From: Octopus vulgaris
Lineage: Eukaryota
Length of the DNA: 64,000 nucleotides
Assembly: GCA_951406725.2 (NCBI GenBank)
Contig: OX597818.1
Span: 81,034,001 to 81,098,000 of the forward strand
Direction of reading: 5' to 3'
Shown one piece after another: positions 1 to 64,000 of this stretch. A program made the translations under genes and the position numbers. The notes under the pieces are model-generated. The model was given only the letters and a program-made list of their open reading frames with translations. It was not told where the DNA came from and did no database searches. Numbering within the stretch: position 1 is the stretch's first letter; each line of letters opens with the position of its first letter.

Positions 1-174
1 TATGTTGGACCGAGAAGTGTGGTGGGTAGTCTTTGTTGCTGTAGCCTTGGCTGGAACCCAGCCATAAAAACAAAATAAGGCTTCTCACATGTATCCTGCA
101 ATGTCATTCTAAAAATAAAACAATCACATCATTGGAATCTTGAAGCTATAAGATAATGTGTAATTGATTCAAAA

Positions 175-585
175 TAATGTTAATTAATATTAATACTTAT
201 CGCCAAGCTAATATGGTAGTCCAGAAATATAGGACGAATGCTGCCATTGATTAGCTCCAAGAGGCCATCACCTCTAGCTAGGTATGTGACACATGAACCT
301 GTGTCCATTATAACCTTCGAACAGGGGAGGTCAGCCATTTCCCCTTGTTGGTCAGGCATCTGCAGATTAGTTTCAGGGTATTTGCCCTTTATCAATGCAG
401 AGCAGCCGAACCCAGCAGGCATCACTACTGACTGTCTGTTCAATGGATTATTTACCTAAATTCAGCATTCGTCCTATATTTCTCGACTGCCATATTAGCT
501 TGGCGATAACTATTAATATCCAGTGCCACTGCTGTAGTCTCCTTTAGAGAGACTTAGAAATATTAATATTTCTAATGTTAATTAA
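175..585. mobile_element. HHR-bearing retrozyme/PLE-pLTR-like element with internal inversion
   Basis: Homologous to the 57447-58432 unit; taatgttaattaa repeated at 175-187 and 573-585 (probable TSD); interrupts a MITE. Confidence 0.7.
359..401 (-). ncRNA. Minimal type-I hammerhead motif, U3-A8 core variant
   Basis: Reverse complement reads TCTGCA-TTGATAA-AGGG-caaata-CCCT-GAAAC-TA-ATC-TGCAGA. Stems I and II are perfect; stem III has one mismatch. Confidence 0.65.
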
Positions 586-3500
586 GCGTTACATTTGATG
601 GAGCAATCTGAATGCTAAGGGATGATTAAACCAGCCACATCCAGCCCAAACAGTCTGCCTGTTTTATGTTCAAACAAGTCAGATCTGGCCTCTCACACCT
701 ACCCAACAATGTCATTTAAAAAATAAACAATCATATCATCAAAATGTTGAAGCTATGAGATAAAGAATGATAAATTTAAAACAATGTGAATGAATATTAC
801 ATTTGATGAAGTTATCTGATTGCTAAAGGATTAAATATGACAAAGTATATACACAGATTTTACAAGCACGTGTGTGTGATATTGGCAGTATTTCTGTGTG
901 TGTGTCTCATATCTACATTATATGTGCGTATGCAATAGCTACACATATACATGTGAATATGTGTGTGTTTGCACAATATCTATACTATATATGTGTATGA
1001 TATCTGCAGTGTATGTTGGGTATCTATAGTATGCATATGTGCATGTGTGTGATATCTATGGTATACGTTTGTATATGTGTGTGTGTGTCATATCCTCTGT
1101 ATATGTGTGATATCTACAGTGTGTGTGTTGGATGTGTATAGTATGCATGCGTATGATGTCTACAGTAAATGTGTGTATATATCCGTCTGATATCTACAGT
1201 GTGTGTGTGTATACATATGTATATATATATTTCTTTATTGCCCACAAGGGGCTAAACATAGAGGGGACAAACAAGGACAGACAAATGGATGCAGTCGATT
1301 ACATCACCCCCCAGTGCATAATTGGTACTTATTTAATCGACCCCGAAAGGATGAAAGGCGAAGTCGACCTCGGCGGAATTTGAACTCAGAATGTAGCGGC
1401 ATGATGATGACTGCCTTGTTGTAATACACAAACACACACACACACACACGCGTGGTTTGTACACCCGTGTCTATAAAGAGATTTTCTCGCAGGTGAAAAT
1501 CACATATTATGTTTACACTGATGTATATACATTAAATATAGTATACAGATAGCTATTCTAATGAATGATTAATTTCACAAATGAATGCTATTAGATTATA
1601 ATGAATCTTATTAAATTACTGTTTTAGTCTGAGAACTTAAACTAAATTATTGTTTGCATGTAATACAGGAAGTTCTGGTCTTGCTCCAAGTAACCAAAGC
1701 AATACCTATCACTGAAGAGGTGAAATCGCACTGAAACAATGTGTTTGGTAGTCTGCTGATATCACTTGAAGCTTGGCTTAATGTGTTTTTAGACACAAAT
1801 TCTACAAAGAGACAATTTTCCTTCCATGACAACAAAATTCCATAGCATATTCCTTTCATATTTTAGTGTAGAGTAACATGTTAAAAATAAACGTACACAT
1901 TTTTTATTTTGATCCTAACTGCTTCATGTGTGCATAAATCATCATCATCATTATCAGCAGTACATCTGTTTTTCTATGCTTGCATCAATTGCATGAGTTC
2001 TTTTTGTCTGTCTGTCTTTGTTTTCTCCTCTTCCTCCTATTCCTTAAATTGTGATGTATTTCTTTTTCTCTTTACCTCCTATTTTCTCCTGCTTTTCTTT
2101 TTTATTCTCTTTTCTCCTTTCTGTTTTTCTCTCCTCAATCTATCTGTATATCTATATGTGTGTGTCTGTCTCTGTCTGTCTCTCTTTATCCCCCCTCCCC
2201 CGTCTTTACTTCTCTACTTCACAATTTTTTCTCTCCTTGTCTCCTTTCTCTCTCTCTATTTAACTTTCCTTTGTATCTTACATTTTCTCCTTATTTTCTC
2301 TCTTTCCATTTCTTTCTTTCTTTCTCCTCTCTGCCTCATCTCTCTCCCCCATTTCTCTTCTCTTTCTTTCCCCCATTTCTCTCTCCCCCCATTTTTCTCT
2401 CTCTCCCCAATTTCTCTTCTCTCTCTCCCCTCTCCCTCTTCTTCCATCTCTCTCTCTCTCTCTTTCTCTCACACCCTCCCTTTTTCTACTACCTGCATAC
2501 CACCCAAAACTCCAAGCCTGTCATCCTATTTACCCAACCTTCAGAATAAAGTCAGATAATCCCTGTCTGCTTCTCACCCCTCCCCCACCACCACTTCTGC
2601 CTTACCACAGCCTCTTCTACCTCCAACCCCTACCAGCACAACTACCACTTTCAGGGCCTTTACCCCTGACCTTACCACCCCAATCATCAAATCCCCTACC
2701 CACTAACACCAACACCCCCATCCCCCCACCATTGTGTTTGGAGAATATAGCCTTTTTCATAGTTTATTTTTTTATTCCTCACATTCATGTCTGTGCTTTC
2801 TGGAAATTGTTTTTTTAAGGACCAAGCTTGTGGAACAAATATGGTTCAGTGGATTAGTCTAGTGTATGTAGTTATAATCTGGGGCCAATTGGGGATTTGT
2901 GCATTTTTATTTTATTAAAACGTTTTGAAGGAAGCAAGGTTGTTTGACTATTTGCTATTTCCTCCTCCTCCTCATCATCATCATCCTTTCTACTATAGGC
3001 ACAAGGCCTGAAATTGCAGGATGATTGAAGTTTGGCAGTAATAATGTTAATAATAATAATAATTTCAAATTTTGGCACAAGGCCAGCAATTTTGGGAGAA
3101 GGGTGGGTGTAGCAGGTACTTATTTTATTGATCCTGAAAGGATGGAAGGCAAAGTTGACCTTGGCGGAATTTGAACTCAGAATGTAATGACAGTCGAAAT
3201 GCCTCTTGGAGTTTTGTCTGGCATGTTAATGATTCTGATAGCTTGCTACCTTAATGATGATAATAATGATGATAATAATAATAATAATAATAATATTAAT
3301 AATCTTTTCTACTATAGGCACAGGGCTTGAAATTTTTGGGGAGGGGGCTAGTCAATTACATTGACCCCAGTGGGTAACTGGTACTTGTTTCATCAACCCT
3401 GAAAGGTTAGAGCAAAGTTTGACCTCAGCGGATTTTGAACTCAGAACTTAAATTTTGATGAAATGACAAATTTTGATGAAATGACGCAAAGCATTTTGCT

Positions 3501-3755
3501 TAGTGTGCTAATGATTATACCAGCTCGCCGCTTTAAATAATAATAATAATGATAATAATAATAATAGTAATATTGGTTATAAATTTTGGCACAAAGCCAG
3601 CAAGTTCAGGAGAAGGGTTAAGTCAATGCCAGTGCTCAATTGGCATTTATTTTATCAACCCTGAAAGATTGAAAAGCAAATTTGACTTTGGTGGTGCTGG
3701 TTGTTTATTTTCTTGTGTGTTCCATTTCTGACCTTATTTTCTCTATCTTCTACAG

Positions 3756-3817
3756 GTGCAGCACTCAATGATATTTCCCAGATTTATAAACAACTTGAAA
3801 TACAAACTGAAGAGAAA
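3756..3817 (+). CDS. BAIAP2: IRSp53/BAIAP2-like gene, exon A (I-BAR/IMD): (G)AALNDISQIYKQLEIQTEEK
   Basis: Pyrimidine tract + tacag acceptor, gtaagt donor; 62 bp, phase 1 to 0. Resembles the IMD segment GDVLFQMAEVHRQIQNQLEEM of human IRSp53 (from recall). Confidence 0.88.
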
Positions 3818-4424
3818 GTAAGTCTCCATTTTTGTTATATTTCCAGCCACTGAATAGCTGGTGTTTAACTGAGAATCATCATCATCATTGTTTTAAAATC
3901 ATTTTTCTATGGCTGGATGGAGTTTAACAAAGCAGATTTTGCTCTTTCTGTCTCCAACCTGCATCTGTTAATATTTCTCCCATGGCCAAACATATTTTTG
4001 CAGAATATGAGAGATGAATGATACTGCTTATATGACAGCGACATTCCTTTACAGCAATCATGCAATGCCAAAGCAAGGAAACACAAACATACATACTCAT
4101 ATACATACTCACACACACACACACAGTTGTCTCTAAAGTGATGGAGGGTGCTAGTAAGCATTGCTAGAGATAAGAGTCAAAACAACTCTTAGCCATGTGA
4201 GAACACTTTACTTACTAGCACCCTCTGTTACTTTACTGACAACTGTACTTGTTGCCTATCAGTTCTAAATTGCAAATAACCACCTTAATAATTTATATAT
4301 GTGTGTGTGTGTATACACACACACACTTACACACTGAGTGGGTACTACTACTTCACTAGCCATGACAGACGGAAAGGATGCACCTGAAACCATGGATTTG
4401 AGTTTATGAAAACAATATTTATAT

Positions 4425-4500
4425 ATCACCTGAGGAAACAACTAGATCTCATAATGCAAGGGTTGGGAGAACTATGTTGCATGGAAACAATTGTAGTGAT
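4425..4500 (+). ncRNA. Type-I hammerhead motif, degenerate stem II
   Basis: ATCAC-CTGAGGA-...-GAAAC-AATT-GTA-GTGAT; stem I is 5 perfect bp; base of stem II is mismatched. Confidence 0.5.
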
Positions 4501-5294
4501 TACAAATAAATTTTCCTCTGTACTCCTTGTTGATTCCAACTTATTCAATTATCCATTCACACACTACAGAAGTTCCAGTGCAAATCTGGCAGTTCATATA
4601 ATTCTACTGCTGGATAGCACTGGATGAAATCTGAAGGTGGACTAGCTTCATACTGTACTCTGCTGCATTTGTAACAGAATATAACCTAAGTTATAATGAA
4701 TGATCATAGGATTGCACCTAGAAAGTTCCCCTCTGAGGCACAACTCCAGGCAAGGTTGTTTATGGAAGATAAGTGGTTGCCTATGCATACCAACCTCCTC
4801 TCTCCATGTTACCAGTAGTATCCAAGAAAAAGGCAAAGGCTGATACAGCTTGGCACCAGTGATGTCACAACTCATTCCTACAGCTGAGTGAACTGGAGCA
4901 ATGTGAAATAAAGTATCTTGCTCAAGAAAACAGCTCACAGCCCAGTCTGGGAATTGAACTCACGATTGTGAGCCCTATTCTGTAACCCATGAGCCATGCA
5001 CCACAACAGGCTTCTTGTCACCCAGCTTAAAACCATCATTTGATCCTTGGGTACCTTTAACAAGTCAACTCAATTGTTACCCACTTTAACACCACCACCT
5101 GGTGCTTGAGTAGAGTCCACTCTGTTAGAAATATTTATGGCAGGTGTTTAATTACATAAGAACTCCTGCTCTTTGGCTTACCTGTCTTAGAGGACATGAG
5201 AAAACATCTACTGTTCTCTCTCCTGCCCTCCCTTCTCCACTTTCTTTCAAGAAAACAAAAATTGTATCTGTTTCATGTTGTTGTTTTATTGTAG

Positions 5295-5366
5295 ATGAAA
5301 AGTCTGATGCAGGATATATCATTTCCTCTGGAGAATAAACTGGAATCAGATATGAAGAACATTCCG
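5295..5366 (+). CDS. BAIAP2: IRSp53/BAIAP2-like exon B (IMD): MKSLMQDISFPLENKLESDMKNIP
   Basis: gtag acceptor, gtaagt donor; 72 bp, phase 0/0; matches the LKSF..LEQKVELD pattern. Confidence 0.9.
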
Positions 5367-6685
5367 GTAAGTTGGTGTTATTTAATGACTTATTTAACAG
5401 CATATTTTAATGATATTGTTTAATGGTATTATTTAGTAGCATTGTTTAATGACATTACTTAATGATGTTATCAATGGTGTTATTTAATGAACTTATTTAA
5501 TGATCTTATTTAACAGCATATTTTAATGATATTGTTTAATGTTATTATTTAGCAGCATTGTTTAATGACATTACTTAATGATGTTATCAATGGTGTTATT
5601 TAATTACATTATTTAATGATGATATTTAATGCCATTGAAGATGACAAGCTGGCAGAATTGTTAGCACTCAGGACAAAATGTGGTCAAACTAAAGTGCTTG
5701 ACCTGAGCAAAAGAAAAAATAGTACAATAAGTGTAGAACAACATGTAGTAAACAAATATGAAGCAAAAAATGCGCGCTAGTGAACGAGTGCAGGGAAGAG
5801 GACTTGGAAACTTCACATCAGGAATGTTCTGAGTCCTTTCACCACTTTCCCGACTGTTGGCGAAATTTTTTTCTTCATATTTGTTTACTACACATTATTT
5901 TACACCTAGCAGACTATTTTTTTTCCCTAATTTTTATGATGGGAGGTGGATGGGGTGCGAACTTGGATAATTCATATGATCCAGTAACCCCACTTTGACA
6001 CCCAGTCACAAAAATGAAAAAAACAGTAGTGTAAAAGGTGTAAGACAACATGTAGTAAACGAATATGAAAAAAAAAATGTGCGCTGGTGAACAGGGGTGG
6101 GGCAAGGGAGAGGACATGGAAAATTCAGACCTTGACCTTTAAACTCCAGGGTTTGACCTGAGCAAAAAAAAAATAGTGTAATAGGTGTAGAACAACATGT
6201 AGTAAACGAATATGAGAAAAACAATGCGCACTGGCAAATGGGGTGGTGGTGGCGGCATGTAAAAGCACCCACTACACTCTTGGAGTGGTTGGCGTTAGGA
6301 AGGGCACCTTGCTGTAGAAACTCTGCCAGATCAAGATTGGAACCTGTACAGCCATCTGGTTTGCCAGTCCTCAGTCAAATCATCCAACCCATGCTAGCAT
6401 GGAAAGCGGACGTTAAATGATGATGATGAGGATATGACTAGTTTAACCCTTTAGCATTCAGATTACTCTGCCAAATGTAAATCTTAATTATGTTGTATAG
6501 AATAACGCATTATCTTGTAGCTTCAAAATTTCAATGATGTGATTGTTTATTTCTATAATGGCACTACGGTAGCTGTGTGACATTAGATCTGGCTATTCTG
6601 AACATAAAACGGGTGGAATTTTTAGGCTGGATAAGGTGGTGAGGTGGCAGGTTGGGTAAAATGCTAAGTGGCATTTTGTCCATTA

Positions 6686-7320
6686 AGGTGGCGAGCTGGC
6701 AGAAACGTTAGCACGCTGGGCCAAATGCTTAGCAGTATTTCGTCTGTCGTTATGTTCTGAGTTCAAATTCCGCCAAGGTCGACTTTGCCTTTCATCCTTT
6801 CGGGGTCGATTAAATAAGTACCAGTTTCGCACTGGGTCGATGTAATCGACTTAATCCCTTTTTCTGTCCTTGTTTGTCCTCTCTGTGTTTAGCCCCTTGT
6901 GGGTAGTAAAGAAATAAAAAAAAAAAAAAAAAAAAAAACTGAGGCGGCGAGCTGGCAGACACGTTAGCACGCCGGGTGAAATGCTTAGTGGTATTTCGTT
7001 TGCCACTACGTTCTGAGTTCAAATTCCGCCGAGGTCAGCTTTGCCTTTCATCCTTTCGGGGTCGATTAAATAAGTACCAGTTACGCACTGGGGGCGATAT
7101 AATCGACTTAATCCCTTTGTCTGTCCTTGTTTGTCCTCTCTGTGTTTAGCCCCTTGTGGGTAGTAAAGAAATAGGCATTTTGTCCATCTTGATGTTCTGA
7201 GTTCAAATTCCGCTGAGGTTGACTTTGCTCTTCATCCTCTTGAGGTTGATGAAATAAGTACCAGTTAAGTATTGGGGTCTATGTAATTGACTTTTCCCCT
7301 CCCTTGAAATTGGTGGCCTT
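6686..7320 (+). mobile_element. Cluster of tRNA-derived SINE family A (ggcggcgagctggcagaaacgttagc...), about three tandem modules
   Basis: B-box-like gagttcaaattcc and A-rich tails; many near-identical copies across the window (e.g. 1230-1400 minus, 19725-20130, 45185-45390, 53590-53997, 56526-56936). Confidence 0.85.
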
Positions 7321-7852
7321 CTGCCAAAATTTGAAACCAATATTTAGGCAGGATGTGTTTGGTTTACATGCTATAAAGGTTAAAGCTGTTACAGCTTGTT
7401 TCTCTTTCAAAGTTTTCTCCCCTTGCTTTTTTCTTCTTGGGCTCATCTGTAAAGCAGTAGAGTAGTTTAGAGAGCCACAATCCCTGTAAACATGCAGACA
7501 CTCATACACAGGGGTGTGCAGGTGGTGCAAGCGCACCCCCTAGAATTTTTGCGGAGTGCAGAACCAAAATTTACAGCCCTACTTATTTTTCTCAGGTTTA
7601 GAATACGGTAAATAAAACGTGATGTGTAAAAAGTAGCTTGAACTTCGGTTCCTTCTCAAAGAACAAAACACAAAAATAACAAAAAAAAAAAAGACCTTGT
7701 TTGTAAATATTTTTGGACCTGGGTTTGCACTCCCTAAGCAAATTTCATTCCTGAGCCAGTGTACACATGTACACTCAAGCACATATGTACACATGTATAT
7801 ATACACACCGAGTGCTGTACAATTTAGTGACTTGCTTACTATTTTATTCCAG

Positions 7853-7978
7853 TCTTCATTGAAGAAATACAACCAAGAACATAAAGCCATAGTAGTTCCC
7901 TTCGAGAAGGCTCAAAACACACTCAGTAAAATGCAGAAGAAGAAGACTCGCTCAAAATTTAGTGATAAAGAAGCTGAG
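7853..7978 (+). CDS. BAIAP2: IRSp53/BAIAP2-like exon C (IMD basic tip): SSLKKYNQEHKAIVVPFEKAQNTLSKMQKKKTRSKFSDKEAE
   Basis: ttccag acceptor, gtaagt donor; 126 bp; LKKY...K(Y/F)SDKE and a lysine cluster typical of I-BAR membrane-binding tips. Confidence 0.92.
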
Positions 7979-8290
7979 GTAAGTCTTTCTGTTAGTTTTC
8001 CTCTTCCTTTTTCGTGTCTTTGTATTTAAATCTTCACATATTCATAATGTATGTGATGATGATGATGATGATTTGATGTTGATGATGTTTGTACATTAGT
8101 AATGTATGTGTGTGTGTGTATAAGGTAGTGATGATAGGAGTGTATGTGTGTATAATGGTGGTGTGTGTATGTGTGAGATAGTGATGATGGGTGTGTGTAT
8201 GTGTGTGTGTGTGAGAGAGAGAGGAAGGAAAAGGGATAATGGCAAAGGCAACGTGTGGTGATGGCAATGTGTGTGTATGATGTTGGTGTG

Positions 8291-8353
<63 letters not shown>

Positions 8354-8526
8354 TGATGATGGTGTGAGTGTGTGTGTGTTTGTGAGAGGTTGTGTTGGTG
8401 GTGGTGATGACTACACCATTACCACAACCACCACTACCACCACCACAACCAATACCATAGCAACCACTATTACTATCCTTTACTCACCCCACCATTTCTC
8501 TGTATTTTTGTCTCTTCATTTTGCAG

Positions 8527-8592
8527 TATGCTCAAACAATCAGCAAAGCCCAGATGAAACTTCATGACCACAGAGTATCTGGTTTACAAAAG
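8527..8592 (+). CDS. BAIAP2: IRSp53/BAIAP2-like exon D (IMD): YAQTISKAQMKLHDHRVSGLQK
   Basis: ttgcag acceptor, gtaagc donor; 66 bp, phase 0/0. Confidence 0.88.
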
Positions 8593-8829
8593 GTAAGCAT
8601 GTCTTCGGTCAGTCATTCATTCATTCATCCATTCAGTTATTCATAATGACTGAACCATGTAAAATATATCCATGATATATTTTACTACTGTTACATTACT
8701 CTGTGTGAGTGTGTGCATGTGTTTGACTTGCTTGTCTTCATGTTTTTGTTGTAGTCTGAATTTCATTGTCTTTGTATATATTCAGTGGTTTAAGGATGTA
8801 GCCATTGGATATGATATAATTGACTAAAT

Positions 8830-9227
8830 AGGTGCAGCAGTGGCTGTATGGTAAGTAGCTTGCTTACTAGCCACATGGTTCTAGGTTCAGTCCCACTGCG
8901 TGGCACCTTGGGCAAGTGTCTCCTACTATAGCCTCGGGCCAACCAAAGCCTTGTGAGTTGATTTGGTAGACAGAAACTGAAAGCTGGCAGAAACGTTAGC
9001 ATGCCGGGCGAAATGCTTAGTGGTATTTCGTCTGTTGTTATGTTCTGAGCTCAAATTCTGCCGAGGTCGACTTTGCCTTTCAATCTTTCAGGATCGATAA
9101 ATTAAGTACTAGTTATGCACTGGGGTCAATGTAATCAACTTAATCCCTTTGTCTGTCCTTGTTTGTCCCCCTCTATGTTTGGCCCCTTGTGGACAATAAC
9201 GAAATAAGAAACTGAAAGAAGCCCATC

Positions 9228-9291
<64 letters not shown>

Positions 9292-9500
9292 ATGTTTGTG
9301 TGTCTGTATTTGTCCCCCCAACATCGCTTGACAACCAATGCTGTTTACGTCCTCATAACTTAGTGGTTCAGCAAAAGAGACCAATAAAATAAGTACTAGG
9401 CTTACAAAGAATAAATCCTGGGGTCGATTTGCTCAACTAAAGGTGGTGCCCCAGCATGGCCGCAGTCAAATGACTGAAACAAGTAAAGGAATTAAAGAAT
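8830..9500 (+). mobile_element. CORE-like tRNA SINE (family B) with nested family-A SINE at 8984-9206
   Basis: tRNA-like head with ggcaccttgggcaagtgtc; nested copy flanked by a 12-bp TSD agaaactgaaag (8972-8983, 9207-9218). Other family-B copies at about 13082-13482, 18800-19200, 46862-47895, 54635-55025 and 39275-39423 (minus). Confidence 0.85.
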
Positions 9501-9743
9501 AAGATATGTTGTGTGTGATGTGTATATGTCTTTCAATGAAACTAATTTCTTTGCTACTTGCTGTTGGTAGAATGACAAGAATAGTCAAATTTTTGTGGAG
9601 AAGTGTAGAAAAGATCAATTTCAATGATAGTTTCAGTTGATTTTCTTTTTATTTCACGGATATATACAATTACAGTTAAATGTAAATAAACTGGAAATAA
9701 TTTCCCTTAGTCAATAAGAAACTTGAAAATATATCGTATAGCA

Positions 9744-12700
9744 CAAGGATGTCCGGCCTGCAGGTTGCATTGCAGCCCACTTTGTTTTCATGCAGCTTGC
9801 TGGCAATTCAGATTCTGTGTTATTTTCTGGTTATATTTTCATTTACTTTGATAATGTATAATGAGAAAATTATTCTCAGAAGTGCTATTTTGAATGGACC
9901 AATGAAAACCTCAATAGAGGGAGATAAAATGAGAGAGGCCATGGGGTTTATGATGTAGAATAGCTGACTCTACATCATAGAGTCAGCCATTTGTTGATGC
10001 ATAATAAACAGCCATTGTTTCAGTTTCAAATCTTTTGTGTTTGGATCAATATTGATTGTATTATTTCTTAATCTTGTTTACAATGTCAACAGTGGTGCTT
10101 CAATTTTTTATAGTTAGGCTAAACCTAATGCTTTATGCAGAAGAACCTTTATTTGTTACTGATTTCTGGAATATTGATATCAGCATGATTACGTAATAAT
10201 TTTAATTGTTAATTTTAATAGCCTGCTATCTGGTCATGGCATCTGATACCAAGAAGAGAAAAATATGAGTAGAAAAGTGAAAATTCAATATCCTATGGAC
10301 AGAAAAATATTTCGTAACTGAAGCATGCAATAATATTATCTGCTTCATATGTAATGATAAAATTGCTGTATGAAAGTAAAATAATATTAAGTGTCACTAT
10401 GCTGCCAAACATGAGTCACAATATAATGAATTTAACGGAGAAGGAAGGAAAATGAAAATAGATGAATTGAAGAAGAGGCTTAGTTCACAACAAAACAATT
10501 TCAAAAAACATGTTGAGAAAACTGGTACATGTACAAAAGTTAGTTATTTAATAGCTGAAAAATTGGGTCAGAAGGGTAAGCCACCATTAGATTGTGAATT
10601 AATAAAACAATGCATAGTAGTGTCACCTATAGCCTAGTCACCCATATAGTTAACCAGGTGATACACGAAGGAGTCATACCCAATGACTGGTGTAGCAGCA
10701 TTATAGTCAACTGCTACAAAGGTAAAGGTGATGCTTTAGATACAAATAATTACAGAGGTATCAAGTTATTGGATCAGGTAATGAAGGCCACGGAGAGGGT
10801 CATAGACCAACTAATTAGGGAGAGAGTCAGTTTAGATGAGATGCAGTTTGGGTTCGTGCTAAGGAAAAGCACCACTGATGCTATATTTCTGGTAAGACAG
10901 CTGCAGGAGAAATACCTAGCCAAAGCTAAACCTCTGTACCTGGCTTTCGTTGACATGGAGAAAGCCTTTGACAGGGTCCCCCGTTCCCTCATCTGGTGGT
11001 CAATGAGGAAACTAGGGATAGCTGAATGGTTAGTGAAAGCTGTGCAAGCCATGTACAGGGACACTGTCAGTAAGGTGAGGGTTGGCAACAAGTACAGTGA
11101 AGAATTCCGAGTAGAGGTAGGTGTCCACCAAGGTTCAGTCCCCAGTCCCCTTTTATTTATCATAGTCATCCTGGCAATAACAGAGGAATTCAAGACAGGA
11201 TGCCCCTGGGAGCTCCTCTATGCTGATGACCTTGCTCTAATTGCTGAGTCACTATCAGAACTAGAGAAGTTTCAAGTGTGGAAACAAGGATTAGAATTGA
11301 AGGGCCTTAGAGTCAACCTAGCTAAAACCAAAGTCCTAATAAGTAGGAAGGAAGTCAAACCACAAATCCCTTCTGGTAGATAGCTCTGCTTGATCTGTGG
11401 AAAAGGCGTAAGTACAATCTCCATGAAATATACCCAGTGTAAGCTATGGACACATAAGAGGTGCAGCAATAACAAAGGAAGGCTAACTGGGGAGATAGTT
11501 TTTGTATGTGGCAGATGCTCAGGAGCAATAAACACTGAAAATGTGCAGAGAACAACTTCCGCCACATTCCAGGGGAAAAAACTAAAAGTAGTTGATAGCT
11601 TCCGTTACCTAGGTGACCAAGTCAGTAGCGGGGGAGGGTGCATTGAAAGTGTAGCTGCTAGAATAAGAATAGCCTGGGCAAAGTTCAGAGAGCTCTTACC
11701 TCTGCTGGCGACAAAGGGCCTCTCGCTCAGAGTAAAAGGTATACTGTATGACGCGTGTGTACGAACAGCCATGCTACATGGCAGTGAAACATGGACCATG
11801 ACCCACTACACTCTCGAAATGTTTGGCGTTAGGAAGGGTATCCAGCTGTAGAAACTCTGCCAGATCAGATTGGAGTCTGGTGCAGCCATCTGGTTTGCCA
11901 GACCTCAGTCAAATCGTCCAACCCATGCTAGCATGGAAAGTGAATGTTAAACGATGATGATGATTGTCCCAAGAAGGTGAACTTATTCAATGAAACAAGT
12001 TTGTCACGTCAGACAATTGGTAGAGTAATAGATGACTTAGCCAACAGTATTGTGGGTATATTGCAGGCCCAATTATCGAAAAGTGTTCATTACAGTTTAG
12101 CATTGGACGAAAGTACTGATCAAAGTGACACTGCACAGTTGGTTATTTTCATCAGAGGAATTGATGTCAGTTTTAATATCATTAAAGAAATGTTGGACGT
12201 GTGTCATATGAAGGGTACAACAACTGGCAGGGACATAATTGAGCATGTTGATTTATTATTAGAAAAGTTCAATGTTGATAGAAATAAAATTAATTTGATT
12301 ACAACTGATTGTGCTCCTGCATTAACTGGTTAAAATAATGGGTTTATTACTTTATTCAAAGAAATGGTTGATCATGATATACTAATTATCATTGCTTGAT
12401 TAATCAACAGCAATTATGTGCTCAAAAATTAAATATGAAACAGTTGATGACAGATATTGTGAATGTTGTTAATTTTATCAGATCTCGGGGCTTGAACCAT
12501 CGTTCATTCAAAGCATACTTGGTAGAAGCTGGTAGTGAGTATGAAGACGTTATTTATTTCTCGAAAGTCAGATAGCTCAGTCAAGCAGCAACTTTGAATA
12601 GATTTCAATTATTGTTGCCTGAAATAAAACAGTTCATGCAAGACAAAAAGCAAAATGTAGATATTTTAGCAAATGAAAAATGGTTGAATGCATTTGATCA
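9744..12700 (+). mobile_element. Decayed hAT (SPIN/Buster, GTF2IRD2-like) DNA transposon
   Basis: Charlie-like terminus caaggatgtccggcctgc at 9744. Pseudo-ORF from 10236 with BED finger (WTEKYF..CFIC..HY..KH), SLSRQTI and catalytic SLALDESTD / QLVIFIRG / ITTDCAPALTG; many stops. Confidence 0.85.
10625..11964 (+). mobile_element. 5'-truncated RTE-clade LINE nested in the hAT
   Basis: RT motifs NYRGIKLL, QFGF, DMEKAFDRV, GVHQGS, LLYADDL; premature stop at 11381-11383; (GAT)n tail at 11953-11964. Confidence 0.92.
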
Positions 12701-15367
12701 CTCTAAACAAATCATTTGTGAAGTTTGTTCAAGAAATTGCAGAAACCTCTTTCTCAGACTACAAAGGACTACCATCATTAAAAATGAAGGAACGGTAGTG
12801 GTGGTAGGTTTTAGCTGAATCGGTAGGGTACCAGAACAATATTTAGTAGTTTTCATTTCTTTACATTCTGAGTTCAAATCCTGTTGAGGGTGTGAGTATA
12901 CCTTTCATCTGTCCAGGGTCAATAATTTATAAACTGTATTTTCTAGTGTACAAGTCAATTTACTATATAGTGTAAACATGGAGTGTCAACATTCAAACAT
13001 CATTTCTATCTTTCTAAATCTTGTTGCATTTCACATGGAAATTTTGGTCTTCTGAAGTCATCTTGGTGTATAAGTTGACCTAGGCGTAAGAGTGGCTGTG
13101 TGGTAAGTAGCTTGCTTACCAACCAAATGGTTCCGGGTTCAGTCCTACTGGATGGCACCTTGGGCAAATGTCTTCTGCTATAGTCTTGGGCCGACCAAAG
13201 CCTTGTGAGTGGATTTGGTAGACGGAAACTGAAAGAAGCCCGTCATATATATGTATATATACGTATGTATGTGTGTATGTTTGTGTGTCTGTGTTTGTCC
13301 CCCCAATATCGCTTGACAACCGATGCTGGTGTGTTTACATCCCCGTAACTTAGCGGTTCAGCAAAAGAGACTGATAGAATAAGTACTAGGCTTACAAAGA
13401 ATATGTCCTGGGGTCGATTTACTTGACTAAAGGCGGTGCTCCAGCATGGCCACAGTCAAATAACTGAAACAAGTAAAGAGTAACGTTTTCTGTCTGTAAA
13501 GTTTGGTCTGAAAAATTTGACTTGTATGTCAGAAAATACAGTACCAGACTTGATTTAAACTTCCTCTTACAAAACTATGGAGCTATGATACATGATGACA
13601 GAGAGAAATATAAAGTATTGTTGTGTATTATTAGAACTGGATATTACACTCGGTAGAATATGAAATAACATGAGTTGTCTCTATAATGTCTTTTCTTTTT
13701 TAAGATGTTAGAGTGTAATTTGAGGGGGACTTAACTGCTATTTCTAAGCTGTACAGAAACTCCTCTGTCTTTACTATAGGGTTGTTTTCAAGTCCCAGGC
13801 TTTTTCTGATTGATCCTACTATGATCAAAGCGGTTCCAACCGTAACCATCCTGTCTGTTTTTTCCATTTTCATATCAACAACTAAACTCACATTCATATA
13901 TTTCTCTCTGTCATCATGTATCATATCTGTTTTATAGACATGAACATCTAGGGACTTCAGTGTCAAAATCTGAAGGTTGTTGAATTTCCTTGGAAAAGTG
14001 ATGGCAGTGATTTGCCATTGCTTTCTGCTACATTATTTACAGTTTACCCTTCTTGCACTCTGCTCTTCCAAGCTTACTCCTGAGGCACAGGACCCATTTA
14101 AACTTTAGGAAGTGGGACTGGTTCATGTACCATCAGAATACAGCTACATACTTTGTGACACATGTCATGGGTCCAGCTTGCCTCTGAAGCCCATAAACTT
14201 TAGTCACAAGACCATCTTCTACTATTTGACTTATAACAAGAGCCCTTAACAGCTAAGGTACTATCATCGTGGACCAGAGCAGAATTGGATGTAGTGATGA
14301 CTAAAATGTACGTTCATGCTCCCATGAAACTTCTGAACACCCAAGCTGGAGCCAACCAGTGGATGCAGTTTAACCCTTTTACTACGGAAAGCATATCCAC
14401 TCAAAATCTCATTACCGTTTACTGCAGAAAGCAGTTTTATATACCAATCTATCTTTTTTTTTGTGGCTGATGAATGTCATATTTGAAACTATTTTCTGTT
14501 GAGAATATGTCGAGTTTATTGAGGCAATGTGACTTGCAGAAAATACCAATTCTGTGTTTTGGTAAATATTTAATGTCATTACTGGAAGAACCATGAAATA
14601 TATTTGGCTATAAAAGACTAGAACAATTGTTAATATTTTCTTGTTCATTAAGGCCATAAGCTTGCAGAATGATAATCAAAATGCTTAGCAGTATTTCACC
14701 TGTCTTTATGTTCTGAGTTCAAATTCTGCTGAGGTCGACTTTGCCTTTCATCCTTTTTGGGGTTGATAAAATAAGTACCAGTTGAGAACTGGGGTCAATG
14801 TAATCAGTTCACCCCTACCCTGATCTTGCTAGCCTTGTATCAATAATATTGAAATCAATATTATCTTGTTCATTGAGGTGGTGAGCTGGCAGAATTGTAA
14901 GTACACTGGGCAAAATGCTCAATGGCATTTCGTCTGTCTTTACATTCTGAGTTCAAATTCTGCTGAGGTTGACTACCTTTTATCCTTTCAGGGTCAATAA
15001 ATAAGTACAAATTGAGCACTGGGGTCAAAATAATCGATTCACCCCACCCCTGATTTTACTGACCTTGTACCAAAATTTACAACTAATATTATCTTCATTA
15101 TTTACATTATCTACATTCAACGGATATTTGTTCTCATCTTGTTTGTTGTTAACACAGCGTTTCGGCTGATATAACCTTCAGTCTTCTTCGTGTGTCTTGG
15201 GGAAATTTCGAACCTGGGTTCTTATTTCTAAGGTATTTTTCGATGTTATTATTATTGTTATTGTTCAGGTCACTGCTTGGAATCGAACTTGGAATCTTGG
15301 GGTTAGTAGCCCGTGCTCTTAATCACTACACCATATGTAATATTATCTTTTTCATTTGTTTCTTTAG

Positions 15368-15454
15368 GCTATGACAGAAGAATGGAACTCACACAGTTTT
15401 CTGTTGGAGTGTGTGTGCAATATGTTAATCCTGGACCATAACCACTATGCCAAG
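15368..15454 (+). CDS. BAIAP2: IRSp53/BAIAP2-like exon E (IMD): AMTEEWNSHSFLLECVCNMLILDHNHYAK
   Basis: ctttag acceptor, gtaaac donor; 87 bp; aligns to ALTEERRRFCFLVEKQC...YHSK. Confidence 0.9.
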
Positions 15455-15598
15455 GTAAACAACCAAAATGTAATATTTGATCCTTCACTGAACCCTTTAT
15501 TGGCTACACTTAATCTTAACTCCTTCCAGTTAACACTCACGCGATCCCTAAAACCTTGTCTCTGGTCTTCCATTACACCTCTATGATTTATTGTCTTT

Positions 15599-16190
15599 AA
15601 CCTTTTGGCATTTCACCCTCTAGCGTTCAGATTACTTTATCAAATATAATGCTTATTTATTTACATTATTTTGAATTAATCATGCATTATTATCTTGAAG
15701 CTTTGAGATTTTGATAAAGTGACTGTTTATTTTTAAAATGTTTTAACAAGTAGAATATTTGGGCTAGATACAGACGGTTTAAATGCTAATGGATTAAACC
15801 AACCATATTCAGTTCAAATATTCCACCTGTTTTATGTTCAAACTGTCCATATCCAGCCTCTCACACCTACCCTACAATATCATTCTAAAAATAAGCAATC
15901 ACATCATTGAAATTTTACAGTTATTAGATAATTCATAAATAGTTCCAAACAATGTGAATAAATAAGAATTACATTTGGCAGAGTACTCTGAATGTTAAAG
16001 GATTAGACTGGCCATATCTAGACCAAATATTGTACCTGTTTTATGTTTAAACTGACCAGGTCAGGCCTCTCACACCTACCCTACCAATGTCAATCTAAAA
16101 ATAAACAATCACATCATTGAAATCTTAAAGGTACAAGATAGTGCATGATTAATTGAAAGAATTGTGAATAAATAGGCATTACATTCGACA
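15599..16190. mobile_element. Tandem copies of a ~210-bp TTAA/CCCTTTAGCATT-ended piggyBac-like MITE
   Basis: Diverged copies with ttaaccctttagcatt...aatgctaaagggttaa-type ends; also at about 76-835 and 6443-6635. Confidence 0.6.
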
Positions 16191-16897
16191 GTGATTGTCC
16201 ACTCAAAGACTAAGGCTGTTTCTCATGGATTAAATTTCTGGCAGCTGTGAGACAGGCCCTGTTTATCTAGGACCACACATACCTTTGGAGCTATCTACTT
16301 CAACAAAGATGGTGAGGTTAGGATAAATGCATTACATTTGACAGAGTAACTCTTAGTTAGGGTGACTGGTTTATGTGAAATCAATGCACAGCCATACATT
16401 GCCAGGGCTGTGTATTATGTCTAAAGGTCAGTCTTCTTTTGAAACTTGTTTGGCTCAACCAAAGGATGATCTTCTCCTTTTTGACCCATAACTACCCTGA
16501 TGTTTAGCCATCAAACCATGTAGCTAGAAATTTGTTGGAGTGATTATCTGCCTGTCTGTCTGTCTGTCTGTCTTATTTGCCATTAGTTTGTTTAATTATC
16601 TATCAGTCCCTCTGAATATCTAAACACCTGTCTGTTAATATGTCTGTCTCTGTGTCTGTCTGTCTGCCTGTCTCTGTGTGTTTGTCTGTCTGCTTCTTTA
16701 TCTAATTAGGCATCAGTCTGTCTAACTATCCATCCACTCATCCAGCCCTCTCCCTATCTGCCTCACATTGACTAAGTACCATTCTATTCATCCACCCATC
16801 TAAATTAATTCTCTCTCTCTCTCTCTCTCAATCCATTTTGTTTTACCCTGCTCCTGTTAGATACAGTACAACTGTATATTCCTCTGATAAATCTTTA

Positions 16898-17665
16898 GTG
16901 GAGATGCATGGCTTAGTGGTTAGGGTGTTGGACTCAAGATCGTAAGATTGTGCTTTCAATTCCTGGACCGGGCGACACATTGTGTTCTTGAGCACAACAC
17001 TTCATTTCACATTGCTCCAGTCCACACATCTAGCAAGAATGAATAATCCTGTGATGGATTGGCGTCCCATCCAGGTGGGAAATATATTCATCATGAAACC
17101 AAGAAACCAGCCCTTACGAGTCAGCATGACTTGAGAAAGAAACTTTATCTTTTGTGGAGGCATGTGGCTTAGTGGTTAGGGTGTCGAACTCATGATTGTA
17201 AGATTGTGGTTTTGTTTCCTGGACTGGGTGATGGTTTGTGTTCTTGAGCAAAACACTTCATTTGATGTTGCTTCAGTCCACTCGGCTGGCAAAAACGAAT
17301 AATACTGTGACTGACTGGCGTCCCATCCAGGTGAGGTATATATATATGCCATGAAACTGGGAAAGCAACCCTTATGAGTCAGTATGACTCGAGAAAGAAA
17401 CTTTACCATTGGTAGAGGCATGTGGCTTAGTGGTTACAGTGTTGGACTCATGATTGTAAGATTGTGGTTTCAATTCCTGGTCTGGGTGATGGGTTGTGTT
17501 CTTGAGCAAAACACTTCATCTCACGTTGCTCCAGTCTGCTCAGCTGACAAAAATGAGTAAATCTATGACAAACTGATGTCCTATCCAGGTGGAGAATGTA
17601 CGCACGATGAAACTGAGAAAACAGCCCTCACGAGTCAGTATGACTCAAAAAGGTAACTTTATCTA
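16898..17665 (+). mobile_element. Three head-to-tail copies of tRNA-derived SINE family C (~255 bp each)
   Basis: Each starts gtgg(a)ggc(g/a)..tggcttagtggttagggtgt with A/B-box-like motifs. Relatives at 38823-39125, 49922-50230, 58551-58850 (+) and 45855-46092, 56068-56362 (-). Confidence 0.82.
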
Positions 17666-17731
17666 ACTTAGTTATAACTCCTACTCTCCCTACAACCATG
17701 ACTACTACTCTTGTTATTTTTTTTCTTCCAG

Positions 17732-17827
17732 CTACACAGCATGATAGCACCAAACATTGAACAGTGGGCGCAGTTATATGCCAAGAATGAGACTATTCCA
17801 CCAAATATTCAGGATATGTTTATTACT
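17732..17827 (+). CDS. BAIAP2: IRSp53/BAIAP2-like exon F (end of IMD): LHSMIAPNIEQWAQLYAKNETIPPNIQDMFIT
   Basis: Strong pyrimidine tract + ccag, gtaagt donor; 96 bp; conserved W and IP as in KLPLWQQACADPSKIP. Confidence 0.88.
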
Positions 17828-17924
17828 GTAAGTTAGTGGAGTAGACATGGGGCCAACATGTTGGCTCCATGAACCTTTCTGTTCGTTTTGTTTACTCGTT
17901 GTTGTCATAGTTGTAGTGATCGGT

Positions 17925-18480
17925 GTTGTTAGATGTTGTTGCAGTTGATGATGATTATGATGATGATGATAGCGATGTTGATGGTGATGTTGATGATGGT
18001 GATGGTACTCATGAGGATGACGACGATGATGATGATGATGATGATAGCGATATTGATGGTGATGTTGATGATGGTGATGGTACTCATGAGAATGACGATG
18101 ATGATGATGATCGTCATGATGATGATGATAGTGATGATGACAATTGTGGTGTTGTTGATGACGACAGTGATGATGATGATAGTAATGTTGATGATAGTGA
18201 TGATGATAATAATGATAGTGATGTTTATGATGATGATGGTTGTGATGTGTGATGGTTGTGATGTAGATGATGATGATAGTGATGTTGATGCTGCTGATGA
18301 CAGCGATGATGATGATGATGATGATGATGACTGAAGATTGTGATGATGATGATATTATTGATGATAGTGATGATGATGATAATGGTGATAATGATGATAC
18401 TGTCATAATTGCTATCGTTGATGTTGATCGCAATGTTGTTGATATTGTTCCTGTAGTAGCAGCAGCTGTTGTTGTTATTG
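17925..18480. repeat. Degenerate (GAT)n/(GTT)n trinucleotide tract
   Basis: Read directly; intronic, between exons F and G. Confidence 0.9.
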
Positions 18481-18524
18481 TTGTTCCCTGTGTATATTTG
18501 TTTCCCCTGTTACATTATATTTAG

Positions 18525-18666
18525 GGAGCTGATCTACATAACTACACAGACACAGAAAACGACGAGATGATTAAACTAGGCACACTCTATAATGAGAGCA
18601 AAATAACATCTTTTCCCATACAAAGATCACCTGATATTAACGAACCAGTTTTTACAAAACGTCCAG
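18525..18666 (+). CDS. BAIAP2: IRSp53/BAIAP2-like exon G (linker): GADLHNYTDTENDEMIKLGTLYNESKITSFPIQRSPDINEPVFTKRP(G)
   Basis: tttag acceptor, CAG|gtaagt donor; 142 bp, open, phase 0 to 1, which fits the next exon. Confidence 0.8.
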
Positions 18667-20631
18667 GTAAGTTTTGAATTTAGTTTCACAATCTTCAGAC
18701 AAATTGTTCATGTTGTGGTTGCTGTAGGCATTGTTGTTGTTGTTGTGAGTATTGTGATTGTCGTTATTGTTACGAAGGAAAAATATTCTGATAATATTGG
18801 GAGGAGTAGCTGTATGGTAAGTAGCTTGCTTACCAACCACATGGTTCCAGGTTCAGTCCCACTGTGTGGTACCTTGGGCAAGTGTCTTCTACTATAGCCT
18901 CGGGCCGACCAAAGCCTTGTGGGTGGATTTGGTAGATGGAAACTGAAAGAAGCCTGTCGTATATATGTATATATATGTATATGTATGTGTGTGTGTATAT
19001 GTTTGTATGTCTGTGTCTGTTCCCCAACATCACTTTACAACCGAATCTGGTGTGTTTATGTCCCCATAACTTAACAGTTCGGCAAAAGAGACCGATAAAA
19101 TAAGTACTAGGCTTACAAAGAATAAGTCCTGGGGTCGATTTGCTCAACTAAAGGCAGTGTTCAAGCATGGCCACTGTCAAATGACTGAAACAAGTAAAAG
19201 TAAAAAAATAAAGTGATAAATTTAATTTTAAATGGTACTTCTCGAAATTGAAATACTGTTCTCTAGTTCTACAAAAGAAAACCAATAATTTATCAATAAT
19301 TAATTCTAGTGCTCATTGATTACATGACCGATATAAAGCACGCTGCACATTTTATTTTGCATGCTTTTTACTGTGAGGGGAACTATATAAACTCGTTAGT
19401 GAACACTTGAGGAGAGTTGGTGATGTGAATTGTCAGGGTGAAGTTGGCAATGAAGACAGTGAGAGAAAAGATGTGACATGACCAGTCTAAGTGAATCAGG
19501 CAATGAAGAACCACATTACACAAGACATCCAGCTGGGTACGACTACTTCTTTCACAAGTTGGCTTGCTGGGCTGGCCTGCAGTTCTCTCAAGCTGCTGAC
19601 TTGGCTGTTGGAGCTGTGTTTTATGTGAGGAGGCTGCATTTTGCAACATTATTGTTGTTGATGTGATTTTTGTTATTGCGATTGTTTGTTTTTTTGAGTG
19701 TTGCTATTACGAGTATTCTTGTTAAGGTGGTGAGCTGGTAGATTTGTTAGCACGCTGGGCAAAATGCTTAGCGGTATTTCGTCTGCCGCTATGTTCTGAG
19801 TTCAAATTCCGCCGAGGTTGACTTTACCTTTCATCCTTTCGGGGTCGATAAAAATTGGTACCAGTTACGCACTGGGGTCGATGTAATCGACTTAATCCGT
19901 TTGTCAGTCCTTGTTTGTCCCCTCTATGTTCAACCCCTTGTGGGTAGTAAAGAAATAGGTATTTCATCTTTTGCTACAATCTGAGTTCAATTCTGCTGAG
20001 ATCGACTTTGCCTGTCATTCTTTCGGGGTTGATGAAATAAGTACCAGTTATTCACTGGAGTCAATGTAATCAACTAGCCTTTCCCCCCCAAAAAAAAAAT
20101 TTTCAAGGCCTTGTGCCTAGAGTAGAAATAATTATGTTTGTTGTTGTTATCATTTTTATTGTTGTTGATGTGCTTGTTGTTGTGGTGCCGGTGACACATA
20201 AAAGGTACCTGCTACACTTTTGGAGTGGTTGGCATTAGGGAGGCCATCCAGCCATAGAAACCAAGTCAAAATCAGGCTGGAACCTGGTATAGCTTTCAGC
20301 TTCCTAGTTCCAGTTGAACCTTCATGGAAAGTGGATGCTAAATGATGGTGGTTGTTGAGATTGTTGTTGTGTTGTTGTTGTGATTGTCTTTGTCCTTCCA
20401 GTTGTGGTTCACAGAATCTTTCTTTCCCCCACTCACATGTATACGTGCCATTTCTCACACACTCATTCCCTCATCACACACACACACACACACACACAAA
20501 TGCTCCCTTTCTCTTCCTCACATCATACTCGCTTTCCTCACTCACTCTCCCTCACCAACATACTCTCTACTTCTCTCTCCCTCCCTCCCTTCTTCTTCCT
20601 CACTCACTCACTCACTCTCTCTATGCACTAG

Positions 20632-20818
20632 GCAATATAGTATATTCAAAGAACTCAGGCAAACCAGTACCTGACGAAGTGAAGGCATATGTACAAGCCA
20701 TGCACCGTCATGAAGCTACAAGTGACTCCCAACTGAGTTTTCAAGAGAATGACACAATACAGTTGGTTGGAGAAAAGTCAGAAGGCTGGCACTATGGTTT
20801 CAACCTCAATAGCAAAAA
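20632..20818 (+). CDS. BAIAP2: IRSp53/BAIAP2-like exon H (SH3 N-part): NIVYSKNSGKPVPDEVKAYVQAMHRHEATSDSQLSFQENDTIQLVGEKSEGWHYGFNLNSK(K)
   Basis: ctag acceptor after a long pyrimidine tract, gtaagt donor; 187 bp, phase 1 to 2; SH3 motifs LSF.E.D.I and GWHYG, as in the IRSp53 SH3. Confidence 0.93.
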
Positions 20819-21117
20819 GTAAGTTCTTTTATTTTTATTCATTCATGACTACAATGCATTGTCTAGGAGAAAGAGTTATATAAGTGAAGGAAGAGGAGAG
20901 AAAATAGTAATTCAGTGAAGGAGAAGTAGTGAGAGTAATAGCCGTGACTGAGAGAAAGTAATAGCAATGAGAGAAAGGAAGTGGCAAAGAGCGTGTCGTG
21001 TATCTTCTGTTTTTTCTTCGTCACAACATATGAATGTGAAAGGAAGGGGTGATAGATGAATAATGAAGGAAGGGTGAAAAAGAATTAGTATTTCAACTCT
21101 GTGTGAGTATACGTGTG

Positions 21118-21146
21118 TATATGTAAAAGGGAGGTATATGAATGTT

Positions 21147-21189
<43 letters not shown>

Positions 21190-21674
21190 AATGGAAATGG
21201 GATGGTGAACGTTTAATGCTGAAAAGAAAACTCAAACAGAAACTGAAAGAAGCCTGTCTTCTACTTAGTTAGGAAGAGCATACTTTTTGGCAGCATCAGA
21301 TGTTCATTAAGCTGAAGAATAGTATAATCAGTGTGTATGTGTGTGTGGTCTTTATATTGTCTTAGATTATAAGAGGGCTTCTTAAGTTCCATGCATTTGT
21401 ATGTTATTTGAGGTTTTCATTTGTAACTTTATCATGATTATTATTATTGTTGTTATTACATATTATTGTTATTACATATAAGATGGCAACATGGCAGAAT
21501 CCTTAGCATGCCAGGTAAAATGCTTAGTGGCATTTCATCTGTCTTTACATTCTAAGTTCAAATTCCTCTGAGGATTAATTGATTTAATCCCTCCTCCAAA
21601 ATTTCAGGCTTTGTGCCTATAGTAGAAAGTATCGTTATTATTATTATAAGTATTATTATTATAAGTATTATTAT

Positions 21675-21714
<40 letters not shown>

Positions 21715-21740
21715 AATGTTGTTATTATTATAGTATAGTA

Positions 21741-21783
<43 letters not shown>

Positions 21784-21975
21784 CATAATTATTATTATTA
21801 AGGTGGAGAGCTGGCAGAATTGTTAGCATGCAGAGCAAAATGCTTACCGGTATTTAGCCTGTTGCTATGTTCTGAATTCGAATTTGACTGAGTTTGACTT
21901 TGCCTTTCATCCTTTTGGGGTCGATAAAATAAGTAGCAGTTGAACACTGGGGGATGCTGTAATCAATTCATCCCC
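21118..21975 (+). repeat. Near-identical chimeric duplicate of 21978-22313 joined to 23617-24195
   Basis: Sequence identity by eye; differs only in microsatellite lengths and one ~27-bp indel. Confidence 0.88.
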
Positions 21976-22005
21976 ATATATGTAAAAGGGAGGTATATGA
22001 ATGTT

Positions 22006-22068
<63 letters not shown>

Positions 22069-22565
22069 AATGGAAATGGGATGGTGAACGTTTAATGCTG
22101 AAAAGAAAACTCAAACAGAAACTGAAAGAAGCCTGTCTTCTACTTAAGTTTCAAGCAAATATACATTGATTTTAGTTAGGAAGAGCATACTTTTTGGCAG
22201 CATCAGATGTTCATTAAGCTGAAGAATAGTATAATCAGTGTGTATGTGTGTGTGGTCTTTATATTGTCTTAGATTATAAGAGGGCTTCTTAAGTTCCATG
22301 CATTTGTATGTTGATTTTACTCAAGAAGAGCACAGTTTTTGATGGCAACAACTATTCATCAAGCTCAAGAACAATACAGTAGAATGTATATACTTCTGCA
22401 TGTGTGTATGTAGACATACGTACATACATGCATTCATACATACATACATACATACATACATACATACATACATACATACATTTGTATATACGTACATACA
22501 TATAGATATACATACACATGTATATATTAATAGATGTGTGTATTTTTCCCTTGTTAACAATTAAC

Positions 22566-22612
<47 letters not shown>

Positions 22613-22853
22613 AAAAAATATATATAAAAATACAAAATGGGACAAGAACGCAAAACACTCAAATAGGCGACACAAAAAATGGACGGGTCATTCGAAGCCT
22701 CTAATCTTCAGTCAAGAACCGGATCATCCTCGCAATTTCGGCTGATTAATCTTGAGATCGCCTATTTGAGTGTTTTGCGTTCTTGTCCCATTTTGTATTT
22801 TTATATATATTTTTTATACATATATTATTGCGGCATAACGTACACCTTGTTCT

Positions 22854-22904
<51 letters not shown>

Positions 22905-23284
22905 CTTTTTTTCTAAAAATCCCCTTGTAAACACAGTTATAGAGTGTGCATACCGATGTAAGCATTGGCAGAAATAAACCTTTAGTTCATAAAAGTAATA
23001 TCTATCATTATATATAAGTTAAACATTAATTTTCTTCTTACATTTCACATTCACTAGATATATCTTTTTCCAAGTCAATATGGTTTTATTTAATTTACAT
23101 ATCATTATATACTTCTCATTTATTTGTTTTTTTTCTTTCCTTTACCACTTCCCTTTCTATAGGCTACCTTTGATGTTATAACCTCTAATGTTTTTTTTAA
23201 AACAAACTTAATAGCGTTCAGTTAATCACTATACATATCCATCATATTCTGTTAAAATGTCTTATTGACAAGTTTCATTTCTTC

Positions 23285-23373
23285 ATTTCCCTGAAGAGAA
23301 GATTACATTGTTTTACACCATTTTATTCCTTTGAAATAATACCAGTGATATCTTCGAAACATGTGTCGGAAGT
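23285..23373 (+). ncRNA. Type-I hammerhead motif with intact core and extended stem II
   Basis: ATTTCC-CTGAAGA-GAAGAT...ATCTTC-GAAAC-ATGT-GTC-GGAAGT; palindromic ACATGT stem III. Confidence 0.75.
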
Positions 23374-23471
23374 AAAAGAATTAGAATAACGCCTGCGTTT
23401 AACTCATTTTATTTATTTATACATGTATATGTATATATATGTATATTTATAATATATTTCTTTTGTTACAG

Positions 23472-23537
23472 GTATGGCTGGTTACCTTTGTCTTTTACAA
23501 AACCTATTACATCTGATTTGGGACCGCAGAAAATGAG
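23472..23537 (+). CDS. BAIAP2: IRSp53/BAIAP2-like exon I (SH3 C-part): (K)YGWLPLSFTKPITSDLGPQKM(S)
   Basis: tacag acceptor, AG|gtacat donor; 66 bp, phase 2/2; GWLPLSFT corresponds to GWFPFSYT. Confidence 0.92.
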
Positions 23538-23887
23538 GTACATACACCACCACCAAACTGTTTTCCTTTTATTCCTTCCCATTCATCCTTTTTATGTCTT
23601 TTCATTTATTTCTTGGTTATTTGAGGTTTTCATTTGTAACTTTATCATGATTATTATTATTGTTGTTATTACATATTATTGTTATTACATATAAGATGGC
23701 AACATGGCAGAATCCTTAGCATGCCAGGTAAAATGCTTAGTGGCATTTCATCTGTCTTTACATTCTAAGTTCAAATTCCTCTGAGGATTAATTGATTTAA
23801 TCCCTCCTCCAAAATTTCAGGCTTTGTGCCTATAGTAGAAAGTATCGTTATTATTATTATAAGTATTATTATTATAAGTATTATTAT

Positions 23888-23936
<49 letters not shown>

Positions 23937-23962
23937 AATGTTGTTATTATTATAGTATAGTA

Positions 23963-24002
<40 letters not shown>

Positions 24003-24449
24003 CATAATTATTATTATTAAGGTGGAGAGCTGGCAGAATTGTTAGCATGCAGAGCAAAATGCTTACCGGTATTTAGCCTGTTGCTATGTTCTGAATTCGA
24101 ATTTGACTGAGTTTGACTTTGCCTTTCATCCTTTTGGGGTCGATAAAATAAGTAGCAGTTGAACACTGGGGGATGCTGTAATCAATTCATCCCCACCTCC
24201 CCCAAGCTGCCTTTATGGCAAAAATTTGAAATAATAATAATAATAATTATTATTATTTTCTCTCTGATTTTTCTATCCAATAATTTTAAAAAGAGAAAGG
24301 TATGTGTACGTATGTTTTTGGCCTGTATAAGACAATTAATGAATGTGTGACAGAGATATACTCTGTTATTTCTGTGTATGTGAGTGTGTGTGTGTGTAGA
24401 TAGATAGAGAAATGATAGAAAATGGGATGAATAAGTCTTTATTTAAAAT

Positions 24450-24551
24450 CACTACAATTGTTTCAATGCATTTTTGCACACATAATACATTGGTGAATTG
24501 TAGTTTTATCTTTATCATATATCAAAGGTGTAAATTGCACCTCCTCAGGCA
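24450..24551 (-). ncRNA. Type-I hammerhead motif (same family as 4425-4500)
   Basis: Reverse complement: CTGAGGA-GGTGCA...TGCATT-GAAAC-AATT-GTA-GTG; weak stem I; partial inverted copy at 24605-24660. Confidence 0.5.
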
Positions 24552-24660
24552 GTTGTTTAAATAGGTCCTTTGCAACATCTTACACCCCGGGTGCATAGTA
24601 ATGGTTGCACAACATCTCACCAATGTAAAATGGATGTTGAAACAATTGTAGTGATTTTAA

Positions 24661-24880
24661 CCCTTTCGTTACTGTATTTATTTCGAGATGCCCTGTGTTT
24701 CTTTCAATTACCTTAAATATAACAAAGAATTTAGTAAAATAACTTAGTTATCATCTAGCTACTGTTAGGAACATAAATTGTGACTAAGGTTTGGTGGAAG
24801 ATTATAATTCAAAACTTATGGAAACAAGATATTTGTACTCACATCCAGAGTCGGTTTCAGCCGGGTTGGTAACAAAAGGG
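24661..24880. mobile_element. 220-bp piggyBac-type MITE
   Basis: TTAA on both sides; TIRs CCCTTTCGTTAC / GTAACAAAAGGG. Confidence 0.88.
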
Positions 24881-25237
24881 TTAAATGAAGAGTGTTGTTC
24901 ATTTGATTTTCTATCATTTATCTGTTTATATAAACTCTATGGATGCTATGATGTATAAATGTATGTCTAGTAGTAGGAGCATTTCCACTGTATGATAACA
25001 TCAGATAGCCAATAACTGTGGATGGGCTTTGTATAGCATTCTCCAAGGTTTTTACTTAAATTCTATTTAATAGTACATATCATCATCATCATTCAGTGTT
25101 TTAAATGTAGGTTTTGTTCTCATTAACGGGGGTGGCCCGATCTACCGCAATGCCATAGCAACTGCCTTCACACCATCTCGCCTGGTTTTTGGGCATCCTC
25201 CTTTTTCTAACCAACCCTCCCACACACATATAATGTG

Positions 25238-25268
<31 letters not shown>

Positions 25269-25467
25269 CTGTGTACACACACCTTTTGGTGTGCCATCTG
25301 CATTATATAAATATATATATGTGTGTGTGTATATAGACACACATACACTCACTAACTACCATCATCACCACACCTGCCACTTCCACCACCATGATCCCTC
25401 TATAGCTGCTACTGGCACCTAACAACCACCACCACCACCTAATGCAAGCTTTTCTTCTGTTTTCCAG

Positions 25468-25606
25468 TTCCCTTGATGACCAACAGCTTTCCAATCGTGT
25501 AAAAAGTACAGGAGATTTATTAAAGAGCCACGAGAGCCCTTTAAATGTGCCACACAGACGTTCTTCCATCACCAATAATAGCTTCAATGATGGCTCAAAT
25601 TCTTTG
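25468..25606 (+). CDS. BAIAP2: IRSp53/BAIAP2-like exon J: SLDDQQLSNRVKSTGDLLKSHESPLNVPHRRSSITNNSFNDGSNSL
   Basis: ttccag acceptor, gtaggt donor; 139 bp, phase 2 to 0; KSTGDLL resembles the post-SH3 SSTGNLL motif. Confidence 0.85.
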
Positions 25607-25983
25607 GTAGGTTTTTATTTTTCTCCTCCTACTACAACCATTCTTGATTTGTCTTTATATCTCTGTCTAAAACCTCCTTCCCACCTGTGTATGTGTGTGT
25701 TTGAGTGATGATGGTGGCCCTTCATTTGAGAAAGATGAGTGACTAGTGTAGTTGTTCAATTGATTGAACAATCTTCTGATTGAAGTAACATGTAAATGGC
25801 TGAGTATTCCATAGACAACATGTCCGCTTAAGGTAATTCTTAAGTGCAGGTGTAGCTGTGGGGTAAGAAGTTTATCTCCAAAACACACAGTTCTAGATTC
25901 TAGATTCTGCTATAGCCCTGGGTTGATCAAAGCCTTGTGAGTGGATTTGGACGACAGAAACTGAAAAAGCCTATCATATATAT

Positions 25984-26083
25984 NNNNNNNNNNNNNNNNN
26001 NNNNNNNNNNNNNNNNNNNNNNNNNNNNNNNNNNNNNNNNNNNNNNNNNNNNNNNNNNNNNNNNNNNNNNNNNNNNNNNNNNN
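25984..26083. other. Assembly gap (100 N)
   Basis: Run of n. Confidence 1.
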
Positions 26084-27802
26084 TGTACTTACATACCAAG
26101 TTTCATCAGGGATGACATCGACTTCCCTGTCCCATCTTCCCAAAACAACAGAAACAAATTCAGTTTTACTAAGTTTTGATGTGGTAAGCCTCTACACCAA
26201 TATTCCACACGATTTAGGAATAAAGGCGATTAAATACTGGTTAGAAAAACATAGAGAAGTGATTCCCAGCAGATTCACAGTGCCATTTATATTAGACACA
26301 GTCAAACTTATTCTAGAAAATAACACATTCTTCTTCAATATACTTTCTAAATCCAGATAGTTTACCTCCACATCTTGGTAGAATTGTTCTTCTAAGTATC
26401 CCATTACACGGCGATGAGCAAACGAGGAGCAAACCTCGTTCCCATCGCCGTGCAACTCTAATTTGGATGTAATTCTTTCCATTGAAGAAGAATGTGTTAT
26501 TTTCTAGAATAAGTTTGACTGTGTCTAATATAAATGGCACTGTGAATCTGCTAGGAATACTTCTCTATGTTTTTCTAACCAGTATTTAATCGCCTTTATT
26601 CCTAAATCGTGTGGAATATTGGTGTAGAGGCTTACCACATCAAAACTTAGCAAAACTGAATTTGTTTCTGTTGTTTTGGGAAGATGGGACAGGAAGTCGA
26701 TGTCATCCCTGATGAAACTTGGTATGTAAGTACATAGTGGTTTCAAAACAATGTCAATAAAATTGCTTAGACGGTGTGTAGGGCATGCTGGACCAGCTAT
26801 AATAGGTCTAAGTTTTAGGTCTTTTGGATGTAATAATTTTATGTACTCACTTTCTTGTTCTTTTACTGCCTGTTGAATGTTTTTTGATTTGTGTATTTTT
26901 GGTAAGCCGTAGAAGTTGCTGGGTTTTGGTTCAAAATTGGTGATGTAGTCTTTTTCATTATCCGTAAGTGAGTTGTGGTGTGTTGAAATCAGGTTGTTGA
27001 TCTTTTTCATGATGTGGTGGTCTATATTTGCGGGTATTTCACAATAGAAGGTTGTATCCTTCAGTTGGTCTTCAAATCCTTATAGTATTCGGTATCCATA
27101 ATAACAATTGCACCACCTTTATCTGCTTGTTTAATTATTATTGTTTGATCGTTTTGTATACGTTTACATGCAGACATCTCTGATTTGCTAACATTGGTAT
27201 TGCGTTGCACAATGTATTGGTCAAGGTAGTTACCTTTGGTGGGGTGAAATTTGATTTATACTAGGGATTCATCAATCTCATTACTTGTTTGATTGTTAGC
27301 AGCGAAGAATTCTACAGATTCGTAATTTTCGACAGAATTTTTGGATATCCTCCTTTAATTCTTGGTGGTTGGCTGTTGGTGTAGGTGTGAATTTCAGTCC
27401 TTTGACAGAAGTTGGATTTCATCATTGTCAAGATCTCTTTTTGATAAATTAATTATTTTAGGATCTATACGTTCAGTTGTTTGGGGTATGTTTCCTCTTG
27501 GATTTTTTCTTTCTCCGGTGTTTGTTATGTCCGACGTAAAAAAATGGATTTTTTTCTGGTTATGATTTATATTCCTGTTGATGTTTGCTTGATGAATTTT
27601 GCGTTTTGGTTGTGGTACTTTACTTGGTTTCGTTATGTTTTCTGTCTTGTTTTTGGTATTATGTATGCTACTTTTCAATTTCTTGTTAGCATTGTTTTTA
27701 ACCACCTGGAGAAATGATCTGGGTTTACTTAGATCTAGATCGGTTTTTTTGTCCAGTTTCTTGTGGGTAATCTCTGTTGAGGTCTTTGAAAATGATCTCC
27801 TG

Positions 27803-27810
<8 letters not shown>
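26084..27810 (-). mobile_element. Penelope-like retroelement RT fragment (26340-27810) plus inverted duplicate (26084-26339, + strand)
   Basis: FYGLPKIHK, LRPII, FDVVSLYTNIP, NNTFFFNG and a frameshifted AMGT motif; IINLS in the N-terminal region. Confidence 0.9.
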
Positions 27811-28294
<484 letters not shown>

Positions 28295-29345
28295 GATTGA
28301 TTGATTGATTGATTGATTCCAGTTCCAGCCTATGAGCTGTGGCCATGCTGGGGCACCGCCATTTGGTGTTGCTACTTGGTTTCACTTCACGAAAGCTTTC
28401 TGGCAACTGCTATTTGGTGCATGAGAGAGTTCGATGCAGCTGCCCTCATCTGCCCCTCCTGCCGTGAAGTTGGTTCATCTGGGACACCAGACAGGAAGAG
28501 ATCCAGCTTCATTTTAAAGACATCTGTATCCACCCCATGCAGGTCTCTCAGGTTCTTCGGGAGGATATTGAAGAGCTGTGGGCCTCGGAAGCCCAGGCTA
28601 TCACAGAATCTTGTCCTACATCTTGATGGCAGGTTTGGAGTCCTAGGCACCACGCAGTGGCGCCCAGTTCTGGCATTTGTGTAACTCTCGATGCCAAAGT
28701 TCAGGACACTTCCCTCCAGGATCTTCCAGATGTATATTATGGCATATCTTTCCCGCCTACGCTCCAGGGAGTATAATTTTAATCTCTTGAGTCTTTCCCA
28801 GTAGCTTACATTCTGCATAGAGGCTATCTTCTTGTGTAGCTTCGTTGGATCGCCTCAAGTTCTGTGATCAACTTGACACTGGATGGTGACCATAGCTGAG
28901 AGCAATAGTCAAAGTGGCTTAGGACAAGTGTCTTCCAGAGGACCATCATGGTTTCTTGTTCTCTTGTTCTAAAGGTTCTAAGAATCCAGCCAGCCAGCCG
29001 TCTACATTTCACTGTCAGTTTAGCAACATGCACATGAAAGGTCGCGTCATCACTCATGTGAATACCCAGGTCACGCACTGATTGTGCCTCTGGGATTGCA
29101 ATCCTCCGGGTCCAGTGTATTCATTGGGTATTGCATTCAGTTTTGCATGCTGATAGTATAAAGCTTGAAACTTTCCAGCATTGAACTGCATGCTATTCTT
29201 TTCAGCCCACTTGTATATTTCGTCCAGCTCACATTGCAGGTTTTTAGTGTCCTCAGGGTTCTGTATTGCCTGTGAAACTTTTTAGTATCATCTGCATAAC
29301 TTGTGATCGTGGATCTCTGCGTGGCTGAGGGCATGTCTGAGGGCA
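28295..29345 (-). mobile_element. 5'-truncated CR1-like LINE 3' end
   Basis: SYADDTK, RDLGI, YCSQLWSP, LEAIQR, SYWERLKRLKLYSLERRRER; (ATCA)n tail at 28295-28317; frameshifted. Confidence 0.88.
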
Positions 29346-32626
<3,281 letters not shown>

Positions 32627-32831
32627 CAATAAGAAAATGGAGGGGATCAATAGGTGAGTTCATCAACTTTTAGATATTATGTAAACTTATTTATTTATTT
32701 ACTAAGATGATAATTACAAAAATATACATACATGTATAACATATTATGCTTTACATATAAAATATATTGATATATAAGGATACCAGTAATTATTAAAATA
32801 TAACATACAGGAATATAAATTGGGAAAATAC

Positions 32832-32952
32832 CTTTGTAGCTGTTTCAGCCAAGAGGTAAAATACCTCATTCTACCTTTATTCCTCCAGTAGACTGAAGTA
32901 ATAAGTAGGTGAAATTGAGGTACTTGGGTGTTTCTCTAGGCTTCATCAGAGA
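32832..32952 (-). ncRNA. Degenerate hammerhead motif with very long stem II
   Basis: Reverse complement: CTGATGA-AGCC...GGCT-GAAAC-AGCT-ACA; cleavage triplet is ACA instead of GUH, so probably inactive. Confidence 0.45.
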
Positions 32953-33253
32953 TTTTTATAAAGTACATAAGGTTAAGTTATAAATAAATATAAATATTAA
33001 ATAAATAAATGCACACACATTTACATACTTATACATATGCATATATATATAAATATACATAAATACATATATATATATATATATATATACTTAAATGTAC
33101 ATACATATTTACATTTATAAGCATACACAATAATCAATTATTATTAATAATATTAGATGCATTATATTATTCATATTAGATAAAATATAAACAGAGGTAT
33201 TAGAAAGTTATAAGAAGAGTAATTTTGTAATCTATAAAATCAATATACCTTAA

Positions 33254-34325
33254 CCCTTTCGTTACTATATTTCTGACCAAAATACACCCCTTATGTGTTT
33301 CAATTAATTTCTAACATAATCATAAATTTAGTCTGGTTTCATTAAACAACTATAACTTTTTTATTTATCAATATATTAACGTAAATTTTGGAAGATAATT
33401 TAATGAAATGTTCTCAACTAATTCTATACTATAATTTTTGTCACAAAGTGACTCTAATTGCAGGTAGATACAGGTAAATTCAACAAAATATAAAATTATT
33501 AAAATTTTGTTCAAACATCGCTATAGAAAATGGATTATTAGCTAATATTCAATTGGGTATACAACAAAATTTTACGATAGAATTTGTTATTCTGGGTAAA
33601 TTTCTGATACCCATAATAATATTTATGGCAAAATAGTCTTAATTTCATTTAAGGTTATGGGAAACCACTAACTATACTTTCTTTCGTTTTGTTTATGTTT
33701 AGCGTAACGGTTCGTTTCCGCCGTAATGATTTCAAATAGGCTCATTCGAAAAAGTAAAAAGAAATAGTCTAAGGCTTTACTCTTCTGGGAAAGTCTGTGG
33801 CTTGGTCCAGTTTCTTCAGAAAAATCACCGAAAGAAACAGTTTTTAAATTTTCACTCCATTCAAGTGCCAATTCATTTTCTTTATCGCTGTCGGAGCTCT
33901 TGGATTCACTGTTTTCACTTTCGGAAAATGAAACATCAGATTCATTATCAAATACCACATGCTTTTTTTTTTCAGTCATAGAGTTAGATTTAGGTCTTCG
34001 GTAGAAAATCCTTCGAATTCTGACTCGCTGCTTGATATAATGAAATTCGTATCCATTTTTTGTCAGAATTACAAATTTTGAAAACACAATAGGAACAAAT
34101 TTCGGAAAAAAATCTCCCAAAATTCACGGAATTAAAATTACACTTCGATTTTTGTACAAAAGTGTAGTTGAACTCTTTACGAAGTATAATACGTATTTTC
34201 ACGAATGTACTAAAGAGATTTGCTCTGATATTCTCATTTAAATATGAATAGGTAAATTCGGGCGGTTTTGGGCGGTTTGGTCACATTAACCAAAATTTTT
34301 TTCGGGCGGTTTGGTAACGAAAGGG
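33254..34325 (-). mobile_element. Internally deleted piggyBac element
   Basis: TTAA TSDs; TIRs CCCTTTCGTTAC / GTAACGAAAGGG. Minus-strand acidic N-terminus plus LDYFFLLF..IITAETNRYA, typical of PGBD transposases; catalytic region absent. Confidence 0.9.
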
Positions 34326-34745
34326 TTAAAGTTTTTTCAGTTATGTAAGAATGAAACGGCATACACACACGCACAAATATATATATACATATATATTTTT
34401 CTGCTCAAACATACTTATATGTACATACGTATTATATGTGTTTATAAGGGAGGATCAGTGCATTAGTTTGTATCATTATAATTATAAATATAATTAAAAC
34501 AATAATACGCAGACTTATTTATATTTACATATAAACGTGATATGTTTATTACTTTGTTATTTTAACTCTAAGTTAACTGTTTTTTTGCTGATCCTCTCAG
34601 CAAGCGAACTGTGCACTATATATATATAGTTCAACTATATATATATATATATAGTTAATCCAAACATGAAAACACTAAGAGAAAACACAACAACGCGAGG
34701 ACATGGAACAAATATAGTATTATTGGAAGGAAGGGAAGAAGGAGG

Positions 34746-34780
34746 GTTTAACGTTTCGAGCGAAGCTCTTCGTCAGAAAC
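34746..34780 (-). ncRNA. Ultra-minimal hammerhead motif in a PLE-like end fragment
   Basis: Reverse complement: GTTT-CTGACGA-A-GAGC-TTC-GCTC-GAAAC-GTT-AAAC; stem III reduced to the palindrome AACGTT. Confidence 0.55.
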
Positions 34781-34931
34781 ATAGGAGAAGAAAAGATCCA
34801 GAGAAGGGAAGACAGAGGGAAAAAATTGCCAACGGTACACATGCGGTCACATTATATATATATATATATATAGTTCACTGTACTCTTATAAATTTTATGA
34901 TATATATATATATTTCATCATCCTAACACTA

Positions 34932-34963
<32 letters not shown>

Positions 34964-35507
34964 GCACATTACCTATTTATGTGTTGATCTAGGATACTTC
35001 AGCCAAGATGTACATGTTGCTTGAAATCTTTTAACCATTCCTATTTGTTTTGTGACTAAATTGTAAATTCTTTTCTCTCATCACATTCAATACACAAAGC
35101 ACTATTGATTTTGACTATTGGCATTTATGTACCTGATAAGGAGGCATGTTATGTTTATTTTATGATGTAATATACATATAACGTGATGAATTGTTTTTGG
35201 TTTTTGAACCGTATGTTGCACTGAACTGTAACTGTCTTGTCTTTTTTTTTATATGCATTCATTTATTACATACTGTGCCACAGAAATTGCTATGGAATAA
35301 TTTGGAGTTGTGCAGTACCTGTCATCTTATCAAATTTATTCAGATAATTTTGAAATGGGATGAAGCAAATCTTACATATTGATTAATAAATTATATTGAT
35401 TGAGTATTTTTCTTCTGCAAGTGTTCTGCATTAACCATTTGTAGAGTGGCTGCTAACATGTTCACTATGATCCTTATAAACTGGTATATATCTATATATC
35501 TATCTAT

Positions 35508-36570
35508 ATCATCATCATCGTTTAACGTCCGCTTTCCGCGCTAGCACGGGTTGGACGGTTTGACCGGGTCTGGGAAGCCAGGGCCGCACCAGGCTCCAGT
35601 CTGAATCTGGCAGAGTTTCTACGGCTGGATGCCCTTCCTAACGCCAACCACTCCGTGAGTGGATTGGGTGCTTTTTACGTGCCACCTGCACAGGGGCCGG
35701 AGGGTCCGGCATCGTCACGATCGGTTCGAGCATTTTAACGTGTCAGCGGCACGGGGGCAACGAGGTCCGGGGTACTTTGGGGATCCAGGGTACTTTGGGG
35801 ATCTGGGGTACTTAGAATGAGTAGGGGGTATGTGGAATTGCTGCAGAAAGCAGCCCGGGTCTTTGTAGTCACAGCATTTATCGTCACTGAGTAAGGAAGG
35901 GTTGGTGTAGGTTCCTAAGAAATAAAGACATTCGTTATCGTCACTGAGTAACGTTATTAGGTAGAGGAAAGAATACAGATATTCTAGAGTTGAGTTGGGG
36001 AGGGGGGGTCCAGTTGAGGTGGGTAATATAGGGGAGCAACCAGTGGGGAAGGTTGGGGTAAGGAGGAACTGATGGCAGGAAGGGTTGGTGTAGGTTCCTA
36101 AGAAATAAAAACGTAGGATATTACGAGGCGGGAGGGTGCTAAAGGGGGATAGTCGGAATGAAGCAGTGTCCGGAGGAAGCGTAAGATCGGTGGGCAGTTG
36201 ATGAGCTATGGCGCTAGCAGCTTGTCTTTTCACAGTGAAAGCATATGAGGAGAAGGGGTAGTGGGGGGAGGAGGAGGGAGTAGGGCTTACCCGGTGTAGA
36301 TGAGTAAGGCGTATCCGGTGTAGATGGTGAGGACAGGGTATACTGGTATTGGTGGTGGGGGGTGAGGAACAGTGTTCACCAGTATTGGTGGTGTTGGCGG
36401 TGAGAACAGTGTTCACCGGTATTGGTGGTGGGGGTGAGAACAGTGTTCATCGGTATTGGTGGTGGGGGTGGGGGCGGGGCGACCGCCAATGGCTGAAAGA
36501 TGGCTGAAAGATGGCTGAAAGATGGGAAGAGATGGGAAGAGATGGGATTACGGCTTGAGGTAGCCTCGCC
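35508..36570 (-). mobile_element. ~1-kb GC-rich non-coding element ending in the RTE 3' tail
   Basis: 35508-35700 is the reverse complement of the RTE 3' UTR/(GAT)n tail seen at 11800-11964; CpG-rich body with short internal repeats. Confidence 0.6.
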
Positions 36571-36989
36571 TAAGGTTAAATTTTGTAGAGAGAGAGATAG
36601 AAAGATAAATCAAGTTATGGCGAAGGCTTGAAAGTAGCCTTAAAAGGTTAAATTTTCGTAACAATGTATGAATAAACGTAGTAACAACGAATGGAAATAT
36701 TAATATATATATATATATATTGACAAGCAGCCAATGTGTATGTGTATATATATATATTATCATCATCATCCTCATCATCATTTAATGTCTGTTCATGCTA
36801 GCATTGGTTGGATGGTTTGACCAGGACTGGCAAGCTGGTAGGCTGCACTAGAAACCATTCTGATTTGGAGTCTGGCGTAGCCTTCCAGCTTGCCAGCCCT
36901 GGTCAAACAACCAGACCCATGCCAGCATGTACAACAGATGTTAAATGATGATGATGATATATATATGTGTGTGCGTGTGTATGTGTGCG

Positions 36990-37030
<41 letters not shown>

Positions 37031-37464
37031 TGGCCACTTATCTATTGGTCAGTTAGCCGTAAGTCAAAATAGAGGATATTCTGAAAGAGGATTCAAACAG
37101 TTATACTTTAACACTTTTATGATTTTGAGTAGTATTTTCCTGGTTATAGCACAATATAACTGGTCAAAAATTTACTATTGGTTTCACACCTTCTATTTCA
37201 CCTGACAATACAGACGGCTCATCAGGCAGACCATCATGTGTTGTCTGCATTCCCAAGTGCAGTAGCAGGCATGAAACCGATGGTAACTTTCTGACTGATT
37301 ATATTGTGCAATAACCAGGAATATACTAATCAACAATATATAAGCATGTGTGTATACACACACACACACACACAAACATGAATCAATCTTCAGATCTTTC
37401 ATTTTATCTCATGACTGCTAAATATCATTTGTGTGCCATGCTAAACATGCCTGTCCCCCTTCAG

Positions 37465-37704
37465 AAGGCCATCAAGGGATGGTTGCAACAGATCGGAGAC
37501 ACTAACTATGAAAGCGACAGAAGGTCTTCCAGTAACTACAACACAACGGTACTACTACAGCATCATCATCATCATCATCATCTTCATCAACTCCATCCTC
37601 CAGATCAGGATTCTTTTCCACCTCCTCCACCACCTCTACCACCATCACCACCTTCTCAACATCATCCTCCGATCTACGACACTTTGCACTGTGCTGGTCT
37701 CCAG
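37465..37704 (+). CDS. BAIAP2: IRSp53/BAIAP2-like exon K (His/Pro-rich): KAIKGWLQQIGDTNYESDRRSSS...HHHHHHH...PPPPPPLPP...IYDTLHCAGLQ
   Basis: cccccttcag acceptor (tandem CAG/AAG), CAG|gtaact donor; 240 bp, open, phase 0/0. No recognisable homology; supported by splice signals and frame only. Confidence 0.68.
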
Positions 37705-37720
37705 GTAACTTAATACAAGT

Positions 37721-37761
<41 letters not shown>

Positions 37762-38538
37762 GATTATTTTGGGGTTTGGAAAATTTTTTAATGCTTCATA
37801 TTTACTGCTATGGTTATTGGTGTAATCTGTTGTAAAACATGCTGGGTTGTAGCGCATATATATGCTATGCGGTTTTATGCGGTGTTCTATACTGTAAGAC
37901 TAATGCTGTGTAGTTAAATGCCACTCGCCTGTCTGTGTGACTAGGCCAAGTCAAGACAACTGAAGATGGAGACAGATGGTATGTTTAATGTCCAGACTCT
38001 AGATGAACTGGATTTACTTTATCTTACCCTATGCACACCACAATGCATTGTTGCAGCCACCTTCACCTTTATTGAATGATGAAGTTATCTTCTCCAGCTT
38101 CGGCAGGATCTGTTTAATCCAGTTAGATTTTAATACACACACATACACTGTGACAGAGTCATTAGCAGGCTGGACAAAATGCTGCTAAGCATTTTGTCTG
38201 CTTTATGTCCCGAGGTCAATGTAACCAGTTCACCCTCTCCCCACCAAATTTCAGGCCATGTGCCTATAATATTAATTACATATCTTTGTTTTGAATTCAA
38301 CATTTTCTGTGATGTGTATTGATGCACGGTGCACTACACTGTGCAGATGGTATGATTGCTTGGCTGCTTGGTTAGTTGCTTGGTTAATTGGTTGCTTGGT
38401 TAATTGGTTGCTTGGTTAATTGGCTGGTTGATTGGTTTTGTTTCACATCTTCACCTCTGCTTGTTTCATATATGTTGGTTGTGGCTACATTACTCTTCTC
38501 ATTGTTATATTTCTTGTTATACTTTATGTACACACACG

Positions 38539-38600
<62 letters not shown>

Positions 38601-39635
38601 CATGCACACACACACATAGCAAACTGGCCAATTCATTAACCTGCCAGGCAGAATGCTTAGTGGTATTTCATCTGTCTTTATGCTCTGAGTTCTAAATTGC
38701 ACTGAAGTCAACTTTGTTCTTCATCCTTTTGTGGTAATCGACTTACCCTCTCCACCAAAATTGCTAACTTTGTACCAAAATTTGAAACCAATATATATAT
38801 ATATATATGTGTGTGTGTATGTGTGGAGGCGCAATGGCCCAGTGGTTAGGGCAGCAGACTTGCAGTCGTAGGATCACGGTTTCGATTCCCAGACTGGACG
38901 TTGTGAGTGTTTATTGAGCAAAAACACCTAAAGCTCCACAAGGCTCTGGCAGGGCGTGGCGGCGATCCCTGCAGTACTCTTTTGTTGCAACTTTCTCTCA
39001 CTCTTTCTTCTGTTGGCCTGCTCGCTTAGCCAGCGGGGTGGCGTCATTTGAAGGCTAAAACAGTGCGAAGAGCATTGTGACCAGCGATGTGTATCAACAT
39101 CTGATAGCCTGGTCGGTCACGTGATATATATATATATATATATATATGAATATATTTTGCTTAGACATAGTGATAGTAATAACCTGTTGTTAGAACTCAA
39201 TATATATATATATATCCCTCTCTCTCTTTCGGAGAGGCACAAGCACCTACACGCACATATACACACACAGCAGTAACTTCCGCCTGCCGAATTCAATCAC
39301 AAAGCTTCGGTCGGCTCGGGGCTATAGCAGAAGACACCTACCCAAAGTGCCACGCAGTGGGACTGAACCCGAAACCATGTAGCTAGGAGGCAAGCTCCTT
39401 AACCACACAGCCATGCCCGCGCCTATATATATATACTTCAAAATAAAGTATTAGTTAAGTAATGACAAAGAAACAGGTGATTCATTGCATAATTTTCTGT
39501 TCCTTTGTCAGTTATTTAATTTCATATTATGCTCTGTATTTGACTAACACTTCATTCTGAAGCACATGAGTATACATATGTGTGTGTGTGTGTACTTAAC
39601 ATTTCTGTCTTTCTTTTTTCCCTTCTTTCACCCAG

Positions 39636-39662
39636 GCTGTGTTTAAAAACACCAAACTATAA
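39636..39662 (+). CDS. Candidate alternative terminal exon AVFKNTKL-stop
   Basis: Branch-like tacttaac, ~30-nt pyrimidine tract, cccag|G; phase 0 gives 8 codons then TAA. Confidence 0.5.
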   Translation, partial: AVFKNTKL

Positions 39663-39941
39663 GAGATTATTATCCATGGATGCATGTCAAAGTAAATTTG
39701 CCCTTCACATTGTTTCTGCATTAAGAATAATGCAATTGACAATTGATGTTGTTGTGTTTATGTCCCCATAACTAACCAGTTTGGCAAAAGAGACTGATAG
39801 AATAAGTTCTAGGCTTACAAAGAATAAGTCCTGGGGTCAATTTGTTTGACTAAAGGCAGTATTCCAGCATGGTTGCAGTCAAATGACTGAAACAAGTAAA
39901 AGAATAAAAGCATAAAAGAAAATATATATATATATATACAC

Positions 39942-39983
<42 letters not shown>

Positions 39984-40132
39984 ACACAACCGAAAGAGCT
40001 ACTAACAGTTTCATACTATTCTAATACTTAAACATGCATATTTAGAAAATTCACCGATATCTTAAAGTAATCTTTGAAGCCTCAGTTTATGCATTTTATG
40101 TATATATATATATACATACACACACACAAATA

Positions 40133-40973
40133 CAGGGTGTGATGGGTAAAGTGACGACATTTTACAATTTTTAGTTTTGTGCATGGACATAGTTTTTCAT
40201 GTTGTCAACTACACAGTATAGTAGGGTCAGTTGGGCATCATGATGCAATTCAGTCTATAAGAAATTTGGAAATGACATGCTGCACTGCTTGGCATTTGCA
40301 CTGGAAGCTCCAATACAAACAGATGGTGAACACTTGGAACAACCTTTGACTTGCTGTGTCGCCAAAACGTACCGAGAATGATAAATATCAGACATCCAGT
40401 CAACATCATAGTCTTTGGAGTGATCACTAGGGATGGCGATATTATGCCCCTATTGTTCCACGCAGAGATCTACGCAAAGTGCCTGCAGGAGGTAGTGTGT
40501 CCCTGTGTGAAGAAGGTGGCTGCTGGAAGACCCTATGTCAGGCAACAAGACTCTGCAACATGCCACACAAGAAGGAGAACCCAGTCATGGCTGTTAGACA
40601 ATTTCTGTGACCACATCACACATAGCATCTGGTCACCTAACTCACCAGACTGCAACCCTTTGATTATTATATGTACGGCACCATTGAATGAGAGACAAAC
40701 AAAACTCCTTGTAACACCGAAGATGAACTGAAGGTAAGGATTATGGCAGCATTCATCAACTTAAAGAAGGAAACCACCCAGAAAAGTTGCAAGATATTCC
40801 GAAGTCATCTGAAAGCTGTGGCTGAAGCAGATGGCAATTTTATTGAATAAATTTACTCTATAGTATTTCAAGATATTTTAATGTAACTTTGGTAAATATA
40901 TCTGTTGAAATGAGATGTCAGTGTTATTTTCATTTTTGCGTAATTTAAATGAGAATACATTCACTACACCCTC
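40133..40973 (+). mobile_element. Decayed Tc1/mariner-superfamily (maT/DD37D-like) transposon
   Basis: TA-cagggtgt...acaccct ends; pseudo-ORF with VFGVI, QQDSATCH and WSPNSPDCNPL. Confidence 0.8.
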
Positions 40974-41057
40974 TGTGTGTGTGTGTGTGTGTGTGTGTGT
41001 ACACACACATATGTAGTTATATGTATATTTTAAATATATATACACGCACACAGGTAC

Positions 41058-41096
<39 letters not shown>

Positions 41097-41409
41097 AATA
41101 TTTAAGCATATACATACATGCATCTATACACACATATATACCCCACAATAATTTTTTATTATGTAAAGTCATTTTTATTTTGTTAATTTCTCTCTTCCGT
41201 TTTTCCTTTTAATCCTTTTTTCCTGCTCCTCCCCATTTGTTTCGTTCCAATTTTTCTGTTTTACCACCACGAGTTTTGCTTGTTTAACTTCATTTATTTT
41301 TCATTTGACACTTTTTCTTCCTTTTACTTGTGTGGGTTTTTATCTATTTATCTAACAATATAATTAACACATACATGCATACATGCATACATACGTACGT
41401 ACGTACATC

Positions 41410-41885
41410 TGTTTTCTGAGCATCTGTGGTGTTTAGGGTTAGGGTTAGGCATCTGCTGCATCTGAAAGCTATCTTCCCAGTTGATCTTCCTTTGATGTTG
41501 CTGCACCTCCTATGTGTCCATAGCTTACACTGGGTACATCTTTTCTACAGATCGAGCAGGTCCACCTACCTGAAGGGTTATGTGATGTGTTCGCCTTCCT
41601 ACTAACTAGAACTTTGGTCTATGCAACATTGACTTTAAGGCCCTTCGATTCTAAGCTTTGCTTCCACACTTTTACCTGGAATTCTTCTCTAGTTCTGGAA
41701 GTGATTCTGCTGTGAGTGCCAGGTGATCAGCATAGAGGAGTTCCAAGGGGCAACCTGTCTTTAATTCCTCCGTTCCTGGAGGACTATGATGAATAAAAGG
41801 GGGCTGAGGGCTGATCCTTGGTGGACCCCTACTTCTACCTGGAATTCTTCACAATACTCATTTCCAATCCTAACCCTACTAACGG
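41410..41885 (-). mobile_element. Old RTE-clade RT fragment
   Basis: Reverse complement encodes GVHQGS, PLELLYADHLAL and GLKVN, homologous to 11120-11400. Confidence 0.8.
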
Positions 41886-42308
41886 CAGGCCATTTTTAAA
41901 GGCCAAGAATCAACTCATCACTTTCTATTGAAAGAACTGACCAGCTGCAAAGATGTAAACACATTTTTTTCTTTTTTCTCTCTTCCTTCTTTCTTTCCTT
42001 CTCTTTTCCATTGACAGTCCTTTTAGATACACACACACAAATACACATACTCTCTCTCACTTTCTACCCATTCCTCACACTCTTTTACTATCCTATATCT
42101 CTCTCCACCCCTACACACTAAATAATACTATAAAAAGAGACGAATCCTCTCAAACAAATTCAGATCTGGAGATTCTAGTAAAGTGGATGCAAGTGCTAAT
42201 ATATGATTTATAAAAACATGTGACATATTAATAAAAATCTATAAATGTAAAACCATCCAGATTTCTGAGTACCTCATTTCTTCTAATATATATGTAAATA
42301 TATATGTA

Positions 42309-42364
<56 letters not shown>

Positions 42365-42741
42365 TATATTTGTATGTGTGTTTGTATATATTTGTATATG
42401 TGTTTGTGTATATGTGTGTATGTATATACATATATGTGTGTATGCGTGTGTGTATATATATATATATAAATATGTGTGTGTCTATATATATGTATATATA
42501 TATGCACATATATTTCAATATATATATATATACGTGTGTGTGTGCATGTATATATATTTGTGTGTGTGTGTGTACATATATATATAGATATATATGTGTG
42601 TGCATGTGTATGAGTGTATATATATATGTTTGTGTATGTGTGCATATATATATATGTTTGTGTGTGTATGTATATATGCATGTGTATATATATATGTGTG
42701 TATTTGTGTGTATATATATATATATATATATACACACAAAT

Positions 42742-42774
<33 letters not shown>

Positions 42775-42778
<4 letters not shown>

Positions 42779-43649
42779 GTCTGATCAATAAGTATCCGTA
42801 CTGTTGCTATAGTAACGAGTCCCAAATCATGCAGTGTGAAGCTACTTGGCACGAATTGACCTTGGACTTTGCTGTGCATGCGCTCTAAGTTTTAGTGTTC
42901 TACATTACTTTCACTGTTTACAGCAGTGCTTGGAAGGAAGGTGTGTAGCATTTGATCATCATATTGACTGTAACAGCGAGTATTGTCTTGGTGATACCTG
43001 CTCACATGCCTATTCAAAGTTGCAGGTGTATGAAGAGGACTGCATGGGCTGCACACATGGGCAGACGACATTTCCAAGATGGTTGTAAAAATGTCAATAT
43101 TGACAAATGTCAGAGATGTGCAACCTGCAGAACTGAGAAAAACATTGCAGATGTGCATGAAGCTGTGAATTGAAATCATTGTATCACTATCTGTGAGTTG
43201 TCAGAGGATGTGCAGATTAGTTATGGTTCAGTTCAGTCCATTATCACTGAAGATTTGGGTATGAGATGTGTGTCTTTCAAGTTTGTGCAAAAACTGCTTT
43301 TAGCTGATCAAAAAGACACTTGGGTTTCAGTTGCACAAGATCTCCTTGAGTGTGTTGAGAATGGTGAAAACTTTGCAAAGGTCTTTGAGCAGGTATCACC
43401 AAGCATTTGGCAATATTTGATGCAGATTCTCTCCTCAATTTTCTCTGTCATGGTCAATGCGACATTTGCATGCTACACACCTTCCTACCAAGCACTGCTG
43501 TAAACAATAGGAGTGAGCTTGAATGTTCAAACTTAGTGTGCATGCACAACAGAGTTCAAGGTCAGTGTGTGCCAAGCAGCTTGCTTCACTCTCCTTGACT
43601 TAGCTTCATTACTATAACAACAGTCCGGATATTTATTGATCAGAACATG
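42775..43649 (+). mobile_element. Non-autonomous mariner with long inverted ends
   Basis: TIR gaggtctgatcaataagtatcc / ggatatttattgatcag; HTH remnant ELSEDVQISYGSVQSIITEDLGMRCVSFKFVQKLL; no DDD domain. Confidence 0.82.
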
Positions 43650-43657
43650 TATGTATA

Positions 43658-43700
<43 letters not shown>

Positions 43701-43754
43701 AATGTAACGTCTTATGATAATTTTCTTCTCTAACTTTTCTTTTCCTGCCTTCAG

Positions 43755-44077
43755 CTCCCTGCATCTCCCTTACATCAAGGACCAACACACATTGCTGATT
43801 CCCAGAATTCTGTGCCACCAGGCCATCCGTATCAGGTTATCAACAACAAAATTCCTACACCACCTCCACAGCCAAAGTTATATTCCTACTCACCAAGATC
43901 CAGTAACAATGTGCCACAATTCAGAAGATCTCCTGACAATGAGTACCAAAATCTCAGCAGCCTGCAACCGAACAACTTTGAGTTGTCTCAAAATAGGAAT
44001 ATGAATCCTTCACTGCCATTTCCTCCACCACCCAGCAATCACCCAGAAGCTGATTACAGCGAATCATTGGATTATGG
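43755..44077 (+). CDS. BAIAP2: IRSp53/BAIAP2-like exon L (Pro-rich): LPASPLHQGPTHIADSQNSVPPGHPYQ...PFPPPPSNHPEADYSESLDY(G)
   Basis: Pyrimidine tract + ttcag, GG|gtaaat donor; 323 bp, open, phase 0 to 2. Confidence 0.78.
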
Positions 44078-46259
44078 GTAAATTCATTCATTCTTTTTTT
44101 CAATTTTGACGTTGTCATCATCATTTAACATCCATATTTCATGCTAGCATGAGTTGGGCAGTTTAATTGGGACTGACAAGACAGGACTGTGTTGGGCTCA
44201 GTGTCTGCTTTGGCATGGTTTCTGTGGCTGGATGTCCTTTCTGATGCCAGCCATTTTACAACTATGTACTGGATGTTTTTGTTTTTTTTCATGGCATTGG
44301 TGCCAGTGAGGTTGCTAAGTAACTTGCAAGACAAGAGTCTATGACTGAGTGGGGGCACAGTATTGAAGCAGGTGGATTTGTACCAAATGTTGAGAGGCTA
44401 AAGTATGATTGTGGGACCACAGCTACCCTTGAAAGTGAGGATGGTGGAGATGAGATGTCAAGGTGATCCTAAAGATACAAGGAGATGCATAAAGGGAGAA
44501 TAGGGATAAAGGGACAGACAAATTAGAATGGCTGACTGTGAATTCATGAGTGGGAAAGGAGAATCACAGACAATTAAGTAATGTTTGTTACCACTTCAGC
44601 ATGGCTGTTCCATATGAACCAATATTACTTCCAGTTTTAATCCCAAGAAGATGTCTTCCCTAGCTGGTTATTGATGCAATCTGCAACCAATATATATTGC
44701 AAGCAGAGGACTGAACCCCTATCAACTTCTAGTAACTTGACAGGACCAGCAGACTCTAGTTTTGGGCAATTCTTTTCTACTCTAGGCACAAGGCCCAAAA
44801 TTTTGGTGGAGGGGGCCAGTCGATCAGATCGACTCCAGTACGCAACTGGTACTTAATTTATCGACCCCAAAAGGATGAAAGGCTAAGTTGACCTCAGCAG
44901 AATTTGAATTCAGAACGTAAAGACAGACGAAATACCACTAAGCATTTTGCCTGGCTTGCTAACGATTCCACCAGCTCACCTCGGCTATTGAGCAGTTGTT
45001 CACTCAACCTCACAATGTATAGGAAAATAAGTGACAATCAGTCACTGATCTTGCAACAAGCATAGTAGCTAGTCAGAAAATCTCTATAAGAGATGAAAGT
45101 ACTAACTATACTGAGAAATAATGTTTATCCCTGCTTCAATATGACTGTTTCATATGAATCCATGTTACTGCCTTTTTTAAGTGGCAGGCGAAATGCTAAG
45201 TGGTATTTCGTCTGCCAATACATTCTGAGTTCAAATTCCGCCGAGGTCAACTTTGCTCTTCATCCTTTCGGGGTCGATAAAATTAAGTCCCAGTTACACA
45301 CTGGTGTCGATGTAATCGACTTAATCCTTTTGTCTGTCCTTGTTTGTCCCTTCTATGTTTAGCCCCTTGTGGGCAATAAAAAAATAAAAAATTAAATATG
45401 GGGACAGAGGCAAATATAATGAATGAGGAACATGGATGCAGGTTTGGTGAGCAGTGAGTCTCAGTTTGGAGTGGGAAGGTAAAGGAAAATAAAGGTGGGT
45501 TAGGGAGGAAATGTGATAGGTGGCATTACACAAAAGGGGGAGGTGAAGAGCAGCAGTATGATAAAATTGTAGATAGATGAGAAATAGGGAGATGATGTGA
45601 AGTGTGGGGAGATAGAAGTTGTACATAATAGAGGAGGTGAGAGGCATGCAGGGGTGGATATAGTGTGTGATAAAAACTGGTGGCAGAGGGATGTCAATGG
45701 CAGATATGAGAGGCTTTTCAGAGGAAAGTGACTTTCAGTGGAAAATAATGGTAAGTGATGATGTTGAGAATGTGGAATGGCTGACAAGGGAAGTAGTTTG
45801 AAGGAGAGGGGTAGCTGGTACTTTTAAAATAATAAATAAATGCGCCCTTTTTAAAGCCTAGCCAGGCTCATGGGCCTGGTTTCCCTGGTTTCAATGGTGT
45901 ATGTGTTCCCCAGCTGGATCGGACACCAGTCCGTCACAGCGTTACTCATTTTTGCCAGCTGAGTGGACTGGCGCAATATGAAATGAAGTATTTTGCTCAA
46001 GAACACAACACGTCACCCGGTCCAGGAATCAAAACCACAATCTTACGATCATGATGCTGACACCCTAACCACTAAGCCACGCACCTCCACAGCTGGTACT
46101 TTACTAGTACTTAATTTTATTGATTCAGAAAGAATGAAAGGGTAAGTCCATGAATCATTGTCATCATCATCTAGTGTCCATTTTCCATGCTGGTATGGCT
46201 TAGATGGTTTAACTGGAACTGGTAAGCTGATGCTGGATGCCCTTCCTGACACCAACTAC

Positions 46260-46718
46260 TCCACAGAGTGTAGTTATTACCTTTTATGTGTCACTGGTAT
46301 GGGTGCCTTTTACATATCACCAGCATGAGTGCCTTGTATGAGTCACCAGCATGGGTACCTCTTAATGTCACCAACACGAGTGCCTGTTATGTACCACCAG
46401 CATGAGTACCTGTTATGTGTCACCGGCACGAGTGCCTTTTACATGTCACTAGCATGAGTGGCTTTTACGTGTCACCAGCACAAGTGTCATTTACGTGTCA
46501 CCAGCACAAGTGTCATTTACGTGTCACCAGCACAAGTGTCATTTACGTGCCACCAGCACAAGTGTCATTTACGTGCCACCAGCACAAGTGTCATTTACGT
46601 GCCAGCAGCACAAGTGTCATTTACGTGCCACCAGCACAAGTGTCATTTACGTGCCACCAGCACAAGTGTCATTTACGTGCCACCAGCACAAGTGTCATTT
46701 ACGTGTCACCAGCACAAG
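46260..46718. repeat. 26-bp minisatellite (caccagcacaagtgtcatttacgtgy)n within an RTE-tail-derived element
   Basis: About 9 near-perfect units at 46470-46718, preceded by degenerate units. Confidence 0.9.
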
Positions 46719-47017
46719 CCGTGACTATGATTTCACTTGGTTTAATGTCTCTTCTCAAGCACAACAAATTGACAAAGGTCTCAATCACTTGTCAATTGCC
46801 TCCTTGAGACTTAACATCCAAAAATCATATGACTTATTAATATCTTCCTCTTAAATATTTTGGCAAGTGGCTGTGCGGTAAGTAACTTACTTATGATCCA
46901 CATGGTTCTGGGTTCAGTCCCACTGCGTGGCACCTTCGGTAAGTGTCTTCTACTATAGCCTCGACCGACCAAAGCCTTGTGAGTGGATTTGGTAGACGGA
47001 AACTGAAAGAAGCCTGA

Positions 47018-47018
47018 C

Positions 47019-47054
<36 letters not shown>

Positions 47055-47635
47055 GTATGTATATATATATGTATGTATGTATGTATATATGTATGTATGT
47101 ATGTATATATGTATGTATGTATATATATATGTATGTATGTATATATATATATGTATGTATATATATATATGTATGTATGTATATATGTATATATATATGT
47201 ATGTATATATGTATGTATATATGTATGTATATATATATGTATATATATATGTATGTATGTATATATGTATGTATGTATGTATGTATATATGTATGTATAT
47301 ATGTATGTATGTATATATGTATGTATGTATATATGTATGTATATATATATGTATGTATGTATGTATATATGTATGTATGTATATATGTATGTATGTATAT
47401 ATATGTATGTATATATGTATGTATGTATATATATATGTATGTATATATATATATGTATGTATGTATGTATATATGTATGTATGTATATATGTATGTATAT
47501 ATGTATGTATGTATGTATATATGTATGTATGTATATATGTATGTATGTATATATGTATGTATATATGTATGTATGTATATATGTATATATGTATGTATGT
47601 ATATATATATGTATGTATATATGTATGTATATATG

Positions 47636-47678
<43 letters not shown>

Positions 47679-47685
47679 ATATATG
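47018..47685. repeat. Expanded (TA)n/(TATG)n tract inside a family-B SINE
   Basis: Read directly. Confidence 0.95.
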
Positions 47686-48057
47686 TTTGTGTGTCTGTGT
47701 TTGTCCTCCCAACATCACTTGACAACTGATGCTGGTGTGTTTATGTCCCTGTAACTTAGCAGTTCGGCAAAAGAGACCGATAGAATAAGTACTAGGCTTA
47801 CAAAGAATAAGTCCTGAGGTCGATTTGCTCGACTAAAGGCAGTGCTCCAGCACGGCCACAGTCACATGGCTGAAACAAGTAAAAGAGTAAGAGTAATATA
47901 GCATTTTCACCAATATGATCTTTCTGGTAGCAAGTAAGCATGGCTTATGATAAAAATTTGAACTCTTTGTCATGTGATTTTTCAAACAAATTATGACTAC
48001 TTACTAAAGTTATATTTTTAACGAATTATTAATTTGTTATATCTTTTCCTTTCCCAG

Positions 48058-48127
48058 TTATTACGCAAGGGATGATATACTAAACGATAATGGATACAGA
48101 GGACCAAATAACAGAACATCCACCTAG
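48058..48127 (+). CDS. BAIAP2: IRSp53/BAIAP2-like terminal coding exon: (G)YYARDDILNDNGYRGPNNRTST-stop
   Basis: cttttcctttcccag acceptor; phase 2 fits exon L; TAG at 48125-48127, followed by unique AT-rich UTR-like DNA. Confidence 0.72.
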
Positions 48128-48946
48128 AACATTTACTTTGAATTATGCTGTCCTGATAACCAGAACATCCACCTTACCCTGAACTTCTGCTTAGAAATGC
48201 TGCTTGGAATTGCAAATCCTGTCCAGACATCAACAATATCTACACCCCACATAGCTATGTTATTATCCTGAAAATATTGTTTAACCCAAACAAGTTAAAT
48301 TTTGACAATCTTGGAAATGATTTGGTATTAATAATGTAAATTGTTAGTTTTTTTTGTATTGAAATCAAAACTTCCATATGAAGTTTTCTGTCCATACTTT
48401 GCCCACACTAATCTGCTTCTTTTTGCACTCTAGGACAAATTGGATATTAAACAAAGAGGGTAGGCAACAATGGTGGTGAAATATATAACCGTGGTAATAT
48501 ATATATGTATGTATATATAATAATAATAATAATATTAATAATAATAATAATAATAATATGAGGGAATATTATTCCAAACTTACAGGGAAAAATTCAATTT
48601 AGAAATACTAAATCACATTTCACAAAATATAATATATATATATATATTAGAAAAAAACCACCTTTCAATAATGAAAAATTAAATTATACCATTTAGAATA
48701 ATTACATATTATAGAAAGATTAAATATAAGATAAAACATATAACAATGATTAAGTAATGTGCAAAATAGTAAATAAAATGTATATATTTGGTAGAATAAC
48801 GACATGCGTTTCCTGGCTATTTTTGCACATTACTTAATCATTGTTATATGTTTTATCTTATATTTAATTTCTATAATATGTAATTTTTCTAAATGGTATT
48901 ATTTAATTTTTCGTTATTGAATTGATAAAAGGTGTTTTTTTTTCTA

Positions 48947-48983
<37 letters not shown>

Positions 48984-50740
48984 CTGTATATAAGAAACAA
49001 GTTAAAAATAATGGTCATTATACATAATTCCTTATAAGGAAATTTGGCTTACAACTGTTTCCAGTATTTATTATAGGTACATTACTGATAAGGTTTACTC
49101 AATTGGTCTTTCATTAATCTAACTAATATTGTTAGCCTGGTGTGCCAACAGGGTTTTTATGAAGTATTTTTTCCCAGATTGATAATCCCTCACTATTATG
49201 AGTGTGTATAATATAGTATTAGACCAAATAATTTGGCAGATTTGGGACCAGAAGCATCTTGGGTTTCTGGATTTTCCAGTTTTCTGGAGACAGTCTAAAT
49301 ATATACTTAAAATGTAAAATACTCATAAACTATGAAAAGTATCTGTTAATCCCCTTAAGATTTTTAAAGATATCATATTGTACCATGTATACAATATAAT
49401 GTTTATATGATGAAAATTAAATTAAGAAAAGTAAAGAACATGATTTTATTTAACAGATACAAACACAAGTTAATACAATTTTAAAGCTGAGTATGATTAA
49501 TCTTTATCAATCCACTTCAAAAGAGTAAAGGACAAAATTATTTTTAACACATTCCAGAAAGAACAGGGTTTGTTCACTCAATACATGGTACAGTATACTG
49601 CATATATTGTACAGTATTTCCACATTTCTGAAAATTCCAGATGTTTTGGAAGTTGGATAAGAGGCCTGGTATTGTATATTCAAATATATTAAGATTTAAA
49701 ATCTCTTAGCTTCATTACATAAATTTCATGTATAAAGCATAAATGGTTGCTCCCCTTCTTGCTCTTCTCTGCTAACATAACACTCAAATAAGCAAACAGC
49801 AGAATTTTGTTGAATCTAAGGGTAGTCATTATGCCAATATAATTAACACACACACACTGGTTCAATTCCACTCATTTATTAAATATCTGATTGTTTTGTT
49901 TTTGTTTATCAAAGCTCTTTTGTGGATGCACATGACCTAGTGGTTAGAGCACCGGACTCGCGGTCGAGGGATCGCGGGTTTGAATCTCAGACCGGGTGAT
50001 GTGTTTGTTTATGAGCAAAACACCTAAGCTCCACGCGGCTCCGGCAGAAGGTAATGGCATACTTCTGCTGACTCTTTCACCACAACTTTCTTTCACTCTT
50101 TCCTCCTGCATCTTGTGTCTCACCTGTGATGGACCGGCATCCCGTCCAGGTGGGGAACCTATACGCCAAAGATGCCGGGAAACCGGCCCTTATGAGCCAG
50201 GCATGGCTTGAGAAGGAATAAACAACAACAAAGCTTTTTTGCTGTTTCTTGCAACCTTCTCAATGACTATTGACTTGGTCCTTTCTAGGACTAAGTCAAT
50301 AATCATCAAGAAGGTTGCAAGAAGTAATGAAAGAGCTTTGAGAAACGAAAACAAAACAATTGGATATTTAATAAATAAGTGAAATTGAATCAGTGTGTGT
50401 TTTAATTCTATTGGCATAATGACTCTCCCTAGACAACAAAATTTGAAATTTGTTTCAACATACAAATTCACATAAAGAATTTTGCAAATCAGATACAAAA
50501 ACAAACTACAGAATTTCACATATAGATATATTATTATTGATTGTATGTAATAATTAATTTGTAATTCATACTGTTGAGAAGTCCTTGAGCCCATGCCCTT
50601 CCAGTAACGCCAAATAGTGTGAAGTTACGTGAGAATATTTGAGTATTCAAGACCACATGGCTGTTAAACAGAGCTCTGCATACACAATTTTACTATAACA
50701 GGGAAGAAGATAATTTATGTATGTGTGTGTATAAAGATAT

Positions 50741-50795
<55 letters not shown>

Positions 50796-51313
50796 GAATG
50801 AAGAAAGAGTCTTAATTTAAAAATTATTAATTATATAAAAATAAATTTAGCACAACACAATGACACTAATATTTTGGACTAAGTTTTTGTATTGCATTCA
50901 GTGCTTTTGCTGTTAGGTTTTGTGTAAGGTATAACAATAAAGCATTGAAGTTAATTACAGGTAAATAAGATGAAAATTGGGAAAAAGTTAGGATTTTATA
51001 TTTAAAGTAATGTACAAGTAACGATGTTTGTCATGTATGTTGCAGTCATACATTGAAGTGAAATTAAGGCCGTGTGTAGAAATAATGATTTGGGCTTATT
51101 GTGCCAATTTTAAACAATGATGAACACTGCTTTCAAACTTGTGTCATTTAATGGCACACAACAGCTGTACCTGGTGGAAACTTCACAGTACTTTGTGGGA
51201 TCTTCTATTTGTGTATGTCAGCTTTTAAAGAACTTTCGGACTTTGGAGGTTTTCGAGTTCTAGAATTTCAGTTAAAGGATTTTAAACTATGTATGTGTGC
51301 ACACGCATATATA

Positions 51314-51378
<65 letters not shown>

Positions 51379-52290
51379 ATATTGATGTTGTTTTTATGTT
51401 ATAATAAGAACAATTTTACATTAAATTGAAGGATTACTCAATACATTTATTCTTTATTAAGAATAATACTGAGAGTGACTTTTGAAGTTTTTGGCCAGCG
51501 AAGCCGTCATTCCAATGATGACTGTAAACAAAAGAAAGAAAATAAATTGCAAAAGGCAAAAGAAAGATACTTTATAAGAATTCTGTATCCTAAACCAAAC
51601 CGGAAATAGCACCTTTACTGAAAATAACATCCCCTAGACAAATTACTCCTACAGCACGTGTGTTTGAGAAGCTGTAAACAGTGAAAGCACTTAACACACT
51701 ACAAAAACTACTTTTCAAAAGAATTAGCATCGTTCTTTTTTTTTAATAATTTTTTTATATAATTAATTTTCAGTTTAAGAAAATCTTTCTTCAAATATTG
51801 TGACTACATCAATACATATATGCAGTCTGTTACAAAAAACACGCAAATCTGAGTTTCATGCTCAATTAAAATATAAAAACATTAAGCAAGTATCACAACA
51901 AATGACATCAGCAATTTCGAATATTCAAACCAATATATGAAAGCTCCTGCATTCTGGGCTGGAAATATTGTAAGGAACACAACTCCATATATATATAAAC
52001 ATGATTTGTTGCTCTTTGGTGCTTAAAGCATGAAATATAAATATCTCTATATCTATATGGAATATAAAGGGTTTAAAGATGAATGGCTCTAAGAGGGGTT
52101 TTTTAAAAAAATAAAGAAGAAAATGAGTGAAAGTGTATTTTCTGTAAAGGAATTATTACATTATATGTATATATATATTCCACTCTGCTCCATGTATTGA
52201 GTACTATATTTTTATTCATGTAATTATTATAATACACAGCTTATAATTGAAAATAAAGAAAGCAATAAAATAATTTACATAACATCAATA
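48128..52290 (+). other. Possible long 3' UTR
   Basis: AT-rich, mostly unique sequence after the stop; AATAAA hexamers near 50936, 52252 and 52264. The true end is unknown. Confidence 0.3.
49213..49677. mobile_element. Old TA-flanked Tigger/pogo-like MITE; second copy at about 62734-63180
   Basis: Shared body (cagttttctggaga..ctaaatata.a.acttaaaat..., taacag...caaacaca) in both copies; termini degenerate, so the family call is tentative. Confidence 0.5.
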
Positions 52291-53589
52291 CTGTCTTAAT
52301 TTCATATGTATGTAATGTGTGTGCAAGCGTGTATGTATGTATGCGTGTGTGTGTGTGTGTGTGTGTGTGTTTGCACTTAGTAATTCTGCTACTATGGTAA
52401 TTGTGATTATTTTACTTAGAAGAAGATGATGATGATGATTCTCCCCCTCCTCCTCTCTACTATGGACACAAGACATGAAGTTCTGGGTGAGGGGGTTAAT
52501 TCATTTAGATCGACCCCGCTGCTCAGCCGGTACTTAATTTACCGATCCCCCGAAAGGTTGAAAGGCAAAGTCGACCTCGGTGGAATTTGAACTCAGAATG
52601 GAACGATCCGATAGAAATGCTGCTAAGGATTTTGTCCAGCACCTTAACTAGTCTGCCAGCTCACTCTGATGTTGATGATGGTGGTGGTGGTGGTCAAAGT
52701 TGCGGGTTGGCAGAATTGTTAGTACGCTGGACAAAATACTTAGCGGCATTTCGTACATCTGAGTTCGAATCCCGCCGAAGTCCACTTTGCCTTTCATTCT
52801 TTTTGGGATCGATAAAATAAGTACCAATTGATCTCAGTTTGATCAAAGATTACATCCGTGGAAAGGGACTTCAATTTAAATGTTATTAAGAACAACAAAT
52901 GGAACGCACTTGGGGTTTGCTTCAAGTGAAAATAATAAACGTTGCTGTGGTACAATGTTTCGTTCTTTCTGTTTTTATAGACGTTATGGTGTAGTTTAAT
53001 GAAGAATTGGCTGCTATTTCTAGCAGGTCCAGTGAGACCACGTAAAGGTTTTGTGTGTGGCAATAGAAATCAGCACACACGATATGTCGGCAACGAAGGT
53101 TTTCGATTAGTTAATATCACGTAACTTTAAATGCTTGTAACTTGATTATTAATTTGTAGAATAATGAATTCGATTTTCGTCATCTGCATGCAAAACTTCA
53201 TCAGAACTACAGTTTTTGAAAATAATCTGGTGAAAAAAAAAAAAAAAAAAAAACTTGAAGTGGTTGGAAGAAATTTAACAAAATCGCTAAGGATTACAAA
53301 TTAAGGTTGTTGTCATTTGTTGTGTACAACATACGCACGTTATATAAGTAAAGTGATGAGCGAGGAGAGAACAACTCACTAAGACAAGTGACTTAGATTT
53401 CCCTGGACGGCTTAGCAGCTTTCTGTATCAGGTTGACTTCGCCAGAATTAGTTTTTACAACTGTTAACGGTTTTCCTCGCACTCCGTCGGTTACAACAAC
53501 GTGTGTTCCAGTTGATCCGATCAACGGAACATCCTGCTCGTGGTATTAACGTGCAAGTGGCTGAGCACTCCACAGATACGTGCACCCTT

Positions 53590-53997
53590 TAGGTGGCGAG
53601 CTGGCAGAAGCGTTAGCACGCCGGGCGAAATGCTTGGCGGTATTTCGTCTGCCGCTACGTTCTGAGTTCAAATTCCGCCGAGGTCGACTTTACCTTTCAT
53701 CCTTTCGGGGTCGATAAACTAAGTGCCAGTTACGCACTGGGGGTCGATGTAATCGACTTAATCCGTTTGTTTGTCCTTGTTTGTCCCTTCTGTGTTTAGC
53801 CCCTTGTGGGTAGTAAATAAAAAGGTATTTCGTCTGCCGCTACGTTCTGAGTTCAAATTCCGCCGAGATCGACTTAGCCTTTCAACCTTTCGGGGTCGAT
53901 TAAATAAATACTAGTTACGCACTGGGGTCGATGTAATCGACTTTATCCCTTTGTCTGTCCCCTCTATGTTTAGCTCCTTGTGGGCCGTAAAGAAATA
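53590..53997 (+). mobile_element. Dimeric family-A SINE with 16-bp TSD, inserted in an older element
   Basis: agatacgtgcaccctt at 53574-53589 and 53998-54013. Confidence 0.9.
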
Positions 53998-56900
53998 AGA
54001 TACGTGCACCCTTAACTTAGTCTTAAGGGAGATTCAGTGCGACACAGTGTGTGACAAGGCTGACCCTCGGATCAAGATCGAAAGGTCGTGAGTTCGATTC
54101 TTGGCGACGCATTGCGACCTTGCGCAAGACATTTTATTTCACGTTGCTCTAGTTCACTCCGCTGGCAAAAAAAAAAAAAAAAAATTGAGTTGTACCTACA
54201 ATTCAAAAGACAGACATATCACATTCTTTGTCATACCGAATCTCCCTGAGATAAATGTTAAGGGTTCTCATGTCTGTGAAGTGCTCAGCCACTTGCACGT
54301 TAACATCGCGAACATACTATTCCCTTTGATAGGCTCAAATGGAGCCCACGATGTAACCGGCAGAGTGCCAATTTGCAACGGTTTTTCCTAAAATATTCAG
54401 CCGAGCGCTCTGGCAAGAAAGCTCTTCTATTTCTTTCAAAGTTTGCCGTCACCATCATATTAAGTCAGCCATGGCTAATTGTTTAGGTGATATTTGCATA
54501 GGCTTTAATACCTCTCAAGGGGATACCTTTACTTTTATGGAATGCCATTACTTCGAGTTTCCAGACTGAGAAAATCTGAAAGTTACTATTCAAATTGCAG
54601 CCGGGTTTTTACTGCAAAATGAAAAGAACTCTCTGGTAAGTAGCTTGCTTACGAACCACATGGTTCCGGGTTCAGTCCCACTGCGTTGCACCTTGGGCAA
54701 GTGTCTTCTACTATAGCCTCGGACTGACCAAAGCTTTGTGAGTGGATTTGGTAGATGGAAACTGAAAGAAGCTCGTCGTATATATGTATATATACATATA
54801 TATGTATGTGTGTGTGTGTGTATGTTTGTGTGTCTGTGTTTGTCCCCCCAACATCGCTTGACAACCGATGCTGGTGTGTTTACGTCCCCGTAACTTAGCG
54901 GTTCGGCAAAAGAGACAGATAGAATAAGTACTAGGCTTACAAAGAATAAGTCCTGGGGTCGATTTGCTCGACTAAAGGTAGCGTTCCAGCATGGCCACAG
55001 TCAAATGACTGACACAAGTAAAAGGGAGTCCTTAGTAAAATAGCACAAAAGCAACACATTCTAATAAAGGGTAAATCATTAACTATACGAAGATTCAATT
55101 ACTACCTGTCTAACTTTATTAATACCACACCAATAGGTGTGCAAAATATGGGATGTTTTCTGCCGCAACCTATAGGATCACGGCATGAGCCCACAAAACA
55201 CTCGTCAGTTGCATATTGCTACCGCTACTTTCAGCAGTGAAGTGAGCCACACAATTCCGTTTGTGTCTGTTTACAGGAAAAAGGATCGAATCATTCGACC
55301 ATGTTCACCGCTGCAGTGCTGCAACGCAGACAAAACACGAACTACCGACCTTAAAACTTGTCTCACTTACCCAGTCGAATCGGCCATTCGCAGTGTCTAT
55401 AGTTTAGGCCAAGCATGAGAAAACCTTTCTCGAAAAGCGGTTCGAATGCGACATGGCTCATTATCAAGTGGGCTGGGCTGCACAACTATAAAGAAATTAA
55501 AGTAAATTTTCGTTTGGTGTGCTATTCAGAAAGTCTTGCGGGTTGCAGTTTGCCTATGTCTGGTTTAGGTACATAGGAAAACTACCACTTGCAAAGAACC
55601 ATGCATTTGCTAATTCCTTCGGGTGCCTATGTAACTACAAACATATATAAACACCCTTTTTACTCTCCTATCCTTAACCCAGAGGAGCATTCAGGATGTG
55701 ACTTGAGTGAAAGAGATGGGAGAGGGCCGCAACCATCATTCAGCGGGTACTAGTTTTTGCTTTAGTAGAATGCAGCAATTTGAAATGAAGTGCTTTTCTC
55801 AAAGACACAGCACATTGCTCGGTCCGGAAATCGAGCCCACGACTTCATGATAGAGTGACCAACAGCTTAATCTCTGGGCCATGCACCGACACTGATAAAA
55901 TATACTTGTTGACTTCAACAGGAACGATGGTTGAATGGTTAAAGGGAAGTAATAAGTAATTCAAACTTACCTCCCTTGAATGTTATTGTAATATGTGAAA
56001 ATATTTACATTCATATAAATACATAAAAACACGTATGTATGTATACTTACATAAAAACGATAAACTTGGCCTTTTCAAGCCTAGCCAGGCTCATGGGCCC
56101 GGTTTCCGGGCTTCTGTGGCGTATGTGTTCCCCACCAGCTTGGACGGGACGCCAATCCATCGCAGCGTAGCTCAAGAAACAAAAGTGAGAGAAAGTTGTG
56201 GCGAAAGAGTACAACAGGGGTCGCCACCAACCCCTGCCGGAGCGTCGTGGAGCTTTCAGGTGTTTTCACTCGATAAACACACACAACGCTCGGTCTGGGA
56301 ATCGGAACCGCGATCCTCCGACCGCGAGTCCGCTGCCCTAACCACTGAGCCATTGCGCCTCCACATACTTACATACATAGATACGTAATATTTGCTTAAA
56401 TTCAAGTATTCACATACGTACACACCTATAAACGTTCATTCAAACATTTGCATACGCATAAATTAACGTACATAAATACACCCATACACATATATACATA
56501 TATACACAAGTATACGCATACATTAGGGTGGCGAGTTGGTAGAAATGTTAGCACGCCGGGCGAAATGCGTAGCTGTATTTCGTCTGCCGTTACGTTCTGA
56601 GTTCAAATTCCGCCGAGGTCGACTTTGCCTTTCATCCTTTCGGGGTCGATAAATTAGGTGCCAGTTACGCACTGGGGTCAATATAATCGACGTAATCCGT
56701 TTGTCTGTCCTTGTTTCTCCCCTCTATGTTTAGCCCCTTGTGGATAGTAAATAAAAAGGTATTTCGTCTGCCGTTACGTTCTGAGTTCAAATTCCGCCGA
56801 GGTCGACTTTGCCTTTCATCCTTTCAGGGTCGATAAATTAGGTACCAGTTACGCACTAGGGTCGATATAATCGACGTAATTCGTTTGTCTGTCCTTGTTT

Positions 56901-57377
56901 CTCCCCTCTATGTTTAGCCCCCTGTGGGCAATAAAGAACCCCAACTATTTCCTCCTCAGTCCTCACTATAATTTTTTTTGCAACTTACTGCTAGTTGAAA
57001 AAAACCCACCAAAACTCAACTTTATTTTTAATATTTTATCACAATTATTTAATACAAAAGAATCTATTGGTAACTCTTTTAAGTACCGAGTACAAAAAAA
57101 GTACATTATTGACTAAGGAAAAAAGAGAAGCACTTTAATGAGAACCTTGTGTCTGGCGACTACAGCACCAGACTCCCACCACATTTTTCTCAGGCCCCTT
57201 TGGTGGGGCATATGCTCTACGTTGAGAATCTCCGACATATATATATATATATATACGCACTAACACATATATACACTTGCAAGATTACATATGTACATGC
57301 ATACATACCTACGTACGTACAAACATTCACACATACATTCATACATACATACATACATACATACATACATACATACA

Positions 57378-57450
<73 letters not shown>

Positions 57451-57676
57451 GAAATATTAAAATTACTAAGTCTCTCTAAAGGAGATTACGACAGCGTTAC
57501 TGGAAATTAATAGTTATCGCCATACTAATATGGCAGTCTTATATTTATAAGACTAAAGCTGTCGCTGATTAGCTCCATGAGGCCATCGCCTTAAGCTAGC
57601 TATTTGACACACAAACTGCGTCCATTATAAACCTTCGAACAAGGAAGGTCAGCCACTTCATACTGCCAGTCAGACA

Positions 57677-57720
57677 GCTACAGACGACGTTTCAGGGTTG
57701 TTGCCCCTTATCAATGCAGC
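57677..57720 (-). ncRNA. Minimal type-I hammerhead, U3-A8 core variant
   Basis: Reverse complement is identical to the motif at 58222-58265. Confidence 0.72.
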
Positions 57721-58221
57721 GTAGTTAGATTTGCAGGTGTCGCTACCGATCGTCTCAGTTCGAAGGCTTTATTTACCTAGTTTCAGTGGAATACATCCAC
57801 TTGTTTTCAATAATAGAAATATTAAAATTACTAAGTCTCTCTAAAGGAGATTACGACAGCGTTACTGGAAATTAATAGTTATCGCCATACTAATATGGCA
57901 GTCTTATAAATATAAGACTAAAGCTGTCGCTCCCTTGTTCGAAGGTTTATAATGGACGCAGTTTGTGTGTCAAATAGCTAGCTTAAGGCGATGGCCTCAT
58001 GGAGCTAATCAGCGACAGCTTTAGTCTTATATTTATAAGACTGCCATATTAGTATGGCGATAACTATTAATTTCCAGTAACGCTGTCGTAATCTCCTTTA
58101 GAGAGACTTAGTAATTTTAATATTTCTATTATTGAAAACAAGTGGATGTATTCCACTGAAACTAGGTAAATAAAGCCTTCGAACTGGATAGATCGGTAGC
58201 GACACCTGCCAGTCTGACTAC

Positions 58222-58265
58222 GCTGCATTGATAAGGGGCAACAACCCTGAAACGTCGTCTGTAGC
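58222..58265 (+). ncRNA. Minimal type-I hammerhead, U3-A8 core variant
   Basis: GCTGCA-TTGATAA-GGGG-caacaa-CCCT-GAAAC-GTC-GTC-TGTAGC. Confidence 0.72.
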
Positions 58266-58434
58266 TGTCTGACTGGTAGGATGAAGCGGCTGACCTCCCT
58301 TGTTCGAAGGTTTATAATGGACGCAGTTTATGTGTCAAATAGCTAGCTTAAGGCGATGGCCTCATGGAGCTAACCAGCGACAGCTTTAGTCTTATATTTA
58401 TAAGACTGCCATATTAGTATGGCGATAACTATTA

Positions 58435-58553
<119 letters not shown>

Positions 58554-59136
58554 AGGCGCAATGGCCCAGTGGTTAGGGCAGCGGACTCGCGGTCGGAGGA
58601 TCGCGGTTTCGATTCCCAGATCGGGCGTTGTGAGTATTTATTGAGCGAAAACACCTAAAGCTCCACGAGGCTCCGGCAAGGGGTGGTGGCGAACCCTGCT
58701 GTACTCTTTCGCCACAACTTTCTCTCACTCTTTCTTCCGTTGGCCTGCTCGCTTAGCCAGCGGGTGGCGTCATTTGAAGGCTAAAACAATGCGAAGCGCA
58801 TTGTGACCAGCGATGTGTAGCAACATCTGATAGCCTGGTCGGTCACGGTGATATATATATATATACTCAATTTTTTTGGATTAATCGATATGCGGGAATT
58901 CTATTTCAGATAATACAAAAATAACCTAATGAATACATCTTACAGTAAACTCATGGTATTAGTTTGCACATCATGAAATAACGCTTAAAGGATATAACGT
59001 AAATTACCAGCTATATAATATACTTCATTAATTATATCATGTTTTTGTTAATACTCATATTTATTAAATATGAAGGAATCACACGTGTTTCAGTATTGGA
59101 AGATTACAATAAATATACATATACACAACTGCATAC

Positions 59137-59199
<63 letters not shown>

Positions 59200-59362
59200 A
59201 AATGAGAAAATGGAGAAACATACCTAAATCAATCATCAACCATCAGATAATACCCAATCAATACTTTATTAAACCATTACACAACAGCAATGACATTATA
59301 CATAATATATTACAAATATAACTAGACATAGAAATAGAAATAGAAAATACAATTACATCGTA

Positions 59363-59473
59363 GCTGACAGTTGTTTCGGCCGTGAAGACAGGTATGTCCC
59401 ATTTAACCTATTAGCCATATAAAGCAGGTATAAATGAGACATTAACAAGAATGTCTCACGGCCTCTTCAGAGA
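59363..59473 (-). ncRNA. Type-I hammerhead with intact core and long stem II
   Basis: Reverse complement: CT-CTGAAGA-GGCCGTGAGACA...TGTCTTCACGGCC-GAAAC-AACT-GTC-AG; stem I is short. Confidence 0.62.
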
Positions 59474-59773
59474 ATTTAATGTAAGTATGAAAAAAATTTA
59501 CATATAAATATAAAAATAAAAAATATAAAAATGTGTGCATAGACACTCATAATTCTACACACATATATATATACACATTAATACAATATAAACAATATAT
59601 ATCAGTATACATTAACAAACACAATTATTTTCCATATTGAACTCATAACCAACATCAAGGAAATACATGTACACTCACATTTAAATTTAAAGCAGACATA
59701 TATATTTAATATTTAACAGTCCAGTTCATTAAAATGTATAACCACACAAAAAGTCAATAAAATTAATATTAAT

Positions 59774-59811
<38 letters not shown>

Positions 59812-60225
59812 CCATGATTGTACCATGTAAAGCAAGCGGACATCCTCATATTTACTCAATAAGTCGAATTCATCTGTCCGCTTGATATTGATTTTCCTAG
59901 ATAGATTTGATTGGCTTATAGTTTTAAATTTGAATCATAATGGAAATTTTACGGTAATGGAAATTTTACGGTTAGTTAGCCAAGAAACATACATACGCAC
60001 ACGCACATCCACAGATCGTGCGCACATACATACATAGTTGCAATAATCAGATTTGCATTTATTCCTACATCTCTTCAGGTTCTATTTCAAAATATTATAT
60101 ATCTAATTTTACATCCCTTTAAAAATAAGAGATGCAACGTCATCTCCTGCATTTCCTGCCCTCTCTGTCCTTCTCTATACATCGCTATATATATATACAC
60201 ATGCTATATATGTATATATATGCTA

Positions 60226-60328
<103 letters not shown>

Positions 60329-60384
60329 ATGTGTGTGTGTGTGTATGTGTGTGTGTGTGTGTGTGTGTATGTGTGTGTGTATAA

Positions 60385-61880
60385 TGAGAATTTACCAAAA
60401 ATCAAAAGATGAAGACGGGTGTGTAAACAACAAACATATATTAGTTTAACGCTCGGGAAGTGAGAAAATCTTTTACATTTCGAGCCTACGACAGAAATAA
60501 ACAGGGAGAGAAAATATAAAAAAAGGGTTAGTGGCTACCGATTTATCAGTGCAAATGCCGGACAGAGGGGTCACACAGGAGAGCTAGGAAGAAGGGCAGA
60601 TAATAAAGTAGTGGTGATCCAAAAACGAAGGTGCGCGTCGGGGTCTATGTGAATGTGGAAGGGGGCTGGTGACCTTGACGTGTGCGTGTGTGTATGTGTA
60701 GGTGTGTGGATGATGGTGTGGGTGCTGGGAAATGGGCAGTGCTAGTGTGTGCGCTGGTGTGGGTGCTGGGAAATGGTCAGTGTTAGTGTGTGCAGGGTTG
60801 TGATGTGGTGTGGTATGGTGGTGTGTGGTGTAGTGGTGTGTGGTGTGGTGTGATGGTGTGGGGGTGTGTGATGTGGTGTGGTGTGGGGGTGTGGGGGAGG
60901 CGAGAATGGGTGAAGCAAGGGTGGGATGTATGGGATGGGGTGGGGTAGGACGTCTAGGGATGTTGTGGTTGGAATGTGTAGGGTAGAGTAACTTGTGTCA
61001 ATGAAAGGAGAGGGTGGAAGGAGGCGGGTAGGACTGAAGACAGGAAGTAGGTGTCAGAGCAAGAGAGGAGAGGTGGGTGGGAAGAAGTAGGTGTGAGAGA
61101 AAGAGAGGAGAGAGGGGGAGGGTTAGATGAAGAGGGGGAAAAGTTGATCCCATATAGCGCAAAGAAGCAAAGAGAGAAGATTAATCCTTGTTCACGGAGA
61201 TGACGGGAGTCCGAATGGCCCCTGTCAAGGACAATCCGAACACAGACAGGTGTTGTAAAGAGTGACCGGCAGAGCGGAAATGGCACGATCGCGAATGTTG
61301 TTGCCGAGTCTGGTGTCTCGGAAGTGTTCCACGAACTGGTCAACCAAGCGGCGTCCCGTCTGACCGATGTATAGAGGACAGAGAGAGGAGATGCAGGAGA
61401 TGACATTGCTAGAAGTGCAGGTGAAGGAGTCAGTGATATGATAGGATCGATGATGGGTGCCTGTGAGGAGGGTGGTGTTGGAGAGGTAAGGGCAAGTACG
61501 GCAGCGTGGGCGGGAGCAGGGGAACGAGCCGGGTTGGGAAGCAGTAGACCAAGAGGTCTCGTAGGTTGTGGGCTCGTTTGAAGGAGGGGAGGGGTCGTTA
61601 GGGAATATGCGCGAAGTGGAGGGGTCGAACTGGAGTCGCCGGAAGGCTCGGAGAATGGTGCGTTGGAGAGGTAGGGTGGTGGGGTTGTAGGTGAGTGGAA
61701 ACGAGATACGGGTGATGGCGGGGCGGGTGCAGGGAGAGAGAGCAGATGTACGGTCCACGGAACGTACTCTGACAAGGGCGGTGTGGATAGTGGTGATGGG
61801 ATATCCACGTAGGATGAAGTGGTGAGTGACCATGAGTTGAGACTGAGTCTCAATGTCATGGTCTTTACGCCACGACAACA
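60385..61880 (-). mobile_element. Penelope-like element 3' part with GIY-YIG endonuclease remnant and pLTR
   Basis: FILRGYP, PLTYNP, CSRPRCRTC, FTCTSSNVI..I...C..YIGQTGRRL..QFVEH; eroded HHR remnant near 60472-60495. Confidence 0.88.
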
Positions 61881-62355
61881 AATATATTAAGGGTGAATCA
61901 GCGAAACATGGGTGCGGTCCTGCGTTGCAGTTTCGGTTGTATGTATTTGCTCTAGAATTGTCAGGTATTAACCTCTAGTTTGCCTTTTGTCTGGGATCAA
62001 TCAATATTAGTTACTGTATTACACATACATAGTGAAATAGACGTACTTTAATAAATTGTACATACAAATACACTTTTCTCCTCGAGTTATGATTGAATTC
62101 CGTTCCGACCGACTAGTCGTAAAATTCCCATCTTCATTTTACGGAAGGACAATCTAGATAATATAATTATAAATTTCAAAAAGATGAAATAGCCACGGTT
62201 GTAATATCTTTAACGATAGAACTGATCTGTTACAGCTGATTTCAAACGAAACATTATCAACTTTATCACCCGACAGCAACATTCAAGGGATATAACTCGA
62301 GTAAATTAGTTTGAGTTACTCCCCTTATAAATCCATATTCCATCTTAACGTGCAC

Positions 62356-62444
<89 letters not shown>

Positions 62445-64000
62445 AATCTATCTATCTATCTTTCAATCTGTCTGCCTATCTGTCTGTCTGTCTGGCTATG
62501 TCATAGTATATCTTTAAATCTGTGATTGTATGTATCAGTCTGTACCGCATAATTAACTTTTAAAGCCCCTCTATTAAATACGTTAGCATGTTTCCTTGCC
62601 TCTGGTGACTGAGTGATTTATGCTCCAATTTACCATAAAAACCATCGCACACTACTGTTAATTCATTTAATGATTCTTGTGACAAGCATCATGAAGTTTT
62701 GCCTTGCTGAATGCATCTAATGCAGCCGTAAGATACTGTACTGGAAAATTTGAAACTAGAAATGTCTCGGATTTCTATAATATTCAGTTTTCTGGAGATA
62801 GGCTAAATATACATACTTAAAATATAAAATAAACTATGAAAAGTGTTAAATCGTATTTAACAGATTCAAATTACATTTCTGAAACAAGGTCTGTTCGATA
62901 TTTATTAATTCACTTAAAATCTTTTTAATATATTATATTGTACAATGTATACAATTATAGGATGAAGATTTAAACGAAGGGAAGTAAAAAACATGATTTT
63001 CTTTAACAGGCACAAACACAAATTAATGCAATTCTAAAGCAGAGAATGTTTAGTTTTTATCAATGCACTTACAAAAGGAAAGAACAAAACTATTTTTAAT
63101 ACATCGAATACAAATTAACCATCTTCAAAAACAGGGTCTGTTTATTCAATACAGTATTCCCAGATTTATGGAATCCGGATTAGCGGATTGGCAAAATGTG
63201 GCGTACTGAAAGGGATTATCTATACATTGTTCTGGGTGGAGAAGCACTTTGAGGAAACCTGAATGTATGAAGTAAGTCTTGCAATGAGAAAAAACTTGAC
63301 CGAAAGTGGTTGTACTGGGCTGGGATGACTCAATGTATTTGTGACTCTATACCATTGCAAGACTCATCTCCCTTGTCAGTGCCTACAACGCCACTCTGTC
63401 CTGGGTATGACGCGTTTTGGCCCTGACTCTTTGCCGTCGCTGATTCGATGTTGACTTATTTGACATCAAATATTTTGTTCCTGGGACCTTTTGACGTCGT
63501 GAAAACTTTGTTTTCCTCTAGTTGATTTGTAGTAGTTTGTAATCACAACTACTAAATTTGTAATTTGTTATCACAACTTTGTAATCCTAACTACTAAACT
63601 GCTCTACTACTGAACTTCATTTAGCACCCCGTTTCACTTTATGTATGTGGTGGCTAGTGAAAATGTATGTCGATTGGTTTCAATAAATAAATTGTAGTTT
63701 CTATCTTTCACCTCTTCTCTTTTTTCTGTCTATCAATCCGTATGTGCATTTTTTACGTGCGCGTTTTCCTCCTGTGCCCAAAGTCCTGTCGTTAAAACGG
63801 ATTCAGTGTCTAGTTAGCAGTGCGAACTCACCAGCGTCCCAACAGCTGCGCTAAATCGTCTTGTTCCAGCCTGTCCTCTATATTAGAGGCAAAAATTGAG
63901 TTCTATGACAATCTCACTACCATCATCAGGGACAACTCAAAAGAAAGAACGATTTATTTCTCCTCCTGAGTGACTTCAGTTCCTTCATGCAATTCTCGTC

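Follow-up and report, generated by a model that had tools for sequence, protein, structure and literature searches.

Retrozymes are structured repeats of 150–450 bp and are proposed users of the enzymes of Penelope-like elements (PLEs; PMC7229834; bioRxiv 10.64898/2026.07.22.740005). In the cycle described for them, a tandem transcript undergoes cleavage as a dimer, the host ligates the product, and reverse transcription takes place on the circle (PMC7229834). The 2026 preprint argues that retrozymes derive from PLEs, and eight of the nine Xenopus retrozyme dimers predicted in it failed to cleave (bioRxiv 10.64898/2026.07.22.740005). The prior case for the enzyme that mobilises animal retrozymes consists of shared hammerheads, co-occurrence, and homology to pseudo-LTRs (pLTRs).

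In descriptions of PLE insertions, one arm is inverted and 5'-truncated, one end carries a tail of 30–40 bp, and the target site is duplicated (PMC3846280, PMC8557442). The PLE protein of Anolis Poseidon cuts and extends both target strands and prefers AT-rich DNA, and the tail is the stretch bounded by its two internal RT start sites (PMC11167929). In this PLE, the one that has been reconstituted, insertion proceeds independently of hammerhead cleavage, and the cut site does not occur among the read ends (PMC11167929). Neptune and Naiad PLEs are described as biased towards microsatellites (PMC8557442). In Octopus vulgaris, PLEs make up 6.83% of the genome and comprise 190 families, 31 of which were recently active (PMC13282606). 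Hammerheads with a U3-A8 pair occur in several natural ribozymes and are active in vitro according to earlier work cited there (PMC3088659). The same pair is found in the Cercyon PLE, with ~1,300 hits in the Schistosoma mansoni genome (PMC4209133). For cephalopods, 235 matches to Rfam hammerheads are tabulated for the giant squid (PMC6962438). In the accessible literature, no cephalopod retrozyme was found, and supplements and repeat libraries beyond this scope could hold the family; likewise, no PLE tail or inversion signature was found described for any retrozyme.

The DNA considered here is a 64,000-nt stretch of the Octopus vulgaris genome (contig OX597818.1, positions 81,034,001–81,098,000), hereafter the window, which contains a palindromic hammerhead element at 57445–58434. 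The best explanation for this element is an ORF-less hammerhead unit mobilised by PLE proteins, with the palindrome as the scar of its integration, and a probability of about 0.6 is attached to this reading.

Layout and ends of the two insertions

The element is built from a unit of 365 bp, and two opposite-facing arms fill it entirely. Arm A (57445–57931, minus strand) has 487 nt, or 1.33 units, and its tail-bearing outer end (57445–57447) abuts (TA)n. Arm B (57930–58434, plus strand) has 505 nt, or 1.38 units, and its tail-less outer end (58432–58434) abuts (TATC)n. The arms meet at an inversion junction at 57930–57931, a 2-nt microhomology common to both. One complete unit lies at 57930–58294 on the plus strand; it is non-coding and has 41.6% GC. 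Direct repeats spaced by 365 nt are 98% identical in arm A (57445–57566 and 57810–57931) and 99% identical in arm B (57930–58069 and 58295–58434). Between the arms, the inverted repeat (57508–57931 and 58011–58434) extends over 424 nt with a spacer of 79 nt, and is 96% complementary with 15 differences. These measurements agree with the preliminary description of a unit repeated about 1.3 times and then about 1.4 times inverted, with a near-perfect fold-back of about 420 bp. Eleven of the 15 differences are inside a 112-nt hammerhead domain at 58186–58297 (binomial P 0.0002), and four of the differences are one small indel patch. Arms A and B may have been copied from two distinct template RNAs, or the remainder may have been homogenised by gene conversion.

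The surroundings of the element contain further repeats at 58553–58860 and 56525–56940, which are presumably SINE-like, and include an inverted match of 56255–56384 to 58530–58659 and a 184-nt tandem pair. A BAIAP2/IRSp53-like gene with at least 12 exons over 3755–48124 on the plus strand matches an Octopus bimaculoides protein, one 55-aa exon with 91% identity, as fits an octopod host, and the focal locus is located ~9 kb beyond its last coding exon.

BLAST of the element on the window reveals a second, 80%-identical insertion at 188–572. Its long arm is on the minus strand, from about 466 to 188, and holds a U3-A8 hammerhead with its core at -395, the only hammerhead of this insertion. Its short arm (463–572, plus strand) is tail-bearing, and the two arms are joined at a 4-nt microhomology at 463–466. 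AT-rich 13-bp duplications flank it at 175–187 and 573–585 (plus strand), and their length becomes 11 bp if two bases are assigned to the element end. Among 5000 shuffles, a length of 13 was reached by one and a length of 11 by eight. The flanks are contiguous in four paralogous host repeats (near 700–835, 15850–16020, 15600–15760, and 6430–6580). These repeats act as empty sites, and 188–572 is a true insertion with a target duplication. The second insertion is upstream of the BAIAP2-like exon encoding residue 73, and is probably intronic.

Both loci end in the same manner. One arm stops at unit position 58431–58435 (equivalent to 58066–58070), and the other arm continues ~60 nt further, to 58126–58132 in the next unit. 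The segment between these two recurrent end positions (58070–58132, plus strand) is referred to as the tail. Loose contig ends in other sequencing runs are found, among those listed, at 58128, 58132, and 58431, and continue into AT-rich DNA. The layout common to both loci is thus two 3'-outward arms joined at a microhomology of 2 or 4 nt, with a tail at one end only and an inverted 5'-truncated arm. The second insertion additionally has its 13-bp target duplication with empty paralogous sites; at the focal locus, no target duplication is discernible between the (TA)n and (TATC)n microsatellite flanks. Because inverted arms and two fixed, unequal ends are present at both loci, the palindrome is most likely a scar of PLE integration, and not a feature of the element as it was first taken to be. 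PLE-type integration of the unit is very highly probable. PLE machinery had previously been named as the likely mobiliser, and the tail, the inverted arms, the microhomology, and the target duplication now give this proposal new structural evidence. A partner of the Neptune type, to which the microsatellite flanks might point, is a guess. The tail-bearing arm starts at a nearly equal unit position (~58011–58016) at both loci, in these two cases only; this position lies at the base of a stem formed with the tail, and is possibly a stop or switch site of the RT.

Hammerhead motif and whole-unit fold

Each arm contains one type I hammerhead with the core TTGATAA (UUGAUAA in RNA), as noted in the preliminary description. 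The arm B motif occupies 58206–58280 on the plus strand with its core at 58228–58234, and the residue map puts C17 at 58259, which coincides with the cut after GUC expected earlier; the cut itself is a prediction. The arm A motif occupies 57662–57736 on the minus strand, with its core from 57714 and a predicted cut after 57683. The core residues are U3 U4 G5 A6 U7 A8 A9, followed by G10.1-U11.1, G12 A13 A14 A15.1, and U16.1 C17. The core features of a type I hammerhead, namely a Watson-Crick 3-8 pair, GAAA, and NUH, are all present, with U3-A8, G5, A6, A9, G12, A13, A14, A15.1-U16.1, and C17. In arm B, helix I has 6 bp and continues past an internal loop into an extension, helix II has 4 bp closed by a 6-nt loop with no additional base after A9, and helix III has 2 bp within a palindrome at 58252–58258. 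The arm A hammerhead has the same core and the same helices II and III, and its distal helix I is weakened by three differences.

The motif had been called minimal, which does not hold under the published definition of minimal hammerheads. With helix II of 4 bp, helix I of 6 bp plus an extension, and the extra base absent, it is a canonical metazoan hammerhead and not the PLE minimal type (PMC4209133). The U3-A8 pair was correctly described as a compensatory core, and it is common to both 80%-identical copies, including the one at 188–572. Its supposed novelty falls away, since the pair has already been published, both in natural hammerheads (PMC3088659) and in S. mansoni PLEs (PMC4209133); both this core and the inverted opposite-strand layout are already known.

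A relaxed hammerhead descriptor (stem I of at least 5 bp) finds five matches in the window, three of which belong to the family of the 365-bp unit, and 20 shuffled windows give a mean of 0.05 matches. Rfam reports no hammerhead family on the element, neither at the gathering score nor at E≤10, which bears out the expectation that standard searches overlook this family. An Rfam match is not a defining property for variant hammerhead cores. A high-copy hammerhead family that is invisible to Rfam and to CUGANGA descriptors means that cephalopod counts may be low. A weak hammerhead-like descriptor match at 1703–1752 (plus strand) has a C3-G8 core, scores 14 bits with E 0.09 under model R1, and may be due to chance. 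A 19-base hammerhead pattern matched 101 metagenome loci and one viral locus, none of the 102 extended into helix II and GAAA, and none was similar beyond ~22 nt; these matches are rejected as relatives and regarded as chance. The pattern scan of prokaryote genomes gave no match.

Duplex formation between two hammerhead copies through a palindromic helix III is a known dimer route. Here the palindrome allows a 6-bp duplex between two copies at -4.7 kcal/mol. Counting against activity, the predicted fold of the monomer is an inactive rod at -34.3 kcal/mol, compared with -23.0 kcal/mol for the three-way fold. The weak points of the hammerheads are the G10.1-U11.1 pair and the broken helix III of the second copy. 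The ribozyme is probably active, at least as a dimer.

The helices are conserved beyond the core. Across the three hammerheads of the window, proximal helix I and helix II are 100% paired, and four of the 23 hammerhead pairs are changed on both sides, a level equally reached by 7 of 500 shuffles; three sequences are few, and the structure was derived from one of them. At the level of the unit, the second copy and the focal locus (two loci, 80% identical across 337 aligned unit positions) were compared over 102 pairs. Six pairs show double-compensatory changes where 1.8 would be expected (P 0.006), and 14 are broken where the expectation is 22.8 (P 0.003). Folded as a circle, the 365-nt unit reaches -129 kcal/mol with 63% of its bases paired, and a z of -8.2 relative to 60 shuffles. 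The hammerhead fold and the structure of the unit are under selection. The three helices are supported by covariation, all of it from two loci, with helix III weak and broken in the second copy.

Family, template, and competing explanations

Twenty of the 24 listed sequencing runs contain the stretch or part of it, and these cover 11 studies and four organism labels. Four runs with three labels were analysed: X1 and X8 (label A), X18 (B), and X9 (D). Matching contigs number 2678, 67, 15, and 718 in X1, X8, X18, and X9, respectively, and these contig counts are not copy numbers. The identities spread from below 90% to 99%, and every band is filled apart from the highest one of X18. N7 (58232) varies in the 40 variant rows listed out of 70, whose U3 and A8 are invariant. 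In both X8 and X18, the variants 58217 A>G and 58268 T>C agree in depth, which is expected of a compensatory pair. Helix III is palindromic in three variants, namely the window form and two others that are read as palindromic from loose ends and one-base gaps.

In all four runs, overlapping contigs with 9–24 other letters chain the tail to the hammerhead with no intervening ORF (32 of 3543 pieces listed), and no contig among these 32 spans the whole 365-nt unit. The joint from 58434 to 58070 that closes the unit is present in all four runs; it is rejected as proof of tandem arrays, since a coding PLE would also lead from the first end into the tail. The share that continues into unlike sequence amounts to 0 for X1, 0.02 for X9, 0.09 for X8, and 0.34 for X18. 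Three pieces (records 18 and 19 of X8 and a loose end of X18) have 174–817 unlike letters upstream of the hammerhead, which might be coding. The contigs of X8 and X18 are not accepted as evidence of transcription, because the RNA origin of both runs is only guessed. One X1 contig switches strand exactly at 58259, and strand-switch joints occur in independent contigs; as a single-contig hint, the former could reflect a template beginning at the cut site.

On the hammerhead strand of the unit, stop-to-stop frames reach at most 31 aa, and the longest antisense one has 91 aa. One-base indels are common among the family contigs, and the antisense frame is rejected as coding because abundant variants put such indels inside it. 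The sense strand thus conforms to the earlier statement that the unit is non-coding. The family is apparently large, diversified, and ORF-less, as judged from its diverged contigs in all four runs, in line with the retrozyme-like non-coding family first proposed. There is a high probability that the ORF-less unit is the form of the family.

Two PLE relics are located in the window. The first (26357–27489, minus strand, with an inverted piece at 26084–26339) and the second (61246–61521, minus strand) match RT-GIY-YIG proteins with a cysteine linker, and on these protein matches we read both as Neptune-like. Their DNA has only short, weak matches to the unit, the best of them an AT-rich one of 28 nt with E 0.01, and no hammerhead of the family lies near either relic in the window. 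The suggestion that they are partners of the unit is not borne out, and they show that PLEs exist in this genome and nothing more. No RT and GIY-YIG ORF between pLTRs is present in or beside either insertion locus, and a coding PLE partner that shares the ends of the unit was not found in this analysis. The relic at 26084–27489, next to an assembly gap, is frameshifted and contains an internal piece in inverted orientation, which is the same inverted-truncation pattern in a coding PLE. A short element at 34670–34850 (minus strand) lies between (TA)n runs and carries a separate minimal-type hammerhead with its core at 34776. This core has the canonical C3-G8 pair, one additional base follows A9, and helix III is a 4-nt palindrome. 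The element resembles a solo 3' end of a PLE from an unrelated family, and no PLE protein match occurs around it within 34.2–36.7 kb.

The predicted cut site is 173 and ~238 nt upstream of the two unit ends, and all three long arms (the two focal arms and one of the second copy) read through it. Since the long arms pass the cut site and both focal ones are longer than a unit, their template cannot have been a cleaved linear monomer. The template is likely a circle or an uncut head-to-tail multimer, and template jumping could also account for such arms. In the proposed mechanism, a PLE-like protein with RT and GIY-YIG would copy the protein-less 365-nt element in trans. The endonuclease would make a staggered cut of both strands at an AT-rich or microsatellite target, and each 3' end would serve as a primer for the RT, which would start inside the unit at either of two fixed sites separated by ~60 nt. 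The resulting pair of cDNAs would converge and be joined via 2–4 nt of microhomology, giving the palindrome. On tandem transcripts from master loci elsewhere, the hammerhead would work as a dimer to release monomers, which the host may ligate into circles on which the RT would then run. A retrozyme cycle is favoured in view of the conservation of both the ribozyme and the fold of the entire unit, and the chance that a circular RNA is produced is put at about even.

Two hammerheads in one orientation are seen at neither locus, with one per strand at the focal locus and one in total at the second. Since each strand has one hammerhead, the focal locus could not release a monomer, and the earlier caveat that it is unable to give a monomer circle by itself stands. 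Neither locus has the two or more consecutive units with complete hammerheads that characterise an active retrozyme. The two loci are therefore classified as dispersed PLE-type insertions of a retrozyme-like unit, and not as active retrozymes.

The alternative that survives best is a non-autonomous mini-PLE moving as linear RNA, in which the hammerhead is a rarely cutting, inherited part of a pLTR and no circle is formed. Arms longer than one unit would then come from uncut multimers or from template jumps of the RT. The unbroken passage of the long arms across the cut site, the monomer fold predicted to be inactive, and the lack of a same-strand hammerhead pair at either locus agree with such an element, as does the finding that hammerhead activity is dispensable for PLE insertion in vitro (PMC11167929). 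However, the compensatory changes and the three palindromic variants of helix III imply selection for a dimer-competent ribozyme. Moreover, the complete unit is highly paired when folded as a circle, and the strand switch of the X1 contig is a further hint from one contig. The linear mini-PLE is considered unlikely.

It is quite improbable that the unit is the pLTR and tail of an unsampled coding PLE, with the two loci as heavily 5'-truncated inverted copies. Truncated PLEs do leave inverted short arms, a tail, and opposite-strand hammerhead pairs 100–700 bp apart (PMC4209133, PMC3846280), and the long unlike upstream pieces in X8 and X18, together with 214 further loose ends beyond those listed, would suit this origin. 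On the other hand, the tail returns to the hammerhead within ~100 nt in both focal arms and in the diverged contigs of four runs, and no sense frame of the unit exceeds 31 aa. The hammerhead architecture is of the canonical retrozyme type and not PLE minimal, and among the ends listed no high-depth loose end resembles an ORF junction. The long inverted repeat and the AT-rich target duplication would also fit a fold-back or MITE-type DNA transposon, or else the palindrome might be an assembly artefact, but both can practically be dismissed, since the termini at both loci are different unit positions a tail apart rather than matching inverted repeats, the two loci are inverted at different points, the covariation is of the RNA type (G-U tolerant), the arms differ at 15 of 424 positions, and strand-switch joints recur in independent contigs.

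Comparison with known systems

Among putatively non-autonomous PLEs, the Chlamys elements such as MRC1 resemble the octopus unit in being protein-less and in having a PLE-type insertion structure (PMC8557442). They are green algal, and most are without canonical hammerheads. At the 3' end, these Chlamys units resemble known autonomous partners (PMC8557442), whereas the octopus unit has no known partner.

The Cercyon PLE of S. mansoni (PMC4209133) and natural U3-A8 hammerheads (PMC3088659) have a core covariation identical to that of the octopus motif. In addition, the minimal hammerheads of S. mansoni also occur as opposite-strand pairs 100–700 bp apart (PMC4209133). In contrast, the Cercyon motifs have a helix II of 7–8 bp, a helix I of 4–5 bp, and an extra base after A9, while the octopus motif has 4 bp, 6 bp plus an extension, and no such base; the minimal definition also includes little or no helix III (PMC4209133).

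The insertions and pLTRs of EN+ PLEs, such as Adineta Pen2a (PMC3846280) and Anolis Poseidon PAc (PMC11167929; see also PMC8557442), are similar in their inverted truncated arm and their tail at one end. An AT-rich or microsatellite target, a target duplication, a microhomology junction, and a hammerhead upstream of the RT start region are likewise common to both. Unlike these elements, the octopus unit has no ORF, and its tail runs back to the hammerhead region. Its ~60-nt tail exceeds the 30–40 nt published for PLEs, and its duplication has 11–13 bp compared with 8–10 bp.

The closest described systems are the metazoan non-LTR retrozymes, in particular the 350–390-bp repeats of Mytilus galloprovincialis (PMC7229834; 2026 bioRxiv preprint). 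The octopus unit shares with them its size within the 150–450-bp range, a GC content below 50%, the non-coding and highly self-paired sequence, the canonical type I hammerhead, the weak palindromic helix III, and a target duplication longer than 4 bp. The tail, inversion, and target duplication of a PLE on an apparently ORF-less hammerhead unit allow the RT start sites to be predicted exactly and, if the reading is true, the unit offers a ready in vitro substrate with those predicted sites. With a probability somewhat below even, it may represent an octopod retrozyme family fixed for U3-A8 and missed by Rfam, whose insertions of more than one unit would be direct evidence that PLE proteins copy ORF-less hammerhead circles. 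In the accessible descriptions, three features distinguish it from the metazoan retrozymes: a U3-A8 core in both diverged copies; inverted insertions of 1.3+1.4 and 0.3+0.8 units at the two loci in place of tandem arrays; and the tail signature of a PLE.
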